From an uncultured virus (IMG/VR IMGVR_UViG_2061766007_000557) (Duplodnaviria; Heunggongvirae; Uroviricota; Caudoviricetes), in the IMG/VR virus record IMGVR_UViG_2061766007_000557: DNA of 64,000 bases, one strand, 5' to 3'. Of the stretch, positions 1 to 64,000 are shown one piece after another (position 1 is the stretch's first letter; each line of letters starts with the position of its first letter). The notes under the pieces are model-generated. The model made no database searches and was not told the DNA's origin. It was given only the letters and a program-made list of their open reading frames with translations. The position numbers and the translations under genes are program-made.

Positions 1-844
1 TTTTTGTACAAAAATTAGTATAATTATGAAAGAATATTGTAAAAAAAGATCTTGTAGTGAAGAAATTTGCCCAAATTGTGGTAAAACCTTTTTAAAGCCA
101 AATTCAGAACTATTAAGAAATGAAAAACTAGGAAGAAAAAGTTTTTGTTCTATTGCTTGTGCTACTTAGTATAGAGAAAATAATTGTCCTTTAACTGAAA
201 AACAAAAACAAATAAGAGAAAATTTTAAAAAGAACTGTACAGGATTAAAGGGAAATTTAAACCCTGGTCACAAAAGATGGAATGAATTCTCTCCTTTTAG
301 AGAAACATTTAGAAAAGCTAAAATGCATTCTAAACAATCAAATAGAGAGTTTTCTATAACACTTTAGGATCTTAAAGATTAGTGGGAAAAACAAAATGGA
401 TTGTGTGCATATACAAATGTACAACTAGTTTTACCATTATATAATGTTACACCATCTTTAACTGAACAAGCATCTTTAGATAGAATAGATTCATCTAAAG
501 GATATATTCCTGGAAATATTCAATATGTTTGTTCCTGTATTAACTTTTTAAAAAATAAACTTTCTGATTTAGAAGTAAAACGATTTCTTAAAAAAATTTC
601 TTCATTTACCTCAACTTTCGCAGAGGATTAGACTATCTCATCATCTCAAAATGAGATGTTGGACGCTCAAGCTGGTAATTAAGGAGACTTTACTCCTCCA
701 GTAGTCGTTGCACTTTATTTAGGTGTACCTAAATCTTAGCTCAGGATTGACATGCAAATGCTCAGTTCTGAGCTTTTTGTTTAGTGTTCCCTGAATTCAT
801 CCAATTTTTAACTATATGTCACCATATAGTGAGTCCGAATCTTA
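1..844 (-). mobile_element. Group I intron inserted in the tmRNA T-loop (3' end lies outside the window)
   Basis: Minus-strand core elements in the correct order: P UGAAUUCAGGGAA (787-799), Q AAUCCUGAGCUAAG (735-748), R GUGCAACGACUAC (701-713), S GAUGAGAUAGUC (631-642), P9-like hairpin (609-626). In P1 the exon GGGUU pairs with intron GACUC, with a U.G pair at the splice site. Confidence 0.85.
26..682 (+). CDS. Intron-borne HNH-like/Zn-finger homing endonuclease (TAG read as Gln), antisense to the intron
   Basis: ATG at 26 is in frame with the listed ORF 401-631. In-frame TAGs at 167, 365, 380 and 629; first TAA at 680-682. Motifs CPNCGK..FCSIAC, ITL*DLKD*WEKQNGLCAYT and SLDRIDSSKGYIPGNIQYVC..IN..K. 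Confidence 0.75.
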
Positions 845-1169
845 AACCCACGTGTTGATAAGTCTAAAATAAAAAATTATACATGCTTACATTTTATACG
901 AGTGCTTTACTCGAATGGAGTTTGTGAAACTACATTAGAAAACTAGGGACTATCTGGTGATAGTCACTCCACCAGTCCATTTAACGTTTGGACAAACACC
1001 AATAATTTATATGTGGAATCTTCTGTTCCTAGGTTTACCAACCCGAGCATTACGCAACCATTCTTAAATAAGAATCGCCTTTTATTTTTTGTAACGTGAT
1101 TTAAGAGGCAATTACATCCTCTGCATGTTCTTTAAATCAAATCATACCAGTCAATTCCAATCGAGCCCG
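845..1169 (-). ncRNA. ssrA: tmRNA, 5' exon
   Basis: 5' end CGGGCUCGAUUGGAAUUGAC resembles the tmRNA acceptor/D-loop. Tag frame after AUAAAA reads GDSYLRMVA-stop (1079-1050). Later AAGCAUGUA, then the T-arm start GUGGGUU, where the intron begins. Confidence 0.85.
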
Positions 1170-1369
1170 GAATAAATCCTACACCTACTTATTCTAGGAG
1201 TCGAAATAAGCTTACTTCAGATTTATAATCATAATTGGCCAGAAAACAAAACAAGCAACAAAATATATGAGTATTTCATCCATATCTGTTTCATCTTCTT
1301 TGATAACCATACGTTTTGTAAGTATAATTGATACTATTACGCTTATAATTAAATAAAATATTAACCATT

Positions 1370-1996
1370 TCATTCTTCATCCTCCTCTAAATAACCATTT
1401 TCCTCGTCCCAAAAATAATCATTATTATGTTTTCTAGGATCAATTTTAATATCAATTCCTTTAGATTTCCAATAATCTATTACTGTATTAGGATTAGAAG
1501 TAGGAGAATCTCCCATCATAATGGCAAATTGAAATCGTTGAGATTCTTGATCGGTACAATAAAAATCTTTACGATCTTCAATAAAATCAATTACTTTTTG
1601 AGCATTTTCAGGTCCAATTGTTTTTGCCAGAGGAGGAACATCTTTATAAGAACGATATCCAGGAGTTCTACGACCATTTACATCATATTTTTCATCAATA
1701 TAATTATCAGTAATAGTTCCTTTCTCCATATTATCAATTATAAGATCACAATGATCTTTAAATTTATCACCAAGATTATATACTTTTATATATTTATCAA
1801 CAACATATAAAATTTCTTCTCTTGAAAGATAATATCGTTCATATACACGTTCTTTTGATCCTTTGTATTTTTCATAGAGTTCATCATAATTAACAGAAGG
1901 CTGAGCACGAGCATATAATTCTTTCTTACATCTGTGTATTGCTTCCCTAATTATATCTTCTCTAGATAATCTAAAATTAGTAATATCGGCAATCAT
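1370..1996 (-). CDS. Hypothetical protein
   Basis: 208 aa ORF overlapping the stop of its neighbour. Confidence 0.7.
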   Translation of the reverse strand: MIADITNFRLSREDIIREAIHRCKKELYARAQPSVNYDELYEKYKGSKERVYERYYLSREEILYVVDKYIKVYNLGDKFKDHCDLIIDNMEKGTITDNYIDEKYDVNGRRTPGYRSYKDVPPLAKTIGPENAQKVIDFIEDRKDFYCTDQESQRFQFAIMMGDSPTSNPNTVIDYWKSKGIDIKIDPRKHNNDYFWDEENGYLEEDEE

Positions 1997-2409
1997 CTTG
2001 AAAATTCTAAATAAGCTTTTGGATTTTCTTTACAAGCATAAAATGTCATAATACAAAATCTAATTAAAGAAAATACATCACCATATCCATTAGGAGGATC
2101 AAATTGAGAATAATACTTTACATTATCAATTAATTCTTGTAATCCCTCTTTTACATATGGAACAATATCTCTTGCCTGAATTATTTTATGTTCTTCTCCG
2201 TGCCAAAGTACATCATATAATGTAAGTTTGTTAGCAATATAAATATTATTGCCAATATATTCTGGAGTTTGAAGATGAACTTGCATAGCACAGCGATTGC
2301 AATTATGTGTAATATTAAGACAATAACGACTTATCTGTGTATCAATATAATCACAATCTAAATCTGCACTACAATATTTTCTTTTACGTAAATATATATC
2401 AAGACTCAT
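1993..2409 (-). CDS. Hypothetical phage protein (MSLDIYL...NITHN...PPNGYG type)
   Basis: 138 aa ORF in a tightly coupled operon. Confidence 0.7.
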   Translation of the reverse strand: MSLDIYLRKRKYCSADLDCDYIDTQISRYCLNITHNCNRCAMQVHLQTPEYIGNNIYIANKLTLYDVLWHGEEHKIIQARDIVPYVKEGLQELIDNVKYYSQFDPPNGYGDVFSLIRFCIMTFYACKENPKAYLEFSR

Positions 2410-2701
2410 CTTCTTCTATAATCCAATCTTGTTCATAAATTTTGATATTATTATCTGGATTTTCTGCCATTTTTAGGAAACATACTATTAATTCAGAAGA
2501 TTTTACTTTTTGATGTAATCCTTCTGCAGAATATGCAATACCAATTGATTTATCAGAAGGTAAAATATTAAGAATATTATCAATTCCTTCATTTTTAATA
2601 TCATCTGGTTCATCCCACATTTTTAAACCATTTTCAATTAAGGCATTTAATTCGGAACGCTTGATTTCAAGTTTTAATCCATTTTCTTCATTAAGTTTCA
2701 T
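2399..2701 (-). CDS. Hypothetical protein
   Basis: 100 aa ORF coupled to the next gene. Confidence 0.65.
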   Translation of the reverse strand: MKLNEENGLKLEIKRSELNALIENGLKMWDEPDDIKNEGIDNILNILPSDKSIGIAYSAEGLHQKVKSSELIVCFLKMAENPDNNIKIYEQDWIIEEDES

Positions 2702-2730
2702 AGTAGTATAATTTTTAATAATTTTTTAAG

Positions 2731-2804
2731 TGGTCCTTCCTGAATTCGAATCAGGGACCTTCGCCTTATGAGGGCGCTGCTACTAACCACTGAGCTAAAG
2801 GACC
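2731..2804 (-). tRNA. tRNA with CAT anticodon (Ile2-like, or Met)
   Basis: Acceptor GGTCCTT/AAGGACC, D arm TAGCTCAGTGGTTAG, loop CT-CAT-AA, T loop TTCGAAT. Confidence 0.9.
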
Positions 2805-2834
2805 AAATACACTCTTTTACAGAGAGTGTGAGAA

Positions 2835-3032
2835 CTATAATTTAAATCCTTTTAATCGTTTTTGACCTAATTTAAAATTTCTATTATAATCAGACCAAGA
2901 TTTATAACAAGGATTAATCCATTTAGATACATACCAAATATTCCAATAAGTACTTAAAACATGATGAAATATATTCATTTTAAATACTTCTTGTCTATAT
3001 GGAGAATTTTTATATTGTTTAGCTTTTTTCAT
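2835..3032 (-). CDS. Small basic hypothetical protein
   Basis: 65 aa ORF between two tRNAs, ending at TAG. Confidence 0.45.
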   Translation of the reverse strand: MKKAKQYKNSPYRQEVFKMNIFHHVLSTYWNIWYVSKWINPCYKSWSDYNRNFKLGQKRLKGFKL

Positions 3033-3036
3033 ATTG

Positions 3037-3122
3037 TACCGCCCTCCGGACTCGAACCGGAACGCTCCTTTCGGAACACAGCATTTTAAGTGCTGGGTGT
3101 CTACCTATTCCACCACGACGGC
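3037..3122 (-). tRNA. tRNA-Leu(TAA)
   Basis: Anticodon arm CAGCA-CTTAAAA-TGCTG, long variable arm, GGTTCGAGTCC, discriminator A. Confidence 0.92.
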
Positions 3123-3273
3123 AAAAATATTTAGTATTTCACATCTTTTCAGATTACAACCTACAGCATTTATCAAGCAGTTGTACGATTGATTTAAAAC
3201 TACTAATAGTGTAAACTATTCTGTAACAGTAGGATAAATTTCCGGCTACTTTACTAAATATTATAAATTTATA

Positions 3274-3771
3274 TTAAACCAAAGGTTTAGCAACTTCTAA
3301 TAAATCTTTAAAGCAATTCATAAAATCTTCAGCCATTTCTTGTGTTGGAAAAGATAATGGATGTCTACCTTTACTCAAAGACCATATTTCGAAATCACAG
3401 CATTTACCACTTATACAATATTTAATAAGATATTCATTACTCCAATCAGGCTTCCAATCACCGATCCATGCTTGTCTCAGTGACATAAGTTGCGCCATAG
3501 CAACAAATGCTTCTGCAAGTTCTTTTGATGGCAGCGTAGTTTTCCATCGATTAGGAGTATTCATTAATGCCCATTTAACAGGATGTATACTACCGTTAGT
3601 CATAATATCATAGCCGAAGTGATTATTAATTTTCATCAATTCACAATACTCTACCCAACTTCTTGGTTTAGTATCTTTCTTTTTAAAGACTATCTTCTCT
3701 TGCTTAGCACTTTCTTGCCAGTCAATTTCATGATTTTCAGGAATTGTTATTTTTAATTCTTTTGCTGTCAT
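3274..3771 (-). CDS. Hypothetical phage protein
   Basis: Listed ORF 3274-3900; likely true start at MTAKELKITIP (approximate coordinate). Confidence 0.65.
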   Translation of the reverse strand: MTAKELKITIPENHEIDWQESAKQEKIVFKKKDTKPRSWVEYCELMKINNHFGYDIMTNGSIHPVKWALMNTPNRWKTTLPSKELAEAFVAMAQLMSLRQAWIGDWKPDWSNEYLIKYCISGKCCDFEIWSLSKGRHPLSFPTQEMAEDFMNCFKDLLEVAKPLV

Positions 3772-4019
3772 AATTCTTATTCTTCTTTTAAAAGTTTTGC
3801 TATTTCGAAACTTACATAAGACTAATGTGTGTTTATAATTAGTCCCAAAACACTTTGTTTTGTGAGTAACAAAATTGTAGCAATCACCACACGATGACAA
3901 AAATCGAAATGCATTACGTTGACCTCATATAAATGCAGTTAAACATCTATATAAGAATGCATTTCTTAACTATAAATTCACTTAATATCCTCTTCCTTAA
4001 CAATTTCAACGTTAAATTG

Positions 4020-4640
4020 TCATAGTAATCATCCAGAAGAGCTTCTACTAACCCCGTCACGTCATTTACTTTTTTATAGACGGCGTAACCTCACACGTAC
4101 TGTATTCTTATTAAAGATAATTACGTCTCCTTTTTACCGCTACAGCTACGCGGCACTTTTATACTTTGTGAAAGGTATAAAAGATTCTAATTCTCATATT
4201 ACATAGGAACTAGCAACTACGAGTCACATATCACGAATGGACTAGTACGAATGACTATTTACGACAAGTCATCATAAAACGATTTACTCAATCTGTGCTT
4301 TCTAATTTCCATACAAGCCCGTCTTCTACAACAGAAAATCCGGTGGTAAAGCTACGGTAAACATATTTAAGATGCATAACACCAGTTTCAAAACCCGTCA
4401 AAATAGTCGATTGATTTATATAATATACACGTCACCAAACAGGTTAAAAAGATTGTCAAAAATAAAGATTTTACAAGTTATCATCTTGTCACTTTGATCG
4501 GTAAATCTTTAAACCTTGATCACATACTCGTATAGCCTGTATGCTAGCATCAGGTCATTTAACCATCAGTCAGCCACTGATGAAGTGGGCTTTAGAGACA
4601 CAATAAAGTACGAATTTATTGTAAATGATTTTCTTCAAAC
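4020..4640. ncRNA. Candidate large structured non-coding RNA
   Basis: About 600 nt with no credible ORF, raised GC and many short inverted repeats, in a tRNA-rich region. Confidence 0.35.
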
Positions 4641-4642
4641 GA

Positions 4643-4909
4643 TTAATGGCAAGCTATATGAACACAATTACCATTCCTGTCAGATACTATTACATAATTA
4701 GTACCCCAAGAGTGATAATCACGAACATATAATCCATGACCAATGTATTCCCATTTATCGTCTTCAGAGACAATTTGTTTATTTTTTAAACTATCTTTTT
4801 GAATAATATTTACTGACGAGGTAAATGGTGATGGTACTGATTTGGGACCATATGCACGCTCACAACTCACTAGAGATATGAGACATAAAATAAATAATAA
4901 TTTTTTCAT
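4643..4909 (-). CDS. Small lipoprotein
   Basis: Signal peptide with lipobox, MKKLLFILCLISLVSC. Confidence 0.7.
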   Translation of the reverse strand: MKKLLFILCLISLVSCERAYGPKSVPSPFTSSVNIIQKDSLKNKQIVSEDDKWEYIGHGLYVRDYHSWGTNYVIVSDRNGNCVHIACH

Positions 4910-4987
4910 AATAAAATATTGTACTGCACTATATCATCTCGACATTGTGCAGTACTTAAAAACAATGCCAAATCATTAATAAAATAT

Positions 4988-5215
4988 TTATATTTCTAAA
5001 TCAATTTCTTTTTTCCATTGACGTTTTTCTTTTGCTCTTGCTAATTGGTTTAGTGTTTGATTATCTGCATGTCTTGTTGTATGTCCATAAGCACCACAAG
5101 ATCCTGCTTCATAATACTCAGCTTTAAACCAATATTTATCGAAACATTTAGCAAATCTTTTAGAAGGTTTGTTTTTAGGACGATAATCCTTTCGATTTGT
5201 TTTACTCATTTTCAA
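4988..5215 (-). CDS. Small basic hypothetical protein
   Basis: 75 aa ORF coupled to the upstream gene. Confidence 0.55.
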   Translation of the reverse strand: MKMSKTNRKDYRPKNKPSKRFAKCFDKYWFKAEYYEAGSCGAYGHTTRHADNQTLNQLARAKEKRQWKKEIDLEI

Positions 5216-5990
5216 GAATTAATTTAATATGAGTTTTTTCATTAAGTGTTATTCCAAAATCTTCATAAACTTTACTTTTTAAAAAAGGAAGAATGAAAGA
5301 CTCTTCATAAGTTATTTTATAAGATTTTGGAATAAGGTTTTTGAAAGTTTCTAAATAAATAGGAAAATAGTTCTCATGTAACTCCCGATCCCAATTAACG
5401 AGATATCTATATTTTAATAAGAAATGATAAAAATTCTTTTTAAATATTATAGATCCCCATTCTCTTTCAAAATCCAATAGATGAGATTCTTTTGTTTCAA
5501 GCTTATCATGTTTTAATGTTTGTATAATAGCTCGAACATCATCACTATCACTTAAATTATTTATTCTTATCGACGGCATCATATCTCTAATACATATATA
5601 ATTAAATGTATTAGAATATATAAAAGAATAAAATTCTTCTATTTGCTCTTTTGTACAATAAGAATAAACTTCATGAATTACACTACTTAAGATTAGACAT
5701 TTCTTTCCTTCTTTTACTTTAAGTAAATAATTAACATCTGATAAATTGCATAAAAACATTAGATTTTCTCTATTATTTTTACTAGCTAATTCGATCATAT
5801 CATGATTATTATCATACCCAATATAAAAGTTATCAGGAAATAATTGACTTAGGAGATTAACTAATGAGCCATCTCCACACCCAAAATCTACAAATACTTG
5901 TGCATTTACTTTATCAACAAAAAATGTTTTGTCAAACAAAGTTTTACGCATACTATCTGTATATAAGGTGAGATCAATAATATTATTCAT
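5202..5990 (-). CDS. Class I SAM-dependent methyltransferase
   Basis: Motif I VDFGCGDG, then GYD and LSSVIHEVYSY. Confidence 0.8.
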   Translation of the reverse strand: MNNIIDLTLYTDSMRKTLFDKTFFVDKVNAQVFVDFGCGDGSLVNLLSQLFPDNFYIGYDNNHDMIELASKNNRENLMFLCNLSDVNYLLKVKEGKKCLILSSVIHEVYSYCTKEQIEEFYSFIYSNTFNYICIRDMMPSIRINNLSDSDDVRAIIQTLKHDKLETKESHLLDFEREWGSIIFKKNFYHFLLKYRYLVNWDRELHENYFPIYLETFKNLIPKSYKITYEESFILPFLKSKVYEDFGITLNEKTHIKLILENE

Positions 5991-6143
5991 TTTGAATATC
6001 TTATATGTTCAATAAGATTATTTAACTCATCAATTAATTTAATACTGTTGTAATTGTATTTAGCTGCCATATTGACAACTTTTTCTCCAAGCTTTGTTAA
6101 GTCTTGAGAGTCTGCTTCCTGACTGGAAACAATTTGTTTAATC

Positions 6144-6464
6144 TTAGCCTTCATATGTTTTTATATAAATTAATTTTCTTACTTTTATATAAACTGCTCT
6201 TATTTTTTCTCCAATATGTCTTTGCCAAAATTCATATGGAAAACCAGAAGAATGAGCAATAGCAATTAATTCAGAAAGTGATACATTGGCATAATCATCA
6301 CTATTTATATAATGATCAGATTTTATTATTATTCTATCAGTTTCTCTAAAATGATATAACATATACATAGAAAATACATTATAAATCAATATAATATATT
6401 CAAACATGGCTGAGTGTTGACCATAAATGATAATATTTTCATCCGTTTCCAGACTTACACACAT
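6144..6464 (-). CDS. Hypothetical protein
   Basis: ORF of up to 106 aa; start uncertain. Confidence 0.45.
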   Translation of the reverse strand: MCVSLETDENIIIYGQHSAMFEYIILIYNVFSMYMLYHFRETDRIIIKSDHYINSDDYANVSLSELIAIAHSSGFPYEFWQRHIGEKIRAVYIKVRKLIYIKTYEG

Positions 6465-6721
6465 CCTTATTTCTAAAGATAATTACCATACAGACAGATT
6501 AAAGTTCTGCAACTACTACACAATGCTATATAAATTACTCCTTTCTACCCTAACTCTTGCGGATTCACAACATGCCTGCTGTTATTAGTTGTATACTTGT
6601 TTCATTTCTATACTTTCCTTCCGGTACTCATATAGCCAATATATTACAATTGGATAACTGTATTTTCACACTGTGTGCGCAATACTTTTGGTTTTACGAA
6701 TTATATTTATTTAACTTATTA

Positions 6722-6794
6722 ACATCGGTGTAAGATTTGAACTTACGACACTAGGTTTACTAAACCTATGCTCTACCTGCTGAGCTAACCAATA
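6722..6794 (-). tRNA. Atypical tRNA with AGT anticodon (Thr-like) or degenerate tRNA
   Basis: Full cloverleaf: acceptor TATTGGT/ACCGATG, GCTC..GAGC D arm, TAGGT-TTAGTAA-ACCTA, GTAAG-TTCAAAT-CTTAC. Confidence 0.7.
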
Positions 6795-7252
6795 TGATTC
6801 GGACTATTTTGTCAGACGTGATTGCGCTCTGAATCTTGCCAGCTTTTGACTGGTTTAGACTCAAACGCCCAACTGCTTTCACTACCACGCTACTTACTAA
6901 CATTATAAAGCTATCTTATGATTTCTCTCAGGATGTCATCCCTGATTTGCATTGACGTGCAATATAAGATAAATATAACATTTTAATTATGCAATAAGAC
7001 TGGTAATCTTTTTACATAATTACATCCATATTTTGTCAGTGTCACCACTCAAGTTACGGTAGTCAACCGCAACGCTATCTCCTTTCATTTCTGCCCGATT
7101 TTACTCCAGAAATAGCTATATGTCTGGCTTTCTTATGACCAGAGATTTCTCTCTGTGCAAGTTTACTTCAACTCACTTTCCTGGTTTATGTATTCACCAG
7201 TTATTCTTACGATGAGAAGCCCACCGCCTCCGAAGAGGAAATATTTTGATTC

Positions 7253-7459
7253 TTACCAAGGCAAGAATGCAAATTTTGTAAATTTACTTAAATCAGGATT
7301 TCTTGGATGAAAATAACACAATCCAAAAGTTAATCCTTCATTCTCAATCATACGAGTATATTTAATAGCTGATTTCCAACTTTTAAATAAATAATTCATT
7401 GATTCTTGAGAATGTAAACAAATATTTACTAATGTAGGATGTTGTTTACTCATCGACAA
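7253..7459 (-). CDS. Hypothetical protein
   Basis: 68 aa ORF coupled to apt. Confidence 0.5.
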   Translation of the reverse strand: MSMSKQHPTLVNICLHSQESMNYLFKSWKSAIKYTRMIENEGLTFGLCYFHPRNPDLSKFTKFAFLPW

Positions 7460-7961
7460 TATAAGTACAAATTACATCATCTTTGAATTTTTTCCATCCT
7501 TCGAGTTCTGGAATAGATACTAAGCAATTCACATAGATTTTCTTTACACCAATAGATTTTAGTAACTTTACAGTTGCCTCGATCGTACCTCCAGTTGCAA
7601 GTACATCGTCATGAATAAGTACTACATCATCAGCTGTAATAGCATCTTTGTGAATTTCTATAGTATCTTTACCATACTCCTTTTGGTATGTAATCGATAC
7701 AGTTTCTGCTGGTAATTTACCAGGTTTTCTTGCTGGAACAAATCCTGCATTTAAACAAGTTGCAATCATTGGTCCAAAAATAAATCCCCTCGACTCAATA
7801 CCAACCACTTTAGTAATACCACAATCCATAAACTTGTCAATGACAGCGTCCAGCACACAGTTCATAGATTTATAATCTAACAAAAGTGGAGTTATATCCT
7901 TAAACTGAATTCCTTCAATAGGAAAATCAGGAATAATTCTAATTTTATTCTTTATGTTCAT
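7446..7961 (-). CDS. apt: Adenine phosphoribosyltransferase
   Basis: IPDFPIEGIQFKDITPLL, GIESRGFIFG, RKPGKLP and the PRPP motif VLIHDDVLATGGT. Confidence 0.95.
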   Translation of the reverse strand: MNIKNKIRIIPDFPIEGIQFKDITPLLLDYKSMNCVLDAVIDKFMDCGITKVVGIESRGFIFGPMIATCLNAGFVPARKPGKLPAETVSITYQKEYGKDTIEIHKDAITADDVVLIHDDVLATGGTIEATVKLLKSIGVKKIYVNCLVSIPELEGWKKFKDDVICTYIVDE

Positions 7962-9011
7962 ATTTTATGAATATTAATCTATTATAAACAATATCTATTC
8001 TACCATAAAAACCTGCTACATACACTAGATTTTTTTCTAAACTTTCTCTAAATCCATTAACAAATTTATGATATTCTTTATTATTTTTATTATATGATTT
8101 TGGTACAATAAATAATCCTTCTATTTGATACAACATACAAATATTAGTCTATTAAACACTTTATATACCTCAATAACTTCAAAAACGTCTCCATATAAAT
8201 AAAAAACGTTACCATAAAATATTTCAGATTCTGCAAGTATCCAATGTTCAGTTATGATTTTAGCATTTAAACGACTTATTAATTTTAATATAACCTCTAT
8301 CATTAAAGTATTTTAATAAATATTAATTTCTTAATTGGTATAAAAGCGGATTTATAATTAAATATCATAGCATTGAACCGAAAATTAGAATCTGATCCGA
8401 AATAAATATAATAAAATGTATTAAATTTTGTCTTAATGAGAAGATCCATACACGTTTACAAATACTAAATCTTTAAATACTGCTAATACTCTTCTAATAT
8501 GATGGAACCTCGGTTTTCCAGTTTTCATCCAATTAATCATCCCATCATCTATTTCACAATAAATCCATTTATAATTTATATATTCCAATGTTTTAATCAT
8601 AAAACTCTGATCATAATTAATTCATTTACTAGTATTGTAATTTTCTTAGCACGTTCTCTAATAACATGATATGATACTCCAAGACAATACGATTTATCTA
8701 ATAAACATTCAATCATATATTTAAATGTAGCATTATCACTAAATTTATCATAGTATGATTTTGTTTCTCCTTCTACTAATACTTTTGGATATGAATAATA
8801 ATTATTACAATCTGTTATCATAAGCATTTATATAAATAAGATAATGTGCTTTTATAAGTACAGCATGTTTAGTAGTTCGTACATAATTTTTCCAAAAATA
8901 TTTATTCTGCGATAAATTACAACATTCTACAGCAGAAATGAGTGTACGATTAGTAAATGAATCAAATTTAATTCTTTTCTTTGTTTTTATTTGTATTTCT
9001 ATTCTATCCAT
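7945..9011 (-). CDS. Run of overlapping small (55-76 aa) hypothetical ORFs
   Basis: ORFs 7945-8136, 8121-8303, 8597-8827 and 8805-9011, plus an unlisted one of about 55 aa at about 8433-8600. They share an LI(F/Y)I-type C-terminus. Confidence 0.5.
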
Positions 9012-9116
9012 AAAATATTTTGTAGGGAATTGGCGCAGGTCACCCTACTATGTACTCTTTAGCCTATATTGTACTTTGATTAGTCTTTCCTAATAGTCAT
9101 TAGTTAAGGTAAAAAG

Positions 9117-9190
9117 CGGCACTAACGGGACTTGAACCCGTAACCCCAAGCGTGACAGGCTTGTACTCTTACCAATTGAGCTATAGTGTC
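9117..9190 (-). tRNA. tRNA-Asp(GTC)
   Basis: CAAGC-CTGTCAC-GCTTG, GGTTCAAGTCC, discriminator G; one acceptor mismatch. Confidence 0.9.
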
Positions 9191-9328
9191 AAAATAAAAA
9201 GTGCTGGCTGCGGAGGCACACCAGCTAAATAGAACGTAAACCTAACAAAAAATAACCTTACCATGAAAACAAAGCACTCTTCTTCTCTCCACATTTAAGT
9301 AATTTGACTAAGACATTGAATAATTTAG

Positions 9329-9402
9329 TTGCAGGAGTAGGACTCGAACCTACACATGCCAGGTACAATACGTGTGAGTCTATCCAATTGCTCCATCCTG
9401 CG
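9329..9402 (-). tRNA. Degenerate tRNA-like element with fMet-like acceptor and poorly paired anticodon arm
   Basis: CGCAGGA/TCCTGCA-A with C1:A72 mismatch and intact T arm GTAGG-TTCGAGT-CCTAC; anticodon arm irregular around TTG. Confidence 0.6.
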
Positions 9403-9410
9403 TTATTTTG

Positions 9411-9482
9411 TTGCGGGGGCTGGATTCGAACCAGCGACCACAAGGTTATGAGCCTTGCAAACTACCTCTGTTATACCCCACT
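9411..9482 (-). tRNA. tRNA-Met(CAT), initiator-like
   Basis: CAAGG-CTCATAA-CCTTG, 1:72 mismatch, GGTTCGAATCC. Confidence 0.88.
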
Positions 9483-9491
9483 ATAAATTAG

Positions 9492-9567
9492 AAGATATGA
9501 TAGGGTTCAAACCTATGTCGCCCCACCGATGTTACTGGCGGAGAGTAATCCCTTATACTACATATCC
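9492..9567 (-). tRNA. Atypical tRNA-like element with extended anticodon arm
   Basis: Acceptor GGATATG/CATATCT, T arm ATAGG-TTTGAAC-CCTAT, central arm CTCCGCC-AGTAACATC-GGTGGGG. Confidence 0.55.
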
Positions 9568-10033
9568 ATGAGAGTTTGCAACCTCTCCATCAGAATTTAT
9601 TGCAATTCATTCTGACTTTTAAAATCGTGCATTTCTCTCACACGCTAGATGTCTTTCTTTTCCATCAGTCAGACGATTTTTAAGTGTTGTCTCACTATAA
9701 TTAATAGTCTTTCCTATCAGCCATCTGTTTTCTAGGAATTTCTCCTACCGATTACAGAAAACGAAAACTAATTTAAAAATTTTAACTTGATTGGTTTATT
9801 TAAGTTGTTACCTTCAACTATAATAAAATGGAGAGATCTTTACGCGTATATAATCTCTCCTTTGGTTTTGAGTGACTAGCTCCACAATTAGGAAAACCAA
9901 AAACCACACCTTCCTACGTTCATATCGACAACGCCAGGTCAACCCGTCACATTTAGCTAGTGAGAGCTTAAAGGAGTCACCTTTATATTTTTTTTTGTTT
10001 TTTAAGTTGTTTCCTTCAACTGTAAATATTATC

Positions 10034-10186
10034 CTACCTAAGATTGAATAATAAAGTTATACTACAAATTGCTAAATTTCCAGCACAAATTGCAGCTAAT
10101 AGTGAATCTTTTCCAAAAGATAAAATAAGTCCAAGTATTCCAGCAATCATCCCAATTACTGAAAGTATTATAGCTATTTGTTTCAT
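10034..10186 (-). CDS. Small two-TM membrane protein
   Basis: MKQIAIILSVIGMIAGILGLILSFGKDSLLAAICAGNLAICSITLLFNLR followed by TAG. Confidence 0.55.
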   Translation of the reverse strand: MKQIAIILSVIGMIAGILGLILSFGKDSLLAAICAGNLAICSITLLFNLR

Positions 10187-11447
10187 AATAAAAAATTAAG
10201 CAGTTTTACATCATGCTTAGGATGTTTGTTAACCTTTAATCGCTTAAAGGATCGGCCTTGTTTCACAACATGTGTCTAATCTTTAAGGCTCTGGGCTTTC
10301 ATCTTACGACTTAGCTGCTTGGGTCTCTAAGAGACTTATACATTTGATTAGAAATAACAGTTTCAAGTCATGCCGGACGAGTTATGTACATAAATGAAGT
10401 CAATTATCACCGCTGACTTACGACGGTTATAATTTGTGCCAGTCTCGGAGTCTGTATCTGGCTTATGCTATTTTGTGTATTATGAAAAAAAACTTATCAG
10501 AATACTCCGCGTTTAAATTTATTGTATATTAGTTCTATCATAATAAAAGGCCATACTACCATAAGAATAAATAAGTCAAATGGATCTTCCTTTAAATCAC
10601 TATAGAACGTATACATTAGAACTATTAGTATTGTGAATACTATATAGAACATTGCAATGAATTGTAACATGTATTGGTTTTGTTTATTGATGGTTTAACA
10701 ATAAAGATTTTAGGAGAAATGAAATGAAGTGGGATTGTAGTGTAGAATAAGATATGATGTGATTTTTTGGTGATATGTCGTGTAAACGCCGTCGCTTTTT
10801 TGAAAAAAAGAGATGAGTTTAAACGGTATGATGTGAAGAGTGTGGGGTGAGAGTAATGTCCTCTCCCTCACACTCAACCCATCAAAAATGAAATCACCTT
10901 CATTTCTACTGCGAAATTAAAAAATCACACAAGGAGACTTTTTTCTTTCACAGAAATTTCTATGAAAGTGATTACATCCCCATCATTACACTTTCTATGC
11001 AATGAAATAACACGCTTTGCTACTGGCTTCTCGTCTGCGAGAATGCGTGATACCAGTTCATCAAATGGCATATTTTACAAAAGTTTTAATTCAAAACAAT
11101 CAATACTCATGCTCGCTTGCTATGAATATCGGGAATTATCCCTTTAACCTGTTTATAATCCGAATTTGAGAGTAGTTTTTGAGATAAGGACCTTTGATCA
11201 TCATCATATCGGTATTTTTATCAGGTGTTAAACAATCAAAATTACTTGGCTACAAGTAATAGTAACATAGCTGCAAACCAATGCAACTATGCTAATACGA
11301 AATCATTAGCGATTACCTGTTGATCTATTTCTAAAAAAATAGAAACATCTTCAGGTATCACTAAATACTTCGGTACAAGAGGTCTGAAATGAAAGTTGGT
11401 GCCCTCTTCATAGAAGACACCATCCTTCATTACACCTTTACGGCAGA

Positions 11448-12104
11448 TCATTTCGGCAGATCCTTTGTATAGATCTCGTCGATGATACCATTGGTATCTA
11501 CTGCCGGAACATTGTCTACTTCCTCGTACTTGTTCATAGTTACAGGAGTAAACTTAATGTAATCTTTACCGTCCTCGTTGTAGGTCTCCATGTCATAACC
11601 TTCCTTAACTTGTTTGAAGGATGCGTTATAACAAGCGTTACGACCTGTTACTTTGAAAGCAAATGGACGGGAGATATACGCCTTGTCACCTGCAGTAACA
11701 ATCGGAAGAGCACCATTGGCAAATACACTATATTGTGTAGTACCACGCTCTGCACGCATCAGACCTGCATCGTTTTTTACTGCACTTACTCTAAAGTTCG
11801 GGTTTTCTGCAATTACACCATAATGGCGTGCACGCAAACCGTTTACACTCAGAGTTACTGCTTGAATAGCCTGACCTTCAGCGTTAACACCGATTGCAAA
11901 TACACGGTTTGAGAATTCATTGCCGTTAACCGGTTGTGGGAGTTTTTCACTATGAACAAACTGAGGTACGATAACATACGTCAGATCGTTACGTAAACGC
12001 TGAGACTGCTGATTCAATGCAGCAATCTGTTTCTCATTTAAGGTTGAGATACCTTGCAACGCGTTCTTGTCGAACTCAATTCTGCAAAGAGATTTTCCTA
12101 CCAT
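11448..12104 (-). CDS. Hypothetical protein, paralog of 12234-12917
   Basis: Shares MVGKS, RLR.DLTYVI, SAVKN.AGL and FAFKVTGR with its neighbour; high-expression-like codon usage. Confidence 0.8.
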   Translation of the reverse strand: MVGKSLCRIEFDKNALQGISTLNEKQIAALNQQSQRLRNDLTYVIVPQFVHSEKLPQPVNGNEFSNRVFAIGVNAEGQAIQAVTLSVNGLRARHYGVIAENPNFRVSAVKNDAGLMRAERGTTQYSVFANGALPIVTAGDKAYISRPFAFKVTGRNACYNASFKQVKEGYDMETYNEDGKDYIKFTPVTMNKYEEVDNVPAVDTNGIIDEIYTKDLPK

Positions 12105-12191
12105 ATGAAAATTATATTAATTAATAAAAAAATATTTAAGGCTCACTAACTGCCTACCACATATTGGTAGTATTCTTGTTGATACGCTTTG

Positions 12192-12226
12192 AAAAAAAAG
12201 ACTCGCAGTCATAAAGACCACGAGTC
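12192..12226 (-). terminator. Intrinsic terminator
   Basis: GACTCG...CGAGTC stem followed by a U tract on the minus strand, just after the 12234 stop. Confidence 0.65.
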
Positions 12227-12233
12227 AATTTTG

Positions 12234-12917
12234 TTAGAGTCCTTCTTGCATAGAAGTGATGAGAGTACGAGTGTCATCTGGAATCTGATCCCAATTGATG
12301 TTAGGCACAACGTCTTGTTGCTCATAGCGATTCATTGAAGTGAATCCGAGATCCAGATAATCTGAACCATCAATAGTCTTAGTGAGCATATCCCACTTGA
12401 GACTATCACCACGACCAATAGACTTGAACTTACCGACGAGAACCTGATGACGTCCTGTCACTTTAAATGCAAAGTTCTCAGCAACGTAAGCTTTACCAGA
12501 TTCTTCACCAGTAAGTTTGAAGTTACCTTTGTCAAACACAGAGATCAATTCTGTACCACTAATAGCTCTATGAAGACCAGCTGCATTCTTAACAGCAGAT
12601 ATACGAATCTGCTCTGTAGCCTCTCCATAATAACTACTGCGTAATCCAGATACACCAAGAGTAAGAACTGATACACATTGTCCTTCATCATTGATACCAA
12701 CAACAAAGACTTTGCGAGAGGTGTCATAACCATTAAAGGCTTGTTTCAACTTCTCGTCGTGCACCCACTGTCTTGGAATAACATACGTGAGATCTTGTCT
12801 CAATCTCGTGCCGCCTTCGAACATAATAGAACGAAGTTGTGCTGCACTGAATGTTGATACTCCTGCGATTGCAGTTACGTCGTACTCGACTCTTGCTTGG
12901 ATTGATTTTCCTACCAT
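12234..12917 (-). CDS. Hypothetical protein, paralog of 11448-12104
   Basis: Likely start at MVGKS by alignment with the paralog. Confidence 0.8.
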   Translation of the reverse strand: MVGKSIQARVEYDVTAIAGVSTFSAAQLRSIMFEGGTRLRQDLTYVIPRQWVHDEKLKQAFNGYDTSRKVFVVGINDEGQCVSVLTLGVSGLRSSYYGEATEQIRISAVKNAAGLHRAISGTELISVFDKGNFKLTGEESGKAYVAENFAFKVTGRHQVLVGKFKSIGRGDSLKWDMLTKTIDGSDYLDLGFTSMNRYEQQDVVPNINWDQIPDDTRTLITSMQEGL

Positions 12918-13010
12918 AGCTGTAATAATTTTGATTGTTAATAATGTTAAAGTGTTAGCGTTCACCAGACTTTGATACCAACATGTTTATACTCCTGGTA
13001 CAAGAGGAGT

Positions 13011-13052
13011 GTAGTGATCCCACCTCAAACCAATGAGATGAGACCTGTTGAG
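13011..13052 (-). repeat. Conserved intergenic hairpin, copy A
   Basis: GGUCUCAUCUCA-UUGGUU-UGAGGUGGGAUC directly after the stop at 13054. Confidence 0.8.
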
Positions 13053-13053
13053 A

Positions 13054-13260
13054 TTATAAGGAATTATACAATGTTGTAATTAACTCCTTAATTTCCTCTT
13101 GTTGCTCTTCTTTCCACCACTTATACTCAAGCAATTCTTGAGCATGATCATCCCAATCTTCCAAAGAACTTGGTCTTAGTTTAGGGGCTCGTGTGGTGAT
13201 CAGCTCTTCATTAAGAGCAGTTAACTTCTGAAGAATTTCTCTTCTGTCTGTAGGACTCAT
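13054..13260 (-). CDS. Hypothetical protein
   Basis: 68 aa, preceded by AAAAGAAAGGA. Confidence 0.65.
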   Translation of the reverse strand: MSPTDRREILQKLTALNEELITTRAPKLRPSSLEDWDDHAQELLEYKWWKEEQQEEIKELITTLYNSL

Positions 13261-13294
13261 AATGTTTCCTTTCTTTTATGTTAAACAATAAGTT

Positions 13295-13335
13295 GTAGTG
13301 ATCAGCACCTAAACCAATAGATGCTGACCTGATAG
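13295..13335 (-). repeat. Conserved intergenic hairpin, copy B
   Basis: GGUCAGCAUCUA-UUGGUU-UAGGUGCUGAUC directly after the stop at 13336. Confidence 0.8.
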
Positions 13336-13644
13336 CTAGTCTGCGACATTGTATATCTTATACTCACCAGTAACTTCTGTATATAAGTACACAGGAGTTA
13401 TTTTATAAGGGTGATTCATATATTCTCTGGCTATTGATTTATGATATTCTATGTCATCAACACCAAATCCTTTAAGTCTCTCTTCTATTCCTTTGATCCA
13501 AGCTTCTATAATAGCTTGAATGGCTTCTAAGCACATTTCTTCTGTAGGATAGATTACAGATTCAATGTGTGTCTCTCTCCACCACTCATTCGAGTCTCCG
13601 TTATCGAAGATAATCTCAAGTTTGTAACCAATTAAAGTTTTCAT
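13336..13644 (-). CDS. Hypothetical protein
   Basis: 102 aa, preceded by AAAAGAAAGGAG, ends at TAG. Confidence 0.7.
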   Translation of the reverse strand: MKTLIGYKLEIIFDNGDSNEWWRETHIESVIYPTEEMCLEAIQAIIEAWIKGIEERLKGFGVDDIEYHKSIAREYMNHPYKITPVYLYTEVTGEYKIYNVAD

Positions 13645-13689
13645 GTTTTTGCTCCTTTCTTTTAAATGTTTATAATACTAATTAGAATT

Positions 13690-13729
13690 GATGAACATCA
13701 CCTAAGCCAATAGGTGATGCCCTGTTGAG
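13690..13729 (-). repeat. Conserved intergenic hairpin, copy C
   Basis: GGGCAUCACCUA-UUGGCU-UAGGUGAUGUUC directly after the stop at 13730. Confidence 0.8.
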
Positions 13730-14134
13730 TTAGATATTCATATCCATGTTGTCGTCATCAATACACTCGAAAACTGGTAATTGTAATTCAGGATGAGCAT
13801 CCAAATATCTAGCTCGCTTTATTACAGCCAACTGGCACGTGCCACAGAAGGACATAAAATCCGTACGCATTGCAAACGGTTCATATAACAATCCGCTCTG
13901 TTGAAAGTAAATTCTTGCTCCATCTGGATTATCGTCTTCAATGAAATACCAGTCTCTAAAGAACACTTGTTCTTCTGCAATTGCTTTTTGCAACCCTCTG
14001 ATTACATCTTCACTTACAATAGCAACTAATTGATCACGATAATACAACCAGACACATTCTGTGTCTTTCTGTGTAATTGAGCGAAGAAGCATTGTTGCCG
14101 CAATATGCTCTTTTGGAACACATAATTTGTACAT
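13730..14134 (-). CDS. Hypothetical protein
   Basis: Likely start MYKLCV at 14134, preceded by AAAAGAAAGGA. Confidence 0.7.
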   Translation of the reverse strand: MYKLCVPKEHIAATMLLRSITQKDTECVWLYYRDQLVAIVSEDVIRGLQKAIAEEQVFFRDWYFIEDDNPDGARIYFQQSGLLYEPFAMRTDFMSFCGTCQLAVIKRARYLDAHPELQLPVFECIDDDNMDMNI

Positions 14135-14250
14135 AATTTTCCTTTCTTTTAAAAGTTGATTACTTGTTATTCCAGTACTGCCAATCATGCTCGTACTGAT
14201 CTGGAGTATCTCTATAGAGATCTTCAGTTTCTTGTTGTTCTCGTGCCATA

Positions 14251-14814
14251 TTATTTTATTTGTATAAATTGTTCTTTGAGTTGTTCGTATTTTCTCTTAC
14301 TTTCTTGAAGTTTTGCAATCTCTGCTTTATCTTTTCGTCTCTCTGCTCTTAATCTTTCAATTTCAGAGCATAATCGAGCAATATCTGCTTTATATTCAGC
14401 TTTTAATTCAGATACTAAATGATCTAAATGACTTACCCAAAAGCCACCTGTCTTAATTATGCTTTCTAATTCATTTTCCGATTTATGAATAATTGGTTTT
14501 TCGGATTTACGCTGTACACTTTCTTTCTTAAGTGTAATAAACTTGGAGATTTCTTCTTGAAGATATTCTGAATCAAGATATTTAGAAGAATCGATCCTGT
14601 TCAATATCGCATCAGATAGAGAATAGCGTGTTTTAGACGCTGCTCCAATTTTCTGAAGAAAGTTTAAAGAACACATAGTTTTAATTACAGGCCCTACTGC
14701 TGTTTCAGGCACGCCCATAATATGAGCTAGTTCTGTTGCTTTAAGATTTTGAAGATTGTCTCTTTTCATTGTTACAAGAGCACATTCACAACGATTAATA
14801 AGTTTTGTTTTCAT
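14251..14814 (-). CDS. Possible winged-helix DNA-binding protein with C-terminal coiled coil
   Basis: KATELAHIMGVPETAVGPVIKTMCSLNFLQKIG..TRYSL resembles a wHTH; heptad-rich C-terminus. Confidence 0.55.
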   Translation of the reverse strand: MKTKLINRCECALVTMKRDNLQNLKATELAHIMGVPETAVGPVIKTMCSLNFLQKIGAASKTRYSLSDAILNRIDSSKYLDSEYLQEEISKFITLKKESVQRKSEKPIIHKSENELESIIKTGGFWVSHLDHLVSELKAEYKADIARLCSEIERLRAERRKDKAEIAKLQESKRKYEQLKEQFIQIK

Positions 14815-14889
14815 TGTAGTAATAATTTTGATTGTTTATAAATTATGCGTGATGAGTAACACAGAATGCGCATCCCTCTGCGTGTTTTA

Positions 14890-15168
14890 CTAAAGCTCTC
14901 CTGCCTTAGCTTTCTTCAACTCTTCTGACATCAGAGTATCAATTGTATCTATTAATAACAGATACAAAGCATCATACTCTTCATCAGAGAATGGACGTAC
15001 AGGAAGATCACGTGTAGTGGTCTTAGTTTCTCCTGTTTTAAAGTCAATCTCACGAACAATTTCTTTTTCGTTGAGACGACCAATTGTCCAGTCGAGTTTT
15101 AGAAACAGTTCTTTACGATCTAGTTTCATGTTCTCTTCTATCACAATATGCATTATAAAAACCTGCAT
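14890..15168 (-). CDS. Hypothetical protein
   Basis: ORF ending in tandem TAG-TAA. Confidence 0.6.
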   Translation of the reverse strand: MQVFIMHIVIEENMKLDRKELFLKLDWTIGRLNEKEIVREIDFKTGETKTTTRDLPVRPFSDEEYDALYLLLIDTIDTLMSEELKKAKAGEL

Positions 15169-15478
15169 GCATTGTCATTAACGCATGTATAAGTCTTTTC
15201 GTACAATCTGGAATAGACTGTTCTTGAAACTTTTGCATCCATGTTGTATGCATCTGCTCTTCAGAAAGTCCACAACACACTGCAAAATTACAAGCGTTAG
15301 ATAATCCATCAAATGGATCGAACGCATCTACATCTTCACCATTGAAAATCGTGCCATAAGTTCCAATATATCCATGAAGGATATTAAACTCAGGTTTCAT
15401 TGGAATACGATCGGTTTCCACACCGTCTACTGTCCATACTATACTTCCTGGCAGCAGAATGATCCTGTTACGGCTCAT
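15113..15478 (-). CDS. Hypothetical protein, first gene of the leftward arm
   Basis: 121 aa ORF. Confidence 0.65.
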   Translation of the reverse strand: MSRNRIILLPGSIVWTVDGVETDRIPMKPEFNILHGYIGTYGTIFNGEDVDAFDPFDGLSNACNFAVCCGLSEEQMHTTWMQKFQEQSIPDCTKRLIHALMTMHAGFYNAYCDRREHETRS

Positions 15479-15516
15479 ATGTTAATATTTTAGATAGTTA
15501 ATTATCCTGTATTTAT

Positions 15517-15975
15517 AAAATGAAAATTCTCAACCCGATTTTGAGATCGGGTTTGGGAATTTCATTTTCCCTTATATATGGGTAGGGGGCTTGTTGGATA
15601 GGTGTTTCTGCTCTCGTGTTACTCATATATTTTTTCCATTCAAACACCCCAGGGGGCTATTTTTACCATTACGGTAAAATAAATTATCTTAACTTTACCG
15701 TTATTTTACCGATTACATACAAAACTAAACCGGTATTGGTAAAATTAATGCACAATGTAGTTTAATTTTGGAGATATTTTATTATATATTTTTTATGTAA
15801 AATATATTTACTATCTTTGTAAAAATTTTTAAAAGCGCTATTGCGCTATTAAGTATAGTTATATTAAGTATATAAGTATAGTTAGAGTAAAAGAAATGTA
15901 TATAATTAGTAAAGTTTTTGTTTAATTGGTAAAGAAAATGCAAGAGATCGGTAAAGAAAATGTTTCAAAACAATT
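15517..15975. promoter_or_regulatory. Divergent control region: long hairpin, G/C tracts, GGTAAA/TTTACC repeats, Bacteroidetes -7 box
   Basis: Inverted repeat at 15517-15568, GGGTAGGGGGC and CACCCCAGGGGGC, at least 6 GGTAAA/TTTACC motifs, TATCTTTG at 15812. Confidence 0.55.
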
Positions 15976-16666
15976 TGTTACAGTTCCAAATATAAATTTA
16001 GAAAAGTGTGGAATAGAAATGTCTGATGTTCTCATATATGCTTATTTAAAAAAGCATTATAACAGAATTACAAAAGATTCTTTTCCTTCATTTTCATTAT
16101 TGGCAGAAGAGTCTGGAATATCAAAACCTACTGTAATGAAATGTGTAGACAGATTAGAAAAAGCTGGATATATTTCAATTAATAAAATTAAGAAAGTAAA
16201 TCATTATACTTTTTCGGAAGTAAATAAATTTGAAATATACTCTTTTGATTTTTTAGACGATACTACTACTTCTCCAAAAGATAAAGCCTATATGGTATGT
16301 ATGCAGCAACACATGTACAAAAATCCTGATCTAGAAATCGGAAAAGTAACATATTCTGAATTAGATATAGCCAGAATGCTTAAAATAGATATTCGTACAT
16401 TAAGAAAATACGAATCAAGTTTGCAGCACAAAGACAATCCTATAATGACAATAGTTCCTACTCAAAAAAGAGATCCACAGACTGGTTTATTAATAGAAGA
16501 AAGAATATTTGATTTTGCTGCTTATAATAATTTATTAGCACTTAAATTTCAAGAAGTTACAGATGATATATCTGCTTTAAAAGAAGATTATAAAAGATTG
16601 CAAAAAAGAATAGCAGAGTTGGAAAAGGAAAAGAATACAGAAGAAGTGAAGCCAATCACTGCTTAA
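15938..16666 (+). CDS. Winged-HTH replication-initiator/regulator-like protein
   Basis: LIYAYLKKH..SFPSFSLLAEESGISKPTVMKCVDRLEKAGYI, a second HTH-like segment and a C-terminal coiled coil. Confidence 0.7.
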   Translation: MQEIGKENVSKQFVTVPNINLEKCGIEMSDVLIYAYLKKHYNRITKDSFPSFSLLAEESGISKPTVMKCVDRLEKAGYISINKIKKVNHYTFSEVNKFEIYSFDFLDDTTTSPKDKAYMVCMQQHMYKNPDLEIGKVTYSELDIARMLKIDIRTLRKYESSLQHKDNPIMTIVPTQKRDPQTGLLIEERIFDFAAYNNLLALKFQEVTDDISALKEDYKRLQKRIAELEKEKNTEEVKPITA

Positions 16667-16796
16667 TATAATATATAATAACGAACACGCGCACGTATAC
16701 ACGTAATTAACTTCAGATACAGTTTATTTAACTAAATTAAAAATAATAAAAAATACTTTTTTAAATTCATAGAATTTAGTATTTTTGCATGATAAT

Positions 16797-17117
16797 ATGA
16801 CAGAATGGCAAATGATAACATCTAATGATAAAGAAATACGAAAACTTGGTTCCTATTTATTTAAAGAACATGCTACTGCAAAAGATATAGAAGATCGAGT
16901 TAGATGTATAGATTCATTAGATTTAAAAACAACATTAAAGAAAGAAATCATAGAAGATCTTGTAGCAAATTGCTGGAATATTCTATACGAAAGTAGTTAC
17001 TATTACAATGGACCTGTTGTAGGGTATTTAATAAAATACGGTTGTGATATGGTAAAACGTATAGAAGAAATGAAAGAGGAATTGGAATATGACAGAGAAG
17101 GAAATGATATTTTCTAA
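16797..17117 (+). CDS. Hypothetical protein, paralog of the next gene
   Basis: MTEWQMITSNDKEIRKLGSYLF versus MTEKEMIFSKDRELVALGSELF; TATTTTTG box upstream. Confidence 0.65.
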   Translation: MTEWQMITSNDKEIRKLGSYLFKEHATAKDIEDRVRCIDSLDLKTTLKKEIIEDLVANCWNILYESSYYYNGPVVGYLIKYGCDMVKRIEEMKEELEYDREGNDIF

Positions 17118-17367
17118 AGACAGAGAATTAGTAGCACTTGGTAGTGAATTATTTAGACAAGATCATACTGATGATGAATGTAAAGAATACATAAATGAAT
17201 TATTTGAAGAATATTTATTTAATGATTCTGAAAACGATAAAATATTAACAAACGCTATATATGAACTTAGCAATCGTCTTCCTGATACTGATATTTCTGC
17301 AGATGGTTTTAAAAATACTGTAGACTATTGGCGTCATCAGGAAGAAGAATTATTAAAACGAGAATAA
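17089..17367 (+). CDS. Hypothetical protein, paralog of the previous gene
   Basis: N-terminal similarity as above. Confidence 0.65.
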   Translation: MTEKEMIFSKDRELVALGSELFRQDHTDDECKEYINELFEEYLFNDSENDKILTNAIYELSNRLPDTDISADGFKNTVDYWRHQEEELLKRE

Positions 17368-17368
17368 G

Positions 17369-19042
17369 ATGCCTGTAACACAATACATACCGTAGTATTT
17401 TGAACCTATAGAACATACTAGAGCAGAAGAAGCCAGATAGAAAGGAATGACTGTCGAGAAACTCTTAGAATTAGAAAGAAAAAATCAACAATCTCCTGGA
17501 GTAGTTATTGAAGATAAAAGAGATGCTTATCAAAATATGAGAGCATCCGTTAAAAATAATTCTCAAGAACTACAGAGATAGAAAGAAGGAGAAGCTAAAG
17601 CGAAAGAAAATGCTGCTAAAGCTGTAAATTTATTATTAGCTCCAACTTTACCTTCTACCTATGTGGGACTAGCTGCAGGAGCTATGGATATAGGTACAGG
17701 AGAAGCTAAAAATACAATAGGTGGATAGTTATGGAATGACACTAGATTAGTATAGGATATTGCGATTCCTGGAATAGTATTGGGCGGATTACCAAGACAA
17801 ATTATAAGTAAAGGTGTAACTAAAAGAACACCACACGAGTATATAGATTTATTTCAGTCTGGTCCTATTAGAACATATGGCAAAGTAAAATACTACGGCC
17901 CAACTATGGGTAAAACAACAGCATCTAATTCTACTTTAATTGACTTTGATGATGTGGTAAGACCAAAAATAGAACAATTAGCTAAATCTAAAGGAGTTTC
18001 CCCGAAGGATTTAAAAATTGTATCAGATCCAGACTATGTATAGCTAATTAATGATGAAGTTATTAATTGGAAATTAAATCCTGCAAGTGAAGGTAAAACT
18101 TTAATGATTTCTAATAAAGCTTTATCTAATCCGAGTAAAATATAGTTTGTCTACGACAATACTCCTAGTATACCTTCTAGGGATGTATTTATAAGAAGAT
18201 AGACTATGAGAGGTGCAGGAACAGAAGCTGAAGCGGCTGATTACTACGATGCTTTATTAAAAGAAAATCCTAATTTACAATTGGACAACAGATTTGTATA
18301 TCAAATTGAAAATGGGCCTGTTTAGCCTTCTGTTTCTAAATTAACAGAGGCTGAAAGGTTAGGAATTCCGAAAAGTCAAAGAAATAGTGTTTCTAGGCAT
18401 TTAAATAAATATGCTCAAGAATATGATAATATAATCCGATCTGGAGAAATTACTCCAGAAAAATATAGTACGCTATAGTACCTAGTAGATTAGTATTATA
18501 AACACTCTGCAGAATTTCCGATAATGTCCACAGAATATTCATATTATCCGAGAGTATTCAAACATGGTTCTAATTCTAAATTTACTGTGTTCGACAAATC
18601 TAAATTTGGATCTACTGACGGTGGATATCACGGAGAAGCTTTCTATACTAGCCCAACAGATTTCAGAATAAAAAATCCAAAAGAATCTATTCATGGAGAA
18701 CGTGCAATTTTTTCTATGGGCAGTAGACCATATTAGTATTCTTTATATTTGAGAAATCCAAAACCGTATACAATTACTTCTAATCACGGTGAAGGATTTA
18801 GTTGGTTTAATAGGTATCCCGATGGAGCAATAATTACAAATAACGGTAATGGATATTTTCATGGTAAACATTTTACAGAAACATTATTTACCAACCCAAG
18901 ACAAGCTAAACTGGCGAATGCTATAACTTATGACAACGCAGGAAATATTATTCCTTTAAGAAATAGATTTAATTGGAATAATCCAGATATGCGGTATAAA
19001 TCCGGAGGCAAAATTAACTATTTAAAATTTTTTAAGAAATGA
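17369..19042 (+). CDS. Multidomain protein with a C-terminal ADP-ribosyltransferase (ART-PolyVal-like) domain; code 15
   Basis: ORFs 17780, 18524 and 18749 share one frame with ATG 17369. Motifs FKHGS..F.VFD..KFG..G.HGEAFY and NPRQAKLA.AITYD.AGNIIPL.NRF...PDMRY. Confidence 0.7.
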
Positions 19043-19803
19043 ACTATTTAGATTTTTTCAAAAAAGGTGGTAAATCTGGTATCTATATTAAAAAGAAAAA
19101 TCGCGGTAAATTTACAAAATCTGCAAAAGCTGCAGGTGAGGGAGTGCAAGAACACGCACATAAGGTAATGAACGATCCTAATGCTACTCCTTTGTAGAAA
19201 AAACGCGCAAATTTTGCTATACAAGCAAAACGCTGGGCTAAGAAGCATCAAAGTGGAGGAGAACTTATAAATAAAAATAAGAAAATTCTTTTCTCTAGAG
19301 CAAAAGTAGAAACTCCTGAACAAAAATATACAATGTATATTCCTGAAGATAATACTTCTAATACATATGTAGTTCCAAGGGAAGCATATAAAGAGAATTA
19401 TGATTTAAGCGGATATACAATTCCTTCATTAACAGTTGCTCCTACAGTAGAGAAATCTGATAATAAATTACATGCTGATTTAAATGGACTTCTCTCCTTA
19501 TTTAATAAATATAACGTGCGCGTGCGCGTAACGAGTGGATATAGAGAAGGCGCTAAAACAAAACAAGGTAAAACATCATTCCATGCTTTAGGAAAAGCAA
19601 TTGATATTGTTCCAGAAGATGGAGATTTTGCAAAACTAGCACAAACTATAAAAACTAATCCAGAAATCAAATCTTATATGATGGCTAGAGGATTAGGTGT
19701 ATATGATGAAACTTCAGCAGAAACTTTGGCATTAACTGGAGGAACTGCAGCACACTATCATATAGGTCCTGATAAGATTGCATAGAAGTTCTGGACAACT
19801 TAA
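19039..19803 (+). CDS. Basic N-terminal domain fused to a peptidase M15-like domain; code 15
   Basis: IYIKKKNRGKFT..AKAAG..VQEHA..V...KKRANFA, in frame with VTSGYR..SFHALGKAID..HYHI. Confidence 0.75.
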
Positions 19804-19806
19804 CTT

Positions 19807-19840
19807 AAAAGCTGATTTTTTAAAAAAGTCAGCTTTTTTT
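19807..19840 (+). terminator. Intrinsic terminator
   Basis: AAAAGCTGA...TCAGCTTTTTTT. Confidence 0.75.
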
Positions 19841-19906
19841 GTGTTTTTATGCAAATTATTGCAGTTTTTAATCAAAAATTAACATTTTTTGCATAAATGT
19901 TTTTTA

Positions 19907-19932
19907 TTTGAGAAAAAAGTAGTATCTTTGCA
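19907..19932 (+). promoter_or_regulatory. Bacteroidetes-type promoter
   Basis: GAGAAAAAAGTAGTATCTTTGCA contains TAnnTTTG and is nearly identical to the promoter at 48990-49012. Confidence 0.7.
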
Positions 19933-19955
19933 GTGTAATTAAAAAAAGATGAAAT

Positions 19956-20156
19956 ATGTATTACGATGATTATGATGAATATGAGGATATACAAGAACTT
20001 CCTCAAGAATTGAGTTATGAATATGCTTCTAATGAAGTATTTAAACAATTAAAGAAAAAGTGGAAACACTTAAAATCTAAATTAGAACAATATGAAGATT
20101 TAAAGGATGATGTAGATGATTTTGATAAAACTATAAACTATTATATATATGAATAA
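19956..20156 (+). CDS. Acidic hypothetical protein
   Basis: 66 aa ORF after the promoter. Confidence 0.6.
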   Translation: MYYDDYDEYEDIQELPQELSYEYASNEVFKQLKKKWKHLKSKLEQYEDLKDDVDDFDKTINYYIYE

Positions 20157-20823
20157 TACAACTGTTAAGACTTTACAAGAATTAAGTAATACATTAATGC
20201 GAGACCTCACACAAGAAGAATTGAATTTAATTTTAGAAAAAGGTGTAGATTATTTTATAAGTGAGAAATTAGGAATGAATGAATCTGAATTTAACGGTTT
20301 AAAAAAGATTGAGGACATCATTTCTGCGTATTGTACTAAATCTCAAGAGGATTTTGATAAAGAACTTGACGGGGATATAGAAATACCTTATTATGCATTG
20401 AAATCTATTGTTAATGCAATGGAAGATAAAATGAAAGGAACTGCGTCTGAAGAAAAATGTTCAGAAGAAGCTACAGTAGATGTAGGTGGTAAAGCAGTTG
20501 CTTTGTGTAATCTATTAAATAAAATTCCTGAATCAGCAGATAATTGGGTAAGAGAATATGTAAAACTTGTTAAAGATCATACTTCTGTATTAGATGTTTT
20601 TAAACAAGATCAGTCTGGTTATACTGAGGACGAAAAGGTAGGGGATATTGTAGATGCTATTAAAGATGCTGTAATAGATGCTTGTATAGAGAAATTAAAA
20701 GTAGAAGGAGAAATCGAATTAGATCCTGAAATTATGTCAGAAGTTACAAGTAAGATTTGGCACTCAACAGATAATGTAAGAATTAATATAGCAAATAATA
20801 AATTAAAAGTAGAATTTAAATGA
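20149..20823 (+). CDS. Acidic hypothetical protein
   Basis: 224 aa ORF. Confidence 0.7.
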   Translation: MNNTTVKTLQELSNTLMRDLTQEELNLILEKGVDYFISEKLGMNESEFNGLKKIEDIISAYCTKSQEDFDKELDGDIEIPYYALKSIVNAMEDKMKGTASEEKCSEEATVDVGGKAVALCNLLNKIPESADNWVREYVKLVKDHTSVLDVFKQDQSGYTEDEKVGDIVDAIKDAVIDACIEKLKVEGEIELDPEIMSEVTSKIWHSTDNVRINIANNKLKVEFK

Positions 20824-21077
20824 GATTAGTTTATTTTCACACAGCGTGTTCTAGAAATGGAAATCAATTAAAAGATCTTATTATAGATTATTGTCTCGAC
20901 AATGAAATTGATTTTTCAATTTATGATTGTGATGAAGATGCAGATGTAATGAATGATTATGATGTTCATGGAATGCCTCCAGCTTTTGTAGTATTTAATG
21001 ACGCTGGTAGAAAGATAGTAACACGTAAAGGAAAATTCACAGAAGAAGATTTAAATAAGATTTTTCAGGCTCATTAA
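20820..21077 (+). CDS. Thioredoxin/glutaredoxin-fold protein with a degenerate CxxC
   Basis: LVYFHTACS, YDVHGMPPAFVVF (cis-Pro loop), RKG. Confidence 0.6.
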   Translation: MRLVYFHTACSRNGNQLKDLIIDYCLDNEIDFSIYDCDEDADVMNDYDVHGMPPAFVVFNDAGRKIVTRKGKFTEEDLNKIFQAH

Positions 21078-21093
21078 TTTGGGCCTATTTTAC

Positions 21094-21187
21094 TGCCCAG
21101 TAGCATAATGGTCATTGCACCGGTCTCTAAAACCGTTATACTCTTCTGTTGGGGGTGATGTGGGTTCGAATCCCACCTGGGCTGCCA
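21094..21187 (+). tRNA. Amber suppressor tRNA (anticodon CTA) with long variable arm
   Basis: TGCCCAG/CTGGGCT-G-CCA, anticodon arm CGGT-CTCTAAA-ACCG, variable region of about 23 nt, GTGGG-TTCGAAT-CCCAC. Confidence 0.92.
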
Positions 21188-21209
21188 AGAATATTATTAT
21201 GAACAATAT

Positions 21210-21461
21210 ATGAAAAAATATCTAGGTAAGAAATTTAAAGACAAAGAACTTAAAGAAGGAGCACTTAGAGATTTTTACAACTCTATTTCTATTTATTTAA
21301 GTAATGCTTATGACGATGATATCTATGAAATTGAAGTAGTAGAGTCAGAAGAAACAGGACAATTGTTTTCTGTAAAAATTAAATTTAAAAAAGATTCTGA
21401 GAATAAAGTAGATCATAGATATATTAATAATGGAGAAGAAGATTGGCAATTTTATATATGA
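21210..21461 (+). CDS. Hypothetical protein
   Basis: 83 aa ORF. Confidence 0.6.
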   Translation: MKKYLGKKFKDKELKEGALRDFYNSISIYLSNAYDDDIYEIEVVESEETGQLFSVKIKFKKDSENKVDHRYINNGEEDWQFYI

Positions 21462-21646
21462 ACTGTGAAGTAGAAATAGAGTATCGTTTACAAAATGTTT
21501 TAAATAAAGTAAAACGTTTAATTGAAGAATGTGAAGAAGAAGGTCTTACAAATGAGCAATATTTTATTGCATTTGAAGACGAATTAAATAAATGGTCTGT
21601 AAGAGATCATAACAAGATAGTGTTTAATACAAAATATATGGATTAA
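21443..21646 (+). CDS. Hypothetical protein
   Basis: Coupled small ORF. Confidence 0.55.
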   Translation: MAILYMNCEVEIEYRLQNVLNKVKRLIEECEEEGLTNEQYFIAFEDELNKWSVRDHNKIVFNTKYMD

Positions 21647-21936
21647 TGAAAGAATTAAAAGAAAAATTTTACAATTGGCTCGGAATGAAATTATATAATG
21701 GTTCCGATATGTTTAAGAATACAATTTATGGTATTTACTATCAATGTGTGCAAGTTCCTAATCAAAACAAGATCCATGAATTGATGGAGGAAGTTATTAA
21801 ACTAAGATCAGAAGTTAATAAATATAAGTTTAATGAACTTGTTCAATTTAAAGATGAGCAACTCCCTGTAGAACAAACGGCAGAAGTAAAAAGAAAGAGA
21901 CGTAAGTATACAAAGCATAAAGAAGTAAAAGAATGA
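21646..21936 (+). CDS. Hypothetical protein
   Basis: 96 aa coupled ORF. Confidence 0.6.
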   Translation: MKELKEKFYNWLGMKLYNGSDMFKNTIYGIYYQCVQVPNQNKIHELMEEVIKLRSEVNKYKFNELVQFKDEQLPVEQTAEVKRKRRKYTKHKEVKE

Positions 21937-22373
21937 AATACTTTGTAAAAAGAGAATTTGAAAAATCTGAAACTGCTGATAAATTCAAAATAGACAATAC
22001 AATTCCAGAAGAATTAATGCCCGGACTTGAAGAATTTGTAGATAATATTCTAGATCCTTTACGTGAAGCTTGGGGAACTGGTTTAAAGATAAATTCTGGG
22101 TATAGATCTCCAGAATTAAATAAAGTAGTTAAAGGTAGTACTACTTCTAGTCATTCAATAGCAATGGCCGCAGATTTATGGCCACTTGGTAGAGACTTTG
22201 ATAGATTTAAAGAATTTGTTAGAGATTTTTTATATGCTAGAGCATTTGACCAGTGCATTATAGAATATTCTGGAGAAAAGAGATGGGTGCATATAGGATA
22301 TAAAAATAGAAAAGGAGAGCAAAGAAAACAATATTTAATTTATAAAGATGGTAAATATTTTAATTGGGAATAA
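21933..22373 (+). CDS. Peptidase M15A-family endolysin
   Basis: LDPLREAWG..INSGYRSPELN..V.GS.TSSH...AAD..WVHI. Confidence 0.88.
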   Translation: MKYFVKREFEKSETADKFKIDNTIPEELMPGLEEFVDNILDPLREAWGTGLKINSGYRSPELNKVVKGSTTSSHSIAMAADLWPLGRDFDRFKEFVRDFLYARAFDQCIIEYSGEKRWVHIGYKNRKGEQRKQYLIYKDGKYFNWE

Positions 22374-22376
22374 ATT

Positions 22377-22640
22377 ATGGAAAATGAACAAATGAACCAA
22401 CAGCCTACATACGAGCAAATTGTTCAGGCTTATAATCAATTAGCAGCAGAAAATCAATAGTTAAGAATTGAATTGAACTCTTTAAGAAATGATAAGACTT
22501 TAGAAAGAATGGAATCTTTAGTCAAACTTATAGATAAATTCAATTTATATACAGAAAGTGATCCGAAATTAGCGAAGATTGTAAATAATGCAAAATGGCA
22601 TCTTAATGAAATTTTGGCAAAACCTAAGAAAAGCAATTAA
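22377..22640 (+). CDS. Coiled-coil hypothetical protein; code 15
   Basis: ATG 22377 to TAA 22640 with one in-frame TAG. Confidence 0.6.
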
Positions 22641-22704
22641 ACTGTAATTAAAAGTTAGGATTAAACAAAAATATATAAAAGATTTATAATTTTTAAATTA
22701 AATG

Positions 22705-22740
22705 AAGCGTAGAGTCTAAAATTAAGATTCTGCGCTTTTT
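22705..22740 (+). terminator. Intrinsic terminator
   Basis: AAGCGTAGAGTCT...AGATTCTGCGCTTTTT. Confidence 0.7.
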
Positions 22741-22795
22741 ATTTTTTTATATACTAAAAAATTACTATTTTTGTACGATTAATGGATAAATATGT

Positions 22796-23605
22796 ATGGA
22801 AAAAATAACTATTGGTACAACGACAATGTTGTCATAGTATAGAATCTTTGATAAATAGTTTTGGCTATCATATAAAACTCTTGAAAAACTTCATCCTAGA
22901 TTCGACGAAATTAGAATGGCTTTATTAAGAGCAAAAAGAGTTGATAATTATCTTTCAGAAGTAGATTAGCAAGAATATTTAACAGAAAGAGCTTTACTTG
23001 ACGAAGAATGGAAATAGAAAAGCTTAGAAGCTAGACAAGCTGGAACTGCTTTACATGAATAGATTCATAATATGCTCGTTACTGATCTTCCTGGTTGTAA
23101 ACAATGTTTTGGTATTCCTACAGACTTATATCAAGTAATACAAAAAGATAAATTTGAAAATTCTGATGGATTATTTCCTGAATTTAGAATGGAAGTGGAT
23201 CTTGACGAAGAATATAAACTTGTTGGTATTGCTGATTTGATTATTAAGTCTGGAAACAAAGTTAGAATTATTGATTATAAATCTAATGAGAAAATAGAAT
23301 AGCATGCATATTTTGACATGTCTAAAGGAAAGAAAAAGCATTTAAAATTTCCACTAACTAATTGTGAAGATTGCGATCTTGTTAATTATCAATTATAGTT
23401 ATCTGTATATGCTTGGATGGTTAAATAGATATGGCCAGATATGATAATTGAATCTTTAGAAATTTATCATATTAAAGATGGAAAATTAAAAAAGATTTAT
23501 CCTGTTGAATTTCTAGAGAAAGAAATAAACACTCTAATTAAATGGCATATCAAAGCATTGAAACTAAAGAAAGCCACAGATGCTTGCAAATTAATAGAAT
23601 ACTAA
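22796..23605 (+). CDS. PD-(D/E)XK (RecB/Cas4-like) nuclease; code 15
   Basis: GTALHE, VGIADLII, IIDYKS and YQL*LSVYAW, where TAG occupies the conserved Gln of the QxxxY motif. Confidence 0.85.
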
Positions 23606-24141
23606 TGAAAGAGTTTTTAAAAAAGTACTGGAGATATATTCTAATGTGTATTATAGGATTCATTGTGGGGATTTTAATCAACATTCCTTCTTGTAATCCT
23701 CCAGAACCAGAAATAAAATATATTCCCGTACATGACACAATAACAATAAAAAAGGATTCGATCATTTGTAAAACTAAACCAGTAAATGTTTATTTTCATG
23801 ATACGATTTATATAAATAAATCTGGCGATACTATAAAGTTAGATGATCTACCTATTACTGAATATAAATATCAAGATACTGTTAAAACAGATTCTACATC
23901 AACAGAAATAATGATTAATTATCACGGGTTTGATGCTGGAATTGATAGTATAAGTTTAATTCACAATTATTTTAGTAAACAAGAAACTATAGTAAAAGAA
24001 CCTAAACGTGTAGGTTTAGTATGGGCTATAGGTCCTTCATTAGGATATTCTGTTACAGTGAATCCTATGAACGGACAAATGAATCACGGTTTTAGTGCTG
24101 GAGTTACATTAACTCTAGGAATTGGTGGAATAATTAAATAA
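23605..24141 (+). CDS. Membrane-anchored protein (possible spanin-like lysis accessory)
   Basis: N-terminal TM, repeated HDTI/DTV motifs, beta-rich C-terminus. Confidence 0.6.
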   Translation: MKEFLKKYWRYILMCIIGFIVGILINIPSCNPPEPEIKYIPVHDTITIKKDSIICKTKPVNVYFHDTIYINKSGDTIKLDDLPITEYKYQDTVKTDSTSTEIMINYHGFDAGIDSISLIHNYFSKQETIVKEPKRVGLVWAIGPSLGYSVTVNPMNGQMNHGFSAGVTLTLGIGGIIK

Positions 24142-24151
24142 TATATATATA

Positions 24152-25192
24152 ATGAGAAAAACAACTTATTTAAATAGCGAAGGAAAAGTAATTCCTGCAT
24201 ATGTTTCACTAGAATCAGCTACTCCTTCAGATACTACTGTATTAGTACGCCCTGATGTTGCTGGTGCTACTGATCATATTATAAAATGGCCAGCAGGAGG
24301 AAGTAAAACTCAACCAAAAGTATAGTATTATAAAAAAGCAGTAGGATTAGTCGATGACGAAAATTTTGCTGATTATTGGTTAAGAGCTGGATAGGAAGCA
24401 TGGCATAATGCAAATTCTGGATAGCAAAACAAACCACAAACTCGTTAGTTAATTAAAAAAGGATTACAATATCTTGGAGAATAGTCGCCTATATTACATG
24501 GAGCAAGAGTAAGTTCTCCGGCAGTAACAGATATTGAATTAGAGAAAAATCCACAAGCAAGAAAAGATAAAGCAGGAATCTACGCAATGCAAGATTTATT
24601 ATATCCTGTTACATCTACACTTGGCCCAGAAGTAATGTTTCCTAGATTACTTGTTCCATCAGCAGTTCCATTAAATTTAATTGAAAAAAAGAAACCTGAA
24701 GAAAAAGCCGATGGTGGTAAAGTTCAGAAAGATCAAAATGGAACAATATTGAAACGAAATTTTGCTAGATATGGTGATAATGGAGATTTTAATGAATTTA
24801 TGTTTTCTGGAAATACACCGTTTGGAAAAGTAATTAATGAATTTATACATCCTGTATATAAAGATACTACTAATACATATACAGATAGACGTGGTTATAA
24901 TTGGTCAGACGGATCAGATTCTGATATAGGAAGATATATTAATAATAACGATACTATTTATTGGGAAGGAAAATATATAACTAATAATAATAAATTCGGA
25001 GTTAGTCCAGATCAATAGAAATCTAAATCTAAGTTTGTTGATTTGTTAAGATATAATACTACAGGAGCTATATATAATCAGAATGATAAAAATACTTTAA
25101 CTCGCCTTCGTTTGGAAAATAAAAAACAACACGGTGGTCGTCTAATGCGTCAAGATGGTAGAATTATAGAAGTACCTTTTGAAAATAAATAA
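24152..25192 (+). CDS. Hypothetical protein with GG motifs; code 15
   Basis: ATG 24152 in frame with ORF 24587-25018, TAA at 25190; KADGGKV and KQHGGRL. Confidence 0.65.
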
Positions 25193-25194
25193 AT

Positions 25195-25479
25195 ATGTTT
25201 GGAATTAGTAATTGGCAACAAGTAAAGGATATTGCTGAAGGATGGACGAATTATGCTCTCGATAGAGAAAAAGATTTGTCTGAAAAAAGAATGAAAATTT
25301 GTATAGAATGTCCTTTATATAATAATGATAATGATCGATGTGATGCCAGTAGATGTATAAATATAAAAACTGGTGAAAAGGCAATGGGACCTGGCAAAGA
25401 TATAGTTTGCGGCTGTAATTGTTTTATGAAAAAAGCCAGTCGATCAATAAATAAAAAATGTGTATTGGGTAAATGGTAA
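25195..25479 (+). CDS. Small Cys-rich (Zn-binding) protein
   Basis: RMKICIECPL..C..CGC.C..K..C.LGKW. Confidence 0.7.
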   Translation: MFGISNWQQVKDIAEGWTNYALDREKDLSEKRMKICIECPLYNNDNDRCDASRCINIKTGEKAMGPGKDIVCGCNCFMKKASRSINKKCVLGKW

Positions 25480-26474
25480 AAGAAGAAATAAAAACTTTTA
25501 TAGGGTATATTTACAAAATAACAAATACTGCTAATGGAAAAGTTTATATAGGACAAACAAGAAGAACTGTATAGAAAAGATTTAAATAGCACTTAAGTTC
25601 TGCTTTTAGAGAATCAAGCAATTGTTATTTTACTCATTTATCTAAAGCTATTAGACAATACGGTACAGAGAATTTTATTGTAGAAGTAATAAAAGAAATA
25701 ACAGCAACAACTGTAGGAAAACTTTGTAAAGTTTTAGATGAAGAAGAGATTTTCTATATAGAGGAATATAATTCAACAAACCATAAACTTGGATATAATA
25801 ATTTAAAAGGAGGATAGTTAAACAGATCTTCTGAAGAAATTCTTAATTATAAGAATACATTGAATATTATACACGTTGGGTGCTGTGTTCCAGGATGTAA
25901 TGGAGTACATTTAGCAAACGGATATTGTCAGAAACACTATAACCAAATTTATTCACACGGACGTATTTTAGAAAGAACAGTTTTAGATAGAAACGAGTTT
26001 ATATTTTACGATAATTATGCAGAGATAATTTTATATAATAAAAACTGTCAAGAAATTGCAAGAACTAAAATAGATTTAGATGATGTTCCTAGAGTAAAAG
26101 AAATTAAATGGGGATATCATTCTGGAGTAAGAGGTAAAAGTGTTGTAGCACAAAAACCACATGTTGTTCTCCACAATTATCTTTTAAACCATACAGATAA
26201 GTCTACTGTAGTAATGCATAAAAACGGTGATAACTTAGATAACAGAAAAGCTAATCTGTTTGTAGTTACTCAGTAGGAAAAACAATAGAATAATAAAATT
26301 TCTAAAAATAACAAATCTGGTGTTTCTGGAGTTTGGTGGTGTAAAGAAAGAAATAAATGGCAAGCTTAGATAACAATAAATAACAAAACAAAATCTTTAG
26401 GCAGATTTAATACTTTGGAAAAAGCAATTGCTGCTAGAAAAACTGCAGAAAAAATATATTATAAAAAATTTTAA
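25473..26474 (+). CDS. GIY-YIG + HNH + AP2 homing-endonuclease-like fusion; code 15
   Basis: GYIYKITN..NGKVYIGQT; CCVPGC..GYCQKHY; VMHKNGDNLDNRKANL; NNKSGVSGV.W.KERNKW.A*I...LGRF...AIAARK.AE. Confidence 0.8.
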
Positions 26475-26480
26475 TGTAAC

Positions 26481-27932
26481 ATGAATTATGCTAATGTCAA
26501 ATTTGGCGATGAAGGTAGAGAAAAAATTATAAAAGGAGTAAACCTTATCGCAGATGCTGTTGAAAAAACATTTGGCCCTAATGGCAAGAATGTATGTATT
26601 AAATATCCAACAGGAGTAAAAATAACAAAAGATGGAGCAACTGTAGCCTCAGCTGTTAATGATTCGGACCCTTATGTTTCTATGGGTATAGAAATAATGA
26701 GAGATATTTCTGTAAAAACTGCACAGACTATTGGCGATGGCTCTACAACTAGTTTAGTACTTTCAAGAGCATTAGTTAATAAATATAAAGATGCTAAAAA
26801 TCCAATAGAATTGTCTAGGCAATTAAATGAAGATTGCCAAAGAGTGATTGATTGGTTAAAACAATATAAAAAAGAAGTCACAACTAAAGAAGATCTTCTT
26901 AAAGTTGCTACTTTATCTGCTAATAATGATCCTGTTCTTGGTGAATTAATAGCAGAAGCATTTAATAGAGTAGGGAAAGACGGATTAGTTCAATTTGTTG
27001 AATCTGAGGACGTGAATGATGTAGTCGAATATACGGAAGGATTTAGAATTGAATCTGGATTTTCTTCACCTTACTTTGTTAATACATTCAAAGGAACCTG
27101 TGAATTAGAAGATGTAATGATTTATATATCTGATACAAAAATGTCAGAAGTAAAGAAAGTACAAGAAATCGCAGGAAGAGCATTAGTAGCAAATAAATCT
27201 TTGTTACTAATTGCTCCAGACTTTGATTCTGAGATTATTATTTTCCTTTCTAGAAATTTATACGATAAAGAAGGAAATGATAAACTTAAATCATGTACTG
27301 TTAAAAGTCCAGATACTAGATCATATAGAGAAATGATCATGGAAGACATAAAAGTGTTACTTGGTGATGACCTACATTGTGATAAAGTGATTATTACACA
27401 AGATAATACAACATTTATTGGATATAACAGTAATAAAGACAAATTAGAATCTCGTGTTAAATCGATTAGAGAAACTATTAATGAATGTGCTCTGTCGGAA
27501 TATGAGATGGAATTTCATAAAAAAAGACTTGCAAATTTTACATCAGGAATTGCTACAATTCATGTTGGCGGTTATTCTCAAGTAGAAATTAAAGAAAAGA
27601 AAGATCGTGTTGAAGATGCTGTAATGGCAACACGTGCTGCTTTAAATAGTGGTATACTTCCAGGATCCGGTTCTATTTGGAGAGTACCTAAAGATATTGC
27701 TGGAGGTTTATATGATATATTACAAATCCCATTCAATCTTTTGAGTGAAGGAAAACCATTAAATGTAGACAATATATTCTGGAATGGATATAACTTCAAA
27801 ACTTGGAAATATGGTGATTTATATGAAATGGGTATTGTAGAACCATTTAGCGTAACTGAAAATTGTTTATTAAATGCTGTAAGTACAGCGAGTCTTATTT
27901 TAACTTGTGATTGTTTAATATTAAAAAATTGA
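26481..27932 (+). CDS. groL: Divergent phage chaperonin (GroEL/Cpn60)
   Basis: TFGPNGKNV, ITKDGATVA, GDGSTTS, EKKDRVEDAVMATRAA; 483 aa with no GGM tail. Confidence 0.92.
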   Translation: MNYANVKFGDEGREKIIKGVNLIADAVEKTFGPNGKNVCIKYPTGVKITKDGATVASAVNDSDPYVSMGIEIMRDISVKTAQTIGDGSTTSLVLSRALVNKYKDAKNPIELSRQLNEDCQRVIDWLKQYKKEVTTKEDLLKVATLSANNDPVLGELIAEAFNRVGKDGLVQFVESEDVNDVVEYTEGFRIESGFSSPYFVNTFKGTCELEDVMIYISDTKMSEVKKVQEIAGRALVANKSLLLIAPDFDSEIIIFLSRNLYDKEGNDKLKSCTVKSPDTRSYREMIMEDIKVLLGDDLHCDKVIITQDNTTFIGYNSNKDKLESRVKSIRETINECALSEYEMEFHKKRLANFTSGIATIHVGGYSQVEIKEKKDRVEDAVMATRAALNSGILPGSGSIWRVPKDIAGGLYDILQIPFNLLSEGKPLNVDNIFWNGYNFKTWKYGDLYEMGIVEPFSVTENCLLNAVSTASLILTCDCLILKN

Positions 27933-27938
27933 TGACTT

Positions 27939-28280
27939 ATGAAAAATGAAATTATGCCGTTGTTTAACAACATTATGATCTTGCCTTATGAAGAGAATCC
28001 TTATCGTATTAAAGAAACTAAAGAAGGATTGACATTAACAGATGGTACATTCGAGAATCCTGATACTGGAGAATTAGATGAAAAAGATTTCTTTATCGAA
28101 TGTGGACATGTAATTGCTGTTGGTCCTGAATGCAAATACGTACATGAAGGAGACGATATATTTTACGATTGCAGAACTATTAGACCTGTTCCATTTTTAA
28201 ATAAAGGATTTTTACATATGAATGAGCAAGGTGTAGTAGCAGTAATGAATAATGATTTAGAAGAAAGATTTAAAAAGTAA
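27939..28280 (+). CDS. groS: Co-chaperonin (GroES/Cpn10-like)
   Basis: IMPLFNNIMI..TKEGL.L..GHVIAVGPECKYVHEGD..MNEQGVVAV, adjacent to groL. Confidence 0.8.
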   Translation: MKNEIMPLFNNIMILPYEENPYRIKETKEGLTLTDGTFENPDTGELDEKDFFIECGHVIAVGPECKYVHEGDDIFYDCRTIRPVPFLNKGFLHMNEQGVVAVMNNDLEERFKK

Positions 28281-28281
28281 T

Positions 28282-28506
28282 ATGGAACAGGAAGATAAAT
28301 TTTATTTCGTACCAGGAATGGTTGTTACTTTGAAACAAGATATTCCTAATAAACCGATTATGATTGTAGACCGTAAGAAATCTATGACAATTCGTGATGG
28401 AAATGATTCTAGTAAAATACTTCAAGGAATTGTTTGTAGATGGTTTACAAATGACGGATTTATTCAGGAAGCAACATTCAATACAAAAGATTTGTAGACA
28501 ATATGA
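28282..28506 (+). CDS. YodC/DUF2158-like small protein
   Basis: F.PGMVVTLK...P.M.V...CRWF......F....L; the TAG at 28495 probably reads through to TGA. Confidence 0.6.
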
Positions 28507-28922
28507 GATTTATTGAATCACAACAATCAACTGAACAAGATCCAATGAAACAGTTGGAGCAACTTGTTGAATTAGCTATTAGTGGCAATGATGATGCAAA
28601 AGCACAACTTGATGAAATGATGGCTGCTGCTGAAAAAAGAAATCCGCAAGAAGCTCAAAAACTTGCCAGAATTATTGAGAAAATAGCACAAAAATTCCAA
28701 GGACAAACTACTATGGCTAGACAAGGTACTAAAATTGAGGAAAAACCACAAGACGAAAAAATTAAATATCTTAAAGGTCTTAAATGTGGAGGAAAAGCTA
28801 AAAAACCAAAAAAAGCAGAAAAAGGTTTTAAAGCAACTTGTGGTTGTAAATTAAAAAGAATTGGTGGAGTAATCATGGAAGTTGATGCTTGCACTGAATT
28901 ACCGATTGATAAAAAGAAATAA
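28503..28922 (+). CDS. Hypothetical protein with basic GG-motif C-terminus
   Basis: MARQGTKI, LKCGGKA. Confidence 0.65.
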   Translation: MRFIESQQSTEQDPMKQLEQLVELAISGNDDAKAQLDEMMAAAEKRNPQEAQKLARIIEKIAQKFQGQTTMARQGTKIEEKPQDEKIKYLKGLKCGGKAKKPKKAEKGFKATCGCKLKRIGGVIMEVDACTELPIDKKK

Positions 28923-28924
28923 AG

Positions 28925-29503
28925 ATGATTAAATTTTTTGGTTACGATAACCAGTTAAACGAAATCACTATTAATCAACCCGAAATTCTTCTAGTAAAAG
29001 AATTTGCGGACCTGTGGACTAATGAAAGAAATAAGTGTAAAGAAGATCCTGACGGACATAAAAAACTAAGAGGATTTAAAGAATTAGTTTATATTTACAT
29101 GGCAATTGACTGGGGTGCTCCTGGAAGTAAGGATACTCCAGCCAATCGTCATATATATGCTATGGAAGCTTCTGGTTTAACAGAAGAAGAATATAACGAT
29201 CCTGTTTTTAGAGCTGCTTGTAGAAAATACAGAGAATTACAAGAAAAATCTTCTTTAATAGGTACGATGGTAGAAACGTATACAAATAAAATTCATCAAA
29301 TGAATGAGTTTATAAAAAGTATAGATTATAATGAACGTACAGATACTGGAATGCCTATATTTAAAACTAAGGATACATTAGACGAAATGGGTCGAATTGA
29401 TAAAGCATTAGAAGCTTTAAAAAATCTCGAAATGAAATATAAAGAAGAACAAGAAGAAGTTTCTGGTTTGAGAGGTGATAAGAAAAAAGGATTATTTGAC
29501 TGA
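28925..29503 (+). CDS. Helical protein upstream of TerL (possible terminase small subunit)
   Basis: Position and translational coupling to TerL; the function is inferred only. Confidence 0.5.
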   Translation: MIKFFGYDNQLNEITINQPEILLVKEFADLWTNERNKCKEDPDGHKKLRGFKELVYIYMAIDWGAPGSKDTPANRHIYAMEASGLTEEEYNDPVFRAACRKYRELQEKSSLIGTMVETYTNKIHQMNEFIKSIDYNERTDTGMPIFKTKDTLDEMGRIDKALEALKNLEMKYKEEQEEVSGLRGDKKKGLFD

Positions 29504-31794
29504 TGGAATCCGAAAAAAAGAAAACGTCTAAAAACGTTTATATATAGGAAACTTTGGAAGAGCGTATACAAAATGCTTCTAAACAAACTAGAGCAGTACG
29601 CGATTATCAAAGAAAGAAACCTACAAAAGAAGAAAAAAATAAAATGGAGTATGAAGAAATGCTCCATTATAATGACATAGAAAAATCTGAAAAAGAAGAA
29701 GTAATTGAAAAGCCAGAATGGGATGTGCCTATAGGAACAAAGATTGAATACTTTGATCCAGCGTTATCATACGAATTAACAGGGTATCGTCCCATTACTA
29801 CTACAGAAGGGTTAGATTTTAATCCTGAATTATTTACAGTACCAGCTAATACATATCGAAAAAATAAAAGATATACAAATTATGTTCCAGATACATTTAA
29901 ATGGATCAACCATTGGAAAGAGGAATTTAAGAAATGTTAGCAAGGTGTAACAATCGGTAGATATACACTGACTGGCCAAAATTATTTCTTCTTAAATTAT
30001 TATAGACTGTTAAGTCCTGTATCAGAAGAAGAAAGTTATACTGCGAGAGCAGAAGACTTTCCTGCTTTTATTGCAAAACAATATGAATACTTCCATTATC
30101 TAGATTTATGTAAAAAGGCCGGATTTGATGGATTGGCATTCAAAAGCAGAGGTGTTGGTGCTTCGGAAATTGCCGCAAGTAACTGTGCGCACGCATTTAC
30201 ATTCTTTAGATAGAGTATGAATATAGTAACAGCATTTGCATAGAATTATGTAGAAGATACTCTTGATAAAGTATGGCAAGAATTAGCATTCTTGGATACA
30301 AAAACAGAAGGTGCATTTAAACATTTAAAATAGGGAACTAATACTGCATTTGAAAAAGTAGCATCTGTAATTGATAAAGATGGTGTAGAACAAGGATTTA
30401 TGTCTACAGTAAAAGGTATTGTTGCAGATACTCCTGATAAACTTCGTGGTAAACGTACAGATAATCTGTATTTCGAAGAAAGTGGTAACAATAAATGCTT
30501 AATTGATACATACGCGAGAGGTGATGCTCTTGTTATTATTGGTGGTAGAAGGGTAGGTAACAGATTTGTATTCGGAACCTCTGGAGAGCAAGGTCCTAAA
30601 CTCGCTGGATTGAAAGCAATGTTCTATAATCCAAAAGGATATTCTATACTCCCATTCTATAACACTTCTACTGCTAATGGCGAACCTCAATTAACTGGAT
30701 ATTTTATTCCTTCTTATTAGATGTGGTTTGGCACAGATGATGGTTCTGTAAAAGGATATGATGATAGAGGAGTTGTAAATGAGGAAGCCGCCAAAGAAGA
30801 TTATCTAAAAAAATGGGCTGAAATAGAAGATCCTCATGCTCTTCTAATCAAAAAAGCAGAATATTGTTTTACTCCTGAAGACGCATTCGTACTTGAAGGA
30901 GAGAACATGTTTGATAAAGAAAAATTAGCTGATCAACTTGCTAATATAGAAATTCATAAAATAGTTGAAAAACCTAAAAATTATAAACTATATTGGCCTC
31001 AAAAAGAAGGACAACCTGATAGAACTCAGAAACCTCTTTTAAGAGAAGAACCAACAGGAAAAATATAGATAGTAGAACCTCCAATCTTTGATGAGCAAGG
31101 AAATTCTATGCGCAATTTATATGTTTCAGGCATCGATAGTATTGATGTGGATGATTCTACATCTACTGGACAAAATGATGTATCTGAATTTTGTATGGTT
31201 ATTTTACGAAGGCAATATGGTTTGAAGTCTCCTAAAATAGTTGCTATTTATAAAGATAGGCCGAAGAAAATTGAAGATGCATTTGATAATGCTTTAAAAC
31301 TTTGTAAATTCTATGGTTGTAAAACACTTGTCGAGGCTACTCGTATAAGTATTAAAAACTATTTTGAGAGAATGGGATATTTGTCTTATATGATGCATCG
31401 TCCGCAAGCGACAGCAAATAGTTCTTCTAAAACAAACTTTAGACAATACGGAGTTCCTGCTACACAAGCAATTATTGAGCATCAATTAGAATTAATTGAC
31501 ACATATATTGATAATTATTGTGATACAATCCAATTTCCTAATATGATTGACGAATTATTACGTTATTCATATGCAAATAAAAGAAAATTTGATATTGTAG
31601 CAGCAATGGGCGTTTGTTTATTAGCAGATGAAGAAATGATGCAGCTTAGGGCAAAAATACAAGAATAGAATCCTCCTAAAATGAAAGACGTTGGATATTA
31701 TAGAGATTAGTATGGACGTATTCAATATGGAGTTATATAGAAAGAAGAAATATCTACAATGAGATATGGATGGACTAGAGCAAAACGTTATTGA
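29503..31794 (+). CDS. terL: Terminase large subunit; code 15
   Basis: ORFs 29554, 30400, 30721 and 31108 are one frame split by TAG. Walker A KSRGVGASE, Walker B LYFEESG, nuclease motifs SGIDSID and KFDIVAAMG. Confidence 0.92.
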
Positions 31795-32032
31795 TCTTAT
31801 AGAGCAAGTATATAAATGTAAATTTATTGGTAATTTAAAAATAGAAAAACAAGAAAATCTTTATCAATTACGAATATTTTTGCATGATGAACATTTCATG
31901 GCATATACTTTAGCTAAACAGTGTGATTCAGATGACGAATTTTTAGAATTTGTAAAAAAAGAATTACAGGAAAATCGAATTATCAGGTCTAAACATTCGA
32001 AATTAATTATTTATCCTTATGAATATATATAA
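31766..32032 (+). CDS. Hypothetical protein
   Basis: 88 aa ORF between terL and portal. Confidence 0.65.
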   Translation: MDGLEQNVIDLIEQVYKCKFIGNLKIEKQENLYQLRIFLHDEHFMAYTLAKQCDSDDEFLEFVKKELQENRIIRSKHSKLIIYPYEYI

Positions 32033-34262
32033 GAGTATAAAAACTAAAAAAGGTTCAAACGATTATTTAATGGATGTTGCTGATTATATTATAGGTGACC
32101 TTGTGCATGAAAAAGAATATCTTTATAAAGCATATGATTACTATAATGGAATCAGAGATATTTACCAATACGAAAATCTTGAAAAGAATTTTGGAATTGG
32201 AAATCCAACATCAGTAGATTTTGTACCTTTAATTAGAAAACATATTGATGCAATTGTTGGAGAATATTTATCTACAAAAATTAGTCCAAAAATTTCATGT
32301 AAAGATGAAAAGACTCTGACTAATATAAATAGAGATAAATAGTTAGAAATAGCTCGTAAAACACATCAATATCTTAAACAATTTCTAGAGAATAGTATAT
32401 TAGATGCTATTGCTGGAAAACCTCAGCAAGAAGAAAAAATACTTGATCCTGTTATACAATAGGAACTAAAAGAAATTGAAGAGTCTGTTGGAAGAAATTT
32501 TATTTCTAATTATGAAATCGCTGGACAAAATATCGTAGAATATATCTTACAATCTAGAAAAATGGATTTTAAGAATAAACTGCAGCAAATGCTTCTTGAT
32601 TTATTAATAGCAGGACAGACTTATTATAAAGTAGTTGAATCTACTGGAGGCACTAATTTTAAAATTGAAGTTTATAGCCCATTAAATGTTTTTGTTGATA
32701 AAAATCCAAAAACAAAATATATGAAAGATGGTTATAAATCAGTAGTTCGAAAGTGGATGACTACGGAAGAGATTGTAATTACATATGGTAAAGACCTTAC
32801 GCAGAAAGATATCGATAGTCTTGAGGATTATGTAATTTATGATCGTAATAATGAACATTTCAGACTTATAACTGACAGATGTGCTCGTTGCGGCGAGCCA
32901 CCTACGAGAAATCCAGGAATGCTTCATGGAACTGGAATAGCATTTGATGATGAAACTGACGAATCTGCTTATTTTGGAGATTCTAGACAATGGAATCTTA
33001 TTCCGGTATATGAGGTAGAGTGGATAGACTATGAAAAGGAAGGAGATAAAATAAAAGGTAAAAAATATGAAGTTGTAAGAATTGGAACCGACATTTATAT
33101 ATTAAAAGGTGAAGATAAAAAAGCAATTAGAGATATCGATGCTCCAAATGAAGTAAAATTAAGTATAAATGGAATGTATTATACTAATCAAGGAGCTCCT
33201 TATTCTTTGATGCTTGCTACAACTTTCTTGCAAGATAAATTTGATCTTTTGTATTACTTTAAAGATAATATAATTGCTCTTTCTGGTACTAAAGGTGCTC
33301 ATGTTGATTTAGCACACTTACCTACAGTTCTTGGAGATACAATGGAAGAGAGACTCCAAAAGTATTAGGCTTATCGTAAAACAGGTTTATCTTTATATGA
33401 TTCTTCTCAAGAAGGAGAAATGGTCAATACTACATTTAATGGTTATGATGATAGTGTGAACGTTAATACTATCTAGGCAATTGATCTAGCTATCGAGAGG
33501 GTCGAGCAAACAGCAAGCTCAATCACCGGTGTGTTTAGAGAAAGGCTCGGTGGTATCGAAGCTAGAGATGCCGTTGCTAATGTAGAAATGGGTATGCAAC
33601 AATCGTATGTAATTACTAAACAATATTATCAAGCAATGGATACCCTTGTTTAGGAAATTCTTACAGACGCTTTGAATGTTGCAAAAAGAGTATATAAGAA
33701 AGGAATGACCGGGCAGTTAATTCTTGGAGATAAAAAAGAAATATTTACTCTTTTACCAGAATATTATTCGTTTACTGATTTTGATATTCATTTGGCCGAT
33801 AGCACAGAGATAATGAAAGAACAAGAATTCTTAAAACAATTATCAATGGAACTCACAAAGAACGGACAAGCAGATCCTACTTTGATTGTTATTATTTCTA
33901 CGGCAAAGAGTCTGACCGAAATGAAAGAAGGAGTTCTAAAAGCAATCAGTGAACGTAAATTAGAAAATAATCAATTGCAACAACTTCAGCAACAACTTCA
34001 ACAAACTCAAGAAAATCTTGATCAAGTTCAAAAACAACTTGAAGCTAGTACTAAGAAAATTACTCAACTTAATAGTAAGAAAATGGCTATAGATCAACAA
34101 GATAATGTAGCTAAACAAGAAATTGAGTGGTTTAAAGCTAAAAGTGATGATGAAAATAAGAAAGCAGAACTTGAGTTAGTTAAATAGAGAAATCAACTAG
34201 AAGCATTACAACTTGTTGATAACTCTAAAGATAATGATGAAGTTAAAAACGATAAATATTGA
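32019..34262 (+). CDS. Portal protein (crAss-type); code 15
   Basis: ORFs 32019, 32562 and 33672 share a frame, TGA at 34260. AYDYYNG, PLIRKHID.IVGE, ITGVFRERLG and a Gln-rich C-terminal coil; lies after terL. Confidence 0.85.
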
Positions 34263-34264
34263 TT

Positions 34265-34537
34265 ATGAAATCATCACGACAATTTTGGCGCGAAATGCTA
34301 AGTGAGAACGGGAATGGAAGTTCTAAGAGATTATTTGGTGGAATTTCCATTCTTGTAGCACTTGGATGTATTATATATTTAACAATTACTGAAGGGTGTA
34401 GTCCTTGTGTGTAGAGTTTATTGCAAGTTTTAATCATTACAGCCTGTTCTCTATTAGGCCTTTCTTCAGTTACAAGTATATTTAAAAATAGTGGAGGACT
34501 TCCATTTATAAAACGTAAAGAAAATGAACACAAGTAA
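34265..34537 (+). CDS. Two-TM holin-like protein; code 15
   Basis: SSKRLFGGISILVALGCIIYL, a second TM and a basic C-terminus; one TAG. Confidence 0.6.
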
Positions 34538-35162
34538 ATTTATAACAATATCTCTTTTTAGAGTGCGCCCTGGAGACAGCACAAAACTCGATATGATTTT
34601 TAGCTGTTTTACTGGATACTATTTTACATCTTTAATACTTGATATCTGCTATCTTGTAAATGGAGAATTTGTAAATCAATAGTATGACCTATCTCCTGCT
34701 ATTTTTAAAGTGCCTACCCAAGGAGAGTAGTATTAGACTCGTTACGCAATAAGTCTGCCTTTAGATAAATTAGAGATATATTAGTCTACTATTTATCCTG
34801 CTATTTATACAGGAACATTTACAATAGCTAGATACGACCAGAATGTAGAGGCTATTACAGAAGAAAATAATTAGGATGTTGCAGTATGTTCTGATGTAAA
34901 TTATGCATATCATTGTATGCTTAAAGATTTACTAGAAATGCAAGATCTTTCTTCCTGTAATTAGTGTGTAGAAGTTTCTGATGAGTTAATTAGAAAATAT
35001 TTAATATTATATGGTCACTATTAGGCTTTAAATTGTGGGGATGGTGAATTTGCTAAAACATTCTTTAAGATTATAAATAATTGTTTTGGTAATTGTCCTT
35101 CTACTCCAATAAATTGTGGATGTGCTTCAAAACGTGTAACTTCTTGTAATTGTGGAAAATAA
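34524..35162 (+). CDS. Putative virion structural protein with Cys-rich C-terminus; code 15
   Basis: Open frame apart from TAGs; ends NCGC..CNCGK. Confidence 0.6.
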
Positions 35163-35869
35163 TGATAGACGTTAAGAATACTATATTACATACATTAACT
35201 AATAAATTCGACAGATTAAGATTTTTGGGGGATAATGATACTTAGGCATTTAAGAAAATACTTCAACTTATTGTACTAGATGATTTATATGATTGGAGTA
35301 ATTATTTAAATGATAGTCAAGCAGTTCAAAAGAAACTTAAAGATTTGAGACTTTAGTTTATTCAATGTAATCCTGAATTTGAAATCTGCAGAACTCCATT
35401 TGATGGGCATTACGTTAATGTAAATCTTCCGTAGAATAATTATATAGAAGAATCGGAAGAAATAAATCTTGAAAATATAGATCCAATTGAACCAGAAGAT
35501 TCTCAGCCATTTATTCCAGATCCTACTTGTGAAATTACAATAGTATATTTTAGTTCTAGAAAAAAATCTGGAGAACCAGAAATAAATCCAAATACATTAA
35601 CAACTTGTGAAAAAATGAATATATATATAAACAGAAAAAAAGGTACTGCTTGGTATTTAAGTGAAAATGGCATTTGGAAATAGATTGTTTCCGATTCGTC
35701 TTTAACAGAAGATCAAGTTAAAGCGTTAATAAATAATTCTACAGTTGTTGCTGATTGGTCAGATGAAAATGATCCGCAAATTATACTTAACGTAAAAACT
35801 GATCCAGGAGTAGGAGATTCTAATTCTATTAATTTATTAACCCAACAAGAAGTGGAGGCAATGATATGA
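35162..35869 (+). CDS. Putative structural protein; code 15
   Basis: ATG overlaps the previous TAA and the TGA overlaps the next ATG. Confidence 0.6.
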
Positions 35870-38412
35870 TTAAAAACGATAATCAAAAATTAGGATATAA
35901 AGAATCATTATCTACTTTATCATCTGGATTGAAGAAAGTATTAAATCCTTCTATTTTTAGTATATCTAGTGATCAACAACCTCAAGATTGGATTAAAATA
36001 AATACTAATCTAGAAGAATCTTGTAGAATAGGTATTCATGTAAAAGGTTTAGCAGAATCTACAAAAGTTATTCAATTTGATGGATACTGTAATTTAAATA
36101 ATGGAGAATACTTCTATGGTAATAATCATGGATCTAGTTCTATTACTCATATTGCATATAAATATGTAGACGGATTATATGTAATAGCTTTAAAAGGAAA
36201 CAAAATTTCTTCTTTATCTGCAGAACTTTTTATTTACGAATCAGAGTCTGATAATAAGAATCATGCAACTGGAATTACAACTTTCGCAGATGGTGAAGAA
36301 ACTCCTGAAGAATCTATTATATGGATTAAAAATACTGATCCTTTTGTAGGAGAATCTGCTGCTAATTGGTCTGCTGCTTTTGATACTGGTGCTCAAGAAG
36401 ATGTAATCATTGATTCTTCTTCTCATGCTCAAAGTACTAAAATCGATACGATAAAGAAAGCAGTCAGCGCTGATAAGTTAAAAGACAATATTACTATTAG
36501 CTTTACAGGAGATGTAACTGGTTCTGGAACATTAAATTCTGGTGCTACTTCAGTTAATATTGAAACTACTTTATCTGAGAGTATAATAGAAGAAATAGAA
36601 AGTAGTTTAGAGATTCCATTAGCGTCTACAGAAGCAATAGGAGGAATTAGACTATTTGATAATTCTGATAGTATACCTACTGATCATTATCCTTTAAAGT
36701 TAAATGAAGAAAAAGCTTATGTAGATTTAGGAGATATAAATACTAAAATAACTTCTATTTCTTCTGCTTTATCTGATGTTGATATTCACAGATTCGAAGA
36801 TTTAAATAACGTTCCTGATGAAGTTAAAAAACCAGGAATGATTGTTCAGTATATTGGACCTAAAACATCTAAATATACTAAAGGTTGGTTCTATCAATAT
36901 ACTCCTATTGCGTTTACAGTATCTAAGAATACTAATAAATGGGGATTTACTGATGTGCAAGCTGGGCAATCTATAGCTATTCATAACGCGACTATTAATT
37001 ATCAGATTAATACAGGAGATTTATTATTACATGCTATTTTCGAAGAATCTGATACACAAGTTACAGATTCTACGATTTTCCAAATTATTCAAAAAGGATC
37101 TGTAATAGAAGAATTACCTTATTCTGAAATATTAAATATCTTCAAAATACATATTGAGGATGCTTATTTAGAAAGAGAGTATTATGAAGATTGTACCTTA
37201 AATCTTATTGTTGGAGAAAACGATTGTGTTTGGGTTTAGAAAAATGTATAGCCTTTATTTGAAGCACAATCTGCTTTAATATACAGAGGATATGTAGAAC
37301 ATTATTCTGAATTAGAAGCAAAAACTCCTGATGCGCAACCTGGTGATGTATGGACAGTAAGAGATAGATCTGATCAAGAATACTTCTATAAAGAAAGCGA
37401 AAGTATTGACTGGCAAGATCATTGGGAATTCATGGGATAGATTCTTGATGTCTCTGAATATAAAGGAGATCATACTGAAGATCAGAATGTTTTTGCTGAT
37501 GTAAGTGTAACAGATATTGTTGGGAGCAAAGATAAATTGATTTCTACTCATTACAATTCAAGAGAAGCCGATAACTCTACAACTGTTCAAGTTGGAGGTA
37601 TTGCAGCAAATACTACTGCAGCAACTCTTAGAGGAAAAACGATTTCAGAAATGTTAGATATGATTTTATTTCCTGATGCAGAGCCTACAATTAGTGGATC
37701 AGAAAGTGTTTCATTATCTGGTCAAACTGTTGTAAAATTTGGTTCAGTTTGCCCAGAATTTACACCTTCTCATACTAATAAAACGGTTAGTTATTCAAAA
37801 GAAGGAAATGTAGGATCTGTGTTATCTAATGCTACTTATAATGGTACATTCACAGGAACTGAGCCAACTTATATTATGGGAGGCGCATCAATTACTCCAA
37901 ACCAAACAAAAGTTACATCAAACGTTACTGTTACATACTCTGGATCTTGGGCTGCTGGCAATAAGTATCCTTGCACTAAAAAAGGAGCTATTCCTTCAGA
38001 TTCTTCAAAAAGAAATCCTGCTTCTGCTGTTGGAACAAAAACAGCTACAGCTACAATTTCTTGTTGGTATCCGTATTTTTATGGAGTATCGTCTGTAGAT
38101 CCTTCGAGTAATAATTTTACATCTGATATGTTAAAACAAAACGAAACATTTGTATAGCAAAAACCAAATAAAATTGAAATAACACTTAATGGAAACGGAG
38201 GGCCTGTTTATCATTTTATTGCACTTCCTCAAAATTGGACAATTAAATCTATATATGGTAACGGATATGGTGCTGACGGAGCATTTTCTATAAAAGATTA
38301 TTCTCTAGATTATACTAATAATGGTATTAGAAATCAAAATGTTCCGATGAAATTAACTTATTTAAACAATCCTACAGCAAATAGAATAATATATACTATT
38401 AATTTAAATTAA
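35866..38412 (+). CDS. Large tail/fibre-associated protein; code 15
   Basis: ORFs 35866 and 37537 are in one frame. ITISFTGDVTGSG and VGGIAA..L.GKTISEMLD..LFP motifs. Confidence 0.7.
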
Positions 38413-38413
38413 T

Positions 38414-41400
38414 ATGAAAGCAAACGAAAGTAGTTATTTTGGAACAGGTATACAACTTCCTAGTGGTATTGATGTTGGAGGAACATATCCGCTAGATCAT
38501 AGAATACTAATTAATTCTTGGAATATACATGAAGGAATTTATGATATAGATAGTATTCCTTTGACTTCTTTATATACAGGTATGATTGTTTCAGATTCTG
38601 CTGGTACAATTAAAGTTTTAAAATCTGTTCCGCAGAATGTAGCAAAAGCACACGAATGCACTTGGGAAGAAATAATTGGAACAGATACATGGCAGAAAAA
38701 TACAAAAGATAATGATGGATATGTATCTAAAGGTACCGGCCAAGCAAACAAAGTTTGGAAAACTGATGAAAATGGTAATCCAAACTGGAGAGATGATGCT
38801 AATACTACCTATACATTTAACCAAAAGAAGGACGCAAATAATGTACTTACTAATACATTACAGGTTTCGACTAATGGTGGTACTACTTATAGTGATATAT
38901 ACACTCCTACATTAACTAAAGGAGACAAAGGAGATAAAGGAGATCAAGGAGATCCTGGTAAAAACTTAGAATTCCAATGGGGTACAGGCAATAATGCTAA
39001 TAAATTAGGTGTTCGGCAGGAAGGACAATCCTCATATACATATAGTGATAGTTTAAAGGGAAGTAAAGGTGATAATGGCAATGCTGCTACAATTGCTGTT
39101 GGAACTGTAACTTCTGGATCTACTGCTTCTGTTACAAATAGTGGATCATCTTCTGCAGCTGTATTTAATTTTGTATTACCTAAAGGCGATCCAGGTAATG
39201 CGGCTACAGTTACCGTAGGAACAACTACAACAGGAAACCCTGGTACTAATGCATCAGTTATCAATAGTGGTACAACAAGTGCGGCAGTCCTTAATTTTAC
39301 TATTCCAAAGGGTTCAAGCGGAGACGCAGCTACTGTTTCAGTTGGCACTACAACCACTGGAAATCCCGGTACCAATGCTTCCGTAACAAATGCAGGTACA
39401 ACATCAGCCGCTGTATTAAACTTTACCATTCCAAAAGGTTCAGACGGTAAGAATCTTGAGTTCCAATGGGGAACGGGGACTAATACAAACAAATTAGGTG
39501 TAAGGTAGGAAGGACAAACAAACTATACCTATTCAGATTCTCTTAAAGGTGACACTGGCACAAATGGAACAAACGGATTAAATGGTAAAAGTTTGGAATT
39601 TATATGGGGAACTGGAAATAATGCAAATAAGTTAGGAGTAAGACAAGAAGGATAGACTTCGTATACTTATAGTGATAGTTTAAAAGGAAATCCAGGAACG
39701 AATGGTGCAAATGGATCTAACGGTACTGATGGAAAGAGTCTTGAATTTGTTTGGGGTACTGGCAATAACGCTAATAAACTTGGTGTAAGAAAAGAAGGTG
39801 ATTCAACCTATACATATAGTGCAAGTTTAAAAGGATCAAATGGTACTAACGGAACGGACGGTATTACTCCTCATATTGATTCTACGACTAAACATTGGAT
39901 GATAGGCAGTACAGATACTGGAGTTGTTGCTGAGGGTCAGAACGGAACAAACGGAACGAATGGTACTAATGGAATAGATGGAGTTACACCTTCTATAACT
40001 GCAACAGCTACAGTTTCTAATACTGTAGGAACTCCATAGGTTACTGTTACTAAAACTGGGACAGATGCTAACCCGTCATTTGCTTTTGCATTTTCTAATC
40101 TAAAGGGGTCTAATGGTACTAATGGAACTAACGGTACTAATGGAACAAATGGTACTTCTGCATATTGGTTTAGTGGAACAGCAGTAACTGGTTCTGGTAG
40201 AGCTACAGTTTCTGGATCCAAAGCCGGAGATATGTATTTAAATACAAATACATATAATGTATATAAAGCAGCTGCTGCTGATACCTGGTCTTATGTATGT
40301 AATATTAAAGGTGCTACTGGACAAAATGCTACAACTACTAGCGTGTTTAGTGATTCTGCTGATGGATTAGCTCCTGCTTCAAGTGCTGCTAAGAAATCTA
40401 ATGATAAATTAACTAGTAATGATTATGTTTTATGTGGAAATACTAAAAATTATAGATTATTACCAGATAATGCTTTTAATGATACTTGGCAAGAAAATAC
40501 TGCAACTCAAGCTGGTTATGTTAAGTCTCCAGCACAAGCTGCAAATAAAGCATGGAAAACTGATGCTAATGGTACTCCTGGATGGAATTCAGATTTAGTA
40601 CTACAATAGTTAAAAATTACTGAAAAAGAAGAAGATGGAGAAACTGTTAAAGTTTATCCAGATCTTAATGATTATACAGTTCCTGGAGTTTATTATTATT
40701 CTGGAGGTAATGACGGGCAGCCGCCTGTACACGCCCCAGAACAAGCCGGCGATGATGCAAAATGGTGTGGTATTGTAGTAATTCCTACTTCTGTAACTAA
40801 TAGAAGACAAATTTTAACAACAATATCTGGTGTATAGTATCATAGAGTTTATAGACATACATAGGAGGTAAAATGGACTGATTGGGTAGAAGATCAGCTT
40901 ACAGATACTAAAGGTAGTGGTAGTATTGGAAGCACTAGTTCTGCAGACGGAGCTTGGAAAACTAGTGTTCATGATGTTGCTCTTTCTTCAGAAAATGTTC
41001 TTTCTGGTAATACTAAAACAATTCCTGCTGCTACTTCTAGTAATGACGGCTACATGACTTCTAGCTAGGCCGAAATAGTAGCTAGTTCAGTTACGTCAAC
41101 TAATACATTAGGAACTACTGATGGAGATATTATTATTAAATCTGGAAATTCTGATGATAGAAAAGTAATAAAGTCTGGTAAGACTATTACTACTACTGCT
41201 CCTTCTTCGTCTTCTAAAGATACTACAATTCCTACTTCTAAAGCTGTTTGGACAGCAATTGGTAATGGTATAGCTACTAATGATGCAATGGTTTATAAAG
41301 GAACTATTGCTGGAGGATCTACTGGAAATTATGGAAAATTAACTAGTGCTGCAGATAGAGGGCATACTTATAAAGTTTCTACAGCAGGTAAAATAAATGG

Positions 41401-43951
41401 AGTTGTTGTTGAAGTTGGAGATTTACTTATATGTAATACAAATGCAACAGCTGCTGCTACTTCTAGTAATTATGCTACTATTGCTGCAAACTGGGATGTT
41501 ATTCAGAATAATATTGATGGTGCATTATTTAAAAGCTCTAATATTTTTACAGACGAACATGTTCTTGTTGCTGATGGTATTAATGGAAAAGTAAAAGATT
41601 CTGGTTTTACTATTGGAAAATCTGTTCCGAGTAATGCTGTATTTACAGATACATCTGTTACATCTGTTGATAATCACTATATTCCTACTAAAAACGATAG
41701 TGCTGAATTAACTGCTTCTCTTAGTGGAACAGCTGGGCCCTATGCAAAAGATACTGAATATACAGTACTTACAGGAGTTAAGGCACAAAGAGATGCTAAA
41801 GGTCACGTTACTGGATTAACTTATACTGCTTAGAAGATTAAGGATACTAATACAAATACTACTTATAGTTTTGCTCAAAGTAATAATACATTAACTGTAA
41901 CTCCTTCTTCTGGAACTCAATTTAGTTATACTCCAGATATTAACAACAGAAAGTTAACTATTCAAGCAAATGGAACAGAGGCTGTTGAATTTACTGCTAA
42001 CTCTAGTGTAGATAAAACTTTAAATATTAAAGGTGCTAATTTAACTTCTGTGTCTAGAACAGCAAATGGAGAAATTACTATCGATACTCCTTGGGAATCT
42101 AATAGTGGTAGTGTTACTTCTGCTAGTGATGATGGTGGTTAGTATGGTAAATATGTAAAAGTAGGAAGATTTTAGACAGAATTTGCAAAAACATATGACT
42201 TTAATATAAGTTCTTTGTTTGCAATAAATACTATTAATACTATTAATTATGGTGGAATTTTTTCTTTGCAATTTGCAAAATCTAAGGATACTATAGATGA
42301 TAGTACCAATCAAACAACAATTGGGTAGTATCGTTCAAAAATAAATTGGATAGTTAGAGAAACATCTACTGATACTTATCTTCCAGAAGATTTTGTTAAA
42401 TTATATATTAAAAGAGAAGAAAGTGGAGATAATTATATACTAACATTAGATATATGGTATTATTTGCCAAAAAGGACTTGGGTATAGTATGAAACAACAT
42501 AGCTAAGTAAGAATACTGCTTATAGTAGTTTTGTAACACCTAATAAATGGACATTATATAATAGTCGTACTTTAGTCAATACTCCAATATTTGAAACTAT
42601 TTTTCATGAAGATACTTAGGAGTATGAATATGTTCCTTATGATAATGCAACCGCTCCTATTAAGTCTGAAGATTCTAAACTATATGCATCTGGATTAGCA
42701 AAAACTGGTGGAGTGTCAACAGATGTATGGACAACTAATGGTGGAACTACAACATTAGCAACTTATAAAGATCAAGCACTTAATAGATATGGAACGGCTA
42801 GTATAGATGATAAAGCAGAATCTAATAAATATAATAAAGTAGTAGTAGAACTTTCTAATTCTCCTATTATTCCAACATTAAGTTCAAGTGCTAATGGTAT
42901 TAGAGTAACAGTTGATTTTAGTACTCTTAATTGGCAAATAGAGCTACATTAGGTACAGTACGGAGAAACACTTGATGAAGTACCACAATTAAATATTGGT
43001 AATTCTGGATATAAAAATATCTATTATAACGGAACTTAGATAACTAAAGATAATGTTTCGTAGATCTTATATGGAATTTGTGATTTTATATATGATAATT
43101 CTTTAGGGTGGTGTTTAGTCGCAAGAACTACTCAACCAAAAATTAGTTTAAGTTCTAATAGTCACAATTCTGGAGGAATTGGTAATATTCAAGTAGGCCA
43201 AATTGCAAATGAAATTCAATTGTCTGCTAATAACTGGTATACTTTAAATATTGGAGATAAAACATTTGACTTCAGAACTCCTGCAGACACTAAGAATACT
43301 GCAGGATCTACTGCTTACAAAGGAACAAATAGTCTATATCTGATTGGGGCTATAACAAAAGATGATAATTCACAAACATATAGTGCCTCTGGTAATAATT
43401 ATATTATAAAAGATGGAAGTTCTTATAAGCTTCATACAGAAAGTTTAGTATTACATGGATATGGTGGAAATTCATATATTACAGGAGCACCTGGAGTAAA
43501 TATACATATTACAGGGGGATCTGTATAGATCAACGATTCTGGTGGATCTTCTACACTAATTGGAAATTCATCATCTGCACTTACTCTTACAGGATCGGTA
43601 ATAAATATTAATTCAAATACTGTATCTGTAACGGGACAAGTGGAAGCATCTGGAGGATTCTATGAGACTTCTGATGCCAGAAAGAAAGATATTATATCTA
43701 ATATTTCTTTAGATAAAGCATATGAATTAGTAGACAAATGTCAAACTATTATTTATTCTTTAAAAGATTCTCCTAATAAAGAAGAAATAGGTCTTATAGC
43801 TCAAGAAGTTCAAGAATTTTTTCCAGAGATTGTTTCCGAAGGTACTGATGGATTCTTATCACTTGATTATGCTAAGCTTACTGTAGTAATATTAAGAGTA
43901 TTAAAAGATTTAATTATTAGAATTAATAATATAGAACAAAAGTATGGTTGA
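38414..43951 (+). CDS. Tail fibre with collagen-like repeats and C-terminal peptidase S74 intramolecular chaperone (about 1845 aa); code 15
   Basis: Six listed ORFs share one frame. KGDKGD and GTN triplets, repeated LEF.WGTG modules, C-terminal SDARKKDI..IGLIAQEVQEFFPEIV..LDYAKL. Confidence 0.85.
38930..40155 (+). repeat. Intragenic tandem repeats of the tail fibre
   Basis: 4x K.LEF.WGTG.N.NKLGVR.EG...YTYS.SLKG, 3x AAT..VGT.T.G...ASV.N.G.SAAV.NF..PKG, and GTN runs. Confidence 0.85.
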
Positions 43952-44453
43952 TTTAAGCTGGATTTATGACGACGAAAATGAAAATTCAAAAGTATTTTTA
44001 AGTGGCTCTCTATACTACTTTAATAAATTTGTTAATGAATTTACACAAACAGATGTTGATAGAAATATATTGGTTAAGTCAGATCATTATGAATACTTAA
44101 AAGGATCTAGATATTTACTTGATTCTTTTATATACTGTTATGATGTAAATGGGACACCTAAAGACTTTATAGAATTTATTCTTTTAAAAAGTCAAGATAA
44201 TCCTCTTTAGGTTAGTACTCTTTTAAGTAAAGATTTGTGTGAATATATGGGTATAACTTGGGATATTTTATACCCATATATTGAACAAATAAAAGAAGCT
44301 TTGACTGAACAAATGAGCAGAAGAGAAAAAGATGAAGTTGTTCTTACATATTTTGAATATATGTGTGAGAATAATGATTGGGCTTTAACTGATAAGTAGT
44401 TAAAGTGTTTATTTGAAATGTATAAACAATATCACTGTAAGCAATATGGCTAA
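43944..44453 (+). CDS. Hypothetical protein; code 15
   Basis: Reads through the TAG at 44208 to TAA 44451. Confidence 0.6.
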
Positions 44454-47400
44454 ACCTAGTAAGAAAGATTTATTTTATGGAATAACAACATCATATGTTC
44501 CAACTTCTTCAGTTTCTACTTATAACGGATGGTTTAATCCAAAAACAAACTCAATAGGCGGATCAAATATAATTCCTAGTGGAATATAGTGTTATTGGGG
44601 AACTGGAATAAGTGCAGAGCATTACGTTAATCTAACTATATCTACTCGTGGCGGAAGATCTTTTACTAGTTTTATAAAAGATACAAGCACTGAAAATGCA
44701 AATTACCATAAGTTACTTTTTAATTTCAATGATCCTAATATTTCAGGAGGAGGTACTTACTTTGGTTTTGATATTACGGGGCTTTCGAGTGGTAAGTATA
44801 CAGTTTCTTTTAGTGTAGAAACGAATAGTTTATACAATATAACTATGGTTAAAGAAAATTCTACATCTGCGCTTGCTACTGTTACTACTTGGACAGATTG
44901 TCACTCTCCGATTGGTGTGTTAGGTGATTTAAACGAGTTTACTTATTCTGATATTTCTCCTAGTAACTTATCACAAAAAGCTTTAATATATTTAGCCGGC
45001 ACAGGAACAGATTCAGACTCTGCCGTAACGGAAGTGTGTAAAGTAAATTTTCCAAATATTGGATGGAAAACTGGAAAACTATCTATACCATTAGTAAGCA
45101 ATCACTAGACTTATTCAAGTAATTAGGCAGTATAGTATGCAGATTGGAGCAGTGCATACGAATTTAATTATGATATTGGTTCTGAGTATAAGTGGATGAT
45201 GAGATACGATACATCTAACGATAACATAGTCTATCCGCCATCTTGGCCAAACCATGCCTTTTTATCAGAAAGACTATAGGACTTCGCTAATTCAACTATT
45301 TCAAATAGTAGAAATTTTGCATATGGTGTTTACAAGAATGTTATCGAATCTAGTAAAACAGGAGCTATTGCATCTAATGCTTTTAAGCATATTAGTGGAG
45401 ATTCCGATAACTGTGAAAATTTAACAAAAGTAGCCATTCCTGATTCTGTAGAAATTATTAAAGAAAGGGCCTTTGAAAACTGCACTAGTTTGACTGACGT
45501 AGTTTATCTTGAATAGAGTGGGCTTCATACAAGCGAAGGTAATAAGTTTCATAATGGTTTAAATACTATTAAATCTTATGCCTTTAACAACTGCAATAGT
45601 TTAGGAAATATTAATCTGAACTAGGTTAATGTAATAGAAACGTGTGCTTTTTAGAATTGCACAAGTTTAACTTCTATTACTATTCCTCATACTACCAGAA
45701 GTCTTGGAGAGTCTGTATTTTGTGGTTGTAGTAATGTAGTCACGGTAACTTTAGCTAAAGATAGTAATAATAGAATCTCTCTTAATAGTTTACCTACTAG
45801 AGGTTTTTACAATACTAAAGTAAATAATATTAATAAAACAAGAGACAGAAATTACATACTAGAAGGAATTAAAAGTATAGGGAATTATTGTTTTGCAGCA
45901 GACTCTTCTTATAACGGAGTTACTAATATCACTATTCCTTCTACGGCAACGTATGTTGGGAAAGAAATTTTTAAAAATAATAGTTCTTTAACTACTGTAT
46001 ATTGGAATCCTGTAAAGCTAAATTCTGACTATACTAACGCTGAAGTCACTCCTTTTTATATTAATAATGGTACTATAACTTAGTTTACTTTTGGAGATTA
46101 TGTAGAGAATATCCCTAGTTATCTGTGTTACACTTTTAATAGTTCTTTTACTAATTCACTCGGATAGGAATACTTTCCAGATTCATTAAAAATTATAGGA
46201 AATAAAGCTTTTAAATCTACACAAAAAGAAGATTCTACGTCTTATACGTTTAAGTTTTCAAAATTTAATACACAAAATCATAAACAAATTAATTTAAAGG
46301 AAATTAAATCTTATGCTTTTGAAGGAGCAAACTTGTCTGAAATTGAAATTCCATATAATGTTTAGACGATAGGAGTTGGAGCATTTTCATAGATAATTAG
46401 TAGTGCGGCTAATCCGTGTTTAATGAAATGGAAGGCTAAAGATGTAAATCTTGAAAAAGAATATTTAGAAAATACATATGTTAGCTCTTCTATTCCTGAA
46501 TATGGATATGAGTATAGATCTGGGTATTTTAACACTAATTTTAAACAAGCCCATCTTGATGTATAGTTTTTAGAAGGAACAAAAGTCATTCCTTATAATT
46601 TTGGTGGTAGATATCCGTATGGAGGTAATAATATAGGAGCCGATATACGAAGTGTGACTATTTCAGACGGTGTTGAAAAAATTTCAGATTATGCTTTTTA
46701 TGCATAGAATAATATGCCTGGATCTAATATTTATCAGTCCTTTGATCAAATAACTATTCCTGGTAGTATAACTTATTTAGGAAAAAGTTCTTTCCTTGGA
46801 TGTATATCTTTAAAAAAGTTAAATATAAATAACGGAATAACAGATATTCAAAGTGGGGCGTTTTTAGGAATGTATGAAAAATTTAAAGATAGCTGTGGCA
46901 GAGATTATTCCTATTTTCCAGAATTACAAAATATTATTGTCCCATCTAGTGTAAATATAATAAGAGAAAGGGCTTTTGCTTATAATGATTATATAAAACC
47001 AATTATTCCTAAACAAGGAGGTGGTTGTAATATTTCTGGTTATGACATAAGAACAATGAATATAAGCATAGGATGCGGAATATAGAAAATAGAAAGAGAG
47101 GCTTTTGCTACTGCAAATGGACATTATAACTCTAATTTAGGTAGTTCTGATAGAATTCCATGTTTAATAAAAATTTACGCTATTGAACCTCCAGAAGCCA
47201 CAGAAGATATATTTGCTGGGTTAAGATTGCCTATATATTTTGGACCAGACTATATACACTCAAGCATGGTTTATGTTAATAATATATCTAGAGCTTGGTA
47301 TGCCGATTCTTTTAGGCCTTTACATGAAGCCGCCCCATATTATTTAAAATACACTCCTAGTATTGATAATAATACGTATGGTTTGTGTTATTATTTATAG

Positions 47401-48831
47401 GAAGATGCTTTAGAAAATAAATAGGCAATTGTTACTTTTCCTAGTCATAATATAACTTATTTTACAAATTATAATGATGTATTTAATGAGGAGCATAGTA
47501 CAGAATATATAAATTATCTATAGCAGCATCTTGGAATTTATAGTCCTTATAAAACTTATGATGCTGCCGTTAATGATTATAGAAACTATGATTTTTCAAA
47601 ATCATCTTATTATGACGATTATTGTGTATATACTGCAAGACTGTATTTTGCTGATCCAATCAATATAAACGGAGAACTTGTTTATAGTGCTTCTGTTGAT
47701 AATAATGAAGCTTTATCAAGTAGTATAAAAACAGCAACTAGTATAACAGTTCCGTACACTACAGTCTCTAACGGTGTTTCTTATAATGTTACAGAAATAG
47801 GAGAAGAAGCGTTTAGAAACTGTACTAATTTACAAACAATTTATTTACCAACTACTGTTACTAATATAGGCCCTAAGGCATTTTATGGATGCACAAATTT
47901 AACAAAAATAGGGTTTAAAGATTCTAATGGAAATGAAGTAGATTCAGATTATTCTGATTTAAGACATATTGATAGATTTGCTTTTTCTGGATGTACTTCG
48001 CTAACAACAATTGGAACAACTAATGGGACAATTAAAATTCCAAGAAAAGTAACATCTATAGGAGAATATTGTTTTAGAAATTGTACCTCAATGGTTAATG
48101 TGCAGTTTGGGGATAAAATATGTAATATTCCAGCATCTGCATTAGTTGGATGTACTTCTATATCTGATATTACAATAAATAATGAAAATGAGTACTATGT
48201 TACAGGAGCCACTGGTTCCAAAAATGCTTTATATAAAAGAAGTGGTGGGTATAAAAAACTTATAAAAGTTGTAGGAAATCCAACATAGTTTTATGTTCCT
48301 AATGATGTTTATTCGGTAGGAAATGAAGCATTTTAGGGATGTTCTAATTTAACCTTAATAACTTTTGGTGAAAATGTAAACGAGTTAGATTTTTATGAAT
48401 CTGGACAGAGTGGCGCATTATTTCAAGGCTGTAGTAGTTTAAATACAATTATTTGGAATTCTAAAAATTATAGTGGAGGAAGTTTGTGGAATTTATTCTT
48501 TTCAAATAAATCTAAAAATTATACATTTAAACCCAGACAGGATGTTACAGAGCAAATTCCTATATTCTCTAATTATGATTTTAGAGGGAATGTTATTAGT
48601 ATGGAATTTGGAGTAAATGTACAATCTATTCCAATAAGTATGTTTAAAGACAGATCAGGTCTATAGACAATATTATGTAAGGCAACTACCCCACCAGTGG
48701 TTAATCAAGATGCTTTTAAAGCAGTAACCAAATCAATTTATGTCGCGGTTCCTTCAGGATGCTTAAATGCTTATAAATAGGCAGATGGTTGGAAAAGTTT
48801 TACTAATATTGTTGAAGATCCAAATCTTTAA
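44446..48831 (+). CDS. BspA/TpLRR-type leucine-rich repeat protein (about 1460 aa); code 15
   Basis: ORFs 44845, 46714, 48091 and 48484 share a frame. Repeated IP.SV..I...AF..C.SL..I; C-terminal A.TPP...AF...YV.VP.GC..AYK.A.GWK.F.NI.E. Confidence 0.85.
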
Positions 48832-48877
48832 TAAAATACACACTAAATAGGCATACACCAGCACTAATCTTAATTTT

Positions 48878-48911
48878 AAAACCTCAGGCAATGAATTTTG
48901 CTTGAGGTTTT
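48878..48911 (+). terminator. Intrinsic terminator
   Basis: AAAACCTCAGGCAA...TTGCTTGAGGTTTT. Confidence 0.75.
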
Positions 48912-48978
48912 ATTGTTTTTATACTTAAACTTAAGTTTGTTCTTCTAATTAAAAATATTTAATAAAAATTAAGTAATG

Positions 48979-49010
48979 TTTGGTATTTCGAGAAAAAAGT
49001 AGTAATTTTG
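48979..49010 (+). promoter_or_regulatory. Bacteroidetes sigma-A promoter
   Basis: TTTG (48979) - 20 nt - TAATTTTG (49003). Confidence 0.8.
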
Positions 49011-49069
49011 CATCGTAATTACAAAATGAGATCTCAGAATATTGTTTAACAATTATTATTTTTATTATT

Positions 49070-49963
49070 ATGGCAGAAGAAGCAAAAACTTATGTTTTCG
49101 GAAACGATGGTGCTAACTCTATGTGGCCTCTTGCATTTGCAGGAAATAATGGCTTTGGTGGCAATGGCTGGGGTGGTGGTATCCTTGGTTTCTTAGCAGG
49201 TATTCTCTTTGGTGGCCTTTGGGGTGGCAATGGCTTCGGAGGTTGGGGAGGTAACGGTGCTGGTGCAGCAGGTATGTACGCAAATGACAGCGCTACTCGT
49301 GATTTAATTATTCAAGGTATTAATGGCAATCACGAAGCTATCTCTACACTTTCTAGCACTTTACATACTGATCTTGGCGATGTTCAGCAAGCTCTGAGCA
49401 CTTTGAGTGTTGGTTTGGCTAATGTAGGTGCTCAAGTTGGCATGAGTTCTTTACAAGTAGTAAACGCTATCCAAGCTGGTGATGCATCATTAAGTCGTCA
49501 ACTTTGTGAGTGTTGCTGCGAGAATCGTCTCTTAACCACTCAATCTGGTTACGAGAATAGAATCCAGACAATTGAGCAGACTAACCAATTAGGAAGTCAG
49601 GCAGATAGAAATGCTCGTTCTATAACTGATGCAATCGCAGCACAAACAACTTTGATAACTAAAGAGTTCTGTGATCTTAAAGAGCGTGACATGCAAGAAA
49701 AAATTGATTTACTTACTGCATCTAATACTGCTTTACGTAATCAGATTGACAATGCAAATCAAACTGCAGCTATTGAAGCTTATGTATCTGGTTTAGTAAA
49801 TCCGTTAGTTAAAGAAGTTAGTGAGATTAAAGCAGCTCAACCTGCTACCACAACCGTACAATGGCCTCAATTAACTGCAGTTCCTGCATACACTTTGTAT
49901 GGGAATGGTAATTATGGATATGGTTATGGATCATTTCCTTATGGTAATGGGTACTGGAGTTAA
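49070..49963 (+). CDS. Gly-rich membrane/coiled-coil protein with CECCCE motif
   Basis: GGNGWGGG TM-like N-terminus, LCECCCENRL, coiled coil; a type familiar from gut Bacteroidetes prophage gene modules. Confidence 0.75.
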   Translation: MAEEAKTYVFGNDGANSMWPLAFAGNNGFGGNGWGGGILGFLAGILFGGLWGGNGFGGWGGNGAGAAGMYANDSATRDLIIQGINGNHEAISTLSSTLHTDLGDVQQALSTLSVGLANVGAQVGMSSLQVVNAIQAGDASLSRQLCECCCENRLLTTQSGYENRIQTIEQTNQLGSQADRNARSITDAIAAQTTLITKEFCDLKERDMQEKIDLLTASNTALRNQIDNANQTAAIEAYVSGLVNPLVKEVSEIKAAQPATTTVQWPQLTAVPAYTLYGNGNYGYGYGSFPYGNGYWS

Positions 49964-49981
49964 TAAAGAAAGGAGTAGAAT

Positions 49982-50320
49982 ATGAATTATAGATCACCTT
50001 TTGTAAATCAAAACGGTATTGCTATATTGGATTCTACTAGTGTATCTGTTGGTGCAGATGCAGTTACAATTACTTTAAATGAACCTTTAAGTAGATTTGT
50101 ACCTGCTAGAGGATTGGTATTAGTTAATTTAACTAATGAGATTCCCACAGGCACCACAGGTACTCTACCTGTAAGATTAACTATGAGCGGATTTACCTCA
50201 GCAGTAACTACTTACGGTGGAACTCCACTTACAGTAGCAGATATTGCCGGAATAGGCATATACCTATTTTATTATGATAGAGTTAGAGACATTTTACAAA
50301 TAATGTCTGGAACCGTTTAA
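49982..50320 (+). CDS. Hypothetical beta-rich protein
   Basis: 112 aa ORF in the same module. Confidence 0.7.
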   Translation: MNYRSPFVNQNGIAILDSTSVSVGADAVTITLNEPLSRFVPARGLVLVNLTNEIPTGTTGTLPVRLTMSGFTSAVTTYGGTPLTVADIAGIGIYLFYYDRVRDILQIMSGTV

Positions 50321-50333
50321 AATTTAATTAATT

Positions 50334-50858
50334 ATGTTTCAATCACTTAGACAAAATAGCCAAATTTATATATTTCATAAAGGAGCAACTCCTTTATTAG
50401 AAGTAGGCACAGTAACAAATGTGCCAATGCCGAGGGCAAAATATCCATCTATTCCTAATTTTGGATAGCCGCAAGAAATGATTATAGATCTTACAGTAAA
50501 GGTAGGGGATAGAGTAGTTAACTATAGTGGACTTCCTGCTACTGCAGAAATTGCCGATAGCTCCTTAAATGGAGATAGTGTAGTTGTTTCTGACAATAGA
50601 AGTGCTATGAATGCTGAAATATTCTCTTATAAATAGAGAAGTATTGATATAATTAATAGCATGGATTAGCATAAAGGTATTATTGCTGGATGTGATGCTA
50701 TTCTTAATGATTTAAATCCAGAATATGCACAAAAACAATAGCAATAGGAAGAATTAGCCAACTTGAAAGAATAGATGAATATTATGTCTCAAAATATGTA
50801 GAATTTGATGGAGACTAATAAAAAGTTGGTTGAGCAATTGAATAGAAAGGAAAAATAA
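50334..50858 (+). CDS. Hypothetical protein with C-terminal coiled coil; code 15
   Basis: MFQSLRQNSQIYIFHK...; several TAGs in a Gln-rich context (QKQ*Q*EEL). Confidence 0.75.
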
Positions 50859-50859
50859 T

Positions 50860-51060
50860 ATGAATAGAATGTGGGAAATAAGAGAACACGACGGCTCTAG
50901 ATATGGTCGCAGAATGGGTGAAAGAATGGGCATGAAAGATTATGATAAAAGCCCAGAAGAAGCTTATGAATGCGGATATGAAGATGGTTACGAAGCTGCT
51001 ATGGAGGAAACAAAGTACGGAGAACGTAGCTCTTATAGAATGGGTAGACGTCGTTATTAA
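50860..51060 (+). CDS. Small Arg/Gly/Tyr-rich protein
   Basis: AYECGYEDGY..YGER..MGRRRY. Confidence 0.65.
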   Translation: MNRMWEIREHDGSRYGRRMGERMGMKDYDKSPEEAYECGYEDGYEAAMEETKYGERSSYRMGRRRY

Positions 51061-51069
51061 TTAAAAGAC

Positions 51070-51477
51070 ATGAAAGCAAGATTGGACTCAAGAAGTGCTT
51101 TTCCAGAAGCAATGGAAAACTATTTGGAATTTAATGGATGGCACTTTAGTAAGAAAATGTGCCAATGGGCTGTTTCTAAGATGTATAGAGAGGTAAATGG
51201 AAAGAAAGAAGCAATTGAGCCTTATACAATGGAATCATTAAAAGTATTAAAAGATAAATCAGGAATGGATTTTGAATTATCTTATGATGCTGTTTATATT
51301 GCTAATATGTGTAAAGCAGACTTCTTGGGTTCATCTATTCCTAATGAAACACTATTGGCTAGATATGTAAAAGACGTTATAGAAGATCCAGATGGATATG
51401 ATGGAATGCCTTTTACAAGATTTTATGCGGATTGTATTGGTTCTGGCACAAGCATTCCTTGGGACGATTTGTTATGA
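51070..51477 (+). CDS. Conserved hypothetical protein
   Basis: YL.FNGWHFSKKMC.WAVS.M..YDAVYIANM.KADF..DPDGY. Confidence 0.75.
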   Translation: MKARLDSRSAFPEAMENYLEFNGWHFSKKMCQWAVSKMYREVNGKKEAIEPYTMESLKVLKDKSGMDFELSYDAVYIANMCKADFLGSSIPNETLLARYVKDVIEDPDGYDGMPFTRFYADCIGSGTSIPWDDLL

Positions 51478-51926
51478 AAACACAAATTGTCTATTTAGAT
51501 GAATACGATTGGTTAATAAAAGTATTCTACCTAGTAGAAGATCCTTTTATAGAGGGGATATTAGGGGAATTAGACTCTATAGATTGTGAGCCAGAAATTT
51601 TCTATAGGGCAGCAGAAATGCTGGAGAATGATGAATTAAATTCAGGATTTACTTATACTGATGAAGAAAAACATATTACTTTTATGGTAATAACTAAAAC
51701 TACATCAGCAGAAGAATTCTTTAATACATTTATTCATGAAATTGGACATGCTGCAACACATATTGCTGAGTATATAGGAATAGATCCTTATTCAGAAGAA
51801 CTTCAATATTTATAGGGAGAAATTGCTTTATAGATGTTTCAAGAAGCTAAAGAATTTATGTGTGATCATTGTCGAATGAACTTTTATAACTATGGTAAAA
51901 TGAAGATAAAAATAAAGGAGGGCTAA
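51474..51926 (+). CDS. Zn-metallopeptidase-like protein; code 15
   Basis: FIHEIGHAATHI (HExxH) followed by SEEL.YL*G. Confidence 0.7.
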
Positions 51927-51945
51927 ATTAATAGTCCTCCTTTTT
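51915..51945. terminator. Bidirectional terminator
   Basis: AAGGAGGGCTA..TAGTCCTCCTTTTT between convergent genes. Confidence 0.7.
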
Positions 51946-51956
51946 GCGTCATGAGA

Positions 51957-52712
51957 TTAGCTCTCTTTGGCTTCAGTCTGTCCAGACTCTTTTTGACGCT
52001 CTTTTAATATGGTTAACTTCTCAAGTATTTTCGGTATAAGTGGATTTCTAATAGCAGAATCCTCTGGTAAGAATCGAATTACTCCAATTCCTTTTATAGG
52101 CTCTAATATATCAGCAATCTAATTTAAAGGAGCCATTTCTTTTTTATTCTTAAAGTCAGTTTGACCTTCATCACCAAGACAAATTATCTTACAATTCTTA
52201 CCAATTCTAGTTAAAATAGACTCAAATGTGTGAAAATCAACATTTTGTGCCTCATCAAAAATCATAATACAATCTTCTTGGCTTAAACCTCTACAGAAGG
52301 AAAGAGGGAGAATTTCAATAGTTCCGTTACCAACTAATGCTTTTCTGGCTTCTTTTCCAATTACTTTATCAATATTCTACCAAAATGGTACTAAGAAAGG
52401 AGCCATTTTATCATAAGCATTTCCTGGTAAGGCACCTAATTCCTCTCCTTTTACAGTTCTAATAGATCTTATTAAAATAAGTTTTGAAAATAAACCTTTT
52501 TCAATAAGTCTTAATGATTCCCAAACTGCCATCATTGTTTTTCCAGCACCTGGACCAGATAGACAAAAAGTAATATCATTGTCTTTAATAGAATTAACAA
52601 ACTACTTCTGTCTTTCGTTTAAACACTTAACTGGTTTTGCGTGCCATTTTACTGGAGGTTCTTTATACTCCAGTTGTTGTTTTGTTCCAAATTTCTTTTT
52701 GCTTTTTCCCAT
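51957..52712 (-). CDS. phoH: PhoH-family ATPase; code 15 (missing from the ORF track)
   Basis: SGPGAGKT, LPGNAYDKMAPF, RGLS, IFDEAQN, LTRIG, GDEGQTD, IRNPLI; in-frame TAGs; TAACTTTG box at 52735-52742. Confidence 0.9.
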
Positions 52713-52998
52713 TTTTAATATTAAATTAAACATACAAAGTTACAAAAAATATTTCATATAAAAAATTTAGAAATTAAAATTTATGTAAAATTAATTACAC
52801 CTTTAATTATTTATAGTTTTTATATATAAAAGATACATAAAATAAGGTAAAATCCATTTTAAATACATATTAGATGTATATTTAAATATTATTGTATTTT
52901 AGTTTTTTATTTCATTATTTTTTAGTAATTTTGCATACTAAAGTTAAAATGGACTAATAGGTTTAAAATTATAGATTTTTTATAACGCTTAAAGATAA

Positions 52999-53286
52999 AT
53001 GGCTAGAAAAATAAAAGAATATTGGAGTAATAGTCCTTCTTGGGCTAGAATTTTATTTTGGATTTTCCTTGGAATTAGTGCTGCTTTAATAGTTGGCTCT
53101 TTCTTTGTTCCTCCTGCAGGTATTATTGATCCTTCAGTACTTGCTGCAGTAGGAGAAATTTAGGGATTTGCTTCTATTGGTGTTGGACTGGAATGTGTGT
53201 TTGCTGGAATGGAAGTCACATTATCAAAAGGAGATACTCAAATAAATGTCTCACATAATAGTAATTGTGATTGTAACGTAAAATAA
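52999..53286 (+). CDS. Small membrane protein (holin-like); code 15
   Basis: TM segments around FFVPPAGIIDPSVLAAVGE; TAATTTTG box upstream at about 52926. Confidence 0.6.
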
Positions 53287-53287
53287 T

Positions 53288-53911
53288 ATGAGCTAGTATA
53301 ATAGTATAGACAATATAGAATTAACCCCTATTTCTATTGAAAATATTACTGTAGTTCCTTCTGACATAGAAATTCCAGTTTATAATCATCCAATATAGAC
53401 TAATAGATCATTATGTGCAAATTTTCCTAATAATCAGGATATTGTTAGAAGAATTGAACATGATGTAAATATATCTAATTAGACTTGTATAAATAATATT
53501 CCTTATTATATTTAGGAATTACAAGCTGTTTACAGTTCTAGTACTCCAGAAGAATGTAGTAGTGATATATTTGAAGGACAAACTTATTAGGTAATTGATA
53601 ATCTGGAAGATTTAAAGAAACTATTATCTGAATTATTAATTCGATTTGATACCGATCCTAAATTCTATACTAGAGAAGATTATTCTTTCTTAATGGCTGT
53701 ACTATACAGATCTTTATTATATATTTATAATTAGGAAGTTCCATCTATAGGAGAAAACTTTTCTAGAGTTGCTAGAATGAGGGGGAGTAATCTTGAATTA
53801 AAAAATCCTATTGCTACTGATGAAACTGAAGTAGAAGACGAGGATAAAGATAGTACTTTGGCTAGTGTTTCTTATGTTGATAAACTTGTTTTAAGATGGG
53901 AGGCTTTCTAA
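53288..53911 (+). CDS. Hypothetical protein; code 15
   Basis: Open frame apart from TAGs; TAA overlaps the next ATG. Confidence 0.6.
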
Positions 53912-54369
53912 TGGAACCAGAAGTAAAATTTAAATATGGCACCTGGGAGAATTTCTAGGAAATACAGAATAAAGACCCAGGTACTCTTTATTTCTTAGAT
54001 AACTCTCATGTTTATAAAGGAGATTAGTTATTAACTAATGTTAAGACTGTTTGGAACGGGTCTTATGAAATAGGAACTACAGACGATAATGGGTTTCCTG
54101 ACATTCCTGATGAGAGTTTGAGAGAATGTTACATTATTTCTCTAGAAAATGGAGAAATTAGATTTGTAGACAGTGATTTAGAATATGTATATATCACTGA
54201 ACTAGTTTTAAATAACGTTTTATTAAATTAGAATTTTTTACAACAATTAATAGCCGCGATTGCTGATACACAAGAAGTCGTTATGCCAACTCTTACTGTT
54301 AATAAACATACGTTGGTCTGGACAGGTAGTAATGTAGATAGCATGACGGTTTTTGTCCCTAAACAATAA
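53911..54369 (+). CDS. Hypothetical structural protein; code 15
   Basis: VKFKYGT..F*.I.NKDPGTLYF, typical of fibre-associated N-termini. Confidence 0.6.
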
Positions 54370-54389
54370 AATAATTTTTAAAAACAATT

Positions 54390-56138
54390 ATGGCTAATTA
54401 CATTAATTAGATCTAGGTGGGCAATACCACCTATGACATTGGAATGAAGAATGCCGTGCATTTCCACGGTATTACTAACATTTCTAATTTTTACACAGAC
54501 CAAGCATGTACTGAAGCAGCTGCAGCTCCTGGTTATGACTTTCTTTACACAAAAGGTTTAAGTATCGAAACTACCGGAAGAGCCCTTGCTGAAATTCATG
54601 TAGGTTGTATGGTTATTCCGACAGATTCGGCACAATCACAAGCTGGTTCTTCTTATGAGTATGTTTGTGTTGAAATTGTTTCTGGCGAAGGCTCGAACCA
54701 AATTGCTCGTTGGGCAATGATGGGTGAAGTAACTACTACTTCTGGTACAATTACTACAAGTATTACTGAGAATACCGGTAACGTCGCAGTTGGTCTTAGT
54801 TCGACGGGTAAAGGTGATTTTGTTACCGCTGTTTCCGCTGAAGGCGCTGCTTCTGCTATTAAAGACGACTTAAGCCTTGCAACTGCAAGCTACACAGTTA
54901 TTACTGGTACTCCAGAAACTGCTAACGCAAGTAATGTTGGTGTTGCAAGTCAAACTGTAGTTTCCGGAGGTTCTACCACAACAGTTACTTATGTAGATGG
55001 ATTTACTCCCGGTAGTTTAACTCCTGCTGAAGGAGATATTCCTGTAGTTACGAGTTTTACTGGTGCTTCTGCACAATCTGGTAGTGCTGTAACTTCTGTA
55101 AGCTACACAGCTCCTTCCGCAAGCAATGGTAATGTTGTTACTGCTGTTTCTGGCGGTGCAATTACTACTTCGACTGGTTCTCTTGTTACCGATGCTATTG
55201 GTAGCGTAAGTTCTGCTTCTGAGAACTTTGTAACTAGTGTAAGCGGGGCTACTGCTTCTAAAGGTACTATTGTAACGAGTGTAAGTGGAGGTAGTGTATC
55301 TAGCGAAGCTGGTAATGTTGTTACTTCTATTAGTGAAGGTAGTGTTACTACTTCTACTGGTAGTGTTGTTACTGGTGTAACTGCTCCTTCTAGTGTTGTT
55401 ACTGGTGCTACTCCTGCTTATAGTGCACACGTTGAAGGAAATATATTGATTATTGATCAAGTTTTAACTTCTGTTAGTACCGGCACAGTTACTGTAAATA
55501 GTGGAACTGTTGCAACGAATGTATCTTATACTGCTCCTACTGCATCTACAGGTGCTGTTGTTACAAGCGTAGATCACGTAGATGTATCTGTAGGTTCTGG
55601 CAGTGTTGTTACAGGCGTTTCTGATATCTCTGTAGGTACTGCTGCCGCTGTTACAAGTATTTCTACAAGTGCAGCTGGCAAAGCAACTGTTGTCACGAAA
55701 GTAACTCAAGGCGCACTTAGTGTTAGCACTGGTGAAGTTGCTACAAGCATTTCTGATGGTTCTATCAGTGTTGGTTCTGGATCATTCGTAACAAGTGTAA
55801 GTGGCGGTTCTCTTGGAACTTATGCACAAAATGTTGTTACTGGAATGGACGACTACACCGCTCCAAGTATTTCTACTGCTACAGTTACAATCGTTACAAA
55901 TGTAGGTACAACTGCAGTATCTGTTGTTACAAGCATTTCAGATGTAGCTGCTGTTACAGCAATTCCTTCTGCAGCAAAAACTGTTGCTACAGGATTTGGA
56001 ACAAAGAATACAGTTCCTGTTATTAGTGGAATTTCAGTAGATACAGCTCAAGCTCTCAATGCTGTTACTCTCGCAACTGCTACAATTACGACTGGTGTTA
56101 CTGCAAATACTGGTACTGTTCTTACAGCTGCTGTCTGA
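54390..56138 (+). CDS. Ser/Thr/Val/Gly-rich repetitive fibre-like protein
   Basis: True start MANYIN*I*VGNTTYDI; many VVT(S/G)V repeats. Confidence 0.8.
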
Positions 56139-56150
56139 TTTTAATTCAAA

Positions 56151-56186
56151 TATATAGTGTAGGTCAGAATGGACCTGCACTATATA
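56151..56186 (+). terminator. Hairpin, probable terminator or processing stem
   Basis: TATATAGTGTAGGTC..GACCTGCACTATATA. Confidence 0.6.
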
Positions 56187-56212
56187 TTTATTTCTTTAAA
56201 TGTTAATGTTAT

Positions 56213-57171
56213 ATGTTATTTAGTATTATTGTTCCATGTTATAATTGCGATAAATATATCGAAAGACTCTTGGATTCTATAGTAATCCAAAATGAAAAAG
56301 ACTTAGAAGTTATTTTAGTTGATGATACAGAAGATCATTCTTTTGTAAAATTACTAAAACCTTACAAAAAGAAACTGAACATCAAAGTTGTTCAAACAGA
56401 ATTAAAATATCATACTCCTGGCAATTCTAGAAATCATGGTTTAGACGCTGCAACAGGAGATTGGGTGATATTTATTGATTGTGACGATACTCTTAGAGAA
56501 AACGCTTTACAAACATTTAAAAACTACATAAATGCTAAATTCGCTTACTGCTATGTTTCTTGTATGAAACAATGGCATGAAGATGGAAGGGAATTTGCTC
56601 CTTATGAGGAATATCAAGCTAAACATATAGTTTGGACTCATGGTAAATGTTACAATAGACAATTCTTAAATGATTGTGGAATTAGATTCAAACCAGAAAT
56701 GAAAACGTGTGAAGATTACTGGTTTAACTATTTAGTTCTTGCTAATCTTACAAACAAAGGAACTAATTATATTGATATTCCAGAATATACTTATAATTGG
56801 ATGTGGAATAATCAATCTTTGTCTAGAAGTACAATTTACGTAATGAGTATTAAAGAGCATTTCTACGATCATTTAGAAGCTTCTTTAATTCCTTGGACTA
56901 TAATCGCTTATCCTGATCAAACTCAAGAAGTATTTGAATGGTATAGATACTTTTTAGTTATGGACTATTTCTTATTCCAATTCTTCTATAGTAAAGGAAT
57001 AATNNNNNNNNNNNNNNNNNNNNNNNNNNNNNNNNNNNNNNNNNNNNNNNNNNNNNNNNNNNNNNNNNNNNNNNNNNNNNAGAAGCATATAAAGCTGCTC
57101 AAGGAATAATTCATGAAGATTTTGTATGCCAAAATAGTTTCAGAGATTGGATGTTAAATATGTATAAATGA
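56213..57171 (+). CDS. Glycosyltransferase family 2 (A copy; spans an N gap)
   Basis: FSIIVPCYN, VILVDD, RNHGLD.ATGDWVIFIDCDD, ED.WFN. Confidence 0.88.
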
Positions 57172-57174
57172 TTT

Positions 57175-58170
57175 ATGTTTTTAAGTGTAATTATCTCTTG
57201 TCACAATTGCAAACCTTATATTAGACGTGTATTGAATTCTTTAGTTCTTCAAGAATTCGATGATATGGAAGTAATCATATCTGATGATCATTCTACTGAT
57301 GGATTTATGGAAGAAGTAGAAAAATATAAAGGGTTATTAGATATCAAGTATTTCCTTACAGAAGAACACAAATATCATTGTCCTGGTAATACTAGACTCG
57401 ATGGATGGAGTCATGCTATAGGCGATTGGATCACATTCATTGATCACGATGATGAATTCTTACCAGGAGCTTTTAATCAAGTGAAAACTCAATTAGAAGC
57501 AAACTCACAATATAATATTCCTTTTGTTTTCTCACCTGTACAAAGAGTAGATGCTAATGGAAATACAACTTTATTAGATGCAGTTACTTGGTTACATGGT
57601 AATTTTTATAAAAGATCTTTCTTACTTGAGAATGATATTGATTTCAAAGAAGATCTTTTCGGAAACGAGGATTTATATTTCAATAATCTTGTTAATGGAA
57701 CTATAGCAGGTAAAGGATTATCTATTTTAAAATTAAGTAATCCGGTTTATAAATGGATTTGTAATAAAGATTCTCTTTCTAATAGTAAAGTAGGGGATTT
57801 AGATTACACAGAAAAATACTTCGGAGATTATCTTATCTCAAACTCTGAACCGCATATTATCTGTTACAATAAGTTTCCAAATCAGCAAGAACACTTTAAA
57901 CGTGAATTAACACAAGCAATTCTGTATACATATTTCTATTATCAAAGAGCTCTTTACAACAATGGTAAAAAGAAAGTAACTCAAATGTATACAGACATTG
58001 TAAACACATATAAGAAAATACTAGCTGCTTTAAATATCACAACTAAAGACATACTTAAAGAATTTGAAGCAGATGTGACTCGATACAATGCTGCCAGACA
58101 AGTTATTACACAACTCAGTGGTAGTTTTATTGAATCTCAATCAATTTCACAATTTTTAAAAGGATTATAA
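57175..58170 (+). CDS. Glycosyltransferase family 2 (B copy)
   Basis: LSVIISCHN, SDDHSTD, GDWITFIDHDD, NEDLYFN. Confidence 0.9.
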   Translation: MFLSVIISCHNCKPYIRRVLNSLVLQEFDDMEVIISDDHSTDGFMEEVEKYKGLLDIKYFLTEEHKYHCPGNTRLDGWSHAIGDWITFIDHDDEFLPGAFNQVKTQLEANSQYNIPFVFSPVQRVDANGNTTLLDAVTWLHGNFYKRSFLLENDIDFKEDLFGNEDLYFNNLVNGTIAGKGLSILKLSNPVYKWICNKDSLSNSKVGDLDYTEKYFGDYLISNSEPHIICYNKFPNQQEHFKRELTQAILYTYFYYQRALYNNGKKKVTQMYTDIVNTYKKILAALNITTKDILKEFEADVTRYNAARQVITQLSGSFIESQSISQFLKGL

Positions 58171-58173
58171 TAA

Positions 58174-58476
58174 ATGGCTACTATTAATAAAATTAAAGTT
58201 GGAAATACAACTTATAATCTTGGTGAAGGCGGCGGAGGCGGAGGATCTGCTCTGCTAGAAGAATTCTTCGGTGTCTATGAAGATGACGGAAAAGTAATGG
58301 TACAAGTTCCAGATGGTGAAGACTATCAAGTAATACCAGCAGATCTTATGACTGAACAAGAAGTATATGATATACTTGAAGACATAATGCAAGGTATAGA
58401 TTATGATTTAACATCAGTGTAGGCAGCAGCAATAACTACTGAAACAGAAAGTATTATTCACCCAGTTGAAAGCTAA
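58174..58476 (+). CDS. Small protein with a fibre-type N-terminus
   Basis: MATINKIKVGNTTYNL resembles the starts at 54390 and 59952. Confidence 0.55.
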
Positions 58477-58585
58477 AATCTTAAATAGTATGGAAAATAT
58501 TAGAAAACTATTTGACAACTTTTTATTCCGCGTCATGGCGACGTGGTTCGGCGTGTATATCAAAGACAAAATCCANNNNNNNNNN

Positions 58586-58949
58586 TGTAATGAGTATTAA
58601 AGAACATTTCTACGATCATTTAGAAGCTTCTTTAATTCCTTGGACTATAATTGCTTATCCTGATCAAACTCAAGAAGTATTTGAATGGTATAGATATTTC
58701 TTAGTTATGGACTATTTCTTATTCCAATTCTTCTATAGTAAAGGAATAATCTTCAAAACAGATATTGTAAAAGAATCTCTTTCTAAAGTATATCAATTAT
58801 TTGGAGTAAGTATATTAGATATAATCAATAGTGTAGAATCCAATTACAAATTCTATATGGAAACATACAAAGCTGCTCAAGGAATAATTCATGAAGATTT
58901 TGTATGTCAAAATAGTTTCAGAGATTGGATGTTAAATATGTATAAATGA
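58586..58949 (+). CDS. Partial second copy of GT2-A (after an N gap)
   Basis: Nearly identical to 56840-57171. Confidence 0.65.
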
Positions 58950-58952
58950 TTT

Positions 58953-59948
58953 ATGTTTTTAAGTGTAATTATCTCTTGCCACAATTGCAAACCTTATATT
59001 AAAAAAGTATTAAATTCTTTAGTTCTTCAAGAATTTGATGATATGGAAGTAATCATATCTGATGATCATTCTACTGATGGGTTTATGGAAGAAGTAGAAA
59101 GATATAAAGGATTATTAGATATTAAATATTTCCTTACAGAAGAACACAAATATCATTGTCCTGGTAACACTAGACTTGATGGATGGAAACATGCATCTGG
59201 AGATTGGATCACATTTATAGATCATGATGATGAATTCTTACCAGGCGCTTTTAATTTAGTAAAATCTCAATTAGAAGCAAACTCACAATATAATATTCCT
59301 CTTGTTTTCTCACCAGTACAAAGAATCGATGCTGCTGGAAACACAAGTTTATTAGATGCATCTACTTGGTTACATGGAAACTTCTATAAAAGATCTTTCT
59401 TACTTGAGAATGATATTAACTTCAAAGAAGATCTTTTCGGAAATGAGGATTTATATTTCAATAATCTTGTTAATGGAACTATAACAGGTAAAGGCTATTC
59501 TATTCTAAAATTAAACGGTCCAGTTTATAAATGGATCTGTAATAAAGAATCTCTCTCAAACAAAAAAGACGGAGAACTCGAATACACAGAAAAATACTTC
59601 GGAGATTATCTTGTCTCAAACTCTGAACCACATATTATCTGCTATAATAAGTTTCCAAATCAACAAGAACACTTTAAACGTGAATTAACACAAGCAATTC
59701 TGTACACATATTTCTATTATCAAAGAGCTGTTTATAATAATGGAAAGAAAAAAGTAGCTCAAATGTATACAGATATTGTAAATACATACCACAAAATTTT
59801 ATCTGCTTTAAATATTACTACTAAAGATGTAGTAAAAGAATTTGAATCAGATGTTAAGAGATATAATGATGCTAGACAAGTTATTTGTCAATTGAGTGGG
59901 CAATTCATTGAGTCTCAATCAATTTCACAATTTTTAAAAGGATTATAA
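58953..59948 (+). CDS. Glycosyltransferase family 2 (second B copy)
   Basis: Same length as, and highly similar to, 57175-58170. Confidence 0.88.
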   Translation: MFLSVIISCHNCKPYIKKVLNSLVLQEFDDMEVIISDDHSTDGFMEEVERYKGLLDIKYFLTEEHKYHCPGNTRLDGWKHASGDWITFIDHDDEFLPGAFNLVKSQLEANSQYNIPLVFSPVQRIDAAGNTSLLDASTWLHGNFYKRSFLLENDINFKEDLFGNEDLYFNNLVNGTITGKGYSILKLNGPVYKWICNKESLSNKKDGELEYTEKYFGDYLVSNSEPHIICYNKFPNQQEHFKRELTQAILYTYFYYQRAVYNNGKKKVAQMYTDIVNTYHKILSALNITTKDVVKEFESDVKRYNDARQVICQLSGQFIESQSISQFLKGL

Positions 59949-59951
59949 TAA

Positions 59952-60692
59952 ATGGCTGCTATTAATTAGATTACTGTTGGAGAAATTACATATGATATTG
60001 GTCCAAAAAATGCGGTAGTATATAGAGGAGATGTAAATGCTTCTACTGGAGTAATTGTAGGATCAAATCCAAGCAAAACGCTAACTTCAGAAGCAGAAGA
60101 AGTTGGAGACATGTATATAGTTTCTACAGCAGGAACTATTGACGGAATAAATTTAGAAGTAGGAGATTCTATTATATTTAAAGCAGATTGTGCTGCTAGT
60201 ACAGCACCAACTTCTTCATACGTTACATTTGTTGAAAAAACAGTAGATGTTTCTATTCCGAATCCAGTACCAACTATTGGTACTAGTGATACTACATTGG
60301 CAACGGTAGAAGGAATTAATATTAAAGCTAAGTTACCTAACGATTTAGTTAGTAGTGAAACAATATCGTCTGTTGGAGATGTTACAGTTTATGTAGAATC
60401 TAAAATTCCAGTAATTGATAAAACTTCAGATTCTTCTGCTTCTTTTGTTATAGATCCAAACAAAATGTATATGTTCGGAAATAGAACAACATTAACTATT
60501 AATTTATTACCAGGAGAATCTGGTATTGTTAATGAATATATGTTCCAATTTACTAGTGGATCTATTGCCACAACACTAAATGTACCCAATAGTGTAGTTT
60601 GGTTAAAAGAACCAGATATACAAACCGGAAAGAAATATGCAGTAAGTATAGAAAATAATTTAGGAATTATAGGAGAGTGGAGCAATGAGTGA
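59952..60692 (+). CDS. Fibre-associated protein; code 15
   Basis: MAAIN*ITVGEITYDI; C-terminal PNKMYMFG..NEYMFQFTSG..T.L.VP.SV.W...P...GK.Y.VSI module. Confidence 0.7.
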
Positions 60693-61365
60693 GTTTAGAA
60701 GAAGTTTACTTGAAGCCAGTAAAAAACATAATAATATTTTTGCTGAGGCTTACTTTTATTTACCATTTAAAGATGCTCAGACGGTAATTGATGTGAATCA
60801 CGGAATAAGTCCTACAGTAAATACAGGCAGTTTGATGAGTGATGGGTATTATACTGATGGTGTCAATTAGTATTTAAGGTATAATGATAGCAATTTCATA
60901 AATTCTATAGGTAATGAAATAACAGTTTATTTGGAATTTATTCCTTATGAATTAAGTAGAAATCAATATATATTAGATATTGATAAGTTAAGCGTCTATG
61001 GCGCTAGTACCCACTTTTTAAGTTTATTTATTTATAAATCTAAAAATAATAAATTTGGACTGACACTTTGCCCCTATGATGATACAAATTATATGGATGA
61101 TGAAATATATAATTCACCAATAGTTAATTATGGCGAGCAATATAAAATAGTTATTAAATACAATAGGAATAGTGGCGTATTAAAATGTTTTATAAATGGC
61201 GCAATTTCAACATATGAAAACTTCTATTGCACCGTCCATCAAACTCAATTAGATATTGGTAGAAATTCAGGTAGAAATGATAGATATGCAAAAGCAACAT
61301 TTAAAACAGTTGCAGTTTGGGATAAAGTACTTACAGATGATGAATGCATTTCATTGACAACCTAA
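60685..61365 (+). CDS. LamG/concanavalin A-like domain protein; code 15
   Basis: ORFs 60685 and 60931 are joined by a TAG; FING..LDIG..VAVWDKVLTDDE. Confidence 0.7.
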
Positions 61366-61403
61366 TAAATAATTCTTCAAATAGAAATAACGTATAAATA
61401 ATC

Positions 61404-61745
61404 ATGATACAGACATTTCTTAAAGACGGTATTATCCGTTCATTCAAGGTAGAAAATAACAAGGTATATATAACTATAGAGTTGGATGGTTTTAAAATAA
61501 CCAATCCTTCTCTTGAGCAGTTTAAATCAACTGGATGGAAAGAATATGTATCACCCACACCAGAACCATATCTTCCAACATTAGAAGAACTTGTAGAATC
61601 AAAACTAAGAGAAAAATATTCTTTAAATCAGGAATTTGAAGTTCAAAGAAAAAGAGATATAGAGCCAGAAGCATTTCAAACATATTATAATTACGTAGAA
61701 CAATGTATAACTGAGGCTAAAAAAGAACCTCATAGAGAAGATTAA
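61404..61745 (+). CDS. Hypothetical tail-fibre-associated protein
   Basis: NPSLEQF...GW.EY; LVE..LREKYSLNQE. Confidence 0.6.
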   Translation: MIQTFLKDGIIRSFKVENNKVYITIELDGFKITNPSLEQFKSTGWKEYVSPTPEPYLPTLEELVESKLREKYSLNQEFEVQRKRDIEPEAFQTYYNYVEQCITEAKKEPHRED

Positions 61746-61746
61746 T

Positions 61747-64000
61747 ATGGCAGTAGAAATAAGACAACTAAAGGATAAAGGAACAAATACTGAATTTGTA
61801 CCAGTTACACATTGGGATGCAATAAGTAACAAGCCGACCATCCCTTCTAAAACTAGTGATCTTGCTAATGATAGTGGGTTTATAACATAGTCACAAATAC
61901 CTAATATTTCTATAACTAATTCTGGATCAGGGAATGTTGTTACCAGTGTAACAACAAATGGGCATACTGTAACTGTAAATAAAGGATCTATTGCTGATGA
62001 AAAAGTAAAAGTTTCGACATCTCCTGTAAACGCATTTTTTCCTATATTAGCTGCTGATTCTAGTAATATTACTAGTGGAAATACTTATACATCCATTTAT
62101 GATTCAGGCTTAAAAATAAATCCATATTTCCATAGTTTTGCCGAAGGATTGAGTAATACTGCATACGCACATGCATCTCATGCTGAAGGTTTAGGAACTC
62201 AAGCATTAAATGAAGCAGAGCATGCAGAAGGAACATATAATAAATCTAATAATATTTTAAATATTGAATTTATTGATTTAGGTTTACCAAGTGGAACAAA
62301 ATGGGCGAAGTATAATATTGGTGCAACTAATGGAAATACAGCAATATCTTGGTATGGAAACTATTATTCATGGGCGGAAATAAATGCAAGAACAGTAGAT
62401 TATAATGAAGGAACCTGTTAGCCACCATGTAATTGGAATAATTGTTAGTATGCCAATGGCGAATATAATAAATTAACTAAATATTGTCCTAGTGATAAAT
62501 CAAACTATTGGGACGGTGATGGGAGTCCAGATGATTTAATAAATTTGGAAGATAGTGATAATATTGCAATTTAGACTTTAGGTGGTCAATGGACTATACC
62601 TACTAAAGAACAATTACAGGAATTAATTGATGAAACAGATTATGAATGGATAACTGATTATTAGGACATATCTGGACTAAATGGTTATATATTTAGAGGT
62701 AATGGACAAGAGTTATTTTTACCAGCTGCAGGTTATTGTTACGATTCAGAGCTCAAAAATGTTGGTAATAAAGGTGAATATTGGTCTTCTAGTCTTAACG
62801 AAGATATTCCTAGCAACGCTTGGGACTTGTCCTTTTATTCTAATGACATAGACTTGAACTACTACTACCGTTACAACGGTTTTAGTATTCGTCCTGTTAT
62901 AAGTGCTTTGAACTAGAATACGTCCGAAACGAATTCTGAAACAGAAATGCACACACTACATAGTGTGGGTATTGGAACTAGTGATGAAGATCGCCGAAAT
63001 GCTATCGAAATTATGTCAAATGGCAACGTCTATATTAATGGTGTTGGGAATTATGATGGAACAAATCCAGATGAGGCTGAAACTCTTTAGAATTCATTGA
63101 CTGATTTAATTCCAATTACATATGATGATTTACTTCAAAAAGTTAATTCTAAATTATTAATTCCAGGAAAAAAATATTTAATTACTGATTATATTACAAA
63201 AATTAACAATTCAGATTTTACATCTCTTGAGAAGAAATATGATGGTATTGTGTGTGAAGCAATTTCAAATTCAAAATTGTCAAAAAATAATTGTAAAGCT
63301 TTATTTACAATACCTGGAAGTGGTTAGCAAACTACTAATGAAGATGTATATATTTGGATTGATAATTTTCCTGAAAGTATAATTGAAGATGAGCCAGATA
63401 TATTACAAAATTATCATGACGACTTTAGAAGATATTTTGAGGGCTCAAAATTACATAGACTTGGGCAGATAGAATTTGAAAATGAATCTTATTGGTTATG
63501 GGAATATGTAACAAATAATGGGCTTGGTAGTGATAATTGGCTTCCAGATGTATAGTATGCACTAACTTTAGAATCAGACTTTGAAGGAAATACATTAGTA
63601 GATGATGTTACTAATATTAATCGTCCTATTTTATATTATCTAGGATCTGATAAATCTCAAATAGACTATGGTGGAGATGGAGATAAACATGATGAATATG
63701 CATGGGTAGTTGTTAAACAAGAAAAATATACATATAACCCAACAACAATTACATCAAATACTATATATGTAGAAAAATTTTCATATGATCCATTAAGCAA
63801 TGATATAGATTAGAGTTATTATGAAGAAACTAATTTTTATGAAGAGGGAGCAGGCACAACAAATGAATATAAATTAAGAGGGACTCTTGAATGGGATGAT
63901 AATGAATATTATTTATGGGAATTAACTAGTGGACATGCAATTGATGATGATCAAACATAGTATAGTTGGATGTTAACGAAAACTGCAGATTTTACTGGTT
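61747..64000 (+). CDS. Adhesin/receptor-binding protein with YadA-head-like repeats and a DUF1566/Fib_succ_major-like (CLec-fold) domain; runs off the window; code 15
   Basis: SHAEG repeats; IDLGLPSGTKWA.YNIGA, W.IPTKEQLQEL, FLPAAG, YWSSS, RYNGFSIRPV. ORFs 62149 and 63097 share the frame. Confidence 0.75.

Follow-up and report, generated by a model that had tools for sequence, protein, structure and literature searches.

Small genes without resemblance to one another lie in a row on the minus strand of a 64,000-nucleotide stretch of phage DNA, here called the window, and a hairpin with a UUGGYU loop follows each of them closely. What the hairpin is, and why it should accompany unrelated genes, is the question that this locus raises. 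An earlier note on the DNA had described three minus-strand units with 12-bp stems. All three were confirmed, but the count was too low: the window has five copies of the hairpin, all on the minus strand (13722-13693, 13329-13300, 13045-13016, 11294-11263 and 6401-6372). Copies A to D were located by reading the sequence and by a loop-anchored scan of the window. The features, in the direction of early transcription, are as follows.

14135..14150, minus strand: leader of cassette ORF1, with AAAAGAAAGGA
13730..14134, minus strand: cassette ORF1, 134 amino acids
13693..13722, minus strand: hairpin A, 12-bp stem with two G.U pairs, loop UUGGCU
13645..13692, minus strand: linker from hairpin A to the ATG of ORF2, with AAAAGAAAGGA at 13653-13663
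13336..13644, minus strand: cassette ORF2, 102 amino acids, an ORFan
13300..13329, minus strand: hairpin B, 12-bp stem, loop UUGGUU, tail ACUA
13261..13299, minus strand: linker from hairpin B to the ATG of ORF3, with AAAAGAAAGGA at 13267-13277
13054..13260, minus strand: cassette ORF3, 68 amino acids, an ORFan
13016..13045, minus strand: hairpin C, 12-bp stem with three G.U pairs, loop UUGGUU, tail ACUA
12200..12226, minus strand: ordinary intrinsic terminator, given for contrast, 11-bp GC-rich stem followed by eight T
11263..11294, minus strand: hairpin D, 13-bp stem (12 in the family register), loop UUGGUU, tail ACUA
6372..6401, minus strand: hairpin E, AT-rich 12-bp stem, loop variant UUGAUU, tail UCUA

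Hairpins A, B and C start 7, 6 and 8 nucleotides past the stop codons of ORF1 (TAA), ORF2 (TAG) and ORF3 (TAA), respectively. Hairpins D and E lie outside the region covered by the earlier note. Hairpin D overlaps the TAG stop of an ORF at 11287-11451, and hairpin E, a model match of 18 bits (E 0.72), has the form that is found in relatives of ~170 kb. ORF1 matched no protein family and had no homologue in the relatives compared. The ORFs of the three units had been called unrelated to each other, and they indeed share no similarity by blastp (E > 1). Each is nevertheless preceded by AAAAGAAAGGA, and an exact search of the window's minus strand for the 10-mer AAAGAAAGGA finds these three cassette leaders only.

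The window hairpins are not a product of chance. Among the 69 TTGGYT sites on both strands, four have stems of 12 to 13 bp and the other 65 have stems of at most 6 bp. The chance of pairing is ~0.39 per position when G.U is allowed, which gives 1.2e-5 for 12 pairs and an expectation below 0.001 over the 69 sites. Block shuffling, repeated 200 times, gave on average 0.02 stems of at least 8 bp.

A family alignment was assembled from 29 ungapped copies in the window, three relatives of ~170 kb and three metagenome contigs. Pairing is present in 99.1% of the 348 cells, with double changes at all 12 pairs, compared with 39-49% in slid controls of the same alignment, and the four window copies A to D alone have 48 of 48 cells paired and 10 of 12 pairs compensated; these figures are inflated by ascertainment, because the copies came from scans and models that demand pairing. 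The covariation proposed for the three original copies is thus real in the four window copies and in the larger set. It is also seen between orthologous hairpins, whose stems have diverged yet still pair (hairpin D and its counterpart in metagenome contig L206; the hairpins at 39796 of relative G018 and at 9257 of contig L221). The family is not a near-identical repeat of the CRISPR or solitary-repeat kind; the stems differ at all 12 pairs among copies.

Against this free stem sequence, several features are fixed. The stem is 12 bp long in every one of the 29 copies when counted in the family register. The loop has the consensus UUGRYU (U in 29, U in 29, G in 27, G in 24 with A in the other 5, U in 27 and U in 28 of 29), and the stem is followed by a tail with the consensus WCUA (W in 28, C in 27, U in 24 and A in 24), from which hairpin A deviates with AUCA. 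The second pair is G.U in 19 copies. Pseudoknot pairing of the loop with the 3' flank, a stimulator of stop-codon read-through and Mini-III ACCU sites were considered as further features and dropped, as they were inconsistent across copies.

The element appears to act as RNA of the early-sense strand. Minus-strand RNAs of the window copies fold at -17.8 to -18.6 kcal/mol (z -3.0 to -5.9), whereas plus-strand folds reach -5.9 to -14.8 kcal/mol with RNA parameters, and every clean copy in the family is on the early-sense strand. The strand argument originally drawn from G.U pairs therefore holds (about -18 versus -6 to -15 kcal/mol). The earlier note had not recognised a named motif, and no Rfam family reached its gathering score: at gathering thresholds, Rfam 15 found a group I intron and tRNAs only in the whole window, and a permissive search of 10900-14300 gave five matches of 17.8 to 23.6 bits, compared with gathering scores of 45 to 100. 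A full-text literature search on a UUGGUU hairpin loop returned nothing relevant among the matches listed.

The same note had held that the hairpins lack a U tail and are not intrinsic terminators, and the family agrees with this. No U tract was found directly after the stem in the 29 copies, where the conserved W-C-U-A stands instead; the mean is 4.4 T in positions +1 to +10 past the stem, and window copies A to C have 2 to 4. A consensus terminator scan flagged hairpin D alone within the family. In several copies from relatives, T-rich runs begin 4 to 6 nucleotides past the stem. In the direction of transcription, the terminator at 12226-12200 comes after hairpins A to C but before hairpin D and the tRNA genes, so the U-tailed kind is also in use within the same early arm. 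RNA run X15, the only RNA data set, gave contigs over 10770-12089 only, with none over the hairpins, and assembled RNA contigs of this kind cannot reveal transcript ends.

The source phage is a TAG-recoded, distant crAss-like phage of the cattle gut. Its terminase matches 170 phage records, mostly Crassvirales and phages of Bacteroidota, and given the crAss kinship a rumen Bacteroidota would be the expected host. The search for further copies with covariance models and scans, which had been proposed as a check, found them in relatives and in metagenome contigs. A model built on the four window copies with 10-nucleotide flanks missed the copies of relatives, but a loop-anchored scan found them, and a rebuilt model recovered them. 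Hairpins matched in 3 of 18 related records, with three to seven copies per genome. They are confined to the early arm (the first 9 to 28 kb) and absent from the replication module. The near-complete but more distant relatives G013 and G015 have none, and the hairpin is clade-specific. A pattern scan of metagenomes gave 115 loci, six of which hold true family members (L206, L221, L249, L250, L257 and duplicates); several one-mismatch metagenome matches were probably forced by the search pattern. The first pattern scan of viral sequences also gave 115 loci, nearly all of them chance matches, and the second gave nine, with hairpins in the G005 locus only. A 55-kb provirus, L006, has a single candidate, a 12-bp UUGGUU hairpin in non-coding DNA with the tail ACGA. 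By DNA similarity, 12900-14300 matched none of 50,697 phage records, and no relatives of a 227-amino-acid early protein were found in viral contigs.

Within this clade, the hairpins tend to follow genes. Seven of 17 copies examined start 6 to 13 nucleotides past the stop codon of the upstream ORF and four overlap that stop; the three copies in L250 and two in L206 are likewise downstream of stops, and three copies lie 34 to 64 nucleotides past the 3' end of a tRNA. The copies keep close to the upstream stop, but their distance to the downstream start varies. Some copies (105778 and 106091 in relative G002) are in non-coding stretches with no clear upstream gene.

The sequence between a hairpin and the next gene is conserved as well. 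The linker from hairpin A to ORF2 is kept in L250 and L206 ahead of unrelated ORFs, and five linker units ahead of unrelated ORFs align with 73% mean column identity; no homologues were found for the ORFs next to these units. A consensus scan for promoters of the sigma-70 type detected no -35/-10 pair in the 39- to 48-nucleotide linkers after hairpins A and B.

Cassette content between hairpins had been predicted to vary among relatives, and it does, with breakpoints at the hairpins. Three hairpin-linker units survive in L250, where the ORFs that they surround are unrelated to those of the window, and the 30 nucleotides of hairpin B recur identically there (659-688) between other ORFs. L206 has genes 94-96% identical to 11448-12917, but other cassettes and another hairpin upstream of them. 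Apart from hairpin-linker units or downstream genes, neither contig resembles the window. Contigs of run X6, which may derive from several strains, join or break at 11298, 13010/13014, 13042/13325, 13295 and 13692, in each case inside a hairpin or within ~6 nucleotides of its edge. In these contigs, ORF2 is apparently absent, with hairpin A running directly into the flank that is 3' of hairpin B in the window, and ORF3 is followed by a B-type hairpin in place of hairpin C. The single resolved X6 junction falls within 6 shared letters. Near hairpin D, the homology of a relative stops at 11298. Between G018 and L221, homology stops 4 nucleotides after one hairpin (39829) and 11 nucleotides before another (35847), a modest link in which, by our own estimate, 3 of 12 hairpin edges are near the end of an HSP. 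Breakpoints at a conserved island are partly expected wherever the flanks diverge.

The hairpin with its linker, ~30 to 100 nucleotides in all, recurs between unrelated genes and is therefore a homology patch where related phages exchange, lose or gain cassettes. The earlier suggestion of recombination handles for gene cassettes is partly supported by the breakpoints, but the hairpin is found outside the cassette array as well. Because copies also follow tRNA genes and occupy non-coding stretches of the early arm, the description of a gene-end mark of the early region fits better than that of a cassette handle.

The closest known arrangement is that of the PeSL (promoter-early stem-loop) cassettes of T4-type phages. 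Work on these phages (Arbiol et al. 2010, PMC2839356; Comeau et al. 2014, PMC4122927) describes conserved intergenic stem-loop units, with stems that are often polyG/polyC and, in RB49, a crossover mapped inside the loop. The present locus shares several of these traits. A stem-loop lies in a conserved unit that flanks ORFans in a plastic early region and that ends in the ribosome-binding site (SD) and start codon of the next gene, and the unit is a point of homologous exchange between otherwise unrelated sequences, with breakpoints between relatives inside it (X6, L250/L206, and G018/L221 at 39829). Unlike in PeSLs, no strong sigma-70-like early promoter was recognised by the consensus scan of the linkers after hairpins A and B, although promoters of other types are possible, and there is no terminator tail. 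Here the stem is always 12 bp long and free to vary in sequence, while the hexaloop and the WCUA tail are conserved. The lineage is crAss-related, not T4-like, and copies also follow tRNA genes.

What the hairpin does at gene ends is a separate matter. We put at about an even chance the explanation that hairpin and WCUA tail form a strand-specific RNA signal marking the 3' boundary of early units, with the linker as the crossover point. The early units so marked would be small ORFan genes and tRNA genes of one TAG-recoded, crAss-related cattle-gut clade with genomes of ~170 kb. A dedicated factor would recognise a stem of exactly 12 bp with its UUGRYU hexaloop and WCUA tail, as well as the G.U that often forms the second pair, and early RNA would be ended or cut through that factor at the foot of the stem. 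The hairpin might then protect the upstream message against 3' exonucleases. This biochemical function, 3'-end formation and protection, is one that we infer from sequence patterns. The reader protein was sought among clade-specific proteins: nine were found and seven scanned, none of them RNA-related, the matches being a Clp protease and a weak match to YebF only. Pfam searches of 47 early and middle proteins of G005 gave replication and nucleotide enzymes, and no RNase or RNA-binding family. A Ro60-vWA-like protein was considered as the reader and rejected; it is encoded by G005 and G018 but missing from G002, and so does not track the hairpins.

There is precedent for hairpins that delimit early messages. 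Phage T7 (R1.1 and others) and Bacillus phage SP82 have intercistronic RNase III processing hairpins in their early mRNAs, repeated between cistrons as the present hairpins are, and there the polycistronic RNA is cut into stable hairpin-ended units. RNase III sites are helices of about two turns with internal loops. The stem here is instead a perfect helix of 12 bp, whose loop is conserved in sequence and which is followed by a single-stranded tail motif.

Another possible reader is the injected virion RNA polymerase of crAss-type phages, for which the hairpin would be a terminator or attenuator in RNA or part of a start signal. The phage is crAss-related by its terminase matches, the hairpins are limited to the first 9 to 28 kb of the early arm, and clade specificity is expected of a phage-encoded reader. 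On its late strand, G005 has a giant ORF with a DFD-containing motif at the end, but this ORF is a putative polymerase only, and a PHROGs search of seven giant late proteins named no polymerase. According to a study of the crAss-like phage phi14:2 (bioRxiv 10.1101/2020.03.07.982082), the virion polymerase transcribes the early genes, whose transcripts showed no common upstream motif, and prefers single-stranded DNA. We consider this explanation unlikely, given the tight spacing to upstream stops and loose spacing to downstream starts, and given that full termination at every hairpin would silence promoterless downstream cassettes. Phage N4, which injects its own RNA polymerase, also has small hairpin signals in its early region. 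Those promoter hairpins form on the template DNA strand, with 5- to 7-bp stems and 3-nucleotide loops, whereas the present hairpins fold better on the sense strand (about -18 kcal/mol, against -5.9 to -14.8 for the complementary strand, with RNA parameters), so that an N4-type hairpin would carry A.C mismatches. There is a smaller chance that a regulatory or antitermination protein docks on the hairpin, as at boxB of the lambda nut sites. On this view, a phage protein bound to the nascent hairpin would modify the polymerase and thereby allow read-through of terminators such as 12226-12200. The conserved loop, free stem sequence, RNA sense and early-operon location would suit such a site, as would a strong U-tailed terminator inside the same arm. 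BoxB, which is read by the N protein, is likewise an early-operon RNA hairpin with a conserved loop and a stem that varies among relatives, but it has a 5-bp stem and a pentaloop and occurs once per operon arm, linked to boxA. The present element has a 12-bp stem and a hexaloop and is found in 3 to 7 copies per genome, not in one or two promoter-proximal ones. These copies track gene ends, including those of tRNAs, and no clade-wide conserved word resembling boxA was found at positions -8 to -1.

The length of the stem hints at a further analogy, which we regard as quite improbable: a mimic of a tRNA minihelix, cut by RNase P or RNase Z like the t-elements of plant mitochondria, where mimics of the acceptor and T arms at mRNA ends use tRNA-processing enzymes. 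By this analogy, the 12 bp would correspond to acceptor stem plus T stem (7 + 5), and WCUA to the discriminator plus CCA. In favour of this, 20 of 29 stems begin with G and 13 have U immediately before them, the tail N-C-U-A differs from N-C-C-A in one letter, and copies are interspersed with tRNA genes. A tRNA minihelix, however, is a 12-bp coaxial helix with a 7-nucleotide T loop closed by G-C and a 3' NCCA, while the loop here has 6 nucleotides, with A-U as the closing pair in 22 of 29 copies, and the tail ends in CUA, not CCA. The tRNA genes of the phage itself have no WCUA in their trailers, and the resemblance is to general tRNA features. A DNA site for a dedicated recombinase, folded as a single strand like an integron attC site and moving cassettes, is very improbable. 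Both systems have arrays of promoterless cassettes (here ORFans), each followed by a strand-specific imperfect palindrome conserved in structure and not in sequence, and junctions here are inside or at the hairpins. An attC site, however, spans 57 to 141 nucleotides, has paired core sites and is served by an adjacent tyrosine-recombinase integrase. The present element has 30 nucleotides plus a 4-nucleotide tail, no inverse core pair in its flanks, and copies outside cassette ends, after tRNA genes and in non-coding DNA. No integrase or other recombinase family was found among 33 of the larger window ORFs searched with PHROGs, 20 searched with Pfam and the 47 early and middle proteins of G005. 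The stems are old and diverged, with no recent copying, and the one resolved junction, within 6 shared letters, is as expected for homologous exchange. Equally doubtful is that these are ordinary factor-independent terminators or generic 3' stabilisers with a loop conserved by descent only. The gene-end position and the T-rich runs downstream of several relatives' stems would agree with this, but the T content is low, canonical U-tailed terminators coexist in the same arm, and descent alone does not explain a loop and tail that were kept while every stem position turned over.

On the best reading, then, the gene-end hairpin follows the cassette logic of T4-type PeSLs, although neither a promoter nor a terminator tail is recognisable. 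CrAss-like phages rank among the most abundant viruses of the gut, and in the early arm of one clade related to them the element is sharply defined by covariation, fixed geometry, loop and tail, which makes it a concrete RNA or DNA substrate for tests of the virion polymerase, host RNases and early proteins. The 29-copy alignment could also seed a new RNA family. We think it rather unlikely that hairpin and WCUA are the cis-signal at which the crAss-type virion polymerase of this clade stops or hands over. If true, that class of polymerase, for which phi14:2 yielded no early promoter or terminator motif, would have its first defined nucleic-acid signal, and, with the signal kept at every early unit, early genes could be swapped as plug-in cassettes. 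The locus also shows that a lineage unrelated to T4 exchanges ORFan cassettes in the PeSL-like manner, at regulatory linkers that are conserved, and here the hairpin is conserved in shape and not in sequence. This bears on how phages renew their sets of host-takeover and counter-defence genes.

Three minus-strand units, each an unrelated ORF followed by a 12-bp hairpin with a UUGGYU loop, had been described in the earlier note, and both a reading of the sequence and a loop-anchored scan bear them out. In each unit AAAAGAAAGGA is separated by a few bases from the ATG of the ORF, and between the stop of the ORF and the hairpin there is a leader of 6-8 nt (CUCAACA or CUAUCA). The ORFs preceding hairpins A, B and C (ORF1, ORF2 and ORF3; 134, 102 and 68 aa) are mutually unrelated (blastp E > 1) and have no family match in Pfam and PHROG profile searches. 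The three units stand, but they are not the total, since two more hairpins, D and E, occur in the window.

Hairpins of the window
13722-13693, minus strand: hairpin A, perfect 12-bp stem, loop of UUGGYU class
13329-13300, minus strand: hairpin B, perfect 12-bp stem, loop of UUGGYU class
13045-13016, minus strand: hairpin C, perfect 12-bp stem, loop of UUGGYU class
11294-11263, minus strand: hairpin D, extra copy, 13 bp, loop UUGGUU, overlapping the stop codon (TAG) of a 54-aa ORF
6401-6372, minus strand: hairpin E, extra copy with a variant loop, from a listing of all 6-nt-loop hairpins

Only 4 of the 69 TTGGYT sites on both strands of the window lie in a 12-13-bp stem, and the remaining 65 have at most 6 bp. 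Stems of at least 8 bp average 0.02 in 200 shuffles, and the chance expectation for 12-13-bp stems is below 0.001. The four UUGGYU hairpins fold at -17.8 to -18.6 kcal/mol as minus-strand RNA (z -3.0 to -5.9) versus -5.9 to -14.8 kcal/mol on the plus strand, where the fold is weaker because 2-3 G.U pairs turn into A.C; the wobbles thus pair only in minus-strand RNA, as proposed. The claim that stems differ while pairing is kept also holds, with 48/48 cells paired in A-D and compensatory changes at 10/12 pairs. A covariance model of these four copies (R1) finds only A-D in the window at E < 1e-10, and the next match scores 19.5 bits. Rfam gave no match, whether at gathering thresholds or with permissive settings over the hairpin region, in agreement with the view that this is not a named motif.

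Two other minus-strand structures were seen nearby. A 14-bp hairpin with loop UUAACU (3956-3923), upstream of a 208-aa ORF (3274-3900), could be a distant relation of the UUGGYU hairpins or unrelated to them. Just 3' of hairpin C (~13010-12985), CUCCU pairs with AGGAG, followed by UAUAAACAUG; this looks like a sequestered Shine-Dalgarno sequence before a tiny ORF, upstream of a 227/243-aa gene. The small hairpin is kept in metagenome contigs L250 (~1075-1100) and L206 (~855-875), and the short peptide is not conserved.

Judged from its sequence, the source is a TAG-recoded, distant crAss-like phage. Leftward genes start at ~15.5 kb and rightward ones at 15.9 kb, and the rightward late and structural genes (17357-61365, plus strand) are open only when TAG codes for an amino acid; without this recoding the ORFs of 764-1847 aa, among them those of 1845 and 1472 aa, do not appear. 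TAG is still a stop in the early minus-strand genes, where it forms 2 of the 4 stops preceding UUGGYU hairpins.

Markers of the rightward arm
29503-31794, plus strand: terminase, open only with TAG as an amino acid
32019-34262, plus strand: portal-like gene, open only with TAG as an amino acid
21094-21187, plus strand: tRNA with anticodon CUA, at the start of the arm

A search with the large terminase (TAG=Q) returned 170 phage records, mostly crAss-like and other Bacteroidota phages at ~27-28% identity; the best matches are two unannotated gut phage records (41-44%). Metagenome runs containing the window stretch come from cattle gut. Recoding, terminase kinship and gene layout together place the hairpins in the first kilobases of this phage's early arm. 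The window also has a group I intron (609-855, minus strand; Rfam RF00028, 85 bits), which is 83% identical over 277 nt to a part of crAss-like phage cr128_1 whose annotation reads endonuclease or hypothetical protein. A protein with GIY-YIG, HNH and AP2 domains, of homing-endonuclease type, is readable with TAG=Q at 25473-26471 (plus strand), directly upstream of a GroEL-like gene (26481-27932).

The GroEL-like protein led to relative G002 (complete, 172 kb), which shares only its late and middle region with the window, at ~70% DNA identity. Model R1 missed the copies in G002; a loop-anchored scan picked out three hairpins there, each of exactly 12 bp with loop UUGGUU. They occupy the corresponding strand and arm, but their stem sequences are altogether different. 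A terminase alignment supplied 18 related records for the hairpin search. The suggested covariance search of relatives did yield further copies once the model was rebuilt: it matches 3 of the 18, namely G002 (three copies) and relatives G005 and G018 (four each, including one weak). It has no match in 13 fragments or in the near-complete, more distant G013 and G015, and a direct hairpin listing of these last two showed U-tailed terminators only. The hairpins are restricted to one clade. A metagenome pattern scan added copies in L250, L206 and the 168-kb contig L221, the listing of 6-nt-loop hairpins gave loop variants UUGAUU, UUGAGU, UUGAUC and UUAGUU, and two further copies carry a one-base bulge.

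Over 29 ungapped copies, pairing is seen in 99.1% of 348 cells, with double changes at all 12 pairs; with the partner slid by 1-3 columns it falls to 39-49%. These pairing figures are inflated because copies were found by demanding pairing. Stem length, strand, loop, tail and the second-pair G.U were not demanded by the scans. The stem is 12 bp in every copy (a 13th pair is possible in a few), and all clean copies belong to the early-sense strand. Position by position, the loop is U 29, U 29, G 27, G 24, U 27 and U 28; the WCUA tail is W 28, C 27, U 24 and A 24; and the second pair is G.U in 19 copies. The fold is of RNA type, specific to one strand and under selection; its geometry is fixed, and its loop and tail are conserved.

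The hairpins stand at gene ends in the early arm. They start 6-13 nt 3' of an ORF stop in 7 of 17 examined copies and overlap the stop in 4; stops also precede the L250 copies and two in L206. Three copies lie 34-64 nt downstream of a tRNA 3' end, one lies 9 nt before a tRNA, and a few are in non-coding stretches. The gap to the next start codon is looser (3-192 nt). The replication-gene block has no copy; all fall in the part of the early arm nearest the promoter, its first 9-28 kb. Since the ten bases 3' of the stem average 4.4 T, the earlier exclusion of an intrinsic terminator is upheld, and this composition and the placement after stops and tRNA ends therefore indicate that the hairpin marks the ends of both protein genes and tRNA genes; it is neither a translation signal nor an intrinsic terminator. 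An ordinary U-tailed terminator is present in the same arm (12226-12200), so the hairpins are something other than the usual stop signal. That terminator stands between two paralogous early genes (12234-12965 and 11448-12104, minus strand; ~44% amino acid identity, cross-hits in L206) with no family match. ARAGORN predicts a tmRNA-like gene with a tag peptide in the early arm of G018 (51162-51536, L168 11162-11536, plus strand).

Cassette content between hairpins varies among relatives, as anticipated, and the hairpin is reused as an exchange point. L250 (1.5 kb) has three hairpin-linker units, a linker being the stretch from hairpin to next ATG, and one of its hairpins matches hairpin B at all 30 nt. 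Its intervening ORFs matched only themselves, with no similarity to window ORFs, and blastn matches to the window are confined to hairpin-linker stretches. L206 carries the 227-, 218- and 54-aa genes of window 11287-12917 at 96, 94 and 87% identity; upstream it has one different cassette and different hairpins, versus three cassettes in the window. Five linkers before unrelated ORFs share 73% mean column identity, from leader through first codons. Contigs of metagenome run X6, which may stem from several strains, depart from the window at several points. They have other DNA in place of window 11299-12914, and the left junction is 4 nt from hairpin D. After hairpin C come 24 other letters and then the region of the 187-aa gene, which in the window is found 1.8 kb upstream. 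ORF3 is joined to a B-type hairpin via 6 shared letters, and hairpin A leads into what is, in the window, the 3' flank of hairpin B, so that these contigs lack ORF2 at this place. The gene order differs again in G005, where the homologue of the 187-aa gene has an A-like hairpin in front of it. When G018 is compared with L221, homology stops 4 nt past one hairpin and 11 nt short of a second, and tRNA-Glu is followed by 306 inserted nt that include a hairpin; the association of these homology ends with hairpins is modest.

The closest described system is the PeSL cassette of T4-type phages, in which a conserved stem-loop is combined with a promoter and an SD sequence; such units flank ORFans, modules are shuffled through them, and a crossover has been placed within the loop (PMC2839356; PMC4122927). 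Architecture and evolutionary role are shared. Unlike PeSL, the window units have no recognisable sigma-70 promoter and no terminator tail, their stem keeps its shape but not its sequence, hexaloop and WCUA tail are conserved, such hairpins also follow tRNA genes, and the phage lineage is unrelated to T4-type phages. A full-text literature search on the loop word gave nothing relevant among the matches listed.

A search for proteins co-occurring with the hairpins found nothing RNA-related. One candidate was a Ro60-type vWA protein (563 aa; Pfam E 4e-5, below the curated cut-off; TROVE-like N-terminus), present in two relatives and absent from G002; it therefore does not track the hairpins.

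Ro60-type vWA protein (Pfam)
G005 155243-156931 (L164 15243-16931), plus strand
G018 78820-80373

Two large genes of relatives are also unusual. A late-strand ORF of 1850 aa in G005 (L159 5804-11353, minus strand) stops right after a DFD-containing motif of the kind typical of crAss virion RNA polymerases; an intron or another insertion may interrupt the gene at this point. The G002 terminase (L126 5960-9475, minus strand) has a ~400-residue insertion that begins with Cys and ends in His-Asn then Cys; it looks like an intein, and is absent from the window terminase.

We see an even chance that a dedicated reader binds loop, helix length and tail and thereby brings about an RNA end or a cut at the foot of the stem, so that a protective 3' hairpin would remain. 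The most interesting rival, though an unlikely one, gives the part of reader to the injected crAss-type virion polymerase. In phi14:2 this enzyme, which prefers single-stranded DNA, makes the early RNAs, and no motif common to them was found (bioRxiv 10.1101/2020.03.07.982082); against an N4-style promoter, the hairpin fold is weak on the template strand. Four other readings rank lower still: docking as at a nut site, a mimic of a tRNA minihelix, a recombination site like attC, and a plain terminator, against which the bases 3' of the stem speak.

A single 12-bp UUGGUU hairpin also occurs in provirus L006 (55 kb, 47% G+C; 3003-3032, plus strand), in non-coding DNA and with tail ACGA. It scores 39.9 bits with model R1 and may be chance among pattern matches. 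If it is related, the reader of these hairpins could be a host factor.
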